Assembly: GCA_965242965.1 (NCBI GenBank)
Contig: OZ251518.1
Location: forward strand, 544,001-608,000
DNA from: Candidatus Poribacteria bacterium
GTDB lineage: Bacteria; Poribacteria; WGA-4E; WGA-3G
Direction of reading: 5' to 3'
DNA: 64,000 nucleotides
Part shown: piece after piece, positions 1-64,000 of the stretch
Numbering within the stretch: the first letter of the stretch is position 1
Layout: every line of letters begins with the position of its first letter
The notes under the pieces: generated by a model
The model's input: the letters and a program-made list of their open reading frames with translations, nothing else
What the model was told of the DNA's origin: nothing
Database searches by the model: none
Position numbers and translations under genes: made by a program

Positions 1-1402
1 CAATCTGGGGCATGCCTCTCGGTGCAGGCGGCAGTTCTCCCAGACGGAACCGGCCGATAGTCTTGTTGTAAACCGCCTGCTCCCGTTCGCCTTGGAGGAC
101 ATGCACGTCAACCGCTGTCTGGTTATTCTCGGCTGTCGTGAACGTCTGCGATTTCTTGGTAGGAATCGTGGTATTCTTCTCGATGAGCCGCGTGAACATG
201 CCGCCGAGCGTCTCAATACCGAGCGACAGCGGAGTGACATCCAGCAACAAGATGTCTTTGACTTCGGAGTCGCCGGCAAGCACACCGCCCTGAATCGCGG
301 CACCGATTGCGACTACCTCGTCCGGATTGACACCTTTGTGCGGTTCTTTCTCGAAGAGTTGCTTGACAGCCTCCTGCACCTTCGGCATCCGCGTCTGCCC
401 ACCGACGAGGATGACTTCGTCAATATCCGATGGACTCATCTCGGCATCGTCAAGTGCCTGTCTGCACGGTGTGAGGGAACGCTCAACGAGTGCGTCTGTA
501 ATCTGCTCTAATTTCGCGCGGGTGAGCGTCAAGTTGAGGTGCTTCGGGCCGCTTGCATCGACGGTGATAAACGGCAGGTTGATGTCTGTCTGCGGCGTGC
601 TTGAGAGTTCACACTTCGCGGTCTCGGCGGCATCTTTCAGGCGTTGCAGTGCCATTCCATCGTTCCGAAGATCGATGCCATCACTGCTGAGGAATTCCTG
701 CGCCATCCAGTCAATAACCGCCTGGTCAAAGTCATCGCCGCCGAGGTGCGTATCGCCGTTGGTGCTTTTCACCTCGAAGACACCGTCGCCGATTTCTAGG
801 ATAGAGATGTCAAACGTGCCGCCACCCAGGTCATAGACAGCGATTTTCCGGTCGCCTTCGTTTTGCAGTCCATAGGCGAGAGATGCGGCGGTAGGTTCGT
901 TGATAATCCGTTGGACTTCCAGCCCGGCGATTTTTCCTGCATCCGCCGTCGCTTGGCGTTGCGAGTCGTTGAAATATGCGGGGACGGTGATAACCGCCTG
1001 CGTGACTTCCTCGCCGAGGTATGCCTCCGCTGTTTCCTTCATCTTCCGCAGCACCAGCGCAGAGAGTTCGGGTGGCGAGTAATTTTTACCGTCAATGTTG
1101 ACGACGACATCTCCATCTGTGTCGCTTTTTAATTCATAAGGCACGCGGTTAGTGTCGTCACCAATCTCGCTGTATTTCCGCCCCATGAACCGTTTAATGG
1201 AAAAAATCGTGTTTTCAGGGTTCGTGATGGCTTGCCGTTTGGCGATTTGCCCAACGGGCCGCTCACCCTCTTTGGTAAACGCGACAACCGAGGGCGTGGT
1301 GCGATTGCCCTCCGTGTTTTCAATGACTTTGGCATCGCCGCTCTCTAACACAGCGACGCACGAATTCGTTGTGCCTAAGTCAATTCCGATGATTTTGCTC
1401 AT
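1..1402 (-). CDS. dnaK: Molecular chaperone DnaK (3' end runs off the window)
   Basis: Manual minus-strand translation: [53 protein letters not shown]; RBS GAGGAAGGA upstream of ATG 1402. Missing from the ORF track because it has no stop in the window. Confidence 0.97.
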
Positions 1403-1466
1403 GTTAAAATGTCCTTCCTCATAAACCAATTGTTATGGATACAGGGCTCTGCCCTATCCTAATGCT

Positions 1467-1483
1467 TGCAATATCTATGCCAA
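1467..1483 (-). promoter_or_regulatory. Sigma54 (-24/-12) promoter upstream of dnaK
   Basis: Minus strand TTGGCATAGATATTGCA has exact GG-N10-GC spacing, 65 bp upstream of the dnaK start. Confidence 0.75.
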
Positions 1484-1567
1484 TAGAAAGTGGGCGTAAG
1501 CATGCCAAATTGGCACACGTAAAGAGCCGTTTGCCAATTTGACACGCTGTTCCAACCGCGCCTACCG

Positions 1568-2290
1568 TTAAGCGAACGGGAACGTGCCTTGATACCCGCG
1601 CGGGCGCGAGACGTGCCAAACGCCTTCATACATCGGGGTTACCTGATAGTGACAGACGACGTTGCTCCGTTCCATATCGTCGCGCTCCTTGGCACCTTGA
1701 TGCGGGATGTGGTTGATAAACACGACACAATCTCCCGCTTTCGGATGCAAGATGACATGCTCTTGCGCCTCGCACCACACCTCAAATTTAGGACGATCGA
1801 TGGGGTAAAGATGCGGGGGTTCAGACAGATGTCCGCCTTTGATAAACTTGAGGTGCCCTTCCCCCGGCGCGTTGTCCTGAAAATAGAAGGTGGTGTTGAT
1901 ACCGACGGGAGCCACTGCAAAAGCATGTTCATCGGCATACCGCTTTTCATGCCAGTAGCCGTAGAAATCCATGTGCCACTCCTGCAGGTAGGGACCGGGG
2001 TTGATATGCGCGCGGAGGCTCCGCAGTTGACACTGTTTGCCCATCAAACCTTCAAGGTAGGGCCGGACGCTCGGATGTCCAACGAGCGGCGCATACGTGT
2101 CCGGCTCCCGGTCCAGAAGCGTATCAAACCACATGTTCCCGACAGCGTTTAAACCTTCTTCCCAACCCTTCTCGCGGGCGTAGTTCACCCGATGTCGGAT
2201 ATGTGCTGTCTCCTCCGGTGACAGCGCGCCTTCTATCAGCAGGAAACCGTCCTGTTGCAATTGCACCAGTTGGTTTTTGATGTCTGCCAT
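1568..2290 (-). CDS. Phytanoyl-CoA dioxygenase (PhyH) family protein
   Basis: DGFLLIEGALS start, WHMD (HxD) motif, distal H in GDCVVFINHIPHQG. Confidence 0.85.
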   Translation of the reverse strand: MADIKNQLVQLQQDGFLLIEGALSPEETAHIRHRVNYAREKGWEEGLNAVGNMWFDTLLDREPDTYAPLVGHPSVRPYLEGLMGKQCQLRSLRAHINPGPYLQEWHMDFYGYWHEKRYADEHAFAVAPVGINTTFYFQDNAPGEGHLKFIKGGHLSEPPHLYPIDRPKFEVWCEAQEHVILHPKAGDCVVFINHIPHQGAKERDDMERSNVVCHYQVTPMYEGVWHVSRPRGYQGTFPFA

Positions 2291-2317
2291 CGTTTTATCT
2301 CCTTTGTCAAGTTTATT

Positions 2318-2743
2318 GAGGGTGTTTCATAAATCGTCCAACGTCGCGGGGGCCTGTCCCCCGCGCTACGATGAAAAAAACGCTTCCACTTCACGTAGCG
2401 AGGGCCCTCGCATGCCACACGCGCATGCGAGCGGGTTCCCCTCGCCATCGTTTTGCTGGCAGCCCGCCTCACCCCTGTAGGTCAGGATCGCCCGATCCAG
2501 ACCCGTTTGTGATCAGGCGATCACAAACTACAGATGGGGAAACACACATCGTGACGATGGAGTTCGCGCAATCCAACGATCGCGGGGGACAGGCCCCCGC
2601 GCTACGGGCGGAGAAAAACCCTACGGGAGAATCGAGATCAGGAGGTCTCTCCTACCCGAAGAAATCGAGACCCGAGGTCTCTTCTACCAGCAATAGCGCG
2701 GGGGCCTGCCATCGCGACGTTGAGCGATTTATGAAACATCCTC
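2318..2743. mobile_element. TIR-bounded REP-mosaic element (MITE-like)
   Basis: Left end GAGGGTGTTTCATAAATCG, right end CGATTTATGAAACATCCTC; interior made of GTAG-REP hairpins seen throughout the window. Confidence 0.7.
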
Positions 2744-2747
2744 CAGT

Positions 2748-3476
2748 TTAATCGAGCGGCTCTAGCGGTTGGGCGTTCCCGAAAACCGGGGTCGGTCCGG
2801 CCACTGGTGCTGCCCATCTTGCCGCGTTCGCGATAACGCGCCGAACGTTTTCGTCATAGTAAATCGGATAGGTTTCGTGGCCGGGACGGAAGTAGAACAC
2901 TTTCCCTCTGCCGCGGTAGTAACAACAGCCGCTCCGGAAAACCTCGCCGCCGGGAAACCAGCTGATGAAAATCAGCGTATCCGGTTCCGGAATATCAAAG
3001 GGTTCGCCATACATTTCGGCGTGTTCAAGCTCAAAGTATTCGCCGAGCCCTTCCACGATAGGATGCCCGTGTTCGATAACCCAGAGGCGTTCCTTTTCTG
3101 CTGCCTCGCGCCATTTGAGGCTACACGACGTGCCCATCAAACGGGTGAACGGCTTTGAGTAGTGCGCGGAATGTAGGACGATGAGTCCCATCCCGTCTAG
3201 CACGCGTGCGCGCACTTTGTCAGCAACAGCATCTTCAACGGCACCGTGCGCCATGTGGCCCCACCAGACAAGCACATCGGTGTTCGCCAGCACAGCGTCG
3301 GTTAAGCCGTGTTCGGGTTCGTCTAACGTGGCGGTTTTCACATTAAACCCGCCTACGGCGTTGAGGCCATCGGCGATGACGGTGTGCATGCCGTCTGGAT
3401 AAATCGCGCGGATAGTCTCGTTCGTTTTCTCGTGTCGAAATTCATTCCAAACTGTAACCTGAATCGGTTGCGTCAT
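2748..3476 (-). CDS. thuA: ThuA-domain (trehalose utilization) protein
   Basis: [40 protein letters not shown]. Confidence 0.9.
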
Positions 3477-3488
3477 AGGTTTCTCCTC

Positions 3489-4709
3489 TTAAAATTCCAA
3501 TTCTGTCTCTACGGTTGTCTCATAGTCAACGCCATCTACCTCGAATCCGAATAGGTTGCGGAAACGTCGCCGGAAGCCGGCATAGTCGGAGAGTTCGTGG
3601 AAGTTGTCGGTATTAATCTGGGCCCACCGCTCAGTCACCGCGGCTGTCACATCTTCCTGCAACTCCCGGTCGTCCAGTCGGATATAGCGTTCGCTGTCCA
3701 GTTGCGGCTGGAGGCCGGGACCGAGGTGCTGAGAAAAAAGCCGTTGCATCTGCTCGATCGGTGCCTCGTTGATACCTTGCGCGTTCATAATATCGTAGAG
3801 GATGCTGATGTAAAGCGGCACGACCGGAATCGCGGCGGATGCCTGCGTTACCACCGCTTTGTTCACAGAGATATAGGCGTGGCCGCCGAGTTCTTTCGCG
3901 AGACGTTCGTCCAGCGCGTCTACTCGTGCCTTCAGATCATCCTTCGCCTTGCCGATGGTGCCGTCCCGATAAATCGGCCACGTTAGAGGGCTGCCGATGT
4001 AGGTATAGGCGACAACCGTAACTTCTGGTGCGAGCAAACCTTCCTCTGTCAGTGCGGCTACCCACATCTCCAAGTCTTCGCCGCCCATCACGGCGATGGT
4101 GTCAGCGATTTCTGCCGCACTCGCAGGCTCTATTGTAACAGGGACGACTGCCTCGCGATTCAGATCGATGGTTTTGCCGGTATACGGCGCGCCGATCGGT
4201 TTCAGCACCGATTGATGCGAATCCCCAGTGCGCGGGTGGATGCGACGCGGCGCGGCAATGCTGTAGACAAGTATATCTAGCGGCCCGAGGTGCTCGCGGA
4301 TGCTGCCGATTGCCTCCTGCTTCATCTGATCGGAAAAGGCATCACCGTTGAGGCTCTCGGCGAAAAACCCGTCTTGGTTCGCCTGCCGATGGAAGGCGAC
4401 GGTGTTATAGTAGCCGGCACTCGCCGTGCGGCGGCTATCCGCGGGCCGCTCGTAAAGCAACCCTAGCGTTTTAGCACCGTAACCCCATGTCAATGCAATG
4501 CGCGAGGCGAGTCCATAGCCTGTTGACGCACCGATGACGAGCGCGTTTAATCCCTTATCCCCGGCGGCGCGCTTTGAAAGCACGCCGTTGTCGGCAAAAC
4601 CGCGTTGCACCACCTCGATCTGGTGTTGCACGTTCGCGTGGCATCCAGCGGGATGCGCGTTCGTGCAGATGAACCCACGGATGCGAGGTTTAACAATTTG
4701 AACTGCCAT
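3489..4709 (-). CDS. fabV: Enoyl-ACP / trans-2-enoyl-CoA reductase FabV
   Basis: PRIRGFICTNAHPAGC, GASTGYGLASRI, YxxGTIGKAK, VTQASAAIP, FGFEVDGVDY. Confidence 0.93.
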   Translation of the reverse strand: MAVQIVKPRIRGFICTNAHPAGCHANVQHQIEVVQRGFADNGVLSKRAAGDKGLNALVIGASTGYGLASRIALTWGYGAKTLGLLYERPADSRRTASAGYYNTVAFHRQANQDGFFAESLNGDAFSDQMKQEAIGSIREHLGPLDILVYSIAAPRRIHPRTGDSHQSVLKPIGAPYTGKTIDLNREAVVPVTIEPASAAEIADTIAVMGGEDLEMWVAALTEEGLLAPEVTVVAYTYIGSPLTWPIYRDGTIGKAKDDLKARVDALDERLAKELGGHAYISVNKAVVTQASAAIPVVPLYISILYDIMNAQGINEAPIEQMQRLFSQHLGPGLQPQLDSERYIRLDDRELQEDVTAAVTERWAQINTDNFHELSDYAGFRRRFRNLFGFEVDGVDYETTVETELEF

Positions 4710-4727
4710 AGTTCCCTTGGTCCTCAG

Positions 4728-5189
4728 TTACGCCTCAATTTCCACAACCATCTCAACTTCAACGGGGATGCCGCCGGGCAGTTGCACCATGCCGACAGCA
4801 GAACGGGTATGCTTGCCTTTGTCGCCGAACACCTCAACGAAGAGATCGGAGGCACCGTTGACTACTGCAGGCTGGTCTGTGAAATCCGGTGCCGAGTTGA
4901 CGAACCCGACAACTTTCACCACCCGTTTGATCCTATCCAGATCTCCGAGCGCGTGCTTGAGGGTGCTCAGCAAACCGAGGGCGACTTGGCGCGCGGAGGC
5001 GTATCCCTCTTCGATTGTCGCATCCGTGCCGAGTTGACTTTTATAGATTGTGCCTTCGCCTGTCCCGGGTCCGTGCCCGGAGGTGAACACCAGATTGCCT
5101 GTCTGAACCGTGGTGACATAATTGGCGACAGGGACTGCAGGAGGTGGTAATTCCACACCTAATTCTTCAAGCCGTTTTTCTATTTCCAT
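4728..5189 (-). CDS. RidA/YjgF family protein
   Basis: IEKRLEELGVELP..PVANY, VVNGASDL, GKHTRSAVG; start set at ATG 5189 after RBS GAGAGGAG. Confidence 0.9.
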   Translation of the reverse strand: MEIEKRLEELGVELPPPAVPVANYVTTVQTGNLVFTSGHGPGTGEGTIYKSQLGTDATIEEGYASARQVALGLLSTLKHALGDLDRIKRVVKVVGFVNSAPDFTDQPAVVNGASDLFVEVFGDKGKHTRSAVGMVQLPGGIPVEVEMVVEIEA

Positions 5190-5314
5190 GAATTGATAAT
5201 GTCTCCTCTCAATTGCCGCGAGTGCGGCGTTTTGCATTCGTTTCTACTATTAAACAGCATTTCGCAAATTTTTTCAAGAAAATTTTATTTTTTCCAGAAC
5301 AAACAGATTTTTAT

Positions 5315-5343
5315 TTGCATTCGGTTGCAAGATGTGGTATAAT
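5315..5343 (+). promoter_or_regulatory. Sigma70 promoter with extended -10
   Basis: TTGCAT-17 bp-TATAAT with TG at the extended -10 position; no credible ORF immediately downstream. Confidence 0.7.
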
Positions 5344-5349
5344 TAATAC

Positions 5350-5410
5350 GTGCGCAGATTCTATATTGGATCGGAGCCGTTGACTCTCCGGTCCAATCTG
5401 CGCACTTTTT
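5350..5410 (+). ncRNA. Candidate ~60-nt hairpin small RNA
   Basis: GTGCGCAGA/TCTGCGCAC outer stem, 7-nt bulge, TTGGATCGGAG/CTCCGGTCCAA inner stem, then TTTTT; begins about 6 nt after the -10 box. Confidence 0.5.
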
Positions 5411-5419
5411 CATTATTTC

Positions 5420-5840
5420 CCCTTGTGAAAAAACGCCTCCCCTTCACCGTAGGGCGAGGGCCTGTCCCTCGCCATGCAGCGATCGCGGGGGAAGTCCTCT
5501 CCAATGCGGGGGTTGATGTCTTCTGCCTGTCCCTCGCCATGCAGCGATCGCGGGGGACAGGCCCCCGCGCTACGGTAAAAAACGGTCTCCTTCTCCGTAG
5601 GGCGAGGACCCTCGGATGCCATACGCGCATCCGAGCGGGTTTCCCTCGCCATGCAGCGATCGCGGGGGACAGGCCCCCGCGCTACGGTAAAAAACGGTCC
5701 CTCGCCATGCGTTTTGCTACAGACCTCGTCTCCCCTGTAGTTCAGGATCGCCTGATCCTGACCCGTTCGGGAGCGGGCGCTCCCGAACTACAGAGGTAGG
5801 CCCGATGCCTGCCGGTAGGAGAGACCTCCTGGTCTCGATG
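5420..5840. repeat. GTAG-REP array (BIME/REPIN-like)
   Basis: Multiple GTAGGGCGAGGGCCTGTCCCTCGCC, CGCGGGGGACAGGCCCCCGCGCTAC, GTAGTTCAGGATCGCCTGATCCTGACC and GTAGGAGAGACCTCCTGGTCTCGAT units. Confidence 0.85.
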
Positions 5841-6019
5841 CAATACCGTGATTAGTTGAGGGTGTTTGATAACTCCGTTTCGGTAGTTATCCCGCACCCC
5901 TGTAGGTCAGGATCGCCAGATCCTGACCCGTTCGGGAGCGGGTGCTCCCGAACTACAGAGGTGGACCCAATGCGCCCACCTCGCTTTTCTAGTTGAGTTT
6001 TTCAGTGAGGATAGTAGGC

Positions 6020-6316
6020 ATGAACTATAGAGACATTATCACCATTGAACCGGACAAGCGGAGCGGGCAGCCGTGCATTCGCGGCATGCGCATCACCGTT
6101 TACGATGTCCTTGAATATCTCGCTGCGGGGATGACGATAGCGGAAGTCCTTGACGATTTTCCGTATTTAACCGAGACAGACATTCGGGCGTGTCTCGCTT
6201 ACGCAGCGGACAGAGAGAAAGCACAGATGGTAGTTTACGCGAATGAAACTCCTCTTCGATCAAAACCTACGAAAAATGGGGCATCGCCGGTAGGACAGAC
6301 CTCCTTGTCTCAATAG
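6020..6316 (+). CDS. DUF433-family antitoxin
   Basis: ITIEPDKRSGQPCIRGMRITVYDVLEYLAAGM..FPYL..DIRACLAYAA; the C-terminal tail runs into repeat sequence. Confidence 0.9.
   Translation: MNYRDIITIEPDKRSGQPCIRGMRITVYDVLEYLAAGMTIAEVLDDFPYLTETDIRACLAYAADREKAQMVVYANETPLRSKPTKNGASPVGQTSLSQ
6243..6293 (+). pseudogene. Truncated DUF5615/PIN-like toxin remnant
   Basis: MKLLFDQNL, the typical N-terminus of DUF433-partner PIN toxins, overlaps the antitoxin, then switches to repeat sequence at 6271 and stops. Confidence 0.75.
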
Positions 6317-6829
6317 GCTCCTCGGTAGGAGAGACCTCCCGGTCTCGATGTTCCCGTAGCGCGGGGGCCTTCGGATGCCATCCGCGCATCCGAGAGGGTT
6401 TCACCCGCAATCTCCATCGTCAAGTTATGTTTTTAGGTCCTTTAGGACCTACATGTCTATAGCAGCATGTGTCGTTCCGTTTTCAAGGGCCTTTAGGTCC
6501 TTAATAAAAACACGCGCGGCCCTGGCAAAAACTATTAAGGACCTAAAGGACCTTAGGGTTCTTCACTGGCGAGCGTGCTATAGACATTAAGGTCCTACGG
6601 ACCTAAGAGACGTTTTTTCATCGTAGTGCGGGGGCCCTCGGATGCCATATGCGCATGCGAGCGGGTTTCCCCCGTGAGCGTTGGATTACGCGGACGATGG
6701 CGAGGGACAGGCCCTCGCCCTACGATGAAGGGGGCTTTCTGCCGCCGCGGCCCCGGTAGGCGCGCCGCCCTATTGCATCGAGACCGGAAGGGCTCTCCTA
6801 CGGGGATTTATGAAACCCCCAGAATTAAT

Positions 6830-6858
6830 TTGACATTCTTAACAAAAAATGATATAAT
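6830..6858 (+). promoter_or_regulatory. Sigma70 promoter for tcmP-DUF5131
   Basis: TTGACA-17 bp-TATAAT, followed by RBS AGGAGG before ATG 6904. Confidence 0.75.
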
Positions 6859-6903
6859 TTAACACAGTTAACGACGAACCGAACGTAAAAAGGAGGGTGA
6901 TTA

Positions 6904-7854
6904 ATGAATACCCGAGGACAGATGTTCGGCGGTCCCTGGACAGAGCATAAATTGGAATGCGTAAGGAAATACCTGCACGCCTACACAACGATTATGGCTA
7001 AGCAGCCCTTTCGTTTCGCTTACATCGATGCCTTCGCCGGAACCGGGTACCGTGAATTGAAACAAGATGAGGATATGGGGTCTGCCATGTTCCCCGAATT
7101 CGATTCTCCGGAGGTCGTTGATTTCCAACAGGGCTCAGCGCGGAATGCTTTGGAAGTAACACCGCCCTTCACGAAGTACATTTTCATAGAGAAAAACGCA
7201 AATCAACATGCCGAATTAGTGGAACTCAAAAGTGAGTTTTTGCTCAAGGAGGAGTTTTCAGAAGATAGCATTGAGTGTGTGCTCGGGGACGCAAACCGGT
7301 TTCTAAAAGATTTATGCCGGCCTGAGCGGGTCTGGCGCAAGCACCGTGCGTTGGTGTTTCTCGATCCCTTCGGAATGCAAGTGGAATGGGAAACGATTAG
7401 GGCAATTGCAAACACAAAAGCGATTGATTTATGGATACTATTTCCGGTCGGATCCGTAAATCGTCTGCTGAAAAATGATGGAGAAATCCACGCGCCTAAT
7501 CGCGAACGACTTGACATGTTTTTTGGCGAGGCTGATTGGTTTGAGGTGTTCTACCAACTCGCTGAGCAAATTTCGTTCTTCAGTCGAGAAGAACAAATCG
7601 CATTCTTCAATCGGGAAGAACATTGGCAAAAAACAGGTCATGTCTTCAAGGAAATTGAGCGATACTTCATGAGACGGCTAAGAAGCGTATTTGCAGGAGT
7701 AGCACCGCAACCGCTTTGGCTGCGTAACTCAAAAAATGTTCCGTTGTATCTGCTCTGCTTCGCCGCAGGAAACCCAAAGGGGGCACCAACGGCAGTCAAG
7801 ATTGCCCGGCATATCCTAAAGGGAATGCGGACCGGATCACAACTAACGTTTTAA
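6904..7854 (+). CDS. tcmP: Three-Cys-motif partner protein TcmP (methyltransferase-like)
   Basis: GGPWTEHKL..YL, YIDAFAGTG, FLDPFGMQVEW; adjacent to a DUF5131 gene. Confidence 0.88.
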   Translation: MNTRGQMFGGPWTEHKLECVRKYLHAYTTIMAKQPFRFAYIDAFAGTGYRELKQDEDMGSAMFPEFDSPEVVDFQQGSARNALEVTPPFTKYIFIEKNANQHAELVELKSEFLLKEEFSEDSIECVLGDANRFLKDLCRPERVWRKHRALVFLDPFGMQVEWETIRAIANTKAIDLWILFPVGSVNRLLKNDGEIHAPNRERLDMFFGEADWFEVFYQLAEQISFFSREEQIAFFNREEHWQKTGHVFKEIERYFMRRLRSVFAGVAPQPLWLRNSKNVPLYLLCFAAGNPKGAPTAVKIARHILKGMRTGSQLTF

Positions 7855-7870
7855 ATATAAGGGAAACCCA

Positions 7871-8611
7871 ATGGCAGCCCAAACCTCAAAAATCGAATGG
7901 ACCGAATCCACCTGGAACCCCGTGCGCGGATGCACGCGAGTCTCAGAAGGATGCAGGTTCTGTTACGCCGAACGAATAGCAGCACGCTTTTCTGACGAAG
8001 GCATGGCTTATGAGGGCCTGGCGAAGAATACCCAAACCGGTCCGCGCTGGACGCAGGAAGTCAAGGTTGTCCGAGAAGTCTTTGAGGCACCCCTGAAATG
8101 GAGAAAACCGCGCCGAATCTTTGTCAATTCCATGAGCGACCTTTTCCATGAAAAGGTTGAGTTATCGGATATTCGGGAACTCTTCGCTATCATGGAAAAA
8201 GCGGATTGGCATCAATTCCAGATCTTGACGAAGCGTGCCGAACGACTCTTGGCATGCAACGCTGACTTGCCGTGGCCTTCCAATGTCTGGATGGGAGTGA
8301 GCGTTGAAGATGAGCGCGTGATGCATCGAATAGACGCGTTACGTCAAACCGATGCGCAAATCAAATTTCTCTCACTGGAACCGCTCATCGGCCCGCTGCC
8401 GAGTTTGGATTTAAGCGGGATAGACTGGGTCATCGTCGGTGGTGAATCCGGTCCGGGTGCACGTCCGATGGATAAAGAGTGGGTGCTTGCCATCCGAGAC
8501 AGGTGTGCTGAGGCAGAGGTGCCGTTTTTCTTTAAGCAGTGGGGTGGCGTGCGTAAATCGAAAACCGGGCGCGAGTTGGATGGGCGGTTTTATGATGAGA
8601 TGCCGGTATGA
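7871..8611 (+). CDS. DUF5131 / phage Gp37-Gp68 family protein
   Basis: IEWTESTWNPVRGCTRVSEGCRFCYAE, FVNSMSDLFH, LTKR, GGESG, FFFKQWGG. Confidence 0.92.
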   Translation: MAAQTSKIEWTESTWNPVRGCTRVSEGCRFCYAERIAARFSDEGMAYEGLAKNTQTGPRWTQEVKVVREVFEAPLKWRKPRRIFVNSMSDLFHEKVELSDIRELFAIMEKADWHQFQILTKRAERLLACNADLPWPSNVWMGVSVEDERVMHRIDALRQTDAQIKFLSLEPLIGPLPSLDLSGIDWVIVGGESGPGARPMDKEWVLAIRDRCAEAEVPFFFKQWGGVRKSKTGRELDGRFYDEMPV

Positions 8612-8615
8612 CTTT

Positions 8616-9168
8616 GTAGGAGAGCCCTCCTGGTCTCGATGCAATAGAACGGCGCACCCACCCGGGCAGCGGCGACAGAAAGCCCCCCTCCATCGTAGGG
8701 CGAGGGCCTGTCCCTCGCCATGCCTGGGGCACACGTGCGCGCATCCCCTCTGTAGGGCAGGATCGCCTGATCCTGCCTATTCAAGAGGGTGCTCCGGAAC
8801 GCAGGTCTCCTCAAGGTCCGTAGGACCTTAATGTCTATAGGACGCGCGGATGCAGTAGCCCTCAAGGTCCTTTAGGACCTTAATGTTCCCTGCTGCAGAT
8901 TAAGGACCTAAAGGACCTTAGTGTCTTTTTTTCGTCGGGAGGTTCTATAGACATGCAGGACCTAAAGGACCTGAAGAACGGGTCAGGAGCAGGTGCTCCT
9001 GCCCTATAGGGGGGAGGAGGCCTGGCAGCCAAATGCATGGCGAGGGACAGGCCCTCGCCCTACGTAAAGGGGATGCGTTTTTTTCATCGTAGCGCGGGGG
9101 CCTCGGATGCCATACGCGCATCCGAGCGGGTTTCCCCCGCGCCGTTGAGCGATTTATGAAACACCCTC
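8616..9168. repeat. REP-mosaic array ending in a right TIR
   Basis: GTAG-REP units plus AGGTCC(G/T)TAGGACCT/CTATAG units; ends in TATGAAACACCCTC at 9168. Confidence 0.8.
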
Positions 9169-9219
9169 AGTTAAATATACGATTTTTACGATTTCTGGCG
9201 GATTTCGGGCAGAATTCGT

Positions 9220-9258
9220 AAAAAAAGGCGGGGATTCTGATTATCAGAATCCCCACCC
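9220..9258 (-). terminator. Intrinsic terminator
   Basis: Minus strand GGTGGGGATTCTGA-TAA-TCAGAATCCCCGCC-TTTTTTT. Confidence 0.8.
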
Positions 9259-9461
9259 GACGGGACAGGATCAGCTGTGGGATACCCCATACGCCGTAAA
9301 TGCGCCGTTGTTCGCAGTCCTGCCATGTTCTCCCACGGAATGGAATGTCGTAGAAAGGGACGTGGGGAGTTACAACGCCCGCCCCAGACTGTGATTCGCC
9401 TAAATCAACTATATCAATGCGTTAGAACAGACCGACTTTGCTGTCTGCCTACGATGTCAAT

Positions 9462-9971
9462 TCAAGAAATCCTAATAAACTCGACTCGTTCCCTAATATA
9501 ACCAGTAGGGGATTTTTGAGTTTCGTTCCTGTCAACCTGCCATTTTTGACCATCCACCCCTGGTAATAAATTAGGAACTGTTTCGCTCCCAAGTTTAACC
9601 ATTTGCTCATACGCAACAATGTGCATAGGTACCATGGAAATCGGATAGTCTACATACATGTAAGGTTTGTCAGGAAGTGTCCGCAATATCTGCTCATCTT
9701 CTGGAGAAAATTTTTCACCGAAAGACATTTTACTGTGCTCAATAGGATATTCAGCGGTGAGATGTGTGTGCCAAATATCGCCGGGAAGTTCGCGCCAGTT
9801 CTGATTGCGGTGATATCTCCTCTTATCCATTGCTAAATATCTCCTGTATAGGAAAATCCCACCACCAATAGTGCTGACCAATCCTGCAACAAGACTTTCG
9901 ACAAAAGATCTCGTGAAAACCTGACCACATACACTGGCAAAATCCATTAAAGCATTCGTGAGAAATTGCAT
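9462..9971 (-). CDS. Hypothetical protein with N-terminal membrane segment
   Basis: RBS AAGGAG before ATG 9971; hydrophobic SLVAGLVSTIGGGIFLY; AT-rich; own promoter upstream. Confidence 0.65.
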   Translation of the reverse strand: MQFLTNALMDFASVCGQVFTRSFVESLVAGLVSTIGGGIFLYRRYLAMDKRRYHRNQNWRELPGDIWHTHLTAEYPIEHSKMSFGEKFSPEDEQILRTLPDKPYMYVDYPISMVPMHIVAYEQMVKLGSETVPNLLPGVDGQKWQVDRNETQKSPTGYIRERVEFIRIS

Positions 9972-10062
9972 CGTTTTCTTCTCCTTTTTAACCCAGTTAG
10001 GGAATTCGTTTGTGGGCATCCGTGCCCATTTACGCCGACGTACGTTTTGCCGACTACTGTTA

Positions 10063-10091
10063 AGTATACATATTCTTGGGGGCAAAGTCAA
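10063..10091 (-). promoter_or_regulatory. Sigma70 promoter
   Basis: Minus strand TTGACT-17 bp-TATACT. Confidence 0.7.
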
Positions 10092-10288
10092 GTGAAAAAT
10101 CACTTTTTTTACGATTTTTGCCCCCTAATCCGCCAGAATTCGTAAAAAAAGGCGGGAGCTGCTGCGTCTCTACTGTTACAAGGCATAGCTGCCCCCGAAC
10201 GTTTCCGCTTTCTTCGGGCGGAGCATCCGCACCACTGTCCGCCCCACAACCGTAACTGCAGGCGCGGACATTGATAAACATCTGGCGT

Positions 10289-10816
10289 TTAGCGCGGTGG
10301 AGATAAATGCAAACAATCCACACCGGGAAGGTTATTCTGCCAATAGACATCTATCACACTTCTTGTGAGGATGTTTTCACCTATATAATCATAAACAACA
10401 CCGGACTTGATGGCTGTTATATGATCAACCCCACCACTACTAGTCGTAATTGCCAAGTACTGAAAATCTTTGTTCCAGATGGCAATATCCTTTGCAGAGA
10501 CAGGATTCCCTATTGGTGGGATTTTAAAACGCTCCCATTCGGTATTTGTCTGCTGCTTAAGAATTCGCACTATCGAATCAGGATTTGGGGTTAGAGGATC
10601 AGTTAACCATTCCTCTAGTATAATCCCAGGGTTGTTGACCACTTCATCACGGCGTTTATCTTGTATTAACGCCTGTGCCAGCGTGTGGTAGTTGACACCA
10701 TCGAGATGTTCCAGTAAATTGGTTAGACATTGAAGAGCGCAATCTTGATATGTTTCAGCCCAGCGTCCCTTAAAATGTTTATGAACGTAAGTCCCTGGTG
10801 TTCGTCTGTTATTCAT
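10289..10816 (-). CDS. Hypothetical protein, possible papain-like (Cys-His-Asp) fold
   Basis: QDCALQCL ... HITAIKSGVVYD pattern; RBS AGAAAGG before ATG 10816; AT-rich. Confidence 0.6.
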   Translation of the reverse strand: MNNRRTPGTYVHKHFKGRWAETYQDCALQCLTNLLEHLDGVNYHTLAQALIQDKRRDEVVNNPGIILEEWLTDPLTPNPDSIVRILKQQTNTEWERFKIPPIGNPVSAKDIAIWNKDFQYLAITTSSGGVDHITAIKSGVVYDYIGENILTRSVIDVYWQNNLPGVDCLHLSPPR

Positions 10817-10936
10817 AATAACCTTTCTATTCATTTGTAAACTCCACCGCTGTCGTTTCAAGCGATGGGGATTTGGGTTAAGACTTGTCCGAAGTTCCGC
10901 TGGCGTGCCGGCGTGACTTCAGAATCTGTGCTACGG

Positions 10937-13924
10937 CTACGGGAGATAAATCCCCCGCTGCCGTAACCGCGCTTGCTGCGCCTCCAACGCCTGCTTGTCG
11001 GCTACCGGACAGCCGCCCAGATCGAACTTCGCGCGTTCTGCTTCAAGATCACAGGTAGACTTCTTTGTGCCAGCAATCGTCGGCTCGGCGCACAGCATCT
11101 CCCGTAGGCGATGCATCGCCTCGTGCGTCTCCCTGTCCGTGATGCCTAGCACCTCCGCTAGCAGCCGTGCATCCAGCACATGCCGCCATTCGTCCCAGAC
11201 ACACTCGTTATAGGGCAGCATCCGCGCCGCCTTAAGATCGGCGAAAATACAATCTGCCGCCACAAGTTGTTCGTCAGTAAGCTCGCGCACATCGAGGGAA
11301 GGCACGGATTTTATGTTGGACAGCGTATAGCGTCCACGCCCCGCCTGCTGCTTACTAGCGTTCATCCAATGGCACAGCAACCCTAATGTGGAATTCGTCC
11401 ACAACGTCCATGCAGTAGCTTGTCGGGATTGGGCAAGTTTCAGGTTCGTCAGCGAACACACCCCGATGGTAGGCTCCACTGTCCACGAAGCAATCACAGA
11501 ATTGCTGGAGAAGCGTAAATCGAGATGGTAATGGGTCTTGCTGGCCCGTGCAAGAATTTGCTGCGCCTTCTGCTCTTTACCAACTACAATCCGCGCCTGG
11601 GCGTTTGCATTAGTTTGCATTGCACGCTGACTCTCTGCTACCACTCCCCAAAGCGCAGGATAAGTCTCACCTGATGTCGGCGCACCCTCACGCACCTGAA
11701 ATGCTCCCATCCCGGCCACCTCATCTTTTATCGCACGATGATTATAGCCGAGTTGCCCAATGTCGCCCAGCGTAGTTATTGGTAGCGACTTGGGGATGGA
11801 CAGACGTGGCAAGTGCAACTCCCCTCGGCTCAGCTGGTATGCCATCTGAATTAATGAAAATGCACGAATGTTTGAGGGGGACCACTCATTCTCGTCAATA
11901 GGCGCGTCCAGCATATACCCTGCTACATGTTCGCCTATCCGCAGTTCCGCACCACCACCGGGCGCATCTTCCAGCCGATGGCCGAGGCTTTGCTGACGAA
12001 TGCAACCAGCCAATGTCTGTGCGCCCAGAAGACTTTCAGGACGTTCGGTTAGGCAGACAAACGTTGCGCGACCCGTATTCGCCCCGACTCCTTTCGTCGC
12101 TACCACCATGCACTCTCGCATACCTGTATCGTGTGAGAATGCGCTGTCGTAGCCGTCATTTTGGGCAATCGTCACCACGATCACATCGTGGTATTCTTCC
12201 GCCAGCATCCGACGCATTTTCTTCGTCGCAGCACCTATTAACACCGTCGAGGTTAAGATAAAGCCCATCGTCCCACCGACTTTCAACTTCCGATCGGACA
12301 TATCCACAAAATATGAGCCTAACCCATTCTTACCATTGGCGACACGCGTCAGCTTGTTATTCAGTTCTGCCTGCATCCGCTTCTTCTCTTCTTCGGAGCG
12401 GTTTTTGCCCTTAAACACTTCCTTCGCCTTCCTGCTATTGCCATCGCAGGGACGAGTAAACGGCGGATTCATGATAACGATGTCCATCTCACCATCAGGG
12501 AACTCCCGCTTGTAGTCGACGGTTGCGATGTCGTCGTCACCGATAATCTGCGCCGCCAGCGTCCCCAGCGTCCGCAGATCCAGTTGTTTGGTATCCAGTA
12601 GTTCCAGCGAACCGATTTTGTAGGACTCGTCGTCTTGAATCCCGTAGGGCGCGGTGATGACCCGAGTCTTACCCAACGTCGTCGTTGGATGCGTCGCCGC
12701 CATCGCTGTGAACGTTAAGTGCGTGGCATGCGGGAAGATATCCGAAGCCGCCAGATTGTTCTCCACCATCTCGCGATGGATTTCACGGCTACTCCGACCC
12801 GTCTTACGTTCATATAATTGTTGAACCCGCTTGTAAACGCCGTTAATCAGCGCGCCTGTCCCGCAGGCGTAGTCAGCAACTTTCGGCAGATTGTCGAGAT
12901 CGATGTCGGGACAAACCAGTGCCGACAGCAGTGCCGCGCTTTCAGGCAGTGTATAGTGCGCCTTTACGTAATCGCGGTCTACGACGAGTTTCTGGAACAG
13001 CTCGCCTCCGATTTCCTGAACCTGTGCCAGATGCGATTGGCAGATCTCGTTCGCCGTTTGCAACAGCCCTTTTAACACCCGCCGCGCCATCGCCACGTCA
13101 TACTCACGCATCACTTTGACGAGCGCAACAACATCGTTGAAAATCGGGACGTAGTTCACTTTCAAAATACGAACCCAGTCAGCGATAATGCCTTTATAGT
13201 TAATCTGCGCGTCGTCATCATAATGCTCCAGCCCACGCACTTCCTCGAACCCCTCCTTCCCTGCGACAGCATTCTGGAAGATGAACGCATCGATGACGAA
13301 CATGCACGCCATTTTACAGGCTTCCTCGGTAGCCTCTTGCCCCAGAATCTCCGCCAGCATGTCACCGATAACAGGACGTTCCTGAATCGAGCGTTCGATG
13401 TCCTTCGACCACTCTTCCATGCCCGCGCTGTAGACTTCGGCGACTTCGGCGATCTTTTTCGTCGGCGATGCACCGATGTGTAACGCCGTTGCGATGTCCT
13501 GCAGCGAACCTGTGGCATATCCCGACTTCGGGAAGTTACCCTCGCCGTCCGCCGTTATCACGCAGTAGTCAATCGCGTCTGTGTGGACTAGCGCATGCTC
13601 CAGCTCGTCGTCGTCAACGTCCTGCACCGCCTTCGGGTATCGCAGTGCAAGTCCTGCCGTTAACGTCGGCGATACACGTTGATACAGTGGTTTCAACCGC
13701 TGCCCGAAGTAATGCCAGCGGAGTTCGTTCACTGCCTCGGCGATCTCTGCTTTGTAACTCTTCGCCTCAATGGCGACTGTCTCGCGTCCATCTCGCATTG
13801 CGATAATGTCGGGCGTGCGCTGGTTACCTATGAACGCCGCTTGCTGTTCTCGGAATGTCCATCCGTGTGTCATCTTACTGAGCAATTCACGCACCTTCGT
13901 CGTGACCGTATTTTCCTTAATCAT
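10937..13924 (-). CDS. Fused restriction endonuclease-methyltransferase (Type IIG-like)
   Basis: N-terminal PDII..AIEAK nuclease motif, motif I DYACGTG, motif IV MNPPF, C-terminal TRD-like region. Confidence 0.85.
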   Translation of the reverse strand: MIKENTVTTKVRELLSKMTHGWTFREQQAAFIGNQRTPDIIAMRDGRETVAIEAKSYKAEIAEAVNELRWHYFGQRLKPLYQRVSPTLTAGLALRYPKAVQDVDDDELEHALVHTDAIDYCVITADGEGNFPKSGYATGSLQDIATALHIGASPTKKIAEVAEVYSAGMEEWSKDIERSIQERPVIGDMLAEILGQEATEEACKMACMFVIDAFIFQNAVAGKEGFEEVRGLEHYDDDAQINYKGIIADWVRILKVNYVPIFNDVVALVKVMREYDVAMARRVLKGLLQTANEICQSHLAQVQEIGGELFQKLVVDRDYVKAHYTLPESAALLSALVCPDIDLDNLPKVADYACGTGALINGVYKRVQQLYERKTGRSSREIHREMVENNLAASDIFPHATHLTFTAMAATHPTTTLGKTRVITAPYGIQDDESYKIGSLELLDTKQLDLRTLGTLAAQIIGDDDIATVDYKREFPDGEMDIVIMNPPFTRPCDGNSRKAKEVFKGKNRSEEEKKRMQAELNNKLTRVANGKNGLGSYFVDMSDRKLKVGGTMGFILTSTVLIGAATKKMRRMLAEEYHDVIVVTIAQNDGYDSAFSHDTGMRECMVVATKGVGANTGRATFVCLTERPESLLGAQTLAGCIRQQSLGHRLEDAPGGGAELRIGEHVAGYMLDAPIDENEWSPSNIRAFSLIQMAYQLSRGELHLPRLSIPKSLPITTLGDIGQLGYNHRAIKDEVAGMGAFQVREGAPTSGETYPALWGVVAESQRAMQTNANAQARIVVGKEQKAQQILARASKTHYHLDLRFSSNSVIASWTVEPTIGVCSLTNLKLAQSRQATAWTLWTNSTLGLLCHWMNASKQQAGRGRYTLSNIKSVPSLDVRELTDEQLVAADCIFADLKAARMLPYNECVWDEWRHVLDARLLAEVLGITDRETHEAMHRLREMLCAEPTIAGTKKSTCDLEAERAKFDLGGCPVADKQALEAQQARLRQRGIYLP

Positions 13925-13946
13925 TTCAAAATTTCCTTATTAGAAT

Positions 13947-14594
13947 GAGGGTGTTTCATAACTCGTTAATGTCCGATAGACCGCAGCACGGCGAGGGACA
14001 GGCCCTCGCCCTACGTGAAGGGTGGGGCGTTTTTCGTCCAAGAAACCCTCCCGTTACCGTAGCGCGGGGGCCTGTCCCCCGCGAACGTTCGATAGACCGC
14101 AGCATGGCGAGGGACAGGCCCTCGCCCTACGGTGGGGTGGCGTTTTTTATCGTAGCGCGGGGGCCTGTCCCCCGCGATCGTTCGGTAGACCGCAGCATGG
14201 CGAGGGACAGGCCCCCGCCCTACGGTGGAAGGAGGGTGTTTTAGGTGACGTATGCCGCAGCTTCATACAGAGATTTTCACTTCCTCATATGCGTAAGCAG
14301 CGCGCTCCCGCGCGTCTTGCGCTTCAAACTCCAATGCCTCGCGAAGCGTGATTTGGAGCGTCTCCAGCAATGCCTCTCGTGTCCGTTCTTGGCACGTCAC
14401 GCCCGATACTTCGCGGATCCACCCGATCCACCACTCACCGCGATGTTGAATCTGAGCCGTATAGGTTTGTGACATTTCAAATCTCCTTTCCATCGCTACA
14501 ATTTTCGGTTAACGGTATAATCCCTGCCGGTCTAGCAGCATCGAGACCAGGAGGTCTCTCCTACCGGGGAGGCATCGATTTATGAAACACCCTC
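13947..14594. mobile_element. TIR-bounded REP-mosaic element enclosing hicB
   Basis: GAGGGTGTTTCATA at 13947 and TATGAAACACCCTC ending at 14594 form a perfect 14-bp inverted repeat; REP hairpins inside. Confidence 0.65.
14263..14475 (-). CDS. hicB: HicB-family antitoxin
   Basis: YTAQIQHRGEWWIGWIREVSGVTCQERTREALLETL..LREALE; RBS AAGGAG. Confidence 0.85.
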   Translation of the reverse strand: MSQTYTAQIQHRGEWWIGWIREVSGVTCQERTREALLETLQITLREALEFEAQDARERAAYAYEEVKISV

Positions 14595-14599
14595 AGTTA

Positions 14600-14628
14600 A
14601 TTATAACAATTTTCGAGGCGTTTGTCAA
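14600..14628 (-). promoter_or_regulatory. Consensus sigma70 promoter firing into the TIR element
   Basis: Minus strand TTGACA-17 bp-TATAAT, 5 bp from the TIR at 14594. Confidence 0.75.
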
Positions 14629-14657
14629 GAAAAAATGCAATCCTTGACATTTTTCGG

Positions 14658-14796
14658 TTATCGGTATAATCCCCGCAACACCTCAAAAAAAACGCGGAAA
14701 CGTCTTACGCACGCACCCCGGATTACAAATCTGAATTCCAGGGACTTTCAAGCCAATCAGCGAACATGCCATCTCCACGCGGTGAGCTTCGTAAGT
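14658..14796 (-). pseudogene. aroA: Degenerate 3' fragment of aroA (EPSP synthase)
   Basis: Minus frame reads TYEAHRVEMACSLIGLKVPGIQICNPGCVRKTFPRFFEVLRGLYR*, matching the AroA C-terminus (DHRMAM..CVxKTFPxFF) with the catalytic motif decayed. Confidence 0.75.
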
Positions 14797-14852
14797 CAAC
14801 CTCAGGTCCGCCTGCCCGAGAGAATAGCCTCCCGCTGTAGTTTGCGAGTGCT

Positions 14853-14955
14853 TGCCGGTCTGGCAGCATCAAGACCAGGAGGTCTCTCCTACCGGGAAGC
14901 CATCGAGACCAGGAGGTCTCTCCTACCGGGGAGGCATCGATTTATGAAACACCCT
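14853..14955. repeat. REP doublet plus right TIR, near copy of 14525-14594
   Basis: TGCCGGTCT(A/G)GCAGCATC..GAGACCAGGAGGTCTCTCCTACCGGGGAGGCATCGATTTATGAAACACCCT present at both sites. Confidence 0.8.
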
Positions 14956-15114
14956 ATAATTCATCCCAAAATTGAATCACGCTGCAATTTTTTTCGCGCC
15001 AAAAATACGAAAATATGATAAAATAGTGATGATTGACGCAGAAACTACACCCGGTAGGTGTGTTTTGAAAGCGCGCCTATCCGGACAACAATCATGAGGA
15101 GAAGGAGGGTTTTG

Positions 15115-17319
15115 ATGATCATCGCAATTGACGAACGTTACAAAGAAAAAAGAGATCTGACCGCGAGAAAACTCCGCGCTGTCGTTGAAGAGAACACACC
15201 GCCGGCGTTCAGAGAACCGCTGTTCCCACAGGATGAGCCGGAGGCGTTCACGTTTTGGCTTGACAAAGAGCTCATAGAACGCCTGAAACTCTGGGAGTGG
15301 TTTCGGAACTACGCGAAGGAGGCGCGAGTGTCAACGGCTGGCATCCGCGGTCAGCAGAATATCTTATACCCGTGGGACACGCGCTTTCCGATTAACCAAG
15401 TCGGCATCGTCTTGGCAACGCTTGGCAAGAGTCTCGTCGCTAAGGAAGCGGCGGATGGGAACCCTATTGAGAAATTGGCTGCCTGCGAGTCGCGCTATCA
15501 CTCGGAGAAATATGTTGAACTCATCGCGCGCATTCAGGCCTCGCAGGGGATTCGCACCTACGTCCCAAAAGCAGCTTTGGGTGCTTCGCCCCAATACGAA
15601 ATGCCCATTTGGATGGCATCGTTTCTCATCTTCATGCTGGATTTAGATGGCGGCGAACATGTCACCTCCAGCCACTCTGTCAGCACGAAAAACGCCACGA
15701 AGGACCTCAACAATCAGGGAGGGCAGTATCTCCCGGAAGAGTCGATGCGGTTCGTCAACAAAATCGAGGAAATCCTCAAGACTGCCGAGGCGCGCGGCTA
15801 TGCCATCACGTTCAGCGCGGTGGACGATGAACACATCAATTTTGAGCGAGTGGCGGAACTTGACAACGGTGTGAAGCCTTATCTTGACTACCTCAAAATA
15901 GGTGTCGCGACGGAGGCGAATCTGAGCCTCATCCGTGAAGAGAAGCCGCCTATTGTCGTGGATTGTGTCGGCGGATGTATGTATCGTCCGATGCACGACA
16001 TCTTCAAGCGGCTGCGCATCGCCGATTCTGTCAAGTGGCTCCACGTTGAACCAGATCCGCTCTATCACAACATCGGCAAATTGGATCGGAACCCGAAAAC
16101 CGGCGCGGCGGAATTTTATGACTTAGGAGGTGACTTCAGCATCCTTGATGTCGTCAAATCTGTAAACTACGACGACAAACTGAAGGCTCAACCGATTGGC
16201 ACGGTAATTGAGGCGACGGATCCGGACGGCGACAGAATCATCGTCTGTCAGATAGAGGAAGCCGCGCGGGCGGAAACACTAACGCAGTTAGGCGTGGAAT
16301 TTCTAACCTTGGACGAAAATCGCCTATTAACGATTTACGCGCCGAACCAAGCGTTCCTGATGCTGATGGATTTCCATACGAAGCAACTTCGAGCGGCGGG
16401 ACTTTGGAAGAATCGTCCTCGATTCATGATTAAGACGACACCCTCCTCGCTCGCGTGGGACCAGTGGGCAAGTGCCAACGGCGTTGCGGTGCTGAACACC
16501 CCGGTCGGTTTCAAAGAAATCGCCGGGATGATGAAGAAGGTTGAGACGCAACTCGTCAATGCCCCAGATGCGCCTGTGATTGTGACAGATGTCTACGGAC
16601 GAACGGTTTCCCTCGGTGTGCAACCACGGCTACTCTTCGCCGGTGAAGAGAGTGGGGGGATGCTTACCGGGTCCGAAGAACTCATGCGGAGTCAAGGCGG
16701 CCGCACCGCATTGGCAGTGCGTGAAAAGTCGGCAGGGGAGGCGATGGTGCTGATTACGGCTCTCGCCGCGCATTGCAAACAGGAAGGACTCGCGCTCTCG
16801 GACTATCTCGCCGCCGTTTTTACGGAGAACCGCATCACGGCGACGCACGATGTGCGCGAGGAGATAACCTACTACAACGAGTCTGAACCAGACCCCGAGA
16901 AACTCCGCGCGACGAAACTAGAAGGCGAAGCAAGGCGTGATAAGAACGATCTCTTCTTCCTCGGCATCGCTATTGCACTGCACGATGAGAAAATTGAGAT
17001 AGAAGACGCGCGCGAGCTCCTCGCCGATGCGCTACCCGGACTCGATTTCACGACGTTGGAGGATGTCCGTTTCGTCGGCGATGGGACATATCTGCTGTTT
17101 CGCGATAAGTTCGTTGAGGTGCGCAAATCTGGGACGGATGCGAAGACGAAGGCTTACGCATCTGGCGCGGACAGAGCGGAATGCCGACGTTTTGCGAAGG
17201 CGTTCAGCGAAACAAGCGGCGAACTTACCGAACTTTATGAGGCACAAATCGGTCTAACTTATTTAACGGAAGTTAAAGCGAAATCGCGTCGGATTTACGA
17301 TGCGTTTCAGTCTGCCTAA
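15115..17319 (+). CDS. Phosphohexomutase (PGM/PMM superfamily), divergent
   Basis: STAGIRG, TSSH phosphoserine loop, DPDGDR metal loop, GEESGG; RBS AAGGAGG. Confidence 0.85.
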   Translation: MIIAIDERYKEKRDLTARKLRAVVEENTPPAFREPLFPQDEPEAFTFWLDKELIERLKLWEWFRNYAKEARVSTAGIRGQQNILYPWDTRFPINQVGIVLATLGKSLVAKEAADGNPIEKLAACESRYHSEKYVELIARIQASQGIRTYVPKAALGASPQYEMPIWMASFLIFMLDLDGGEHVTSSHSVSTKNATKDLNNQGGQYLPEESMRFVNKIEEILKTAEARGYAITFSAVDDEHINFERVAELDNGVKPYLDYLKIGVATEANLSLIREEKPPIVVDCVGGCMYRPMHDIFKRLRIADSVKWLHVEPDPLYHNIGKLDRNPKTGAAEFYDLGGDFSILDVVKSVNYDDKLKAQPIGTVIEATDPDGDRIIVCQIEEAARAETLTQLGVEFLTLDENRLLTIYAPNQAFLMLMDFHTKQLRAAGLWKNRPRFMIKTTPSSLAWDQWASANGVAVLNTPVGFKEIAGMMKKVETQLVNAPDAPVIVTDVYGRTVSLGVQPRLLFAGEESGGMLTGSEELMRSQGGRTALAVREKSAGEAMVLITALAAHCKQEGLALSDYLAAVFTENRITATHDVREEITYYNESEPDPEKLRATKLEGEARRDKNDLFFLGIAIALHDEKIEIEDARELLADALPGLDFTTLEDVRFVGDGTYLLFRDKFVEVRKSGTDAKTKAYASGADRAECRRFAKAFSETSGELTELYEAQIGLTYLTEVKAKSRRIYDAFQSA

Positions 17320-17470
17320 GAGAGGCCTTAGGACGGACGCAGCACGAACCTCGTATGCGCGGTTTCAAACCGCGCACGCTGGGAAAGCGCGCAGCCAACG
17401 CGCGTATACCGGCGAAAACTTGTAATCGCGGCTCTCTATAGCCGCCCACGAAAAAATAGGAGAGATTAAC

Positions 17471-18544
17471 ATGCCAAAAATAATTATCATTCTTCTCACC
17501 CTCGCTATCGGCGTTGTGTTCTTATTCGTGCAAGCACCCGCCGATGCCAAATGGCACCAGCAGCATGAAGTCCTTGACGAAAACGGCATGGGGACTATGC
17601 TACAAGATGTGCATTTCACCGATTCCCAAAACGGGCTAGTCGTCGGACAGGGAGGATTAATCCTCGTGACAGCCGATGGCGGCGCAAGTTGGACTAAAAT
17701 GGATGTGGATATGAGTCCACCTGGCGGCGGACGGCGCGGTGGTGGTGGCCCGCCGGGCGGTTTCGGTCGCGGTGGTGCCCCCGCGCTCTACAACATCTAT
17801 TTTGTTGATGCAAACGTCGGCTACATTACCGGCGGCAGAGGCACTATCCTGAAGACTGAAGATGGCGGCAAAACATGGGCGCGGAAGATGGCTCGGAACG
17901 CCGAGAGTGGCCAAGGTCAGAATCAGCGGCAGCGTCCAATGCGCGCCAATTTGATGGGGATTCAGATGCTCAACGCCGAGGTTGGCTTCATCGCCGGCTC
18001 CGAGAATACTATCCTCAAGACGATGGATGGCGGGGAGACGTGGGTGGGGAGTTCCCAGCGCGCCCGCGTCGGCGAAACTCGCAATAACCTTGAGAACATC
18101 TGGTTCGTCTCCCCGACGCACGGTTGGATTGTCGGTTCATTCGGGACGCTTCTCCACACTGCCGATGGCGGCGAGACGTGGGAAAAGCGGAACGCGGGTT
18201 TTGATAATAACCTGTTCGGCATCCATTTCATTGACGCTAACACAGGGTGGATTTGTGGACAAGAGGGGCTAGTCCTGAACACCACCGACGGCGGTGCCAC
18301 GTGGTCACAACAGTTAACCAAATCCGAGGAGGACCTGCACGACATCGTCTTTGTTGATGCGATGGTAGGCTGGGCTGTTGGTGCTTACAACGCCGTTTTA
18401 CACACCACCGATGGCGGCAAAACGTGGAATGCCACTAGTGTCGGCAACGGCATCGGGACGTTCAAAGCGGTCTCCGCTACGGATAAGAACCACTGTTGGG
18501 CGGTAGATGATTGGGGAGCTATTGTCGGCTATTCGCCGGAGTAG
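17471..18544 (+). CDS. Secreted YCF48/BNR-repeat beta-propeller protein
   Basis: Signal peptide; repeated (T/S)xDGGxTW with GWIVG/GxxG spacing. Confidence 0.88.
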   Translation: MPKIIIILLTLAIGVVFLFVQAPADAKWHQQHEVLDENGMGTMLQDVHFTDSQNGLVVGQGGLILVTADGGASWTKMDVDMSPPGGGRRGGGGPPGGFGRGGAPALYNIYFVDANVGYITGGRGTILKTEDGGKTWARKMARNAESGQGQNQRQRPMRANLMGIQMLNAEVGFIAGSENTILKTMDGGETWVGSSQRARVGETRNNLENIWFVSPTHGWIVGSFGTLLHTADGGETWEKRNAGFDNNLFGIHFIDANTGWICGQEGLVLNTTDGGATWSQQLTKSEEDLHDIVFVDAMVGWAVGAYNAVLHTTDGGKTWNATSVGNGIGTFKAVSATDKNHCWAVDDWGAIVGYSPE

Positions 18545-18606
18545 TTAGAAGACGAACGCTTGTAGGCGCGGTTTGAGACTGCGCCTACCGGTTTATAGGA
18601 GAACGC

Positions 18607-19815
18607 ATGTCACAACCAAAAAACCATAAAATCACCATGCTCGGCACGGGGCTCATCGGGATGTTCTATACGATGACGCTCCACAACCAGCGCGGCGCAG
18701 ACCGGGTGCACGTTGTCTATTCCCGCCGCGAAGAGCGCGCGAACGCCTTCGCTGAAGAGTGGAACATCCCGCACGCGACGACAGACCTGGGTGAAGCGAT
18801 TAACCATCCCGAAACGGATGTCGTCGTGATCGGACTGCCGAACAATTTGCATCTGGAAGCGGTGCAGCGCGCCGCCGAAGCCGGGAAGGCGATTCTCTGC
18901 ACGAAACCCCTCGGCCGCACCGCCGAAGAAGCGAAAAAGATGTTGGATATCGTTGAAAACGCCGGCGTTTTCGGGGGGTATCTTGAAGACCTGGTTTATC
19001 CGCCGAAAACTCTCAAGGCGTTAGAATCGGTGCAAAACGGCGCGCTCGGCAAGATTCTGTGGGTGCGTTCCCGCGAGACACACCCCGGCCCACACAGCGA
19101 CTGGTTCTGGGATCTGGAGCAGGCAGGCGGCGGTGCTATCGTTGACATGGGATGCCATTGCATCGAGATCGTCCGCAACTTCGTAGGCAAGGACAACCGC
19201 CCGGTTGAAGTGATGTGCTGGGCAGATACTCTCGTGCATCCTATCGATGCAGAAGACCACGGTATCGGGCTCATTCGGTTTGAGAGCGGCGCGATGGGAC
19301 AGTTTGAAGTCGGTTGGGCGTTCCGCGGCGGCATGGATCTACGCGATGAAGTCTCTGGCAGCGAAGGCACAATTTGGCTTAACCACTGGCTCCGCACCGG
19401 GTTTGAGATGTTCACCGCGGTTGGGCAAGGCGGCTACGTCGCCGAAAAAGCGGAGAGTGATACCGGGTGGCTCTTCCCGGTCGGCGATGAAGTCGCGGAA
19501 CTCGGCTATCGCGATATGTTTCTGGATATGTTCAACGCCATGGACGAAGGCAGGCAACCCCTTGAAACTTTCTATGACGGTTACGTCGTGAACGCCATCA
19601 TTGATGCTTGCTATGCCTCGGCGAAATCCAAGCAGTGGGAGCCGGTTAAACTTGAGGAATGGCGCGGCAAATCTGTTGCTGATACCGAAGCGGCGGATGC
19701 CGATGCCGATTCTCGGTACGCGCTCCTCAAAAACGAGCGGATGCCTGATGGCAGAATGAAGCGCATCTTCCGAGATCTGGAGACAGGAGAGATTATTGAG
19801 CGCGTTGAGGATTAA
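18607..19815 (+). CDS. Gfo/Idh/MocA family oxidoreductase
   Basis: [27 protein letters not shown]. Confidence 0.9.
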
Positions 19816-19824
19816 TCTGGCGGT

Positions 19825-20347
19825 GAAAAATGGGGACTTGCCGGGTATGAGAGACCTCCCCGGTCTCGATTCCTTCTAGGTAGGAGAGACCTCGGGCACC
19901 GGTGCGACATGGCACGAAGGCTGGCCCGAGTCTCGATGCCTTCTAGGTAGGAGAGACCTCCCGGTCTCGATGCAATAGGGCGGCGCGCCTACCGGGGCTG
20001 CTGCGGCAGAAGGCCCCCTTCATCGTATGGCATCCGAGAAGGCCCGCGCTACGATAAAAAAACGGTTCTTAGGTCCGTAGGACCTTAATGTCTATAGCAC
20101 TCGGCGATGCGAAGAGTTCTAAGGTCCTTTAGGTCCTTAATGTGTTTTGCCATGCGGTGCGTTTTGTTATTAAGGACCTAAAGGACCTTGACAACAGGAC
20201 GACACGTGTATCTATAGACATGTAGGTCCTAAAGGACCTAAAACGCATCGTGACGATGGACAACGCGGGGGCCTGTCCCCCGCGCTACGGGAACATCGAG
20301 ACCCGGAGGTCTCTCCTACCGAACACATCGAAATATGAAACACCCTC
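19825..20347. repeat. REP-mosaic array ending in a right TIR
   Basis: Starts GAAAAATGGGG (same as 6271), contains several REP types, ends TATGAAACACCCTC. Confidence 0.8.
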
Positions 20348-20359
20348 AGGTAAACAATC

Positions 20360-21205
20360 ATGGACACAACTTGGCTTGAATACTGCGCCACAGACGAACA
20401 ACTTAAAGCGTTCAACGACGAAGGCTATCTCATCGTGGAGGATGCCTTGGCACCGGAAATGGTGGACGCGCTGGAGAAAGTCGCGGATCGGATTGATGCC
20501 GAAGAGCGTGCGGCGCAAGCCCTCGCACCGCACGCATTGTTGTCCAAGTTCCGCACCGTCATTGAAGACGACATCTTCCTTGAACTGCTAGATAACAAGA
20601 AGGTGTTCCCGCTGTTGTGGGACATCTTGGGATGGAACATCCAGCTCTACATTTCGCATCTCATCATGTATCCGCCGGAGCCTGCCGATACACCGCGCAT
20701 CTGCAAAGCCGCACACTGGCATCAGGATGGCGGCAGACCGGTTCCAGAGATGGAGCGTCCCCACCCGCGCCTCTCGCTGAAGGTGAGTTATTGGCTGAGC
20801 GATGTCACGCATCGTGACAACGGTGCGATGCGCCTCATTCCGGGAAGCCATAAACTTGACAAGCTGCCGCCGCAAAGCGATGCAGAGGGAGACCCGGGAG
20901 GTGCCATGGATTTGCTAGTAAAACGCGGCACGGCGGTGCTGTTTGACCGGCGGATGTGGCACTCGCGCGGCAGGAATTACTCCGGTGCCACTCGGAAAGT
21001 CTTGTTCATGGGCTATAGTTATCGGTGGCTGCGCGGCTTGGATTACAACCTCATGCCGCCCGATGTCCTCGCCAAGTGCGATGCGATTCGGCGGCAGTTG
21101 CTCGGCGATGGCGTGGATATTAAAGGTTGGTGGCAACCGACGGATGCAGACGTGCCGCTGAAGACCTGGATTGCGGAGCACCGCGGCGCAGAATATGTGC
21201 GGTAG
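20360..21205 (+). CDS. Phytanoyl-CoA dioxygenase (PhyH) family protein
   Basis: FNDEGYLIVEDAL, WHQDG, LIPGSH, FDRRMWHS. Confidence 0.9.
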   Translation: MDTTWLEYCATDEQLKAFNDEGYLIVEDALAPEMVDALEKVADRIDAEERAAQALAPHALLSKFRTVIEDDIFLELLDNKKVFPLLWDILGWNIQLYISHLIMYPPEPADTPRICKAAHWHQDGGRPVPEMERPHPRLSLKVSYWLSDVTHRDNGAMRLIPGSHKLDKLPPQSDAEGDPGGAMDLLVKRGTAVLFDRRMWHSRGRNYSGATRKVLFMGYSYRWLRGLDYNLMPPDVLAKCDAIRRQLLGDGVDIKGWWQPTDADVPLKTWIAEHRGAEYVR

Positions 21206-21329
21206 ACGTAGCGAAATTGTAAGGGCGGATGTCTCTATCCGCCCATTCTTTTTCAATGCGGCTCGCGCGCATTTAGGGCTAACGGTAATTTGTCGGGCGG
21301 AAACCATAGGAAGCCGCCGTTGCAAATAA

Positions 21330-23348
21330 TTACCGATCTGTTCTCACTATCTTCTCCCAATTCCATAGGAGAATCGTGCCATCCCCGCCGCCACTCGCCA
21401 GCGTGTGCCCATCCGGCGAAAATTCCAAATTTTTCACCCCATAGCAATGCGCTTTAATGGTAGACTGAACGGTTCGAGTGCCGCTATCTATTATAGACAA
21501 GATGCCAATGCCATCACCGCTGACGAGGACTGTATTGTCGGGCGAGAACGCCATGGCTTCAATGCTGTAGTCTGGAAGGCCCGATACGTGCCCGACTAGG
21601 TTATGTGTCTGCACATCCCAGAGATAAACCCGTCCCTCCTCATCTCCACTAGCGAGCAGTTTGCTATTCGGGGAAAACGCGAGGGCAATCTTTTTATTCC
21701 AATGTTCCCTACGCGTCTCACCGTGGTCCGCGAAAGTGGCGAGTTTGTCCCGTTTGTGGATATCCCACAAATGGAGAGTCTCGTCCCTGTCCGCACTAGC
21801 GAGCAACTTCCCATCGGGTGAGAGCACCAATGCGCTGATAGTTTTGTCATGTCCTTTGAGCACGCCCAACTGGCTGCCGGTGTCCGCGTCCCACAGCCGA
21901 ATCGTCAGGTCTGCGCTGCCAGTTGCCAGTACTGTGCTATCGGCGGAGAAGGCGAGAGCGGTAACCTCCTGCGTATGGCGTTTGAGCACGATGCGCTCGG
22001 TTCCCGTTCGCAGATTCCAGAGCCAGACGATATGCTCGTTTCCTGACATACCGTTCCCAGCACTCGCCAGGGTCTTGCCATCGGGTGAAAAGGCATAGAC
22101 GTTTGCAATACCTGTCTGAAGAGTGAAGTTGGTAAGCGGAGAGGCTGTGTCGGCATCCCATATCTGCACAGTGTTTCCGCGGTATCCCCATCCGCTAGCA
22201 GCCACGGTTGTGCTATCGGCGGAGAAGTCAAACTCAAGTCCCCACGGTTCGTGCCCACGGAGGGAGAGCATGGAGAGTTCGTGATTTCCTCGGGTCGGAT
22301 CCCACGTGCACACTATACCATTTCCATCTCCGCTTGCTAACAGGGCACCGTCTGGTGAAAATGCCAACGTGAGTATGGACACGGGATTTTCCGAAGGGGT
22401 TATGAATTTGGAGAGAAACCGCCCATCTTCAACATTCCACAACCGAATGATACCGCCCTGGTCGCCGATGGCCACGGTGGACCCGTCCGGTGAGAACACA
22501 AGTGCTTCAATCCAAGCTGCCTCGCGTTTAACCGTCGGAAGTTGCCCGCGCGTGCGCGGCTCGGCAAGTTCAAGTTGGACGAGCGTCGCGTGGCGTTCGC
22601 CTGTTTCAGCGTTCCACAAACGCGCAACGCCTTCCCTATCCGCACTCGCTAGTTGAGTCCCATCCGGTGAGAAAGCCAACGTTTCGACGGGATCCTGATG
22701 TCCATCAAGCACCAACAGTTGTTCCCCACTGGCGACATCCCACAATCGGATGGCGGTATCTTGCCCGCCACTAGCAATGCGGCGGCTGTCAGGTGAAAAA
22801 ATAACCGCTTCGACCGGGGCTGTTTCGTGTCCGTAAAGCGTCTTAATCGGTGTGGCATGCACCATGCTCGGCGATTGGTGTTCCGCAATTTCCCACAAAT
22901 GAATCATGCCGTAGTAATCTCCTGCCGCGAGTTTCGTCCTGTCTGGCGAAAATGCAAGCGACCAGGGATGCCCGTGAATGTCTTCTATTGGGATGAGCGC
23001 GAGTTGTTGGCCTGTCTCGGTATCCCATATTCGGATTGTTCTGTCGTTTCCCGTGCTAGCGAGCATCCGGCCGTCTTGCGAGAACGCTAAGTGGCGAGAT
23101 TCTTCGGTATGGCCGGTGAACAACCTGATTTCGTCGCCGGTGCGCGCGTCGTAAAGCCAAACGCCTATCGTGGTTGACGCGGCGAGGCGGTTTCCGTCCG
23201 GCGAAAACTGTAGCCGGTTGATATCTCCCTTTCCGATGCGGTGTTTCGCGCCTTCGGGCAATCCCCAAGTGGTATAATCTTCTTGGGCGAACGCGTTGGG
23301 CAATAGCCACAGCGCGATGAGTATGAGCGTGCAGTTGAGGTATTTCAT
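21330..23348 (-). CDS. Secreted WD40-repeat protein
   Basis: Signal peptide; more than ten GH..LAFSPDG..LASG..D.TIRLWD repeats. Confidence 0.92.
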   Translation of the reverse strand: MKYLNCTLILIALWLLPNAFAQEDYTTWGLPEGAKHRIGKGDINRLQFSPDGNRLAASTTIGVWLYDARTGDEIRLFTGHTEESRHLAFSQDGRMLASTGNDRTIRIWDTETGQQLALIPIEDIHGHPWSLAFSPDRTKLAAGDYYGMIHLWEIAEHQSPSMVHATPIKTLYGHETAPVEAVIFSPDSRRIASGGQDTAIRLWDVASGEQLLVLDGHQDPVETLAFSPDGTQLASADREGVARLWNAETGERHATLVQLELAEPRTRGQLPTVKREAAWIEALVFSPDGSTVAIGDQGGIIRLWNVEDGRFLSKFITPSENPVSILTLAFSPDGALLASGDGNGIVCTWDPTRGNHELSMLSLRGHEPWGLEFDFSADSTTVAASGWGYRGNTVQIWDADTASPLTNFTLQTGIANVYAFSPDGKTLASAGNGMSGNEHIVWLWNLRTGTERIVLKRHTQEVTALAFSADSTVLATGSADLTIRLWDADTGSQLGVLKGHDKTISALVLSPDGKLLASADRDETLHLWDIHKRDKLATFADHGETRREHWNKKIALAFSPNSKLLASGDEEGRVYLWDVQTHNLVGHVSGLPDYSIEAMAFSPDNTVLVSGDGIGILSIIDSGTRTVQSTIKAHCYGVKNLEFSPDGHTLASGGGDGTILLWNWEKIVRTDR

Positions 23349-23962
23349 CGTTTTGTCTCCTTCACGGCTTCCGTTGCAGCTTTAAACACCGCATCAATCG
23401 CGCCGAAAAGTGCCGGCAGATCCTGCAACAGGAAGGACATTGTGGATTCAGTAAATGTATCGCCGATAAGTCGCCCAAATTGCCACCGCTCGCCATCGGT
23501 GACGATGCCGTAAACCGGGAAACCTGCATCAGCATTGATTTTTTGTGCGGCTACCAATTCAGCGAGGCATTGTCCCCAGCCCATCTCAAAATCGTTCTTT
23601 TTCGCCTCAACCATCATGATTAGCGGACTTCCGACAACGCGAGGCCCCAATTCCGATCTCGTTGAGACGAAGTAATCAGGCTTGACGCTCAAAGTGTCAT
23701 TGTAAGCGATGGATTTTTCCATCCAAAGCACGTAGTTTTCGGCGTATGCCTTGTAGACTTCCCGTAAAATCGGGTAAATCAGTGCCTGACACTTTGCTGC
23801 CTCGGAGGCAAGAAAATCAATGTACTGCCGTGTAAATGCGAGTTCTTGCAGGAACTGCTCCGATGGGATTAAGGGTTCACCGCCGACGAAGTCTTGTCGC
23901 CTGTGTTTAATCCCGAATTCTGCTTGGACTTCCGGAATCTCCTTGAAATCGCTGAATGCCAT
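23345..23962 (-). CDS. Hypothetical PD-(D/E)xK-like protein
   Basis: PDY..VEAKKNDF..GQCLAELVAAQ..YGIVTDG.W.F pattern. Confidence 0.7.
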   Translation of the reverse strand: MAFSDFKEIPEVQAEFGIKHRRQDFVGGEPLIPSEQFLQELAFTRQYIDFLASEAAKCQALIYPILREVYKAYAENYVLWMEKSIAYNDTLSVKPDYFVSTRSELGPRVVGSPLIMMVEAKKNDFEMGWGQCLAELVAAQKINADAGFPVYGIVTDGERWQFGRLIGDTFTESTMSFLLQDLPALFGAIDAVFKAATEAVKETKR

Positions 23963-23996
23963 GGGTTTATCCCTGAGTCTATTGACTCAGTTAATC

Positions 23997-24372
23997 GAGG
24001 GGGGTTTCATATCTCGCTCAACGTAGCGGTGACAGGCCCCCGCTACGATGAAAAAACGCCGCCTCTTTACGTAGGGCGAGGGCCCTCGCATGCGCGTATG
24101 GAAACCTCCGAGGGCCCCCGCGCTACGGTAAAAAAAACAGTCCGCTTCACCGTAGGGCGAGGGCCTGTCCCTCGCCATGCATTTGGCTGACAGACTTCCT
24201 CACCCCTGTAGGTCAGGATCGCCTGATCCTGACCTGTTCGGGATCAGGCGATCCCGAACTACAGAGGTGGGCCCGATGCCTTACGGTAGGAGGGACATCC
24301 TTGTCCCGATACGGTGTGCATCGAGACCAGGAGGTCTCGCCTACCGAACGCATCGAAATATGAAATACCCTC
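23997..24372. mobile_element. TIR-bounded REP-mosaic element
   Basis: GAGGGGGGTTTCATAT ... ATATGAAATACCCTC with GTAG-REP interior. Confidence 0.65.
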
Positions 24373-24383
24373 AGTTAATCTCC

Positions 24384-25451
24384 TCACTCCGACGCGTCCT
24401 CTCCATTTGTCACCCACGCCAGATCGAACTTAGCGAATGACAATGTCTCGTAGGGCCGCACCTCGCCGCGTTCGTAAAGACAACAGATTTGCATATCGGA
24501 TGTAATACAGAGGTCTGAGTAAGCAGCGGGCCCCGCGTGCAAGACTTTCCCTTCACTCCAACTCCGACACTCATCGTAACTGATACGAATCGTCATCCGT
24601 TCGCGAGTCTCACTCGCCGGGTTTGAGAAGATGACGCGGTTCTTGCCATGCGTTTGAGCATTTGTATAGCGAATCATGCTGGCTTGACAGATAGGTTCAA
24701 CGAGGTTTTCGGCATACCCGAATTCCGTGAACGTATCGCCGTTGTCAGTGCTCCAAGCGTAGGCGCGCCGCTTCGGCGGAACGTAATTGCGGCAGTTGAA
24801 ATAGAGGTGCCCTTCCACCGTCTCAACGATAACTGATTCGTTCGTGCCAGGTTGCGCGATACCGCCGATGCGCCACGTCTCACCACCGTCATCGCTGACG
24901 ATGAGATGTGAAAAGCCAGATTCAGCGTAGTTCCGTGAATTTCCGACAACGTGATCGCACGGAATGACTAATCTGCCGTTTGTCAACTGAATGCCGTGAC
25001 ATGGTCCCGTCGCATACCATGTCCATCCATCTGCTTTGGTTGCGTCCGTGATTTCCTTCGGTTCTGTCCACGTTTCACCATCGTCCGTGCTAGAGGTTAC
25101 CCAGACGGTGCGCGGTGCATCGCCAGCAATAATCTTCCCTTCTGCGCCATCTGCCAGATTTTTGCAGAAGAGCAACCGGATGATGCCGGTGTCTCTATCC
25201 ACGACAGGTGCCGGGTTTCCGTCGGTATCGCCTCCCGTTGAGACAGCGACTTGCATGGGTTGCCAAGTTTCGCCGTTATCAAAACTGCGTTTCAGCACAA
25301 TATCAATGTCGCCAGAATCGCCGCCGCCCGTGCGTCGCCCTTCGCAGAACGCGAGCAGCGTCCCTTGATTAGAGACAGCAAGTGCGGGTATGCGGAAGGT
25401 GTGATACCCTTCTGTCCCCGCTGTGAAGAGGGGGCTCTCTTGTTTGAACAT
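24384..25451 (-). CDS. Sialidase (GH33) family protein
   Basis: FRIP motif, Asp-boxes SxDxGxTW, AYSDL, LYERG. Confidence 0.92.
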   Translation of the reverse strand: MFKQESPLFTAGTEGYHTFRIPALAVSNQGTLLAFCEGRRTGGGDSGDIDIVLKRSFDNGETWQPMQVAVSTGGDTDGNPAPVVDRDTGIIRLLFCKNLADGAEGKIIAGDAPRTVWVTSSTDDGETWTEPKEITDATKADGWTWYATGPCHGIQLTNGRLVIPCDHVVGNSRNYAESGFSHLIVSDDGGETWRIGGIAQPGTNESVIVETVEGHLYFNCRNYVPPKRRAYAWSTDNGDTFTEFGYAENLVEPICQASMIRYTNAQTHGKNRVIFSNPASETRERMTIRISYDECRSWSEGKVLHAGPAAYSDLCITSDMQICCLYERGEVRPYETLSFAKFDLAWVTNGEDASE

Positions 25452-25465
25452 TGTTTTTCCTTAGA

Positions 25466-25625
25466 TTAAAACCGCCTGAGTCCGTAGCGCGAGGGCCTGT
25501 CCCTCGCGATCTCTCGATCTCCGTAACGTTTTCCCGATTCCCGTAGCGCGAGGGCCTGTCCCTCGCGAATTTTCCGCGCGTCCCGGGCACGGCGGGGGAC
25601 AGGCCCCCGCCCTACGATGTAGAAG
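25466..25625. repeat. GTAG-REP cluster
   Basis: Two GTAGCGCGAGGGCCTGTCCCTCGCG units plus an inverted GGCGGGGGACAGGCCCCCGCCCTAC. Confidence 0.8.
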
Positions 25626-25630
25626 GCTGT

Positions 25631-26350
25631 TCATTTTTCCGACTTGATTCGCGCCCAAACCGCCGCTAATTTTCCGAGAGGCTGGACGGGAGCCGGATCA
25701 TCCATGATAAACTCATCGACTTCCTTCTGATGGTCTGACAGCCGAAGCCCATCAACGACGCAGTTGGTTGGGAACTTGGGATCGGGCGGCGAAGCGTTGT
25801 TGATCTCGAAAGTTTCCGCGAATACCGCCGGTCCTTTTTTGAAATCGTGCTCTCCCTCTAACTTGCCATCTAGGTAGAGTTTCAGTCCTGCCGGTCCCCA
25901 CGTGCCCGCCACGTGGTGATGCTCCCCTTTTTTCCAATTGAGGGGCGAACTGTCGGCGTTGAACCACGAGCCGGCACTTTTGATGCGCATGCGCGCAATC
26001 CCGCCGTTGTCAAATTGCACGAAGACGGCATCGGTGCCGCGTTTGTAAGTCATAAACAGGAAGAGTTCACCGGTGATCTCCTTGACATCCAACCCCATCG
26101 TCACCCAGAGTTCGACGGTGCCTTCATCGAGGTTAACGAACCGGTCTTCCACCGGAAAGTGGATGACATCGCCTACCTCTTCGCTGACAAATCCGTTGCC
26201 GAATTTACCGGGGGCGAAGCTGCCGCCATCGACGGTGCCGCCCTCTTTTTCCACTTCTGCTTTGCTCTCTAGGGCAGAAAAGAAGGTCTCCTCTGCAGCG
26301 GCGATTGAGACACAAAGCAGCGCAATTGCTAAGATACATAACGTTTTCAC
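25631..26350 (-). CDS. Secreted LamG-like jellyroll protein with C-terminal WxxxK tail
   Basis: Signal peptide; GTVELW, HHVAGTW, LYLDG; ends PVQPLGKLAAVWARIKSEK. Confidence 0.85.
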   Translation of the reverse strand: MKTLCILAIALLCVSIAAAEETFFSALESKAEVEKEGGTVDGGSFAPGKFGNGFVSEEVGDVIHFPVEDRFVNLDEGTVELWVTMGLDVKEITGELFLFMTYKRGTDAVFVQFDNGGIARMRIKSAGSWFNADSSPLNWKKGEHHHVAGTWGPAGLKLYLDGKLEGEHDFKKGPAVFAETFEINNASPPDPKFPTNCVVDGLRLSDHQKEVDEFIMDDPAPVQPLGKLAAVWARIKSEK

Positions 26351-26424
26351 GAGTTACCTCCAATTTTTGGTCGAGGGACAAATCCCTCAAAATATCTATA
26401 ATCTTGCCAGTCTTGTCAGTCTTG

Positions 26425-27285
26425 CTAGTCTTGTCTATCCTGATTTAGACAAATTGCGTAAACATACGGCGAAGTCAACTGCTGATTCGGAATACGCATC
26501 CCCACCAGCAGATTTCCGATGACAATGTCCGTAAGATTGACGCACTTACAAAGGACTTCATGTCCCCACTTGCCGATGACAGCGCGCCACGGTGAATAAT
26601 CGACAACGCTCAACTTAAGCGGTCCGCCGGTGTAGCCAAATTCTGTGACGTAAAACCCAGCGTCTCGTAACGCCGCGGCGAGTTCAGGTGGCGTAATCAC
26701 CTGATGCGTCGCGAGGAGTTTCGGGCTTGCGACGCGCGCGATAGGCGTATACATCCCTCGCAAATTCGGCGTGACGGTGAGCATTGTTCCCATCGGTTTC
26801 AGAAGCGTGCGCATCTCCGCTAAAATCGCTTGCGGTTCGGTGAAATGTTCGATCAGGCCCATAGAATAGACGAAGTCAAATTCCTCTCTGTGCGTTTTGA
26901 TAAAGGCGAACATATCTTCGCAGACGATTGTGCCTTCCGCACCGGCGAGTGCCAGGTTGCGTTGCGCGAGTTGACATCCTAATTCAGAGAAATCGACACC
27001 GTAGCAGTCACCTCCGTAGTTCTGCGCGAGGTAGGGGAGCCATAACGAGTCGGCGCAGCCGAGTTCAACGAGTTTCGGTTGCGCAAAAGTTGCGGCGTTA
27101 CAAACCCCATCTACGGTATTAACGGATGCCAGTTTTCTGAAATCCATCAATGCGCGCTGAAAAAGTTTAGCGAGTTGCCGGTTTGCCACATAAGCCCACC
27201 GCAAATGCCGCACCTTATGCTGCTGTCCATCCCAGAGGGTTGTCCAATAGGATTCGTCTGTTAACGAGTTTTCTTGCATGTCCAT
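26425..27285 (-). CDS. Class I SAM-dependent methyltransferase
   Basis: ELGCADS, GVDFS, FDFVYSMGLIEHF; the upstream ORF extension is repeat-derived. Confidence 0.85.
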   Translation of the reverse strand: MDMQENSLTDESYWTTLWDGQQHKVRHLRWAYVANRQLAKLFQRALMDFRKLASVNTVDGVCNAATFAQPKLVELGCADSLWLPYLAQNYGGDCYGVDFSELGCQLAQRNLALAGAEGTIVCEDMFAFIKTHREEFDFVYSMGLIEHFTEPQAILAEMRTLLKPMGTMLTVTPNLRGMYTPIARVASPKLLATHQVITPPELAAALRDAGFYVTEFGYTGGPLKLSVVDYSPWRAVIGKWGHEVLCKCVNLTDIVIGNLLVGMRIPNQQLTSPYVYAICLNQDRQD

Positions 27286-27309
27286 TCGGATGCCCTCATT
27301 CACGTTATT

Positions 27310-27490
27310 GCAGTAGGCGAGTCCTCCCGGTCTCGATTTCTTCGGATTCGTGACAAGGATGTCCCTCCTACCGGCATTTGGTATCGGGACAGGAATGTCC
27401 CGCCTACCGGCTCGTTTACGTTGTTGCAGTAGGCGAGACCTCCCGGTCTTGATGTGTTTCGTATCGGGACTAAGGATGTCCCTCCTACTC
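27310..27490. repeat. GTAG-REP cluster
   Basis: Alternating GTAGGCGAGACCTCCCGGTCT and ATCGGGACA..GATGTCCC..CTAC units. Confidence 0.75.
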
Positions 27491-28957
27491 AGACACTCCT
27501 TCCTCGGCGAGTATTGCGTCGTGTTCGATGATAGGACACAAATCGCAGAGCTGATCGGCGCAGTAATTTTTATAGAGTCGGATTGCGCCTTGCTGCGTTT
27601 TAGCGGTTTTAATTGCATCCTTCATCGGCTGTGCTTCGGTGAAGATTTGCGTCTCAATTTTACGAAGAATCGTGTTTTCTTGCAACTTCGCGTAACTGCC
27701 GTAAAGGTGCAAGATCGCCTCTTGCAGTCCCTGGCTCCCGGCTTCAACCGCCCAAACATACGCGACCGGCAGGATTTTGTTGATGATAATGTCCAGCGCG
27801 CGGCTTTTCCCGATGAGTGCCGCTTTACGGACAGCGCGCCCGAAGTTGGAGTGGGTTTCCCAGTATCCATCGGGTTCAAGTGTGAGGAGTGCCAACAGTT
27901 CTCGCTGGATATTGCGTAGCAGCCGGGGCGTATCTGCGGTGACAGAACGTTCGCAGGTAGGTAGAAAGTGCATCATCAAACTACCTTGGCAGTGATGGAT
28001 GAGTCTGCTGATTGCGGCGATACGCCGGGTGGGATAGTTAAACGGACGAATTTTGCCGAATCGCCATTGGGCTGCAGACATCTGTTCGCTGCGAGGGTTA
28101 TAGTCCGAAGCACTCCAGAGTGCCTCTAACGCCGCGATAAACGGATGTTCCACCGTCTGTGCCGGCATCGGTTGCTCAAGTTGTGAAGGGAGTAATCCTG
28201 CGACACCGAATAAAATGGCTTGGATCTCCCATTCGGATTTGGTGTCAAAATCGGCGAAAGGCACGCGCTGTGCTAACTCGCGCAACGGCGTGCTGTTTTC
28301 GCGGTAACCCAACGCCTCCATTATTCCTTCGTAGAGGAGCTGCTCGAAATCGAGGCGCGTTCGCAACAGGCGCATTGCCTCTGCTTTCTCCAAAAAACGT
28401 TCCCTGCCTAGCGAATCAAAAACGCCGCGGATTCCCTCAACGTTGAGTTCATGTCCTGTGATTCGGCAGTAATCGGCGGCATCCGCCTCCGTTTTCTGCG
28501 CCTGATCGAACAGATCTCCGGTAGGCGCATCAATGAACTTAAGGAGCTCCAGTGTAGGCACCCGTTTCCCATTCTGGAGCCGTGTCCGCAAATTGAAATC
28601 GTCGTTGAAGAAGACAGCGTGGAGGACAACGCGGTTATATCTGGGGTTGAGATGGTGTTTATGCGCATACCACTCCGAAGAGCTGACGTGAATCTCCACA
28701 TCACCGACATGCAGTTTTCCGGCAATCTCCACTTCGGCGTGCAGAAAATCCGGTCCTTCGCCGTGATTCCACGTTCCGGGTTTCAGCACCCGAATGGCGC
28801 GTCTGTCAATCGCCTCAAGGTTGGCATTGAAGAAGCGTTGCGTATGCCATAATTTCTGGACGAACGCCTCTTCGATTTTGCTCAGATCGGGTTCGTAAAC
28901 CTGGTCTGGTTCTCTGAACTGCGCTGTGAGATGTCCAATGTTATTGAGATGATTCAT
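27485..28957 (-). CDS. DUF2851 family protein
   Basis: PGTWNHGEGPDF, GDVEIH..W..HKH..Y..V.LH, RPFNYP.RR, C-terminal C..CDLCP. Confidence 0.85.
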   Translation of the reverse strand: MNHLNNIGHLTAQFREPDQVYEPDLSKIEEAFVQKLWHTQRFFNANLEAIDRRAIRVLKPGTWNHGEGPDFLHAEVEIAGKLHVGDVEIHVSSSEWYAHKHHLNPRYNRVVLHAVFFNDDFNLRTRLQNGKRVPTLELLKFIDAPTGDLFDQAQKTEADAADYCRITGHELNVEGIRGVFDSLGRERFLEKAEAMRLLRTRLDFEQLLYEGIMEALGYRENSTPLRELAQRVPFADFDTKSEWEIQAILFGVAGLLPSQLEQPMPAQTVEHPFIAALEALWSASDYNPRSEQMSAAQWRFGKIRPFNYPTRRIAAISRLIHHCQGSLMMHFLPTCERSVTADTPRLLRNIQRELLALLTLEPDGYWETHSNFGRAVRKAALIGKSRALDIIINKILPVAYVWAVEAGSQGLQEAILHLYGSYAKLQENTILRKIETQIFTEAQPMKDAIKTAKTQQGAIRLYKNYCADQLCDLCPIIEHDAILAEEGVSE

Positions 28958-29588
28958 GTTTGCCCTTCTGAATTTCGCTGAGCAGTGCCGCCGTTGCAAC
29001 CTGCGGTTCCGGATGCGCGCACACCGCGGAGATGACAGCGATGCCGTGTGCCCCCGCACGAATTACCTCCGCCGCCGTGTCTATCGTAATCCCGCCGATT
29101 GCGATGACAGGACACGCCGCAATCTCGCACATTCGGTGAAGCCTCGCGAGGCCTTTCGCAGATTCCGCATCCGGCTTTGAGGTAGTCCCATAAATTGGAC
29201 CGAATCCGATATAGTCTGCACCTTCCGAAATCGCGGCGAGGATTTTCTCTTCTGTCCGCGCCGAAGCACCGATGATAGTCTCCGCAGGGAGGATGCGTCT
29301 ACCGATGGTGACAGGCATGTCGTCTTGTCCAAAGTGCGCGCCTTTCGCGCCGACTGCCAACGCGATATCGGCACGATCGTTGATAATTAATGGCACGCCG
29401 TTTTGCGCGCAGACGACTTGCATTTCTTGGGCTGTCCGCACTAATTCGCGCGTTGTGCCTATTTTCTGCCGAAATTGCACCGTATCCGCGCCGCCGGCAA
29501 TTGCAAGTTCTGCCAGCTGCGCGTGTGTGAATCGGGACTGAAGCGTTGTATCTGTGATGACGTGAAGCACGCCGATTGTTTTTTTCAT
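28941..29588 (-). CDS. thiE: Thiamine-phosphate synthase
   Basis: VQFRQK, IINDRADIA, HFGQDD, GPIYGTTSK, AIGGI. Confidence 0.93.
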   Translation of the reverse strand: MKKTIGVLHVITDTTLQSRFTHAQLAELAIAGGADTVQFRQKIGTTRELVRTAQEMQVVCAQNGVPLIINDRADIALAVGAKGAHFGQDDMPVTIGRRILPAETIIGASARTEEKILAAISEGADYIGFGPIYGTTSKPDAESAKGLARLHRMCEIAACPVIAIGGITIDTAAEVIRAGAHGIAVISAVCAHPEPQVATAALLSEIQKGKHESSQ

Positions 29589-29680
29589 CGTCTTGGTTAC
29601 CAAATGAAGTCGGGTAGGCTCCCCTAGCATCTTGACTTTTCACGATTAAGCAAATCCGAACTACAGAGGTGCATTTCGCG

Positions 29681-30469
29681 TTATGTGTCGGCAGATAGCC
29701 TCAACACTGAGCGAATTGCATCGCGGACTTCTTCACAACTGCGCGTCGCGTGTTCAACATCTGCCTCTGTCGCAAAATACGCCGGGTACCGGCCATCCAC
29801 GGCGTATTTTCCAAATGCCTCAAAATCGCGTTGCCCCCTGCGCCATTCAGGGTGCGCTGGCACTATCAGCGTCAGGAGTTGGTTCAAGTCATGCGTTCTT
29901 GGTGCGCGGATGTTTGCTTCCTGCAACCATGCCTTGAGATATTTTTCGATGCACTGCTGCGCGTGGAAACAGGTAATATCAAGAAAACCGGGTGTGGACA
30001 AATGTTGCAGATGCAACTTAACCGAGGCATAATCTCCCTCAGCCTTATGCACCAATTCCAGTGTCAACGGGTTCATGGAGCCATTTTCTTCCCATACCGG
30101 TACTAAGGCTTCTGCTGTAAGGCGCAGCTGGGCTTCGTGTGGCGGCAATGCCCCTTGCGTTTCATAAAGCACGTCGCCTTTCTCAAGCGCATCGCGCAGG
30201 AACCAGTCGTTATGCGAAACGCGATATACCAGTTCCGCCGCAGACTGGACGTGCAAATCCAGTTGAAACCGTTCAGGAATGCGTCTTTTTATTTCCAACC
30301 CCTGCTGCCACGCCCCTGATTGCAGCATCGCCATGACGACGAGGATATCGACATCGGAGTCTTCTGTCGGTGTGCCATAGGCATAAGAACCGAAGAGTAT
30401 GACTTGTAGTGGTGCGAATTCTCGGACGATGTCATTACAGGTGGCTTGAATCTGTTGTGTGGAAATCAT
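29681..30469 (-). CDS. Fused nucleotidyltransferase (MNT)-HEPN protein, copy 1
   Basis: LFGSYAYG..DSDVD followed in frame by KAEGDY..CFHAQQCIEKYLKA..THDL..RYP. Confidence 0.88.
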   Translation of the reverse strand: MISTQQIQATCNDIVREFAPLQVILFGSYAYGTPTEDSDVDILVVMAMLQSGAWQQGLEIKRRIPERFQLDLHVQSAAELVYRVSHNDWFLRDALEKGDVLYETQGALPPHEAQLRLTAEALVPVWEENGSMNPLTLELVHKAEGDYASVKLHLQHLSTPGFLDITCFHAQQCIEKYLKAWLQEANIRAPRTHDLNQLLTLIVPAHPEWRRGQRDFEAFGKYAVDGRYPAYFATEADVEHATRSCEEVRDAIRSVLRLSADT

Positions 30470-30540
30470 GGTTACATGCCTCCTTGGAAATAAAGTATAG
30501 CATGGAAACGGCATTGCTGTCAACGCAGAAACGCGAAAAT

Positions 30541-31317
30541 CTATTCTATAGAGATGCCTAACGCGGCGCGGACTTCGGCGCGAACCTCATTGCAAATGCG
30601 TACTGCCTGCGCCACATCTTCCTCGGTTGCAGCACCGGAATACCGCCCATTCACGGCGTATGTGTCAAAAGGCGCGAATGGGATGTGCCACTTACGCCAT
30701 TCAGGGTGCGCTGGGACTATCAGCGTCAGGAGTTGGTTCAAGTCGTGCGTTCTCGGTGGGCGGATGTTTGCTTCCTGCAGCCATGCTTTGAGATATTTTT
30801 CAATGCACTGCTGCGCGTGGAAACAGATAATATCCGGAATAGTTCGGGTGCCTATCTGCGGGAGCATTGATTGCACCGTAATGTAATCTCCTTCAGCCTT
30901 TTCCACCAATTCCATCGTCAATGGATTCATGGAACCGTCCTCCCATACTGGCACTAACGCTTTTTCGGCAAGGTGCAGCGTGCCGTTATTCGGCGGTGCG
31001 TCTTGTATTTCGTAAAGCACGTCGCCTTTCTCAAGCGCATCGCGCAGAAACCAGTCATTATGCGAAACGCGATAGGCGATTTCTTGGGGAGACCGGACGT
31101 GCAAATCCAACCGAAACCGCGTGGGAATGCGTCTTTTCATTTCCAGCTCTTGTCGCCGTGTCTCCGATTGCAGCGTCGCCATGACGACGAGTAGATCGAC
31201 ATCGGAGTCTTCTGTCGGTGTGCCGTATGCGTAAGAACCGAAGAGGATGACTCGCAGAGGTGCGAATTCTCGAACGATGTCATCACAAGTGGCTTGAATT
31301 TGTTGTGTGGAAATCAT
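30541..31317 (-). CDS. Fused nucleotidyltransferase (MNT)-HEPN protein, copy 2
   Basis: Same motifs; tandem paralog with its own TTGACA-18-TATACT promoter and AAGGAGG RBS. Confidence 0.88.
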   Translation of the reverse strand: MISTQQIQATCDDIVREFAPLRVILFGSYAYGTPTEDSDVDLLVVMATLQSETRRQELEMKRRIPTRFRLDLHVRSPQEIAYRVSHNDWFLRDALEKGDVLYEIQDAPPNNGTLHLAEKALVPVWEDGSMNPLTMELVEKAEGDYITVQSMLPQIGTRTIPDIICFHAQQCIEKYLKAWLQEANIRPPRTHDLNQLLTLIVPAHPEWRKWHIPFAPFDTYAVNGRYSGAATEEDVAQAVRICNEVRAEVRAALGISIE

Positions 31318-31453
31318 GGTGACGTGCCTCCTTGCAGATAAAGTATAACACGGAAACAGCGCGGCTGTCAACGCGGGAATGCAATCCTTGCAAACCAAGT
31401 CGAAATGTGGTAAACTGCCATTTAATCATTATATCACATGCAGGAGAATTTTT

Positions 31454-32089
31454 GTGACTAATTTGTTACTTCAATCCGGTGAGAAGGTGCTTTTCATCGG
31501 GGACAGCATTACGGATTGCGGACGGCGAGATGCCCACGCGCCTCTCGGGCACGGCTACGTCCGCAAGATAACGGAACTCATCACGGCGAAATACCCCGAA
31601 CGCGACATCGCTTATGTCAACAAGGGGATTGGTGGGGATATCGTTGAAGGGTTGGAAAAGCGTTGGGATACGGATGTTATCGCCGAGGCACCGGCATGGC
31701 TTTCGGTGAAAATCGGGATTAACAACGCCAGTCGCCAGCACGCGGAAGGCGTTGCAACCGAAGATTATCTGCCTCATTGGGAGGCGTGCTATCGGCGTAT
31801 CCTGCAGCGTGTTCGCGACGAACTGCAGGCGCAACTCTTTCTGTTTGAGATTTTCTATATCGCGGAAGACGTTGATGTGCCGCGTCCGTTAGCTGTTGAT
31901 GCCTATAACGCTAGCATCCATCGGCTCGCTGCGGAATTTGACGCGCGGCTTATCCAGACGAGTGTTGCTTTTAAGCAGGCAGTCGCCGCTCGCCCCGGGG
32001 CACTGTGGACAACGCAAGACGGCGTTCACCCGAACGCGGAGGGACATACGTTGATGGCGTTGGAATTTTTGAAATTGGCGGGGTGGTAA
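31454..32089 (+). CDS. SGNH/GDSL hydrolase
   Basis: GDSITD, NKGIGG, IGIN, DGVHPN; GTG start after AGGAG. Confidence 0.9.
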   Translation: MTNLLLQSGEKVLFIGDSITDCGRRDAHAPLGHGYVRKITELITAKYPERDIAYVNKGIGGDIVEGLEKRWDTDVIAEAPAWLSVKIGINNASRQHAEGVATEDYLPHWEACYRRILQRVRDELQAQLFLFEIFYIAEDVDVPRPLAVDAYNASIHRLAAEFDARLIQTSVAFKQAVAARPGALWTTQDGVHPNAEGHTLMALEFLKLAGW

Positions 32090-32090
32090 G

Positions 32091-32585
32091 TTAATCCGTT
32101 TCCAACTGTTTCCGCACCTGTGCCTCGCTAGCCGCCCAGACGCGGTGTCCGAGCACCACGAGTTGCGGCGCGAAGCGAGAGTTCTCGATTTCCGTTTTAA
32201 ACGTATCGCCGCCGTGCATTTTGAGGAGGATGAGCGCGAACGCAATCAAGACAACGCTTGAAGCGATGCCGAAGCCGATGCCCAACACGCGATTTAACCA
32301 CCCTAAAACGCCTTCTTCAAAGATGCGACGGAGACGTTCAAAGAGGAAATCCACGAGAATGGCGGTGACGATAACCAGAGTGACAATGCTCACCCATTTC
32401 GCCACGTCAGGATTTTCGATGAATCGTTGGAGATAAGGGGACAGTTTGGGCCAAAAGTAACTGGCTGTCCAGAACCCCGCGCCTAGCGAGAAAATCCCCC
32501 AGACGCTGCGGGTGAAACCAGCGCGGTAGCAACTGAACCCCGCTAAGCCGACAAGGATGAGGATGGCGATATCCAGTTTATTCAT
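32091..32585 (-). CDS. CvpA family membrane protein
   Basis: MNKLDIAIL..GF.R, LNRVLGIGFG; about four TM segments. Confidence 0.85.
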   Translation of the reverse strand: MNKLDIAILILVGLAGFSCYRAGFTRSVWGIFSLGAGFWTASYFWPKLSPYLQRFIENPDVAKWVSIVTLVIVTAILVDFLFERLRRIFEEGVLGWLNRVLGIGFGIASSVVLIAFALILLKMHGGDTFKTEIENSRFAPQLVVLGHRVWAASEAQVRKQLETD

Positions 32586-32619
32586 AACGGTTTGGAAGGA
32601 AAAATATCCGTGCAACTAA

Positions 32620-33756
32620 TTATCGCGACAACGAACCTGCTAACGGAATCTCTGCCAACTTTTTGCGAAATGTTTGCGTGAGTGCCGTTTCAATTGGAAC
32701 GCTTTCGTTGAGACGTTGCAGGAGTTGACGAATCCCCGCAAAACCGAATTGCTGAACGAAATATGCCACAATCGCCTCGGATTGGAGATACGCCAGTTTC
32801 CGTTGCTTGGCAGGTAGATGGCTGAACGGCTGGTTCAATGCCGCGAAGGAATGCAGATAGCCGTTGGCAAAGGCTTGTTGCAAATAGTGCCGTTCATAAG
32901 GGAACATCGGACGGGCAATGTGTTGCGCGAGGCCTTCATCAAGCCAGCGCGGACAGGGATGCTGCATCTGCCGGTGAATGAGGAGATGCACCCACTCGTG
33001 CCGAAGCAGCGCGTAGAGAATGCTGAGCACGGGTTCACCTGCCTCCGCGCAATATGTCAATTGAATCTGTCCATCGTAACACCCACTCGCCCAACGGGGC
33101 AGCGGACTTTGCGGTGCTGTGGAAATCCCGCCGGTATTGGTAATTGTGATGGAAATCGGGTTGGTAGGATAAAACCTTAACAGTTTACCAACTTCGGTGG
33201 AGGTTCGCCGCACGAGTTGCGATATATACCACACCGTTTGCGCGCTCATCGCGGCATCACAGACAAGCGTAAAGCGTCCTAAGTCAGCACGCCAATAGGT
33301 GGTGTGGCGATGGGGCGCGCTACGTCCATATTCGCTGCTCGCTTCTTGCAAAACGGGACAAGGATTTCGGGATTCGTTCTCGTCTTTCTCCAAGCAGTTC
33401 AGAAATTCGCGACTCGGCAGTTCCGGACGGTGCAAGATACCGCTCTCGCCGATGAGTGCCTGGAAGCCGTGTTTTTCTTGTAGGAGGCGTTCCTTGCGCC
33501 GGCGCGCCGTGGGCGAATCCGGACACAATTGGAGTGCGATGTCTAAATAGGTTAATGCCCTATCCCATTCCCCCACCATCTCGTATGCCTTGGCAAGATC
33601 GGCGTAGATATGATGCCGCGTCATGTCAAATTTTAAGCCGGCGAGGTAGTGGCGTATTGCTTCAACGTAGCGCGCCTGCTGGTAGCACAGCGCGGCGCGT
33701 TGGAAATGAGAGAGCGCAGGTGATGCGGTGTATCGCATATCTTCATTCGGCGGCAT
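32620..33756 (-). CDS. TPR plus peptidase MA-like zinc-metalloprotease domain protein
   Basis: N-terminal TPRs; HEWVH ... PRWLDEGLA ... LAY.QS. Confidence 0.8.
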   Translation of the reverse strand: MPPNEDMRYTASPALSHFQRAALCYQQARYVEAIRHYLAGLKFDMTRHHIYADLAKAYEMVGEWDRALTYLDIALQLCPDSPTARRRKERLLQEKHGFQALIGESGILHRPELPSREFLNCLEKDENESRNPCPVLQEASSEYGRSAPHRHTTYWRADLGRFTLVCDAAMSAQTVWYISQLVRRTSTEVGKLLRFYPTNPISITITNTGGISTAPQSPLPRWASGCYDGQIQLTYCAEAGEPVLSILYALLRHEWVHLLIHRQMQHPCPRWLDEGLAQHIARPMFPYERHYLQQAFANGYLHSFAALNQPFSHLPAKQRKLAYLQSEAIVAYFVQQFGFAGIRQLLQRLNESVPIETALTQTFRKKLAEIPLAGSLSR

Positions 33757-33843
33757 CTAGGAATGACGCAAATCCATCGCGGGCATTTGCGTCACTCCTG
33801 ACGCTGTTTTGGGTGCATGCCGTGCACCCAATCGTTCGGCAAT

Positions 33844-34527
33844 TTACGAACGCTTGATGTTAACTACCTTCAAGGTAACTTTCCCGCACGCCACCGTAGC
33901 ATCGTCGTGGATGGCCGCGGTCTTTTCAACGCGTTCGCCTTCAACGTAAGTCGCACCCGAGCCACCCAGGTCGGTGACGTAAACGTCGTCGTCCTTCTGC
34001 TCAAACCGCAGATGCATGCGGGAGAGCGTGCGAATGGTGTCGAAAGGCTTAGCGGCTCTTTCGGCGGCGGCTGCCGGCGGTTCAACGTTCCACCGGTTCA
34101 GTTCGTCTTCTGTCGGCACCGCTGTTATCGGTGGCAGCACGTCGGTGTATTCGCTGCCTGTCTGCTGCGGGCTGTAACCGGGTGCCTCCATGCCTACCGG
34201 TGCGTATGCCGGTTCCGTGGCTTCGCCTCGGATTTCCGCCAAGATTCTTGCGCGGGCACTTTCCTGTGCGCCGGGCCGCGGGGTAACGGTAGCCCGTTCT
34301 TCAAACTGATAGTGCACGGAGTCAACTATCTGCTTTAGCCCGGGAAAACCGACGGCACTCGGCAATTCCTTCATGAGACGTTTTTGCTTGCGTGTCAGCT
34401 TTTCGTTTTTCAGCCAGCGCGTATACGCCTCTAACATTTCTGCCATTCTCATCTCGTCGGCCGTGGGCTTCACTTGATGAGAGTCTGCGAATCGCTTCCA
34501 AAAAAAGCGCATGAGTTCTTCCTCCAA
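33844..34527 (-). CDS. FHA-domain protein, possible anti-sigma partner
   Basis: C-terminal LSRMH..VTDLGGSGATYVEG; directly downstream of the ECF sigma gene; start uncertain. Confidence 0.65.
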   Translation of the reverse strand: MEEELMRFFWKRFADSHQVKPTADEMRMAEMLEAYTRWLKNEKLTRKQKRLMKELPSAVGFPGLKQIVDSVHYQFEERATVTPRPGAQESARARILAEIRGEATEPAYAPVGMEAPGYSPQQTGSEYTDVLPPITAVPTEDELNRWNVEPPAAAAERAAKPFDTIRTLSRMHLRFEQKDDDVYVTDLGGSGATYVEGERVEKTAAIHDDATVACGKVTLKVVNIKRS

Positions 34528-34588
34528 TTGGGCTCGCCGGACCTGGGACTGCGCGGGTTCGTAGCGCGCCTAGACGCTAACCCGAGTC

Positions 34589-35203
34589 TTAATAGATCCA
34601 TTGAATTCCCTTGTTAATGAGAATTTGCCGCAATTCCTGCGTGCACCGGAAGATCCAGATTTTAACGGTTCCGTCCTTCCGGTCCAGAATGCGGGCGATT
34701 TCGGCGATACTGTAGCCTTCCAGGTGGCGCAGCATCCATGCAATGCGATGGTTCGGCTTCGTCACCACTGCGAGCGCGCTCTCCAAGATCTCCTGAGCTT
34801 CGCGTGCCTCAAGTTGCCGGTCTGGTCCCGGGCGCGGGTCCTCGTATTGGCTCAGCGGTACCTCGTCATCATCAGGTTGTCCACTGAGAGGTGCCTCCCG
34901 GATCCGGTCGCGCTTGCGTATCGCGTCAATAATCGTATTTCGCGCTACCGTATTGAGCCAGGCTTGGAAACTCCCCTGGGCTGTGTCCCATTTTTTCAGC
35001 TTCTGCCAAACTTTGATGAACACATCCTGGGTGACCTCTTCGGTGTCTTGATAGTTACCCAACATACGGTAGGCTTTGCTGTAAACCCAACTATAGTGCT
35101 TATCGAAGAGTTGGCTGAACGCGATTTCATCGCCTTCTTTGGCGAGTGTCGCGAGTTCCATGTCTTCATAAGCTGATGACTCGTCAGGTGTTTGGCGCGC
35201 CAT
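34589..35203 (-). CDS. ECF-type RNA polymerase sigma factor
   Basis: EEVTQDVFIKVW..F.AWL..ARN..ID (region 2); EGYSIAEIA..GTVK (region 4). Confidence 0.93.
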   Translation of the reverse strand: MARQTPDESSAYEDMELATLAKEGDEIAFSQLFDKHYSWVYSKAYRMLGNYQDTEEVTQDVFIKVWQKLKKWDTAQGSFQAWLNTVARNTIIDAIRKRDRIREAPLSGQPDDDEVPLSQYEDPRPGPDRQLEAREAQEILESALAVVTKPNHRIAWMLRHLEGYSIAEIARILDRKDGTVKIWIFRCTQELRQILINKGIQWIY

Positions 35204-35256
35204 AACAATCTGCTCCTTTAGTTCATAAGGATTCTTTCAAGTCGACTAATTCTAAT

Positions 35257-35283
35257 AACGCAGTATCCGCAAATCGCGTTACA
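35257..35283 (-). promoter_or_regulatory. Putative ECF autoregulatory promoter
   Basis: Minus strand TGTAAC-17 bp-CGTT, about 55 bp upstream of the sigma start. Confidence 0.6.
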
Positions 35284-35347
35284 AAAAAATGAAAAAAATT
35301 GTTCCTGCACGCCAAGAAAAACTCATGCGTTAATGTGAATGTCCTTA

Positions 35348-35438
35348 ACTCTAACTTTTTGCGCAGAAATTGTCAAGAAAAATAACAATTCTGCTCAAAA
35401 ATATGCTTTATTCTAACGATTCTTGCAAAAATTGTCAA
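35348..35438 (-). promoter_or_regulatory. Two tandem sigma70 promoters (62-bp period)
   Basis: TTGACA-17-TAGAAT (35438-35410) and TTGACA-17-TAGAGT (35376-35348), sharing the flank TTATTTTTCTTGACAATTT. Confidence 0.65.
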
Positions 35439-35582
35439 GAAAAATAATTTTTTCGGAAGTTTCGGTTATCCTGCAAATTCGCGATTCAGAACAAACAGAA
35501 GAACTCATGAAAAAATAAACGTGACTTCTATGCTAAAATATGGTATCATCCCCCTAAACACAATTTTTCAACCGGAGACATA

Positions 35583-36476
35583 ATGAAAATCGTTGAATAT
35601 ACCCCTGAATTGCTGAAGCCGATAACTGCCTGCTACAACCGCCTCACCGCGAATGTACCGCACTGCTATCCCGTAACCGAAACGGAATTTGGTGAAGAGT
35701 TGGCGAGCACCCCATCAGAGGAGCACCCTGACATCGTTTTGATTTCGCAGGATACCTTTGTTGCGACATCGGACGACATTGTGCTTGGATTTGTCCAAGC
35801 GCGCGTTGACGAATTGAGGCAACATGCGTGCAACCTCGGCATTATCAGGTTTCTCGGCTACCTCCCCGGCGAACGCCGCGTAGGACAAGCACTGCTTGAA
35901 AAAGCGGAGGCACACTTAAAAACGCAAGATTCAACACGCATCGTCGCCGTTCCGCAAAAATACCGCTACCGCTTCTATCATTTCGGACACGCCTATCTCT
36001 CCAATGGACTCGCACCGGTGCAGGCACTCCTCGCCTTCAACGGCTATGAACGTACCGCTGGCGAGGTGTTTTTGGCGTGGGAGAACTACGATGTCGTGCC
36101 AACGCCGCCCGCGCAACCCGTGGAGATTACTGTCGAATGGACAGAAGGTAGAGGCAAACACCCAAACTGCACCGTGCGCGGTGTCCGCGATGGAGAACAG
36201 GTAGGCGTTTGCGAATCGCTCTGTGGCGGCGAATTCTCCAGCCATCCCGACGCGCAAGACTGGCTGCACACCATGTGGCTCGGTATTGAGGAGGAATTCC
36301 AAGGACAAGGAATCGGCCGCTATCTACTCCAATGCGCGCTCCACGAAATGCGCAAGGTAGGATACCGCCACGCGCTCATTAGCACGGCATGGGATAATCA
36401 CCGCGCCTTCCTCTTTTACAGCAACTTCGGCTACCGCGTCACGGATTGGACGTATGAATTTTCAAAACGTTTGTGA
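35583..36476 (+). CDS. GNAT family N-acetyltransferase (tandem domains)
   Basis: FQGQGIGRYLL..N.RA..FY..FGY. Confidence 0.85.
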   Translation: MKIVEYTPELLKPITACYNRLTANVPHCYPVTETEFGEELASTPSEEHPDIVLISQDTFVATSDDIVLGFVQARVDELRQHACNLGIIRFLGYLPGERRVGQALLEKAEAHLKTQDSTRIVAVPQKYRYRFYHFGHAYLSNGLAPVQALLAFNGYERTAGEVFLAWENYDVVPTPPAQPVEITVEWTEGRGKHPNCTVRGVRDGEQVGVCESLCGGEFSSHPDAQDWLHTMWLGIEEEFQGQGIGRYLLQCALHEMRKVGYRHALISTAWDNHRAFLFYSNFGYRVTDWTYEFSKRL

Positions 36477-39400
36477 TACCTATTTGCGAGACATCCGCCG
36501 CACGCATGAGAACCCGCTCGCAACCGGGGAGCTCTCCCTACATCGGCATTTAACGACGTTCTTGGAGCAAGCCGCTGTCTGCCTCGGCCATAATATCACG
36601 ATAACGCATGAACCGCGGTTGCTTGACATCGGCAGACCGGATTTCATCGCCACGGATACGAGCCAAAACGCAGTGGGCTCCATTGAGGCGGAGACGTTTG
36701 GCACCGATTTAGACGCGCTCACCGGCCATGCGAAAACGCAGAACGCGCGGTTCATTGAAAATGTGGATAATTTTATCCTTACCAATTTCGTTGAATTTCG
36801 TCTGTATAGTGGGGGTGCATTGCGTGCAACGTCACAGGTTATCCCGGGGGCGTTGACGAAAGACGAAACACGAACCCTCTTGTCGCGGTTTTTTGGTGCG
36901 GAGACAGTGCCGCTTGCAACACCGGAGGCACTCGCCAAGCACCTCGCACGGCGCACGCGCGAATTACACACGCAAATCGCAACGACATTAACCAACGAAA
37001 ACAGCAACATATACGGCATGTTCTCGGCGTTCAAAGAGATGCTGCTCGTCACTTTAACACCGACAGATTTCGCCGATATGTATGCACAGACATTGACGTA
37101 TGGCCTCTTCGCGGCGCGTTGCACGCTCCCGCATGCAACGCAGTTTTCGCGGTTGACAGCTGCGGCCGCGGTGCCGCGTTCAAACCCGTTTCTGCGGCAA
37201 CTTTTCCACCACATCGCCTCGCCAAATTTGGAGAGCAACATCACGTGGATTTTAGACGAGATTGTGCAGCTTTTGCGGAACGTCTCTGCCGAGATGCTTA
37301 GCACGGCGTTTGACGCGCGCACGCATGCCGCAGATCCGGTTATTCATTTCTACGAGACGTTCCTCGCTGAGTATGACCCGGGGCGGCGCGTGGAGAGAGG
37401 TGTCTACTACACGCCGCAACCCGTGATTTCTTACATTGTCCGTTCTGTAGACGTGCTGCTCAAAACGAAACTCGGCAAGCCGGATGGGCTCGCTGATAAG
37501 GACGCGCTCATTTTAGACCCGGCTACCGGCACCGGTGGTTTCCTGATGGAAGTGCTGAGTTGCATCCGACGGCACGTCATGACAACCTATGGCAGCGGCA
37601 TTTGGGGGCGTTACGTGAACGAGCACTTAGCGCAGCGGCTCATCGGTTTTGAGGTTCTCGTTGCACCCTATACGATTGCGCACCTGAACCTCTGCATCTT
37701 CCTGCAAGCGCAGGGGTGGAATGAGGATATGAACAACGAGCGTCTTCGCATTTACCTCACGAACACGTTGGAGGCACCGGTGCCGCGTGAGCGATATGCG
37801 TTTGCGCAGTTTATCTCTGATGAGGCGAACGCGGCGGTTTCTGTGAAAAAAGACGCGCCTATCCTCGTCATCGTCGGCAATCCGCCGTATCCAGAAAATT
37901 CGGCGAATCCGAGCCGCGATGGCACTGGTGCACTCACGTTTATCGGGCGGCTTATTGAGGACTATAAGCGTATTGATGGGAAACCACTTGGTGAGAGGGC
38001 TTCAACAGTCCTTCAGGGCGACTATGTCAAGTTTATCCGATGGGCGCAGTGGCGAATTGACAAAACCGGTGAAGGGATTTTCGGTTACATTGTCAACAAC
38101 AGTTTCCTTGACGGCCCGGTTTTTCGTGGCATGCGGCAGAGCTTGATGGACAGTTTCACTGCCATTTACCACCTCAATTTGCATGGAAGTGCCAGAAGAA
38201 CATCTGTTGTTCCAGATGGAGAGCGGGACGAAAACGTGTTTGACATCCAACAAGGCGTATCAATCTTGTTGTGTGTTAAAGCGCGCGATGCTGCTGCGCC
38301 TGCGAGAGTCTATTACGCGGATATGTGGGGTAACCGCGCTGAAAAGTATGGCGCGCTTTTGTCCGCGGATGTTAAAACCACCGAATGGGAGGAGGTGCCG
38401 GCTGTCCCGCCGCTCTACCTCTTCGTGCCACAAAGCACTGAACACAAAGCCGAATATGAGGCCGGATGGAAAGTTTCTGACATTTTTCAGGAACATTCGG
38501 TTGGATTTTTCACGCAACGCGATAAATTGGCTGTCCATCTCTCCGAAGAGGCGGTGCGTCGAACGGTGGCAGATTTTGCTTCACTCTCAGAGGAAGAAGC
38601 GCGGGAAAAATATCAGTTGAAAAAGGATAGCCGCGATTGGCAGGTTCGTCTCGCGCAGGCAGATCTTCGTAAGCATTGTGTCAGGGAAGAAGGACATGGT
38701 GTGGTTCGTTATGCGGCAAAAGACGAATACCTCGCGCAGATGTCCTACCGGCCTTTTGATACCCGTTTCACCTACTACACAGGGCAATCGCGCGGGTTTC
38801 ACAGCACGCCGTGTCGTAAGGTTATGCATCATCTGCGTGCCGGAAAAAACCTAGCACTCTGCACATGTCGTATCGTCACGAACTCGGTTTGGCAACACGC
38901 TTTGGTGACAGACCGGATTACCGAAAAGGGATATATCTCAACGCAAAGAAGTGAGTCTTCTCACGTCTTCCCGCTCTATCTTTATCCGCATACGGAAGAA
39001 CTGGAGTTGTCTACGGAGCGTTCGCTCAATCTATCGCCTGCTTTTCTGAAGGTCCTTTCGGAACAGTTGGACTTGCCGCAAACGGCCGGGTCTGGCCTTC
39101 CCGAGGGCATTTCGCCGGAGGCGATTTTGGGGTATCTCTATGCGATTTTGCATAACCCCACCTATCGCGAACGGTATGCCGAGTTCCTAAAATACGACTT
39201 TCCGCGCATTCCGTTGCCGAGAGATTTGGCGCAGTTCCGCCAATTGTCCGCGTTAGGGGAAGAGTTGATTGACGTGCATCTGTTTCGGAACGTTGCAGTG
39301 CTGCCGCGTCATCGTTTTGAGGGCGAAGGCGATGCCGTTGTCTCGAAGTTGCGTTATGAGGCGGGACATGTCTGGATTAATACGACGCAGCATTTTGCCA

Positions 39401-39582
39401 ATGTGCCGTTGGCAGTGTGGGAGTTTGAGGTAGGTGCATATCCGGTCTGCGAGAAATGGCTGCGTGCGCGGCGGCGACAGCGGTTAACGGCTGTGGAGAT
39501 TGTGCGGTATCAGCAGGTGTTGTCTGCTGTGGGAGAGACGCTTCAGTTGATGGGAGAGATAGCGGCTGTCGGCGGCATTTAG
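36454..39582 (+). CDS. Fused N6-adenine DNA methyltransferase with Type ISP-like C-terminal TRD (no helicase)
   Basis: FADMYAQT, GVYYTP, DPATGTG, GNPPY, ENVFDIQQGV, YRPFD, DFPRIP. Confidence 0.88.
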   Translation: MNFQNVCDTYLRDIRRTHENPLATGELSLHRHLTTFLEQAAVCLGHNITITHEPRLLDIGRPDFIATDTSQNAVGSIEAETFGTDLDALTGHAKTQNARFIENVDNFILTNFVEFRLYSGGALRATSQVIPGALTKDETRTLLSRFFGAETVPLATPEALAKHLARRTRELHTQIATTLTNENSNIYGMFSAFKEMLLVTLTPTDFADMYAQTLTYGLFAARCTLPHATQFSRLTAAAAVPRSNPFLRQLFHHIASPNLESNITWILDEIVQLLRNVSAEMLSTAFDARTHAADPVIHFYETFLAEYDPGRRVERGVYYTPQPVISYIVRSVDVLLKTKLGKPDGLADKDALILDPATGTGGFLMEVLSCIRRHVMTTYGSGIWGRYVNEHLAQRLIGFEVLVAPYTIAHLNLCIFLQAQGWNEDMNNERLRIYLTNTLEAPVPRERYAFAQFISDEANAAVSVKKDAPILVIVGNPPYPENSANPSRDGTGALTFIGRLIEDYKRIDGKPLGERASTVLQGDYVKFIRWAQWRIDKTGEGIFGYIVNNSFLDGPVFRGMRQSLMDSFTAIYHLNLHGSARRTSVVPDGERDENVFDIQQGVSILLCVKARDAAAPARVYYADMWGNRAEKYGALLSADVKTTEWEEVPAVPPLYLFVPQSTEHKAEYEAGWKVSDIFQEHSVGFFTQRDKLAVHLSEEAVRRTVADFASLSEEEAREKYQLKKDSRDWQVRLAQADLRKHCVREEGHGVVRYAAKDEYLAQMSYRPFDTRFTYYTGQSRGFHSTPCRKVMHHLRAGKNLALCTCRIVTNSVWQHALVTDRITEKGYISTQRSESSHVFPLYLYPHTEELELSTERSLNLSPAFLKVLSEQLDLPQTAGSGLPEGISPEAILGYLYAILHNPTYRERYAEFLKYDFPRIPLPRDLAQFRQLSALGEELIDVHLFRNVAVLPRHRFEGEGDAVVSKLRYEAGHVWINTTQHFANVPLAVWEFEVGAYPVCEKWLRARRRQRLTAVEIVRYQQVLSAVGETLQLMGEIAAVGGI

Positions 39583-39679
39583 GTTTCTCAAATCTGTCGT
39601 TTGAGTTCGCCTAATCTCAAATTGGGAATTGATTTTTACAGCGCGATGTGATATAATAATAACTAAGGAGGAAGTATCT

Positions 39680-41341
39680 ATGGAAAACCGACAAACTAAA
39701 ACCTTTGAAACCCGCGGGCCCGTGAAACCCGAACGCAACTATGTTGTCGCACGCACGGAGGAACTTGCCGATTTCATTGCCCGCGTGAAAGAGGGCCGTT
39801 ACGTCGTCATCTTCGCGCCGCGGCAAACAGGGAAGACGACGTTTTTCCGGCGTGCCTTGGAGCAGTTCGCCCCCGAAGATTCGGGCTATTTTCCGCTTGC
39901 GTTGAGTTTCCAGATCTACCAAAACGTCGCGCCTGCCGTCTTCTACAAGCAGGTGTGCCGCAAGATGCGCCAAGGCATTGAGAAGGTTTTCTCTCAGCGC
40001 GGCCAGGTCCCGTCGGATGCCCTCGCGCAATTTTTGGCGAATACGACGATTGCCGATCACGTCGACATGCTCAATTTCTTTGAGGAGTTGGCAGGCTTGC
40101 TGACGCAACGGGTGGTGATTATCATTGATGAATTTGATGGTATCCCACAAGCCGCCTTGAGCGATTTTCTTTACACGCTTCGCGATATCTACCTCGAAGG
40201 CGACACATCCATGCGGTGTCCTTACAGCGTCGGCATCGTCGGCGTTAAAAGCATTACGCAGCTGAATTACGACAGGAGTATCTCGCCGTTCAATATTCAG
40301 GATGAGTTCGCGCTGCCGAATTTCACACTCGCACAAGTGCAGGAACTCTTCGGACAGTATACCGACGAGGTGGGACAGGCGTTCGCACCGGAGGTGATTG
40401 AAATGCTGCATCGGCAGACAGCGGGGCAGCCGTTTCTTGTCAACCGCCTCGCACAAATTCTCACCGCTGAACTGGATATCCCGAAAACGGAGACGATTAT
40501 TAGTGCGCATTTTGCAAAGGCGCATACCGCGCTCCTCTTAGAAGAAAACGTCAACTTCCATCATCTGACTACCAATGTCCGCCGGGACCCGCGGTTTGAA
40601 CGCATCCTCATGGACATTGCCACGTCGGAAAAAGGTGTCAAGTTCAAGCCGCGCGATGAACTCATGAGCGAGCTCGCTTCTTACGGTGTTATCAAGAAAG
40701 GAGCCGGTGACATGTGTGAGATTGTCAATCCGATTTATCAGGTGTGCATCCTGCAGGCGTTTGAACATGGGATTAACGGGCTGCAGCATGCCTACTTCCC
40801 TGAAGACAGCGGCATCCGGTTTTCGGATTACCTCACCGCTGATGGGCATCTCGCCATGGAGCCGCTGTTGGATAACTTCCGCGACTTCGTCGCGCGCATC
40901 GGATTCCGAATCCTCCAAGAACCAGATCTTCCGAGAGAATCGATTGGACAACATCTGCTGGCGACATATCTCGATGCGTTCGTGCGGACGACGCGCGGAA
41001 ACATGTATCTGGAACTGCCGACAGGGCGGGGCCGGATGGATCTGGTAGTGTTGCACCGCGACCGGAAGTATGTCGTGGAGTTCAAGATATGGGGCAGTGA
41101 ACGGGGGTATCAGAGCGGCAAGAAACAGTTGGCTGCCTATCTCCAGTTAGAGGGGGCATCGGAAGGCTACTATGTCGTGTTCGACCATCGTGAGAATCCG
41201 GAGCCGCGCACGGAGACAGAGACGGTGGACGGTTCCCGTATTCGGAGTTATGTGATTCCGGTGGTGCAGGAGCGGCCGTCCGATCTCGCGGAGGAAGAGG
41301 AAGCATATCGCCGTGCAGTTGTCAGGAAACACAGGTTCTGA
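39680..41341 (+). CDS. AAA-like ATPase with C-terminal PD-(D/E)xK-like domain
   Basis: APRQTGKTT, IIIDEFD, SPFNI; GRMDL..VEFKIW..QL..Y; RBS AAGGAGG. Confidence 0.85.
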   Translation: MENRQTKTFETRGPVKPERNYVVARTEELADFIARVKEGRYVVIFAPRQTGKTTFFRRALEQFAPEDSGYFPLALSFQIYQNVAPAVFYKQVCRKMRQGIEKVFSQRGQVPSDALAQFLANTTIADHVDMLNFFEELAGLLTQRVVIIIDEFDGIPQAALSDFLYTLRDIYLEGDTSMRCPYSVGIVGVKSITQLNYDRSISPFNIQDEFALPNFTLAQVQELFGQYTDEVGQAFAPEVIEMLHRQTAGQPFLVNRLAQILTAELDIPKTETIISAHFAKAHTALLLEENVNFHHLTTNVRRDPRFERILMDIATSEKGVKFKPRDELMSELASYGVIKKGAGDMCEIVNPIYQVCILQAFEHGINGLQHAYFPEDSGIRFSDYLTADGHLAMEPLLDNFRDFVARIGFRILQEPDLPRESIGQHLLATYLDAFVRTTRGNMYLELPTGRGRMDLVVLHRDRKYVVEFKIWGSERGYQSGKKQLAAYLQLEGASEGYYVVFDHRENPEPRTETETVDGSRIRSYVIPVVQERPSDLAEEEEAYRRAVVRKHRF

Positions 41342-41344
41342 AAT

Positions 41345-41899
41345 TCAGACAGGGATTTTGGTTACGTCAATGAACCATCGCGCTTCTATCATCCTTTTCG
41401 CTGCTTCGGCGGTTGCTGGCTGATACGTTGCGAATTTCACTTTGTCGCAATTAACGAGGAAATGCCGGATTTTGTCTACGTAAAGCGCGCCTAATTGTCC
41501 TTCTGATTGTCCTTCTGTTAGTTGCGCGAGCAGCTGCGTCGTTGTCAATTCCAATGCAGGGATACGGTAGCGCGCCTCAATGTATTCGCGTATCACGTGT
41601 GAGATTTGCGTGTGATACGCGTTCAATTCACCTCGCGTGAGCCATTCGGATGCCTCAATCGCTGCGAGGCGTTCATAAGCGATTTCGTGCGGCGGACAGA
41701 CTTCCCCCTCTTCAATTGACGTGGGTGCCGATGTCTGCCGGCGTTGCTGCAGGTAAAACCAGACGAGCATCGCAATAATGACGACGAGAATGCCGCCGGC
41801 GACAAAATAGGGGAATAGACTTGGCTGTGGCTCAAGTGGCGGTTTGATGTCGCGCAGGCTTGACGGTGCTTGCGAAAGGAGTTGATAGAAGGAGGACAT
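41345..41899 (-). CDS. Single-TM hypothetical protein (BatD-associated type)
   Basis: LRDIKPP, TM helix, PPHEIA..L, REYIEARY..ALELTT, D.VKFA. Confidence 0.65.
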   Translation of the reverse strand: MSSFYQLLSQAPSSLRDIKPPLEPQPSLFPYFVAGGILVVIIAMLVWFYLQQRRQTSAPTSIEEGEVCPPHEIAYERLAAIEASEWLTRGELNAYHTQISHVIREYIEARYRIPALELTTTQLLAQLTEGQSEGQLGALYVDKIRHFLVNCDKVKFATYQPATAEAAKRMIEARWFIDVTKIPV

Positions 41900-41944
41900 G
41901 ACGCGGTTTTTGCCGGTAGGCGTGCTTTGCAAGCGCGCAGCGGG

Positions 41945-42523
41945 TTATCGTAACGGTTCAATGACTATTGACTTCGGAGACGTAGGACAAACGTGCTGGC
42001 AGACACCGCACCCCGTGCATCCCGGTGTCAGCACCTCAACCATGCCTGTCGGTGAGAAGGCGATGGCATCCACGCCGATAGGACAACTGTCCACGCAGTA
42101 AGTGCAGGTAATCTCTTTGGAACGGAGGCAGGTTTCTGCGGTGAAGACAGCCACCCCCATCGCGATGTCTTCGGCGAAAACACTCTGAAGCGCGCCACTA
42201 GGACAGACATACATGCACGCCAACGAATCGCAGATGACGCACGGCTGCATGTCCGGGTTGATATAGGGTGTCTGCATCAGGCCCGGGTCATCGCTTTCCA
42301 ATGGCCGTATTGCTTCGGCGGGACAATTTTTGACGCAGTTGCCGCAACGGAGACATTTCTCTAAGAACTCTTCCTCCGGTAGCGCGCCGGGCGGCCGTAA
42401 CAACATCGCCGCGGGCGTTTCTACCGTCGCCGGAACCCGTTCGTCTAAAATTTCCGCGACCGGCTGGAGGATTTGGCTGAGTGCCTCCTTAAAAAAGCCG
42501 CGTCTCCCGTGTTTGTCGGACAT
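41945..42523 (-). CDS. NapG/MauM-like 4Fe-4S polyferredoxin
   Basis: RRGFF, LRPPGAL.E..F..CLRCGNC...CP, four Cys clusters. Confidence 0.88.
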   Translation of the reverse strand: MSDKHGRRGFFKEALSQILQPVAEILDERVPATVETPAAMLLRPPGALPEEEFLEKCLRCGNCVKNCPAEAIRPLESDDPGLMQTPYINPDMQPCVICDSLACMYVCPSGALQSVFAEDIAMGVAVFTAETCLRSKEITCTYCVDSCPIGVDAIAFSPTGMVEVLTPGCTGCGVCQHVCPTSPKSIVIEPLR

Positions 42524-42541
42524 GGAGATACCCTTCACATT

Positions 42542-43183
42542 TTAAGCGGTTTCGTCTTGACTGGTTTTCGGAATGCGATAGCAACACCGATGGCTGTCCC
42601 GCAGTAGATGCTCTTCTCGGTAGACTTTAGCACCTAAGGTCTGCCGGAAAAGTGCCAACTCCATTTCGCACACGTGCGGATATTCCTCGGCAATTGCGGC
42701 GATGGGGCAGTTGTGTTCAATGAGGAAATAATCGGTGCCGTTTTCGTCAACGCGCGCCATGTATCCTTCTTCGTCACGGATCAGCGCGAGTTCTTTCACG
42801 CGAATTGGGAGCGTTTTTCCTTGGACGCGCTGTTGGTATGTCACCATTTGCGACTGCATGCGGCTCCGAAACACCTTATTGATAAATCCGGGGCCGTTAA
42901 ATTTCGCGACTTCGTGCATCAACTCCACTGCAAAGTTGGCGTAAGTCGTTGGGAAGAGGCTGTGCGCCTCGTCCGTGAGGCGATAGAGATGATGTGGGCG
43001 GCCGCGTTCCTGTTTTTCGGATCGATATTCCACTAAGCCTTCGGCTTCTAGAATCGCCAGGTGTTGCCGGGTGCCGACAGAACTGATGGGCAGTGCATCT
43101 GTGAGTTCCCCCACGCTCATCTGTGCGCGCATTTTCAGCAGTTGCAAGATGCGCATGCGCGTTTCGCTCATTTCGTAGTTCAT
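42542..43183 (-). CDS. SufR-like HTH transcriptional regulator
   Basis: N-terminal wHTH with GRP..Y.LT; C-terminal EHNCPI..VC..EL..CCY. Confidence 0.85.
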   Translation of the reverse strand: MNYEMSETRMRILQLLKMRAQMSVGELTDALPISSVGTRQHLAILEAEGLVEYRSEKQERGRPHHLYRLTDEAHSLFPTTYANFAVELMHEVAKFNGPGFINKVFRSRMQSQMVTYQQRVQGKTLPIRVKELALIRDEEGYMARVDENGTDYFLIEHNCPIAAIAEEYPHVCEMELALFRQTLGAKVYREEHLLRDSHRCCYRIPKTSQDETA

Positions 43184-43208
43184 AGTGCTATCCTTTTTGA
43201 CAAGTTGC

Positions 43209-43229
43209 TGCAATTATACCATAATTGCA
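43209..43229. promoter_or_regulatory. Perfect 9-3-9 palindrome over the -10 box (candidate operator)
   Basis: TGCAATTAT-ACC-ATAATTGCA overlaps the minus-strand TTGCAT-18-TATAAT promoter. Confidence 0.65.
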
Positions 43230-43324
43230 CATATCAATGCAACGATAAATAACGTTTTCTGAATCAAGACGGCGCAATTTTCTTGCAAAAAATATGAAAG
43301 ATACGTTAAACTAAAAAACTGCAC

Positions 43325-43445
43325 CGGATCCGGTCCGGATACCGTAGCGCGAGGGCCTGTCCCTCGCGAACAACCGCTTAAGACAAAAACCGGTCCGGAT
43401 ACCGTAGCGCGAGGGCCTGTCCCTCGCGAATGTCCACTTGAAACG
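43325..43445. repeat. 60-bp tandem duplication containing a REP
   Basis: CCGGTCCGGATACCGTAGCGCGAGGGCCTGTCCCTCGCGAA at 43330 and 43390. Confidence 0.85.
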
Positions 43446-43498
43446 AAAACCGGAAAAAAAGGGATTTCCGGCAAAAAAAACGGTCAAGGAGTATACTC

Positions 43499-44977
43499 AT
43501 GAAAAAATGGTTGTCCTGCAAACTCGGTATCGCTCTCGCGGCGATTGTGATGTTGTCCCTCGGTGTTACGGCGATGGGGCACGGCGCGGCACGCGTCTCA
43601 ATAGCACCCGCTGAGATTCCCTCCCCGGCAGTCGGGGAGCAGTTACGCGTTGATATTCACATCACGGACGGCGTGGGTGTCGCGGGCTATGAACTGAGCC
43701 TAGCTTTCGATGCCGCTTCGCTGCGCTATCTAGAAGCGACAAACGCCGATTACCTCCCGCTCGGCGCACTCACAGTAGCACAATTTGACGAGAAAAACAA
43801 CGTCTATCTGACCGCGATTTCCCAGAGCGGCCCCGGCACAGCCAACGATGGCACCCTCGCAACAGTGACGTTTGAAGTAGTGGCAATTAACGCTTCAACG
43901 CTAAAACTCAATGACGTGACGCTCTGGGATAGTAATTCAAAACCGTTGGAAGTCAGGACGGTAGATGGGAAAATTGTGGCTTCGCCCGCGTGGGACGTGA
44001 ATCAGGACGGCGAGGTGAATACGCAAGATCTGGCACTTGTCCGAAAGAACCTGCGGACCTCGGCACCGAATCCCCCGCGCGCCGATGTCAACGGGGATGG
44101 CACGGTGAATATTCTCGATCTGGCACTTGTTGAAAAACACCTCGGTGAATCAACCGGCATGACTTCTTCCGCTGCCGAAACTGTCCCCGAAGGCATGGTG
44201 CTGATTCCCGCCGGTGAATTTCAGATGGGAAGCGATGACAAATCCGCCTATAGCGACGAACGTCCCCTGCATCCTGTCTACGTTGATGCCTTTTATATGG
44301 ATACACACGAGGTGACGAACGCGCAATATCAGGCGTTTGTGCTTGCGAACCCGGCATGGCAAAAAGGGAACGTTCCACGGAAATATCACAACGGCTATTA
44401 CCTCCATTTCTGGAATGGCAATGACTATCCGAGCGACAAAGCAGAACATCCCGTTGTTTATGTCAGTTGGTATGCGGCGATGGCGTATGCAGACTGGGTA
44501 GGGAAACGACTACCGACGGAGGCGGAGTGGGAGAAAGCGCAACGCGGTGGTGTCAGTGTTAATGTCAATGCCAGTGTCAATGCCAATGTCAATGGAAACC
44601 AGTATCCTTGGGGTAATGACATTGATACCAGCATGGCAAATTACGGTTGGGCAATCGGTGACACGGCGGCGGTTGGCAGTTACGCACCCAACGGCTATGG
44701 GCTCTATGACATGGCGGGTAACGTCTGGGAGTGGTGCCTCGATGCATATCAGCGCAATTTTTACGTCACTTCGCCGATGAAGAACCCGGTTTCGGGTGCT
44801 GAGACTACCGCAGAAGTTATTGATAACTACACCGACATCCGTTCATACCGGGTGTTGCGGGGTGGTTCTTGGAGCAGCTCCTCGCAGCATCTGCGGGTAT
44901 CCTATCGCTTCCGGCTCACGCCATCTGTCGCCATCAGCGATTTCGGATTTCGCTGCGTGAAGTCCGTATCGCCTTAA
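43499..44977 (+). CDS. Secreted cohesin + dockerin + FGE-sulfatase (SUMF1) domain protein
   Basis: Signal peptide; GTLATVTFEV; DVNQDGEVN/DVNGDGTVNILDL; F.MGS, RLPTEAEWE, GLYDMAGNVWEW, RGGSW, GFRC. Confidence 0.88.
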   Translation: MKKWLSCKLGIALAAIVMLSLGVTAMGHGAARVSIAPAEIPSPAVGEQLRVDIHITDGVGVAGYELSLAFDAASLRYLEATNADYLPLGALTVAQFDEKNNVYLTAISQSGPGTANDGTLATVTFEVVAINASTLKLNDVTLWDSNSKPLEVRTVDGKIVASPAWDVNQDGEVNTQDLALVRKNLRTSAPNPPRADVNGDGTVNILDLALVEKHLGESTGMTSSAAETVPEGMVLIPAGEFQMGSDDKSAYSDERPLHPVYVDAFYMDTHEVTNAQYQAFVLANPAWQKGNVPRKYHNGYYLHFWNGNDYPSDKAEHPVVYVSWYAAMAYADWVGKRLPTEAEWEKAQRGGVSVNVNASVNANVNGNQYPWGNDIDTSMANYGWAIGDTAAVGSYAPNGYGLYDMAGNVWEWCLDAYQRNFYVTSPMKNPVSGAETTAEVIDNYTDIRSYRVLRGGSWSSSSQHLRVSYRFRLTPSVAISDFGFRCVKSVSP

Positions 44978-44987
44978 CGGGATAAGC

Positions 44988-45767
44988 ATGAAACAACTCG
45001 CTTTTATCCTCTGCGGAATTTTGGTGCTCCTGCCCGGGTGCGGTTCCAATGAAAGTGTCTCACCGGCGCAATCTACGGAGCAGCAGGCACTACCTAACTA
45101 CTTCCCCGATGCGCTCGGGAGCCGGTGGGTATATAGCACACCTGTTGGCAAGCAGTGGACGCGGCAAGTTACGCATGAGCGGACTATAGACGAAAATGTC
45201 TATCGTGTCTTTACGTATACACCCCCTATTGAAGAGTCCACGTTCGATCTGTTGAGAATCTCACAGTATCGCGTAACCCAGAATCGCGTGCTCACCTTCG
45301 TTGAAGAAGACATTGACAGGTATGTGAAAGCCAAGGTGCCGGAATTTCAGGTGCAGGGTGCGTTTGAGGGAATTGAACTTGAGGTGCAGGTGAACTCAAT
45401 ATCGGAGCGTGAACTCGTTTTCTACCGTATTCCACCGACTCCCAACGTGCAATGGGATGTCCTTGACGTGAAGGTGGAAGGAAGCGTTGTTTTGCAAGGA
45501 TTAGCACTCCTACAACTCCCTTTTGAGATGTATTTTCGCATCAAAGGGACAGTTGTGGGCCGTCCAATAACCGTGCAAACGCCCGCCGGCATCTTTGAAA
45601 ATACTTACAAGATTGAATACCTGTCGGGATATACCTTCTCTATGATGGATAAAGAGGAGACAACCCCCGATTTAACCAACACCGTCTGGCTGGCACCGCA
45701 CGTTGGCATTGTCCGATTTGAAAACGAGCGGGGGATAACCGAATTAGTGGACTACACCCTCCCGTAG
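44988..45767 (+). CDS. Hypothetical lipoprotein
   Basis: Lipobox LPGC; YFP..G.RWVY; VQTPAG.F; WLAPHVGIV. Confidence 0.75.
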   Translation: MKQLAFILCGILVLLPGCGSNESVSPAQSTEQQALPNYFPDALGSRWVYSTPVGKQWTRQVTHERTIDENVYRVFTYTPPIEESTFDLLRISQYRVTQNRVLTFVEEDIDRYVKAKVPEFQVQGAFEGIELEVQVNSISERELVFYRIPPTPNVQWDVLDVKVEGSVVLQGLALLQLPFEMYFRIKGTVVGRPITVQTPAGIFENTYKIEYLSGYTFSMMDKEETTPDLTNTVWLAPHVGIVRFENERGITELVDYTLP

Positions 45768-45777
45768 GAATCGTGCG

Positions 45778-46836
45778 ATGAAAATCGTTGTCTTAAGCGA
45801 TGGCAAACCGGGGCACTACAATCAATCCCTCGGCATCGTCCAACGCCTGCCGGCGTGCGAGGCACACTGGATAAACGTGGGTTTCCGCAGCAAATCCCGC
45901 GATAACCTCCTCCGCTGTCTGATGTGCCTCATCGGATGGATGCCGCTCCCGCGTTCATTGAGGCACGCACTCCTCCGCTGGAGCCTCCACCGCGATACTT
46001 ATGTCGCTATTTCAGACATCAAATCCGCCGAGCTCATCCTCTCAACCGGTTCCTCTGTCGCTGCCGTTAACCTCCTTCTCGGCAGAATTTTGCGGGCGAG
46101 AACGGTAACGTGCCGCCGCCCCTCGCCGTTAGGCACTCGCGATTTTGACTTGGCTATTCTTCCGATGCTCTCCTGGCCGCGCAGACATCGCAAAAACGTA
46201 TGCAAAACCGTCGGAGTCCCGAACCAAATCTTGCCAGCCAATTTAGACACGTTGAAAGCTGCTCTGGCGCATCCGGATTGCCCGCGCATCGGTGTCCTCA
46301 TAGGCGGTGCAGATAAACATGAAGACATCACCGAAGAGGACGCGGTGCTGCTGTTTGAACTCTTGTCTGTCGTCGCTGAGAAGATTGGCGCGGAGGTGCT
46401 AGTGACAACCTCTCGCCGAACACCGCCGCCCGTGAGAGACTGTCTCGCGAATATCCTCAAATCCGCGCCGTGGTGTCCTCTATTCGTCGGACCGGAAGAC
46501 TGTGCCTTGTCTGCAACTGGGAACCCCTATCAGGCCATCCTCGCCTTAAGCGAACTGCTCATCGTCACGGCGGATAGTTTCTCGATGGTATGCGAGGCGG
46601 CGAGCAGCGGCAGACCGGTTATCGTGCTAACGCTAAGTCCCGCGCGCACTCGGGAACCCAAGCGATACCAGGTCTACCGTTATCTAGTGGAGCGTTCCAT
46701 CGTGCATCAATGCGGTTTGCACGATTTAGGGGAACGGGTTTTGCAATTGTTGCAGGAAAAGCGGAAGCCTCATCCCCTTGATGATACGGCGACAGCAGTA
46801 GACGCTATCCGTCGCCTTTTTGACAGTGCCATTTAG
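45778..46836 (+). CDS. ELM1-family putative glycosyltransferase-fold protein
   Basis: LSDGKPGHYNQS, LIGG, TTSRRTP, NPY, VTADS.SM..EA.SSG.PV. Confidence 0.85.
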   Translation: MKIVVLSDGKPGHYNQSLGIVQRLPACEAHWINVGFRSKSRDNLLRCLMCLIGWMPLPRSLRHALLRWSLHRDTYVAISDIKSAELILSTGSSVAAVNLLLGRILRARTVTCRRPSPLGTRDFDLAILPMLSWPRRHRKNVCKTVGVPNQILPANLDTLKAALAHPDCPRIGVLIGGADKHEDITEEDAVLLFELLSVVAEKIGAEVLVTTSRRTPPPVRDCLANILKSAPWCPLFVGPEDCALSATGNPYQAILALSELLIVTADSFSMVCEAASSGRPVIVLTLSPARTREPKRYQVYRYLVERSIVHQCGLHDLGERVLQLLQEKRKPHPLDDTATAVDAIRRLFDSAI

Positions 46837-46838
46837 TT

Positions 46839-47264
46839 GAGGGTGTTTTATATTTCAATGCGTTCGGTAGGATAGTCCTCCGGGTCTTGATGTCTTCTCG
46901 GTAGGAGAGACCTCCCGGTCTCGACATCTTCGGGTAGGAGGGACCTCCCGATAAGGCGTGCATTCTCTTAACCCGTTCGGGTGCAGGCGCACCCGAACTA
47001 CAGGGCCAGCGGGCGCACCCCGACTGTAGTTCAGGATCGCCTGATCCTGACCCGTTTGTGATCAGGCGATCACAAACTACAGTTTGATGTTCCCGTAGCG
47101 CGGGAGCCTGTCCCTCGCGAGCGTTGGAGTGCGTGAGCGATGGCGAGGGACAGGCCCTCGCCCTACGATGAAGGGGCTTCCTGCCGCCGCGTCCCCGGTA
47201 GGTGCGCCGCCCTATTGCATCGAGACCGGGAGGTCTCGCCTACGGGGATTTATGAAACACCCTC
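46839..47264. mobile_element. TIR-bounded REP-mosaic element
   Basis: GAGGGTGTTTTATA ... TATGAAACACCCTC with GTAG-REP interior. Confidence 0.7.
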
Positions 47265-47385
47265 ATTTAGTTTTCGGTTTTGATCAGGAGAACTGAACAT
47301 CTCTGACTTGACATATTTTTGCATTGGTGCTATGCTAATGCACAACGCGCCAGTTGGTAAGAAACTATTTTTTAGGAACCGAAAA

Positions 47386-48912
47386 ATGCCGAATTCTACC
47401 TACCTTCTCTCCATCGACCAGGGCACCACCGGCACCACTGTCCTCCTCGTTGATGCACACGGCGACATAGGCGCGCAAGGATACCGCGAATTTACGCAGC
47501 ACTATCCGCGTCCCGGCTGGGTAGAGCACGACGCGGCGGAAATCTGGGAAGTGACACAGCACACCATCACCGATGCGCTCACTTCGCTTCCCTCCGATAC
47601 GCGCGCGGACATCGCCGCCATCGGAATTGCCAATCAGCGCGAAACCACCGTCGTCTGGGAACGCAAAACCGGGAAACCCATCCATCCCGCTATTGTGTGG
47701 CAGTGCCGCCGAACCGCAGAGAGATGTGCGGCCCTCAAACAGCAGGGACTTGAGGAACTGGTTAAGGCAAAAACCGGTTTGGTGCTGGACCCTTATTTTT
47801 CAGGGACAAAGGTGGCGTGGATTCTTGACCGAGTAGCAGGCGCGCGGGAACGCGCCGCGCGCGGCGAACTCGCCTTCGGCACAATAGATACGTGGCTCCT
47901 CTGGAATTTGACAGATGGAGAGGTTCACAAAACCGACTACACCAATGCCTCGCGAACACTGCTGTTTAACATTGAGACGCTCGCCTGGGACGATATGTTG
48001 TTGGAGATGTTCAACGTCCCGAAAGCAATTTTGCCGGAAGTTTGTCCATCTAGCGGAATCTTTGGGGAGGCGGAAATATCGGCACAGGGAGGAAAGGGAA
48101 AGATAGTGCCGATTGCGGGAATTGCGGGGGACCAGCAGGCCGCTCTTTTCGGGCAGTTGTGTCTGGAACCAGGGATGGCGAAAAATACCTATGGCACCGG
48201 CTGTTTCCTGATGCTCAATACCGGTTCACAACGGGTGCATTCAACCGCAGGTCTGTTAACGACGCTCGCCTGTGGATTAACGGATACCCCTGTCTATGCG
48301 CTGGAGGGAAGTGTCTTCGTCGCGGGTGCCGCCGTGCAGTGGCTCCGCGATGGCATCCAAATCGTTGAGACTGCCGCGGAGACAGAAAGTGCCGCAAACC
48401 GAGTTGCGGACTCCGATGGTGTTTTCGTCGTGCCTGCATTTACCGGGCTCGGCGCGCCATATTGGGATGCAGCGGCGCGGGGGGCCATCTTCGGCTTAAC
48501 GCGCGGCACCACGCGCGAGCATATTATCCGCGCAACCTTGGAAGCAATCGCCTTTCAATCCACAGATGTCGTCACGGCAATGTTAGCCGATGCAAACGTG
48601 ACGCTGGAGACATTGCGCGTTGATGGCGGTGCTGTTGCGAACGACTTCTTGATGCAGTTTCAGGCAGACATTTTGGGGATAGCGGTGGAACGTCCACGCC
48701 GCATTGAGACGACTGGACTCGGTGCTGCCTATCTCGCCGGGCTTGCAACCGGTATCTGGGGAGACACGATGGAATTGGAGGCATACCGCACGACTGAGAG
48801 AATCTTTGCGCCACAGATGAATGCGAACCGTCGCGCCGAGAAATTAGCGGGTTGGAAAGACGCGGTGCGGCGGGTAATGTTCCACGATGCCGAAGAATTC
48901 CACACACCGTAG
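47386..48912 (+). CDS. glpK: Glycerol kinase
   Basis: IDQGTTGT, NQRETT, WQCRRT, DPYFSGTK, TDYTNASRT, GDQQAALFG, KNTYGTGCF. Confidence 0.96.
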   Translation: MPNSTYLLSIDQGTTGTTVLLVDAHGDIGAQGYREFTQHYPRPGWVEHDAAEIWEVTQHTITDALTSLPSDTRADIAAIGIANQRETTVVWERKTGKPIHPAIVWQCRRTAERCAALKQQGLEELVKAKTGLVLDPYFSGTKVAWILDRVAGARERAARGELAFGTIDTWLLWNLTDGEVHKTDYTNASRTLLFNIETLAWDDMLLEMFNVPKAILPEVCPSSGIFGEAEISAQGGKGKIVPIAGIAGDQQAALFGQLCLEPGMAKNTYGTGCFLMLNTGSQRVHSTAGLLTTLACGLTDTPVYALEGSVFVAGAAVQWLRDGIQIVETAAETESAANRVADSDGVFVVPAFTGLGAPYWDAAARGAIFGLTRGTTREHIIRATLEAIAFQSTDVVTAMLADANVTLETLRVDGGAVANDFLMQFQADILGIAVERPRRIETTGLGAAYLAGLATGIWGDTMELEAYRTTERIFAPQMNANRRAEKLAGWKDAVRRVMFHDAEEFHTP

Positions 48913-49140
48913 GGCGAGGGCCTGTCCCTCGCTAGGCCTCGGGTACAAGAACGATCGCGGGGGAAACCCGCTCGGATGCGCGTGTGGCATCCGAGGGCCC
49001 CGCGCTACGGGAAAAAAAACGCCGCCCCCCTCCGTAGGGCGAGGGCCTGTCCCTCGCCGGGCCTCGGGTACAAGAACGATCGCGGTGCGGGTCTAAGAAC
49101 GGTTTCTTTCACCGTAGGGCGAGGGCCTGTCCCTCGCCAG
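48907..49140. repeat. GTAG-REP cluster
   Basis: Three CCGTAGGGCGAGGGCCTGTCCCTCGC units; the glpK stop TAG lies within the first GTAG. Confidence 0.8.
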
Positions 49141-49158
49141 GCACCGACAGTGAGAAAA

Positions 49159-50856
49159 ATGCGACTTCAATGGAAATACTCCCTCGTGATTAACCTCACC
49201 GTCGTCGCGGTGCTGGTAGCATTCTACTTCTTTGATAGCATCCGTGTGCGGCGCGAGATGAACGCTTTGCACGCCTTAGGGGCAGAACGCGGCGCGGAAC
49301 TCAAAAAAATCGCAGAAGTGACGATTCTGAGTGCTGTTCTCCGCGAACTAGAGGCAACGCGAACTTTTGATGCAGAACGCGTTGACGCGGTGCTCCGGCA
49401 ACTCAAGCAAGAACATCCCGATATGAAGGACGTAATCAACGTTCACGTTTCTTTGGACGATACCCGCATCCACGCGAGTTTATTGCCACGCAATCACGAT
49501 ACGACAGGGATTAACCTTGACGCAGCAGACCTGGCGCAAATCGAGGCGAAAGGCGCGAAGATAGACACGATAGAAGGTCAGAACGCCACCGCTATCGTGA
49601 TTAAATACCTCGTGCCACTAGTTGCTCCGAAACAGATTGAACTGTCCGGCGGCTACGGCGAACCTCCCTTGCAGAAGACTTATGAAACGATGTTGGATAG
49701 CGGGAGTATCCATTTTGAGTTGTGGAAGGCACTTGTCGCCAACGACATTTATGTCCTTGATGCGGCGGTAACGGTGGAGAAACCCGGCACCCGATGGCAA
49801 ATTACGGACATGGAGAAGGGTAATACCTATATCCTCTCCAAACAGGATGAGACGCTCTGGGTGCAAAAACTGCAAACCGGTTATGTCCAAGTGCTTTTCA
49901 ATGTCCCGGATATTGACAAATCGATCCGATACTCGCTGTTGATGCATGCAGTACTGATTGTGATTGTCGGCGCGTTGCTTGTCATCCTCATCGATTTGAC
50001 GACAAACCATCTCGTCATGAAACCGCTGGAACGGATGACGCGGATTATCCAGAGTGGCGGGGAGATGGCTGCGCATCAGCAGACCTATTCTTCCGATGAA
50101 ATCGGGAGGGCGACGCATAACCTCGTGCGGATGTTATGGCAGTTGCGGGAATCACACTCCAAACGGATTGCGGCGTTGGGGCAGTTTGCCGCCGGCATTG
50201 CACACGAGATTCGGAATCCGCTGAATTCCATCGGGATGACAGCGCAGCATCTCAAGGCAGTCTTCTCGCAGCCGAAGGTGGAGCCGGACGATATTGAGGA
50301 GGCGAAGGAGCTCCTTGACATCGTCAACCAGAAAATCGATGAATTGAAGCAGATTTCACAGCAGTTTCTCACCTTAAACCGTCCTCGGAAATTGAACGTG
50401 GCACCGGTTGCGCTCAATTCCCTCGTGGAGCGGGTGTTATCGGAATTCGCGCTGATTGCGGAAGAAGCGAAGGTGCAGTTGATTCAGCATTACGATGCCG
50501 ACTTGCCGGAAATCTCGCTGGATGCAGCGTTAATGCGGCAGACGCTCTTCAACCTCATTCAAAACAGCATCCAAGCGATGCCGAAGGGTGGAAGTATCTA
50601 TATCACGACAACGCTTGAGCAGCCGAACGCCGTGCTTGAGATTCGGGATACCGGCATCGGCATCCCAGAGGAATTTCAGGAACAGATTTACGATGCCTAT
50701 TTCACGACAAAGGAGGCGAGTGGCGGCATCGGGCTCGGGCTCGCCATTTCGCACCAGATTATCGCCGCGCACAACGGCCAGATTGAAATGCGTAGCAAAA
50801 TGGGCATGGGCACCGCTTTTAAAATCAGGCTTCCTCTCAAGCCGCGAAACCTGTAG
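49159..50856 (+). CDS. Membrane sensor histidine kinase
   Basis: Two TMs, AHEIRNPL H-box, NLIQNS, DTGIGI, FTTK, GLGLAI. Confidence 0.92.
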   Translation: MRLQWKYSLVINLTVVAVLVAFYFFDSIRVRREMNALHALGAERGAELKKIAEVTILSAVLRELEATRTFDAERVDAVLRQLKQEHPDMKDVINVHVSLDDTRIHASLLPRNHDTTGINLDAADLAQIEAKGAKIDTIEGQNATAIVIKYLVPLVAPKQIELSGGYGEPPLQKTYETMLDSGSIHFELWKALVANDIYVLDAAVTVEKPGTRWQITDMEKGNTYILSKQDETLWVQKLQTGYVQVLFNVPDIDKSIRYSLLMHAVLIVIVGALLVILIDLTTNHLVMKPLERMTRIIQSGGEMAAHQQTYSSDEIGRATHNLVRMLWQLRESHSKRIAALGQFAAGIAHEIRNPLNSIGMTAQHLKAVFSQPKVEPDDIEEAKELLDIVNQKIDELKQISQQFLTLNRPRKLNVAPVALNSLVERVLSEFALIAEEAKVQLIQHYDADLPEISLDAALMRQTLFNLIQNSIQAMPKGGSIYITTTLEQPNAVLEIRDTGIGIPEEFQEQIYDAYFTTKEASGGIGLGLAISHQIIAAHNGQIEMRSKMGMGTAFKIRLPLKPRNL

Positions 50857-50936
50857 ACGCGGTTTTCAACCGCGCCCGTTATAGCATGCGCGCTTGCAAA
50901 TCCCGCCTACTGTTAAAAACTCACGGAGAACACAAA

Positions 50937-52343
50937 ATGCCATCAATACTCATTGTAGACGACGATGCCGCGCAACTCACCATCTTGCAGCGCATCCTAA
51001 AGCGTGAAGGCTACACCGTCCAAACCGTGGGCGACAGCAACACTGCCCTCGCCGCTATGGAAGAAAAAATGTTTGATCTGGTTATCAGCGACATGTGGAT
51101 GTCCTCGCGTTTTGAAGGCCGCGAACTGCTCCGGGCGGTAAAACAGAAGGACCCGGACCTGCCGGTGCTTATCATGACGGCGTTCGCTGAACTTAACGAT
51201 GCCGTGAACCTCGTCGCGCACGAAGGCGCGTTTTATTACCTTGAGAAACCAATCCAGATCGATGTCCTCAAGCGCGAGGTGCAGCGCGCCTTGAAAACCC
51301 GCGGCGTGCTCATTTCCCCAAGCAATACCGATAGCGATAAGGCACCGCCGGACATCCGCTTTAAGAACATCATCGGTGAAAGCGAGCAGATGCAACACCT
51401 CTTCAAAAACATGTCCCGTATCATCCACCGCGGTGTCACGCAGGTGCTGATTACTGGTGAGACAGGGACAGGGAAGAGCCTTATCGCGCGCGCACTTCAT
51501 CAACACGGTGCCCGAGCGAAACAGCCGTTCGTCGCAATTAACTGCGGGGCCATTCCCGATACGCTGATTGAGAGCGAACTTTTTGGCCATGAAAAGGGTG
51601 CGTTTACCGATGCAGTGACAGAAAAAAAGGGACTGTTTGAGGTGGCACATCGCGGGGTGCTCTTCCTTGACGAGATAGGCGATATGCCTATTCAGACGCA
51701 GAGCAAACTGCTGCACGTGCTGGAAGAACGCGAAATCCGCAGAATCGGGGGAACCGAGAGTCTAAAGGTGGATGTGTGCGTGCTTGCCGCCACTAACAAA
51801 AACCTGGTCGAGGCAGTGCAAAATAGTGCCTTCCGGGAAGATCTCTACTTTCGGTTGAACGTCATCCCGCTACACGTGCCGCCGCTTCGAGAACGGCCTG
51901 ATGAGGTCCCGCAACTCGTGAATTTCTTCATCCAGAAATTCAGCACTGAATACGCGGGCGCGCCAACGAAAAAGGTCACGCCGCAAGCGATGTCCGCGCT
52001 CAGACGGTATCAATGGCCCGGCAACATCCGCCAACTGGAGAACTATCTCCGCCGCATCTTTGTCCTTTCGGAAAACGTGGTGATTGACATGGAGGAATTG
52101 CCCCCCGAAATTTTGGATACCTCACTACCCGTAACTGACGTTGAATTCGATATTCCAGAAGATGGGGTCTCTTTGGAGGAGATCATTAAGGAATACGTGT
52201 GCAGCGCGTTGACGAAGACGCACGGACAGCAGATCAAAGCGGCGCAATTGTTAGGCATTTCGCGCCGCAAACTGCAACACCGGATGCAGAAATATGGCTT
52301 GCATAGCCAAGATTTCAAGGGCGGCGCGGCGGAATCGGATTAG
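50937..52343 (+). CDS. Sigma54-dependent response regulator (NtrC family)
   Basis: Receiver (IVDDD, SDMWM, KP), [36 protein letters not shown], Fis-type HTH. Confidence 0.95.
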
Positions 52344-52369
52344 CATCAGATGCCTTAGACACGCCAGAT

Positions 52370-54412
52370 TTAGAACGTCACCGTAACCCCCAACGTCGGT
52401 AGAATAGGGAGTTGCGGTTCTTCGTCAATTTCACATCCGATGACTGCACCCGTATTTTCATCGCGCGCTACACTGAAAGCGTATTGATCTACGTTCGTGT
52501 GGTTATAGAGGTTTAAGATTTGGAAATACCACGTGAGTTCCCACCGCCGATACGGGCGCCGTTTGGTAATCCGAAAATCGAGGCTATGATACGCAGGCAG
52601 TCTTTCCGAATGCGTTTCGCCGAACTGCCTGTCGCAAGCGAGCGTTCTGTCAGGTAATCGCACCTCTGAGTGAATCAGCGGTGTTCTCGGTTCACCGGTA
52701 TGGAACCGCCAACTGACATAGAGATGCCACGTCTGCGAGAGTTGGTGACTGCTGCTCAGGGACAGTGAATGTCGCCGGTCGCGCTGTCGGAAGATGGTTT
52801 CCCCATCAGTCACCTCTTCTGCTATTCCGTAAGCGTAGCCGAGACTCCATGTCCCCCGTTCAGAAAAGGCGTGCGTTACGAAGAGGTTCATCCCGCGCGC
52901 GTCCCCAGATTCGGGTGGGAAGAAAACTTGATTTTGTCGTCCAAACTCCCGAATCCTACCGGCGAGATTGGCGAAGCGGTTGTAGTATCCTTCCACCTGC
53001 ATCAAGAAATTATCGGCTGGCGAGTATTCACCGCCGAGGATGTAGTGCGTGGCTTGCTCAGCGCGTCCCGCCGTGCGTATGCCATCTTCCACCGGCACCC
53101 CCATCAGGTGAATCGGTTGATGGTAGATTCCCCACGCACCCCGCAAAACTAGGGCATCTGTCGCTTGCAGTGCCAGCGCGACGCGCGGCCCGACTTCATA
53201 ACGCTGAACGCCTGTCTCCCGATAGTCCTGAAACACGTAACGTCCACCGACATTGAGAGCGAGTTTTGGATGCAGTTGCCATTCATCTTGCAGAAACGCC
53301 TTGAATTCGTTGCCGGTATCCTCAAAATCGACTCGGATTGGTTGATAGACATTGACTCCCGCCTGTCGTTCCCGCACGTCATAATCGTATTGCGCCGCTA
53401 GCCATCGCCACGAAATCCCGCTGCGGAAAGTGTGTTGTTCCAGCAGGTTCGCTGTGAGTTCCGCCTTTGTGCCGAGGAAGCGAAAGTCGCGATTGTCAAA
53501 ATCTGCCTTCCCGGTGGTTCTATCCTGTTGCGCAGTGCCGCCGAAAACATACACATCTGTCCAGTGCGTCGCGCCGAGTTTGTGCCGCCACTTCGCCCAC
53601 ACCGTTGCATTATGATAAAGGGAATCCAAGTTGTTATCAGTGTCATCAACGCGGATGCGGTTCTGATCCCAGCCGTATAACCCGTTGAGCGTGAGCGTGT
53701 CTGTATCTGTGAGTTGATACGTCAGTTTTCCGTAGGCATCGGCGTATTGCGGGTTATACATCTCGTCAATATCCATGAGCGCGAGGATGAAATCGACGTA
53801 GCCGCGGCGTGCAGACAAGAGCCAGCCGCCTTTGTCTGTAAGCGGTCCTTCGAGCATCGCGGTTGCATTAATCAGGTCCAACCCGAAATTAGCGGAGATT
53901 TTCTCGGCGTTTATCGCCTTTGTGGTGATGTCAAACACGCCGGACATTTTCTCGCCGTATGCTGCAGGGAAGCCGCCCATGAACATTTCGGCTCGCTGGA
54001 TGAGCCCGAGCCCTATCAGCGATACTGCGCCGCCGAAGTCTTGAAGATGGTAGGGGTTATAGAGTTCCATCCCGTCAAGTCTGACAGAGATGTCCTCTTT
54101 TTCTCCGCCGCGCACGCTGAACCGCGCGCTGTAATCCGCCGCTACCACACCGGGAAAGATGTGCCCGGCACGCATAATATCGTTGTCAACGAGGGGAATG
54201 CGTTCGATCTCCTGTTTTGATAGCGACAGCCGTGCCGCCGTGCCATCGTAAATCGTAAATCGTCCTGGGGTAACGACGATTTTTGGGAGTTGGATGGGTT
54301 CTTCCTCCTCTTGCGCGAAAACTACGCCGCCTACAGTTAGCAAAGTTGTCCATCCCCAAAATAGGATGGGAAGCATTAGATATATTGAGAACCGACATCG
54401 GGATGTGTCCAT
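52370..54412 (-). CDS. TonB-dependent receptor
   Basis: IVVTPG, FPGV, SVRGG, LDG..LYNPYH, GGFPA.YG..SGV; C-terminal Phe. Confidence 0.88.
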   Translation of the reverse strand: MDTSRCRFSIYLMLPILFWGWTTLLTVGGVVFAQEEEEPIQLPKIVVTPGRFTIYDGTAARLSLSKQEIERIPLVDNDIMRAGHIFPGVVAADYSARFSVRGGEKEDISVRLDGMELYNPYHLQDFGGAVSLIGLGLIQRAEMFMGGFPAAYGEKMSGVFDITTKAINAEKISANFGLDLINATAMLEGPLTDKGGWLLSARRGYVDFILALMDIDEMYNPQYADAYGKLTYQLTDTDTLTLNGLYGWDQNRIRVDDTDNNLDSLYHNATVWAKWRHKLGATHWTDVYVFGGTAQQDRTTGKADFDNRDFRFLGTKAELTANLLEQHTFRSGISWRWLAAQYDYDVRERQAGVNVYQPIRVDFEDTGNEFKAFLQDEWQLHPKLALNVGGRYVFQDYRETGVQRYEVGPRVALALQATDALVLRGAWGIYHQPIHLMGVPVEDGIRTAGRAEQATHYILGGEYSPADNFLMQVEGYYNRFANLAGRIREFGRQNQVFFPPESGDARGMNLFVTHAFSERGTWSLGYAYGIAEEVTDGETIFRQRDRRHSLSLSSSHQLSQTWHLYVSWRFHTGEPRTPLIHSEVRLPDRTLACDRQFGETHSERLPAYHSLDFRITKRRPYRRWELTWYFQILNLYNHTNVDQYAFSVARDENTGAVIGCEIDEEPQLPILPTLGVTVTF

Positions 54413-54502
54413 TCGGTTGCACCTTTCAAAAAGATTGTTTTTAAGACAGACGCAGATGAACTCGGTGGTAGCCTCTGGCATTTGCGTCCGGATTATTTTA
54501 AT

Positions 54503-55298
54503 GCGGGTGTTTCATATTTTGATGTTTTCCCGGTAGGAGAGACCTCCTGGTCTCGATGTAATACCGTAGGGGAAACCGCCTAGTCTTGATATTGTCCGCA
54601 CAATCCATCGATCGCGGGGGACAGGCCCCCGCGCTACGATAAAAAAACGCCACTTCACCGTAGGGCGAGGGCCTGTCCCTCGCCATGCTTTTCGCTGTCA
54701 GACTGCATCACCCCTGTAGGTCAGGATCGCCTGCTCCCGACCCGTTTGTGATCAGGCGATCACAAACTACAGATGGGGAAACACACATCGGGACGATGGA
54801 CAACGCGGGGGCCTGTCCCCCGCGCTACGATGAAAAAACGCCACTTCACCGTAGGGCTTGGGCCCTCGGATGCCACACGCGCATGCGAGCGGGTTTCCCT
54901 CGCCATCGTTCGCGCTCCGGAAAAAACGTCTCTTAGGTCCGTAGGACCTTAATGTCTATAGCGCGCGTGCTAGCGAAGAATCCTAAGGTCCTTTAGGTCC
55001 TTAATAGGTTTTGCCAGGTCTGCTCGTTTTTTATTAAGGACCTAAAGGACCTTGACAACGGCACTGCACGTTTTTCTATAGACATTAAGGACCTAAAGGA
55101 CCTAAAACGCACCTCGTAATGATGGCACTCGCGGGGGACAGGCCCCCGCGCTACGATAAAAAAAACGGTTCTTGAGCCATCGCGGAGGTCTGTCCCCCGC
55201 GCTAGGGGAAAATCGAGACCGGGAGGTCTCTCCTACCGAGGATCCCTCAAGACCAGGAGGTCTTTCCTACCGAACACATCAAGATATGAAACACCCTC
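54503..55298. mobile_element. TIR-bounded REP-mosaic element (longest copy without cargo gene)
   Basis: GCGGGTGTTTCATAT ... ATATGAAACACCCTC; shares long blocks with 2318-2743, 6430-6620 and 20060-20347. Confidence 0.7.
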
Positions 55299-55310
55299 AT
55301 TTTAATGCAC

Positions 55311-55340
55311 ATTATAGCATAAGATAGGACGGATTGTCAA
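55311..55340 (-). promoter_or_regulatory. Sigma70 promoter firing into the TIR element towards the TonB receptor gene
   Basis: Minus strand TTGACA-18 bp-TATAAT. Confidence 0.7.
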
Positions 55341-55537
55341 CGTGGTAAGTCCGCGCTCAAGACGATTCAGTTCTGTTCGGGTTCGCCTAATCGCACCCGG
55401 GTCAAGAGCAGGCAATCTGGTTTCCCCACGCGGGCCAGGGCCACTGCCGCTTTTTCATTTCAGAACAAAAATCTTGGCAGATTTTCCGAAAAATGCTATA
55501 CTTTCGTTAAATTTCATGCACGGATGGATAACGAGTT

Positions 55538-56317
55538 ATGCTTTCTACAAAATGGTTCTACGCTTTTGCATGCGTGTGCCTTCTCTTTTCAACAACCACT
55601 AGCAGTTTCGCCGCGAAAGGGTTTGATTATCTTCCCGATGACGACACACTCGGCCTTTGGCATTTTGATGATGCCAAGGGGGTAGATGCCTCCGAAAACG
55701 GAGTGGAGTCGGACGTTGAAGGGAAAGCGGCGTGGGATGCAAATCAAGATTGGAACAGAGAGGCTAAGCCCGGTAAATCGTTCGTCTTTGATGGAAACAC
55801 GGTGATTTCGCTCGGAGAAGCGGACGTGCTGATTCCTAAAGTTGCGATTACTATTGAAGCCTGGGTCTACCCTGAGGATTTGTCGGGGTGGCGGCTCATC
55901 TGCACGAATTGGGACGGACCGCCGGGTGCCTATCACTTAGGCGTTGAAAACGGCATCGCCAAATTCCATATTAACACCGAGAAAGGCGTGGCGTTTGCAG
56001 GCGCAGCGAAACCTCTTGAGTTGGAACAGTGGCAGCACGTCGCCGGCACCTATGATTCCAATGAAATTAAACTCTACATTGATGGCAAAGAGGTGGGTGC
56101 GACGAACCACGGCGGAAAACTCGTCGGCGCGGGATTTGATGTCATCATAGGCAGTAAAAATACGCGACAGTTTAATTGGAAAGGCTTGATGGACGAAGTG
56201 CGGATAAGCGGTATCGCCAGGGATGCAGACGTGCTGAGCCCAAACTTAGCCGCGCCGCAAGCCGTTGAATTCACGGCAGTCTCTTTGCCAATCCGATGGG
56301 GGCAACTCAAACAATGA
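55538..56317 (+). CDS. Secreted LamG-domain protein with C-terminal WGxxK tail
   Basis: GLWHFDD, ITIEAWV, WQHVAGTYD, LYIDG, G.MDEVRIS; ends RWGQLKQ. Confidence 0.9.
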   Translation: MLSTKWFYAFACVCLLFSTTTSSFAAKGFDYLPDDDTLGLWHFDDAKGVDASENGVESDVEGKAAWDANQDWNREAKPGKSFVFDGNTVISLGEADVLIPKVAITIEAWVYPEDLSGWRLICTNWDGPPGAYHLGVENGIAKFHINTEKGVAFAGAAKPLELEQWQHVAGTYDSNEIKLYIDGKEVGATNHGGKLVGAGFDVIIGSKNTRQFNWKGLMDEVRISGIARDADVLSPNLAAPQAVEFTAVSLPIRWGQLKQ

Positions 56318-58059
56318 GCGAAAACGCCGTATCCGCTTTACAACGAGGCATCGCTTTCTTACGCAGACAACAACGCGCAGCGGGAAACTTTGAAGGACAG
56401 CTCTCCTCCAGCACCTTTCCTTCTTGCGCTTATGCATGGGTGCAACTCGCCCAAGGCGAAACACCGGACAAATCCCAACTTGACTGGTTTATCGCAAACC
56501 AAAACGGCGAGGGGAAATGGGGTTTGGATGTCGCGAACATCTCCAATACGGAAGCAACGCTGTTTGCGAAACTCATCTTGTCAGAGACGCATCGGCGCGA
56601 ACCGAACGCTGTCCCAGCGGAACTGCTGGAATCAATTCCGCCGCACCCACTCAACTTGGCACTCGTCAAATTGGCTTACGCCGATTTCAATCAATTTGAC
56701 TGGAACGAACTCACCTTCTCAGAAAAAGCGTTGCCGTTGATGAAAATGGCGAAGCGGTTAACTAAACTCCCTTTCCTTCGCGGCAGGCTGCAGCCGCCGA
56801 GGCATCGTTTGCCCCCGGTCGCGATGTTCAACACGCCGCTGTTTGACGAACTGTTCATTGCAGAACAACATACCCTCGTCCCGGTCTTCCTCATGATCGA
56901 ACTGCAGACGAAAAAGCGGCCGGAACTCATCGCATCGCTTGCGGCGTGGCTGAAAGCGCGCGTGCTGAGCGATGGCAGTTGGTTTCGTGTAAACTATATC
57001 ACCGCGCTTTCGGTATTAGCACTGATTGCATTGCAGAAAGAGGGTTCGCAATCCGATGAGGAGATTGCGGGGCTCATTGCACGCGGCATCGCGTGGCTGC
57101 GTGCGACGCAGAACCCTGACGGTGGCTGCAGGGAGGCGGTGAATCTTAATGTCTGGGATACCGCGCTGAGTATCATCGCGCTGACCGAGGGGCACGCCGA
57201 AACAGCAACGGGCAACGATAGAAACGATAGAAACGATAGAAATGGTGGTGAAATTTTGGAAGATGCGGCGCAATGGCTGGTTGCGCATCAAAATTCCGAT
57301 GGTGGATGGGCATTTTCGGGATTGCGCGATAGTTCACTTCCTAGCGATGCAGACGATTCGGCTTTGGCGACGCTGGCATTAATTCGGGTAACCGCCGCTC
57401 CCACCGGGATAGAGGATGCTATCCAGCGGGGCATCGCTTGGTTGAAGGCGAATCAAGGGGCTGATGGCAGTTGGAGCACCTATCAACCCGGGCAGGGTGA
57501 TGTCGGGTGTGTCAGCATCACGACGCATGCGATAGAGGCGTTGCTCGCATCCGGTGAGAATGAGGCGTGCATTGCGCGCGGCATTCGCTGGCTACGCGCC
57601 GAAATTCAGAGCGACGGCTATTGGCAAGATCTTTGGCTGGCGAAGCGGACATACGGCACGGCGTGCGCCATCATCGCTCTTCTTAAAACAGGAATGACGG
57701 ATGCACCGGAGATCATGCGAGGCGTGCGTTGGCTGGAAAGCATGCAAAATGCTGATGGCGGCTGGGGTGAAGATATGTTCGGTAACCCTACCGGTAGCAC
57801 GGTGGAGCAGACGGCGTGGAGCACTTACGCGCTGTTGTTAGCTGATAGCGCGCCTACCGGTGGAGCTGCCCAAACCGGCACTGCTGCACAGAAGGGAATA
57901 GACTATCTCTGTCGGCATCAAACGGAAGAGGGTTCGTGGCAGGAAAGTTGCGTTGGTATCTATTGGGAAATCATCGGTGGTTACGCCGACCCGATTAATG
58001 CTTCCGTTTTTCCGTTGTTGGCATTGCATCAGTACACGCAGGGCATGCAAAAAATATAA
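56314..58059 (+). CDS. Squalene-hopene cyclase-like terpene cyclase
   Basis: QW repeats (QNSDGGW, QGADGSW, QNADGGWGE), VWDTAL, DADDSA (DxDD); ATGA-coupled to the upstream gene. Confidence 0.82.
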   Translation: MSENAVSALQRGIAFLRRQQRAAGNFEGQLSSSTFPSCAYAWVQLAQGETPDKSQLDWFIANQNGEGKWGLDVANISNTEATLFAKLILSETHRREPNAVPAELLESIPPHPLNLALVKLAYADFNQFDWNELTFSEKALPLMKMAKRLTKLPFLRGRLQPPRHRLPPVAMFNTPLFDELFIAEQHTLVPVFLMIELQTKKRPELIASLAAWLKARVLSDGSWFRVNYITALSVLALIALQKEGSQSDEEIAGLIARGIAWLRATQNPDGGCREAVNLNVWDTALSIIALTEGHAETATGNDRNDRNDRNGGEILEDAAQWLVAHQNSDGGWAFSGLRDSSLPSDADDSALATLALIRVTAAPTGIEDAIQRGIAWLKANQGADGSWSTYQPGQGDVGCVSITTHAIEALLASGENEACIARGIRWLRAEIQSDGYWQDLWLAKRTYGTACAIIALLKTGMTDAPEIMRGVRWLESMQNADGGWGEDMFGNPTGSTVEQTAWSTYALLLADSAPTGGAAQTGTAAQKGIDYLCRHQTEEGSWQESCVGIYWEIIGGYADPINASVFPLLALHQYTQGMQKI

Positions 58060-58610
58060 CCCCTCGAATCCGTAGGGGATCCGGTGGAGATCAGGCGATC
58101 GCCACCTACAGAAAAATATAACCCCCCGAATCCGTAGGGCGAGGGCCTGTCCCTCGCCAGCGTCCGCGTAATCCAACATTCGCGGGGGACAGGCCCCCGC
58201 CCTACGATGAAAAAATGCATGCCCGCGTTCACGAACAAAAAACGCCCCTTTCACCGTAGGGCGAGGGCCTGTCCCTCGCCATGCCGCGATCGCCGCGCTG
58301 ATTGTGTTTATTATTTTCACCGATTTGCAGGTTTTTGTCAATTATTTTGGACGACTATGATCGCGAGGGACAGACCCTCGCGCTACGGTGAAAAAACGCG
58401 CGCCTTTACGTTCGCGAGGGACAGGCCCTCGCGCTACGGTGAAAAAACACGTGTCTTTACGATCGCGGGGGACAGGCCCTCGCGCTACGATGAAAAAACG
58501 CGTGCCTTTACGATCGCGAGGGACAGGCCCTCGCGCTACGGTAGGAGAAAAGCCCCTCTTCACCGTAGGGCAAGGATGGCAAAGACCTGTCCCTCGCCAT
58601 GCCGCGACCG
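58060..58610. repeat. REP array with four 51-bp tandem units
   Basis: TCGCG(A/G)GGGACAG(G/A)CCCTCGCGCTACG at 58361, 58412, 58463 and 58514 with near-identical linkers. Confidence 0.85.
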
Positions 58611-58644
58611 CGAAGAACATTCCCCCATCCAACGACTGTTTAAC

Positions 58645-59316
58645 ATGAATTCCATCATCATCCCCGTTCTAAACGAAGAAAAAATCTTATCGCAAACCCT
58701 CAATCGGCTTCAACCCGAATTGGCGAACCATGAACTCATCATTGTTGATGGCGGCAGCACGGATGCTTCGGTGAGCATCGCGCAAAAATTCGGGAAGGTA
58801 GTCTTTTCCGAACGCGGACGCGCGAAACAACTCAACGCTGGTGCCGCAGCGGCGACCGGGGATATTCTCATTTTCTTACACGCCGATGTTTGGCTGGAAC
58901 CGGGCGCGATGGCCGCCGTAGAAACCGCGCTCGCCAACGGGGACATCGGCGGCGCATTCCGACAAAAGATTGACTGCAAGCATTTTTTATATCGGTTCAT
59001 TGAGGCAGCCGCCAACTTTCGGGCAAAACGGTTGCGGGTGTTTTACGGCGATGGCGGCATTTTTCTGGCGCGGACCCATTTTCAGCAGATTGGCGGGTTT
59101 CCTGACGTTCCGATTTTAGAGGAAATGGGATTTTCAAAGGCACTGCGCCGACTCGGCAAAACCACCCTCATTTCACCGTGTATCCATATCTCACCACGGC
59201 GCTGGGAAGAAGGTGGGCTCGTCAGGACGACGTTGAACAATTGGCTGATAACGCTGCTCTATTTTCTGGGGGTTTCGCCGGAACGGCTTGCGAAGTTGTA
59301 TCGGCACATTCGGTAG
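58645..59316 (+). CDS. GT2 glycosyltransferase (TIGR04283-like)
   Basis: SIIIPVLNEE, VDGGSTD, GRAKQLNAGA, FLHAD, SPRRW. Confidence 0.9.
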   Translation: MNSIIIPVLNEEKILSQTLNRLQPELANHELIIVDGGSTDASVSIAQKFGKVVFSERGRAKQLNAGAAAATGDILIFLHADVWLEPGAMAAVETALANGDIGGAFRQKIDCKHFLYRFIEAAANFRAKRLRVFYGDGGIFLARTHFQQIGGFPDVPILEEMGFSKALRRLGKTTLISPCIHISPRRWEEGGLVRTTLNNWLITLLYFLGVSPERLAKLYRHIR

Positions 59317-59372
59317 GTTGAACCATCGAGACCAGGAGGTCTCTCCTACTGTTGAGACGCAGGAGGTCTCTC

Positions 59373-60329
59373 CTACTGACGCTTCATTTTACCCCAGACC
59401 GTGGTTAACTGCGATGCTTTCGGCGCAACGGGCAACGCTACTTCGTCAAACCAGTCCGCATCGGTATTGTTTCCCTTGGTTGTGAGTTGTATCGGTTTCC
59501 CGCGTCCTGTCACAGCGACTTTGTAGAGCTGCGTCCGTCCTCCCTCTTTTCTCTCATACAGGATCTCATCGCCGTGCGGGGACCAGGTTGGATGATTGAC
59601 AATCCGATCTTTCACGAGATGCTTCACCTGAACGCCATCGCGAGACGTAATGTAGAGCGACATCTTATCGTCTACGCGCAGCGGACCGACTTGATTCCGC
59701 GGCCACTTGAAGCCGGCAAACGCGAGCCCATCACCGGCAGGAGACCAGGCGGGGTGTTTCATGATATACTTTTGTTCCCGAAGTAGCACATCTACGCTGC
59801 CTGTGTAGACATTGATGAGGTAAATATCCATACTCCCTCCCCAACCGTAGGCGATTTCTGTTCCATCAGGTGACCAGGTTGGATAGGCATATCTCCAATC
59901 AATTCGCGCCAATTGTTTGGCACCTGCGCCGGTGCGAGTCGCAGTCTTTATCATGTTTTTGTCGTGCCGCACGTAGGCAATCTGGATGTTGTCAGGAGAC
60001 CAGGTGGGTTCGGCGCGGTGTCTCGCGTTTTTAAAGACAGGACGCACTCTACTTCCATCCGCACGCATCAAATATAAATCCGGTATCCTGTCGCGAGTTG
60101 ACACAAATAGGATATGCTTGCCATCGGGGGACCAGGCCGGGTCAAAATCTTCCGCAGGGTGACGGGTTAAATTCGTCTGTTTGCGTCCATCGGGATTCAT
60201 GACGTAGATGTCTCTGTTCCCATCTCGGTTTGAGGTAAAGGCAATTTTGTGTTGGGTTCGCGCGTGTGCATGTAGACACAATAGGGAGAGGATTAGGACG
60301 CAAAAAAGCGTTAGACAGAGAGGTTTCAT
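59373..60329 (-). CDS. Secreted TolB-like PD40-repeat protein with WGxxK tail
   Basis: IAFTSNRDGN, repeated P.WSPDG; ends QLTTVWGKMKRQ. Confidence 0.88.
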   Translation of the reverse strand: MKPLCLTLFCVLILSLLCLHAHARTQHKIAFTSNRDGNRDIYVMNPDGRKQTNLTRHPAEDFDPAWSPDGKHILFVSTRDRIPDLYLMRADGSRVRPVFKNARHRAEPTWSPDNIQIAYVRHDKNMIKTATRTGAGAKQLARIDWRYAYPTWSPDGTEIAYGWGGSMDIYLINVYTGSVDVLLREQKYIMKHPAWSPAGDGLAFAGFKWPRNQVGPLRVDDKMSLYITSRDGVQVKHLVKDRIVNHPTWSPHGDEILYERKEGGRTQLYKVAVTGRGKPIQLTTKGNNTDADWFDEVALPVAPKASQLTTVWGKMKRQ

Positions 60330-60381
60330 GATGAAAAGAAAATGAGTGCCGGGAGGGCACGATGCCCTCCCGAACGCGAAA

Positions 60382-61248
60382 TTAGCGCACCTGTTTAATC
60401 GAACCCCAGGTTGTCGCTAACTTGTTCTTGGCTTCGACATCAAACGTGCCGTTTTCAGCGAGCCAGTTGTTGATGAACTCGGCGACACCGACACCACGGA
60501 TGTCGGGCTTATCGGCCCACACCGGGGCACCGAGCTGCCACATCGCGGCAATCATGCCAGTGCCATCTTTTCCAGGCGTTTTACTGACTGCCACCGCCGG
60601 GTCTGCCGTGTTTTTATCCGATTGTGCGAAAACGACGACATCCCAATCTGAACCATCAAACTGTTCAAGATGCCACGGACGGGTGGATTTGAAAGGCTTC
60701 ATCGAGGGAATAGCCTTTTTCCCGATGTCTGTCGGTTCCGAATTACCACCCCGGTCGGCGAAGGTGAGGTTATCAATGTCAAAGACATTTGCGGCTCCCG
60801 CTGCGCCATTATCGGGGCTCCGAACGCCGCCTTCGTAGCTCATGTAGAAAATCCAGTCGGCGACGTTAATGACGACGTTGCCTTCTTCAACGAAGTTTTC
60901 CACGTTAGAGCCATCAGGCTTTTTGTTCGGGAACGGATACAACGCGCTCGGTGTTGTGCCGCACGCGAGGATGATAACGTCTTGCTGCCCGTTGCCGGTA
61001 TGTTCAACGCACCACTGCGCGAGTGGGGAATTGTCACCCTCTTCGTCGCCATCACCGAAATCTTCGATGCTGTTGAAGAGTGCCTTGATACCGGCATCGT
61101 TCTTGATCGCCTTAACATTTTCTGCTACCGCACCGTCGGAAATCCAACCGGGATTCGTCGGGCCGGAGTAAAATGCCAAGTCATTGGCTTGAACGATAGC
61201 CATGCTGCTCATGAGAGCAAAAATGGCTAGACACACATAGAATTTCAT
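60382..61248 (-). CDS. Secreted hypothetical protein with WGxxK tail (paralog A)
   Basis: Signal peptide; clearly similar to 61410-62285; ends KLATTWGSIKQVR. Confidence 0.85.
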   Translation of the reverse strand: MKFYVCLAIFALMSSMAIVQANDLAFYSGPTNPGWISDGAVAENVKAIKNDAGIKALFNSIEDFGDGDEEGDNSPLAQWCVEHTGNGQQDVIILACGTTPSALYPFPNKKPDGSNVENFVEEGNVVINVADWIFYMSYEGGVRSPDNGAAGAANVFDIDNLTFADRGGNSEPTDIGKKAIPSMKPFKSTRPWHLEQFDGSDWDVVVFAQSDKNTADPAVAVSKTPGKDGTGMIAAMWQLGAPVWADKPDIRGVGVAEFINNWLAENGTFDVEAKNKLATTWGSIKQVR

Positions 61249-61409
61249 GATATGGAATTCCTCCTAGTTGTTGGAGCGGTTCGTTAGGAACAGCTCTATT
61301 TATCTTTATCGGACAGACGTGGCACCGTTTCCCATGTAATAGGCGCGCTAGTTCAGTGGCGCGGCGCAAACCGCGCCTACTAACTAGCGTCTGTCCTGTC
61401 GATCGAATA

Positions 61410-62285
61410 CTAGCGACCGGATTTGATTCGTCCCCAGGTTGTCGCTACTTTGTCCTGGGCTTCTACCGGGGTTGTGGTGATTTCGCCGTTTTCAACGAGC
61501 CAGTTGGCGATAAATTCAATAACGCCGGCGGCTCTCGGGTCATCGCCTTCCCAGTCTGGTTGTGCTTTCTGCCACATCGCGGCGATAATACCGCCGTATG
61601 TCTGGTTCACGGCGACGGCCGGGTCTGCAGAATTCGGGTCATCGTTTGAAATAGCAAACGGGGTGACTTCCCAATCCGTGCCTTCAAATTGCTCAAGGTG
61701 CCACGGCCGGTCAGACTGAAATTCCACGAGCGAGGGGATATATTTACTCCCCATGTCTGTGGGCACCGCCGGGCCGCCCCGGTTGCCGAAACTGAGTCCC
61801 GGTATATCAAACACGTTAGCGGCACCGTCCGCGCCGTTATCAGCACTTCGCGAACCGCCTTCGTAACTCATATACAGAATCCAATCGGCGACGTTGATGA
61901 AGACGTTCCCGTCCTCAACGAAGTTCTCGATGTTGGACCCGTCGGGATCGGCGTTTGGAAATTGGTAAATCGCGCTCGGCGCGGTGCCGGAAGCAGCGAT
62001 GAAGACATCCTGCTGGCCGTTGCCTGTGTGTTCCTGCATCCACAGGCCGAGTGCGGAATCGTATCCGACTTCGTCGCCATCACCGTAAACGTTGATGGTT
62101 TCAAAGATGGCTTTCATATCGGCATCGTTTGCGACGGCCTCACCGTTCGCGATGGCGGCTTCCTGCGAGATCCAGCCGGGGTTCGTCGGACCCGAGTAGA
62201 TTGCCAAGTCCGCCGCGGGCGCGTTGGATAAGCCAATGAGTGAAAGCGATAAACTCAGTATCGCTACGAGGAAAATTTTTCGCAT
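61410..62285 (-). CDS. Secreted hypothetical protein with WGxxK tail (paralog B)
   Basis: Shared YSGPTNPGWIS, HTGNGQQDV, INVADWI.YMSYEGG, RPWHLEQF; ends KVATTWGRIKSGR. Confidence 0.85.
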   Translation of the reverse strand: MRKIFLVAILSLSLSLIGLSNAPAADLAIYSGPTNPGWISQEAAIANGEAVANDADMKAIFETINVYGDGDEVGYDSALGLWMQEHTGNGQQDVFIAASGTAPSAIYQFPNADPDGSNIENFVEDGNVFINVADWILYMSYEGGSRSADNGADGAANVFDIPGLSFGNRGGPAVPTDMGSKYIPSLVEFQSDRPWHLEQFEGTDWEVTPFAISNDDPNSADPAVAVNQTYGGIIAAMWQKAQPDWEGDDPRAAGVIEFIANWLVENGEITTTPVEAQDKVATTWGRIKSGR

Positions 62286-62620
62286 GAATCAGCTCCTTTT
62301 GCATCCAGTCTGCGCAAAACAGATTGCGCAGAACAGGCAAAACAGAATAGCCCGCGACAAAACTCCCCGTGTGATACGGAGAGTGCGCGGGCACAATGAT
62401 AGTGACAGGACGGCAGCAGCTGCCGACGCGTCGTTATGATAATAGGAAGAGTAATAGTTGTTAAGTGAGGGGGGGGTGGTTAGCGATGCGTCACGAGCGT
62501 TACGGACACGGTGAGGCGCAAAGAGGTGTCGTCCCCACGATGCGTGGAGCCTTCCTTGCACGTTCCCTATTTTCACTGAGGTTTTGACACTGCAGTTTTT
62601 CACGCTCGTTTTCCCGTTCG

Positions 62621-63349
62621 TTATCGCTTGAGTTCTCCCCACGTCACGGCGAGTTTGTCATGGGGTTCAACCGCGAGGTTTACCCCGTTAGGATTATCGT
62701 AAAGATAGACGTTGTCAATATAGTAGTGCTGGAGTTGGTTCGTATGAATCCCGAGCACCCCCATCGGATGGAGGTCCTTCGGGTCACTCCATTCTACTAC
62801 TTTTTCAAAGACGAGCGCGCCCTGCCTCTTGATGAAGAGTTGGAAGTTGTTCCCATCGCCAAGCAGCGAGAGCGTATACCACTCCTTGCTTACAACCTGC
62901 ATCGGGAATTCGGCCCGATGGTCCCGATATTCAGTCCAGGTCCCCCGGTCGTTTCCTTCGCGTTTATACCAGCGTGCGGAATTCGGGCGACCGGCACCGT
63001 CAGCCGGCGTGATGATCAGTTGATAGAAATGGTAGTCCCTGTCAGCGCGAAACAAGAGTTCCATCTTGCTCGGGAACGGATCAACCAGCAGTTGGAAATC
63101 CAGTTGGAGCCCGAAGTTTTCAAACTCTATCTTGCCGTACCCGAAGTCGACTTCGCCATTTCCATCGCCGGCAATCCGGTGGATTTCCAGTTTGCCGCCC
63201 TTCACATCCCACGATTCTTTCTGGCCTTCCCAGAAATTATTTTTCAATTTGCCTGTGAAGTCATCTGCCATGAGCAGGCCCGCCTCACTCTGCGGACACA
63301 GCAAAAGCACAGATGCTAGCAGGCAGGAAAGAATAACAATCTTTCGCAC
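62621..63349 (-). CDS. Secreted beta-sandwich hypothetical protein with WGxxK tail
   Basis: GTG start after GGAGG; signal peptide; DDF..W..; IDNV; ends AVEPHDKLAVTWGELKR. Confidence 0.82.
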   Translation of the reverse strand: MRKIVILSCLLASVLLLCPQSEAGLLMADDFTGKLKNNFWEGQKESWDVKGGKLEIHRIAGDGNGEVDFGYGKIEFENFGLQLDFQLLVDPFPSKMELLFRADRDYHFYQLIITPADGAGRPNSARWYKREGNDRGTWTEYRDHRAEFPMQVVSKEWYTLSLLGDGNNFQLFIKRQGALVFEKVVEWSDPKDLHPMGVLGIHTNQLQHYYIDNVYLYDNPNGVNLAVEPHDKLAVTWGELKR

Positions 63350-63361
63350 AGCGATTTCCTC

Positions 63362-63712
63362 CGTTGAAATAAGCATTATTGTTGACATACTCCCTACACG
63401 CTAAAGCGTGGGGATTCAATGGTGTCGGTATCCCGTTGCTTCGTGTGGAATTCTGCGATGTGTGCGACCGACCGCACGCGTGAGATGCGCGGTTACCCGC
63501 GCCTGACACTCACTCTCACACTAGACTGATGCCCCGCCTAGATGATGGGTGGTAGATAACCGAACGATGCAGCATGACCCGACTTTCGCTCAGTCATCTA
63601 CCGTCGATGTTTTACAGGGTCTCACCTGCAACCCGCCAACGCCTCTTTCCACAGAGACAGATAGGCACCGCGACTTAGAATGCCGCGGGTGGAAACGCCT
63701 ATCTGGCAGGTT
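63362..63712 (-). ncRNA. TnpB omegaRNA-like structured RNA with flanking guide
   Basis: Internal promoter TTGCAT-17-TATAAT (63747-63719); dense hairpins; 3' part GGGGCATC..GTGTCAG..GAATCCCACGCTTTAGCGTG..GTCAA resembles tnpB 3'-end RNA scaffolds. Confidence 0.6.
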
Positions 63713-63811
63713 ATAGATATTATACCACATTTCTTTTTGGAATGCAAGTCTTTTTGATTTCATACCGTTAGCAATGTCTACATCCCGCAGTCTGAAGACT
63801 GGGGATTTGAC
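63382..63811 (-). mobile_element. Non-autonomous IS200/IS605-family element (PATE-like)
   Basis: Minus strand: TTGAT | left-end hairpin ATCCCCAGTCTTCAGACTGCGGGAT ... right-end GAATCCCACGCTTTAGCGTGTAGGGAGTATGTCAA; no tnpA or tnpB ORF. Confidence 0.8.
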
Positions 63812-63828
63812 ATCAAAGATGATATTAA

Positions 63829-63858
63829 TTATAACGTATTGGAACGGCATTTGTCAAG
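63829..63858 (-). promoter_or_regulatory. Sigma70 promoter, probable original promoter of 62621-63349
   Basis: Minus strand TTGACA-18 bp-TATAAT, about 12 bp upstream of the TTGAT insertion site. Confidence 0.7.
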
Positions 63859-63939
63859 TTTTTTTGCAAAATTCCGCGAAAAATGTTATTTTTTTTATGA
63901 GACATGCCAAATCGAAAAAAGTTCGTGAAAGGATAGAGT

Positions 63940-64000
63940 ATGCAATTGAAACGTAAAACCGTAGAGCGTTGGCTGCAAACCGTGCTCGCTTTTGTGCTGC
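63940..64000 (+). CDS. Start of a gene running off the window
   Basis: RBS AAAGGA, then MQLKRKTVERWLQTVLAFVL, open to the edge. Confidence 0.5.
   Translation, partial: MQLKRKTVERWLQTVLAFVL

Follow-up and report, generated by a model that had tools for sequence, protein, structure and literature searches.

An IS200/IS605-type mini-element of Poribacteria without protein genes, with an internal promoter, a folded 5' leader and an omegaRNA-like 3' domain

In IS200, the left-end control region combines a hairpin terminator with an RBS-sequestering stem in the tnpA leader, and in ISDra2 the insertion motif is TTGAT. According to the accessible part of Meers et al. 2023 (bioRxiv 10.1101/2023.03.14.532601), PATEs 'often encode omegaRNAs' that are acted on in trans by TnpB, and omegaRNA-encoding PATEs are noted there for Geobacillus stearothermophilus; the same text places the omegaRNA scaffold across the 3' end of tnpB and takes the guide from the sequence beyond the right end. 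Zedaveinyte et al. (bioRxiv 10.1101/2023.11.20.567912) show, in a figure legend, an element that has IStron ends and no gene. Gene-less elements encoding omegaRNAs are already in print; the leader RNA and the promoter-leader-scaffold layout described below were not found there.

The window analysed here is a stretch of 64,000 nucleotides from a Candidatus Poribacteria bacterium (contig OZ251518.1, positions 544,001 to 608,000 of the forward strand), and coordinates are those of the window unless a contig is named. An earlier reading of this DNA, made from the sequence alone, had proposed a mobile, protein-free mini-element with its own promoter and an omegaRNA-like guide RNA.

Ends, target site and host locus of the mini-element

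The mini-element is a non-autonomous, PATE-like element of the IS200/IS605 type, which is protein-free, multi-copy and found in precise presence/absence alleles. Its assignment as a protein-free mobile element of this type, made in the sequence-only reading, is borne out by the copies, by the empty alleles and by ends that are common to tnpA/tnpB elements. TTGAT, the left hairpin, the promoter, every stem, the right hairpin and TCAA were all recovered on the minus strand where that reading had put them. The features of the element and of its insertion site are as follows.

63828..63857, minus strand: host promoter TTGACA-18-TATAAT, sigma-70-type, 12/12 consensus positions by promoter scan, conserved in G048 and G049, where it adjoins the gene at the empty site
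63825..63828, minus strand: target tetranucleotide TTAA, the presumed transposon-adjacent motif, with empty alleles in G048, G049 and X5 contig record 25
63382..63824, minus strand: mini-element, 443 nt, ORF-free, left boundary alternatively 63823, placed by the X5 joint, the empty-site alignments and its own copies
63774..63814, minus strand: left-end subterminal hairpin, inner stem 63806-63782, GC-rich, kept in tnpA+tnpB, tnpB-only and gene-less relatives
63719..63747, minus strand: internal promoter TTGCAT-17-TATAAT, -35 box 63747-63742, -10 box 63724-63719, TG before the -10 box, directed toward the right end
63551..63602, minus strand: middle hairpin GGTAGAT ... ATCTACC, with a counterpart in most gene-less relatives and missing in L063
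63414-63391, minus strand: right-end hairpin, from sequence reading, fold and comparative structure
63385-63382, minus strand: terminal TCAA; the right end reads ...GTATGTCAA, with 63382 as its last base
63362-63358, minus strand: RBS GGAGG of the downstream gene, abutting the end of the 20-nt right flank
62621..63349, minus strand: downstream co-oriented gene, GTG start at 63349, signal-peptide-like N-terminus

Subterminal hairpins, not terminal inverted repeats, are present at both ends of the mini-element, and its boundaries are given by three empty alleles. The orthologous locus is without the element in 2/2 other species of the genus (G048 and G049), where the host promoter TATAAT is followed by TAA and then at once by the sequence that stands after TCAA in the occupied window. 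The third empty allele is carried by an X5 metagenome contig of 1231 nt, differing from the window by 11 letters, which joins 63379 to 63823 and thereby skips 443 nt, with one letter ambiguous; the occupied allele is found in contigs of three other runs. Since the three empty forms align ungapped to the occupied form only with the cut after TTAA (63828-63825), the element spans 63824-63382, the left cut being uncertain by 1 nt (after TTAA, or after the following Y). The real empty allele is thus TTAA followed directly by (T/C)AATAATG, and a target-site duplication is absent, as all three empty alleles run from TTAA directly into the right flank. The pentamer TTGAT (63816-63812), which had been taken for the target, lies within the left end, because the empty alleles shift the left boundary 8-9 nt outward, and the empty allele proposed with it, TTGAT followed by CAATAATG, fails for the same reason.

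In a flank-inclusive alignment, the right end is sharp at TCAA in 4/4 copies of the window's own genome, and on the left side the similarity among these copies extends ~13 nt past TTGAT. Copies B and C are preceded by TTAA, and the copies of the sister species G048 by TTAA or TTAT. Based on the absence of the insertion from both sister species and on the empty allele in a near-identical contig, its gain or loss appears evolutionarily recent. Its occurrence in only some of such close strains is indirect evidence for excision and insertion by a TnpA supplied in trans.

The final T of the host -10 box is also part of the TTAA target, and the insertion site lies 4 nt past that box. By insertion at the end of the promoter, the host promoter is now 443 nt away from the RBS of its gene, and since the site is just past the -10 box, transcripts of the host promoter would now begin inside the left end of the element. 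The downstream secreted-protein gene, for which no Pfam family was found, is still intact despite the insertion. Two paralogous secreted proteins (288 and 291 aa; 60382-61248 and 61410-62285, minus strand) have a ...(T/V)TWG.(I/L)K.. tail similar to that of gene 62621-63349, and a similar tail is seen in the ORF after copy C; this common tail may be a sorting signal.

No TnpA- or TnpB-like ORF lies within the element, on which the ORF list and blastx agree with the earlier reading. That reading had also advised a check of whether the interior is a decayed tnpB, and the outcome was negative: blastx of five gene-less elements against six TnpB proteins gave nothing under E 0.027. A decayed tnpA was rejected likewise, with nothing under E 0.013 in blastx of the same five elements against one TnpA.

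The internal promoter was found where it had been proposed, and its counterparts in relatives, TTGACA/TTGACT-17-TATAAT-like boxes in the same position and mostly with TG, stand ahead of tnpA or tnpB. The promoter is missing from a simple promoter-scan list because its -35 box matches 3/6 consensus positions. Between it and the right hairpin extend ~330 nt of stems. The minus strand folds with -170.7 kcal/mol (z -4.85; 0/100 shuffles as good), and the plus-strand fold is weaker (z -3.74).

Searches with Rfam 15, which includes IS605-orfB-I and HEARO, gave no match at E <= 1 in window positions 60000-64000. At the same threshold eight matches were obtained in 18 related loci, none of them within an element; two were T-box leaders downstream of two copies, and six were sub-threshold microRNA models. 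The T-box leaders (L035:948-1227 and L048:1977-2220; 104 and 111 bits, above the gathering score) follow closely on gene-less copies that have inserted in front of an acetolactate-synthase-like gene, seemingly the same locus in two genomes. The strong fold, the covariation described below and the lack of an Rfam match would also suit a multi-copy structured non-coding RNA gene that is unrelated to transposition. Such a gene is very improbable here, given the precise presence/absence after TTAA, the terminal hairpins and promoter in common with tnpA/tnpB elements, and the homology of the 3' part to the tnpB 3' end.

Copies, relatives and the 3' domain

Further copies and empty sites had been suggested as a check of mobility, and the own genome, besides the three empty alleles seen elsewhere, yielded three full copies (100, 93 and 82% identity) and one 165-nt 3' copy, copy D (L004:1501-1664; G000:C1:4347971-4348134). 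In copy D a TTGACA ... TATAAT box is fused directly to the 3' domain, and neither left end nor leader is present. Downstream of each of copies B, C and D lies an ORF in the same orientation. Copy B (L002; G000:C1:3705001-3705475) carries a 24-nt palindromic insertion in the loop of the right-end hairpin, and the right flank of copy D belongs to a repeat family with dozens of genomic copies.

Of 159 genomes of the order searched at the DNA level, 90 contained matches, many of which cover the end hairpins alone. Twenty related loci were read, of which 11 are gene-less, one is a truncated gene-less element, five carry tnpA and tnpB, one a tnpA remnant and tnpB, and two a leader and tnpB (one tnpB truncated). 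The gene-less relatives measure 400-560 nt, and the same left-end hairpin and conserved promoter stand at the start of all three element kinds. Elements with tnpA or tnpB and matching ends, which had been named as something to look for, were found in other genera: the complete elements L111 and L112 encode a TnpA of 139 aa and a TnpB of 370 aa; their left end and promoter are the same, and their 3' end is collinear with the 3' domain of gene-less copies. Similarity between gene-less copies and a complete element is confined to the first ~105 nt and the last 85-95 nt.

Several copies of the sister species are interrupted by insertions of ~150-300 nt rich in CAGGATT-like repeats, which lie between left hairpin and promoter in L062, L064 and L073, and inside the middle hairpin in L070 and L071. 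The latter two (G048 contigs C54 and C43) are without the left-end hairpin, and have the same internal start and similar promoter-like right flanks, which suggests duplication or another spreading route.

Two features concern the putative guide RNA.

63382..63546, minus strand: 3' domain (omegaRNA-scaffold region), homologous to the tnpB 3' end and right end by alignment A2 with six tnpB-linked 3' ends
63362..63381, minus strand: right flank, candidate guide by position only, 20 nt ending at the RBS

In tnpB-bearing relatives, the 165-nt homologous stretch begins at the C-terminal ...NIL(K/R)VG... codons and ends at the right end, and the 3' domain is collinear with the six tnpB-linked 3' ends. 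An RNAalifold consensus of 11 gene-less and six tnpB-linked sequences consists of a common first stem, then a double stem that is nested, and the hairpin of the right end, with 27 pairs of which 13 show compensatory changes. This homology and the helices in common uphold the omegaRNA-like region that had been read in the sequence.

That the last 165 nt derive from a tnpB 3' end could equally be said of a decayed tnpB pseudogene or of an IStron-like element (group I intron plus IS), and gene-less elements derived from IStrons are in print, in the accessible part of bioRxiv 10.1101/2023.11.20.567912. Upstream of the scaffold region, however, there is no protein similarity, and neither a group I intron nor any other Rfam match at E <= 1 is found within the element, in the window region or in the 18 related loci. 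The element furthermore has an internal promoter and an intergenic position, and does not lie inside a transcript that needs splicing. A pseudogene or IStron is the least credible of the readings considered, unless the Rfam models missed a highly divergent ribozyme core.

Flank position 63381 is polymorphic between runs. The first 16 flank nucleotides of copies A (the window copy), B and D have no second genomic match at <=1 mismatch. A TldR-like domesticated guide was rejected, as the flanks of A, B and D are without a second target and no tnpB-like gene stands beside any copy. For copy C, the 16-nt right flank was found a second time, with one mismatch, next to a different element end, ...TAAGTCAA (contig C1, reverse-strand index 3211249), and copy C and that other element may have used the same repeated target.

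As to the protein partners, five long tnpB frames and two Y1 matches are found in the own genome. Three of its tnpB elements have only ~36-nt end hairpins in common with the mini-element by BLAST. An intact-looking TnpB of 420 aa matches the ISDra2 TnpB chains 8h1j and 8exa over its whole length (E 1.6e-28) and the Pfam families OrfB_IS605 and Cas12f1-like_TNB, with acidic motifs visible by eye in the alignment; its 3' region is 51% identical to the 3' domain of the window. The two nearest tnpB-linked 3' ends of the own genome have 51% and 43% identity to this domain, copy D has 92%, and a tnpB-linked 3' end of the sister species has 63%. Within G048, gene-less copies and a tnpB-linked 3' end are 75-76% identical. 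The only tnpA within a related element of the own genome is a 90-aa fragment, so that the copies of this strain may be unable to move. A guide function in trans is plausible, although the absence of a close cognate tnpB 3' end from this genome weakens the case for it.

The fragmentary tnpA, the 51% identity of the best own-genome tnpB-linked 3' end and the presence of only three full copies, diverged to 82-93% identity, would all fit a formerly mobile element that is now stranded and inert in this strain, without cognate TnpA and unused by any TnpB. Such an end state is possible and yet on the doubtful side. An empty allele exists in a contig that differs by only 11 letters, and both sister species are without the insertion; paired positions have been kept between the copies; and with the genome 94.66% complete, a transposase gene could be outside the assembly.

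The 5' leader RNA and its stand-alone cassettes

The internal promoter is followed by the leader, whose helices, on the minus strand, were taken from RNAalifold except for the pseudoknot.

63606..63712, minus strand: 5' leader domain, by RNAalifold and pair counts; own covariance model R1 scores 101.4 bits here
63712-63706 with 63636-63630, minus strand: P1
63705-63697 with 63666-63658, minus strand: P2
63688-63668, minus strand: P3 hairpin
63657-63642, minus strand: P4 hairpin
63695-63689 with the P4 loop, minus strand: pseudoknot of 7 bp, added to the RNAalifold model by hand and then pair-counted
63629-63614, minus strand: P5 hairpin
AAAACATC, minus strand: 3' tail, at the end of the leader domain

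The leader alignment contained 19 sequences from three genera over 104 positions. The RNAalifold consensus comprises a three-way junction closed by P1, the helix P2 topped by P3, and the hairpins P4 and P5, with 28 pairs, 15 of them compensatory. When pairs were counted with the pseudoknot included, 95.9% of cells were paired, versus 81.2% in shuffled alignments and 35-45% in slid controls; 19/35 pairs had changed on both sides, and 0/500 shuffles matched any of five measures. The pseudoknot helix, which joins the P4 loop to the internal loop above P2, is 92.5% paired, with 4/7 pairs compensatory. Conservation resides mostly in helices P1, P2 and P5, and the pseudoknot, P3 and P4 are freely variable. 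Many G-U pairs, which would be A-C mismatches on the opposite strand, fit an RNA of the minus strand, as does the stronger minus-strand fold. The leader, judged by the comparison of these sequences, is a real folded RNA. Covariation in the stems had been asked for by the sequence-only reading, and compensatory changes are present in the leader (19/35 pairs) as in the 3' domain (13/27 pairs).

The 5' strand of P5 repeats the 3' strand of P1 in tandem, and the pairings 1:2+3:4, 1:3 and 2:4 are therefore all possible, in 19/19 sequences. The ACCTGC/GCAGGT stem of the earlier reading is pairing 1:3; it can form in 19/19 relatives, but it competes with the comparatively preferred AACCTGC/GCGGGTT. 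The same reading had described a structured 5' domain of ~200 nt in place of tnpB. Its structure is real and covarying, but it is no substitute for the gene, as it also precedes tnpB in tnpB-only relatives. There the leader lies between promoter and tnpB, in the slot that tnpA has in autonomous elements; read by eye, these leaders are of like architecture and different sequence, and only a few bases separate the 3' strand of their P1 from the start codon of tnpB.

The leader matches no Rfam family and is uncatalogued there. In the literature searched, no description was found of a pseudoknotted leader of TnpB elements or of these Poribacteria elements, and no published description of the promoter-leader-scaffold layout. 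As to its role, the leader may, at a guess, control or protect the transcript at its 5' end. A riboswitch was considered and rejected: the leader precedes tnpB, no gene or unrelated genes, and not genes of one pathway, and its conservation is mostly in helices. The occurrence of promoter and leader before unrelated ordinary genes in particular disfavours it.

With its covariance model, the leader was found in 80/151 genomes sampled from the order, with >300 matches in total and at least 26 in each of two genomes. In a sample across the phylum, 78/151 genomes had matches (74/99 in family f1, 3/26 in f3 and 0/25 in seven other families). The genome of the window has the leader in its three full copies and in a weak fourth match (E 1.3e-4). 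Twenty-nine leader loci were listed, two of which, at contig edges, were unreadable, leaving 27. Most of the readable loci among those listed are gene-less elements, some with other types of left-end hairpin. In 6/27 of them, promoter and leader (one partial) stand directly before unrelated genes, without left hairpin or 3' domain, which shows that the promoter-leader unit can outlive the transposon. These end-less cassettes are L107 (G000:C1:5581635-5581760, minus strand), L094, L100, L101, L102 and L104; judged by eye, the genes behind them code for secreted proteins and for a small membrane protein, and one ORF resembles a HicB-type antitoxin. In L081, L084, L098 and L103, promoter and leader follow left-end hairpins of other sequence types, and modules appear to have been exchanged between IS605-type lineages.

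These cassettes raise the possibility that the element as a whole is a portable unit in which selection keeps the promoter and leader for driving the adjacent host gene, while the ends are the vehicle and the omegaRNA-like part is vestigial. Such selection would account for the intact gene of the window, which has been cut off from the host promoter, and it agrees with the six of 27 readable loci listed where ordinary genes follow promoter and leader without transposon parts, with the co-oriented ORFs after copies B, C and D, and with the compensatory changes that keep the leader structure among gene-less copies. However, the 3' domain equals the leader in conservation, with compensatory changes that maintain its pairs, copy D has a 3' domain without a leader, and several gene-less copies point, by eye, away from the next gene. 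This possibility is rather unlikely, and it is compatible with the explanation preferred below.

For the leader itself, a wider proposal can be put forward tentatively. With its three-way junction, pseudoknot and duplicated strand that allows two exclusive pairings, it might represent a new class of cis-acting RNA module of IS605-type elements, acting as a conformational switch or as a 5' cap-like fold by which the tnpB/omegaRNA transcript is controlled in its stability, processing or read-through. Together with its promoter, it might have been kept repeatedly by hosts as an expression cassette once the transposon ends had decayed.

Proposed origin and comparison with known systems

The explanation preferred here, with a probability of about 0.8, is that the mini-element is a descendant of an IS605-type element without protein genes and a guide-RNA module for TnpB in trans. 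It would have arisen by loss of the protein genes, with retention of the end hairpins, presumably the sites at which the Y1 transposase (TnpA) recognizes single-stranded DNA, and of the left-end promoter, which probably drives tnpA or tnpB in complete relatives. The other parts thought to be retained are the pseudoknotted leader, the middle hairpin and the omegaRNA-scaffold region of ~165 nt. From the internal promoter, one RNA of leader, scaffold and flank would be made, crossing the right end. A TnpB encoded elsewhere would trim and bind the scaffold and take 16-20 nt of the flank as guide; after excision, its cut at the empty TTAA site could lead to restoration of the element by recombination. 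The transcript probably continues into the downstream gene and would so substitute for the displaced host promoter.

Under this explanation, the mini-element would be a well-documented natural example of a guide-RNA module moving independently of its nuclease. Since its boundaries are exact, empty alleles exist, relatives range from complete to intermediate and copies number in the hundreds, the proposed modularity of TnpA, TnpB and omegaRNA is testable with natural parts. Such elements may also rewire host genes, by replacing promoters and by leaving promoter-leader cassettes behind. The part most worth attention is the leader, an uncatalogued folded RNA with unusually clear covariation that is tied to TnpB elements.

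Among the described systems, IStrons, as far as the accessible preprint text presents them, likewise have a structured RNA in the 5' part of an IS605-type element, before tnpB and omegaRNA, and have gene-less derivatives. The window element differs from them in having no group I intron signature and in a 5' domain of ~105 nt; since its internal promoter is upstream of the leader, the leader, unlike an IStron, cannot be spliced from a host transcript. The IS200 left-end region resembles it in a promoter inside the left end that is followed by a folded leader, and P1 of tnpB-only relatives has its 3' strand right against the start codon. The leader of the window, in contrast, is a three-way junction of 104 positions with a 7-bp pseudoknot and a duplicated strand, and it stands before tnpB or no gene, not before tnpA.

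The 3' 165 nt run, like an ISDra2-type omegaRNA (reRNA), from the codons of the TnpB tail to the right-end cleavage site, and share helices with tnpB-linked copies. The putative scaffold of the window differs in that it is not linked to tnpB, has 51% identity to the nearest own-genome copy and uses the motif TTAA, not TTGAT. PATEs, in the accessible account of them, come closest: they are gene-less, have hairpins in common with tnpA/tnpB elements, insert at a motif without duplication, contain an omegaRNA region and need TnpA and TnpB in trans. Compared with PATEs as described in that account, the window element has in addition a conserved internal promoter and ~220 nt of extra structure, the leader and the middle hairpin, before the scaffold, and its family forms hundreds of copies in one bacterial lineage, some of which, now without their ends, persist as leaders of genes.
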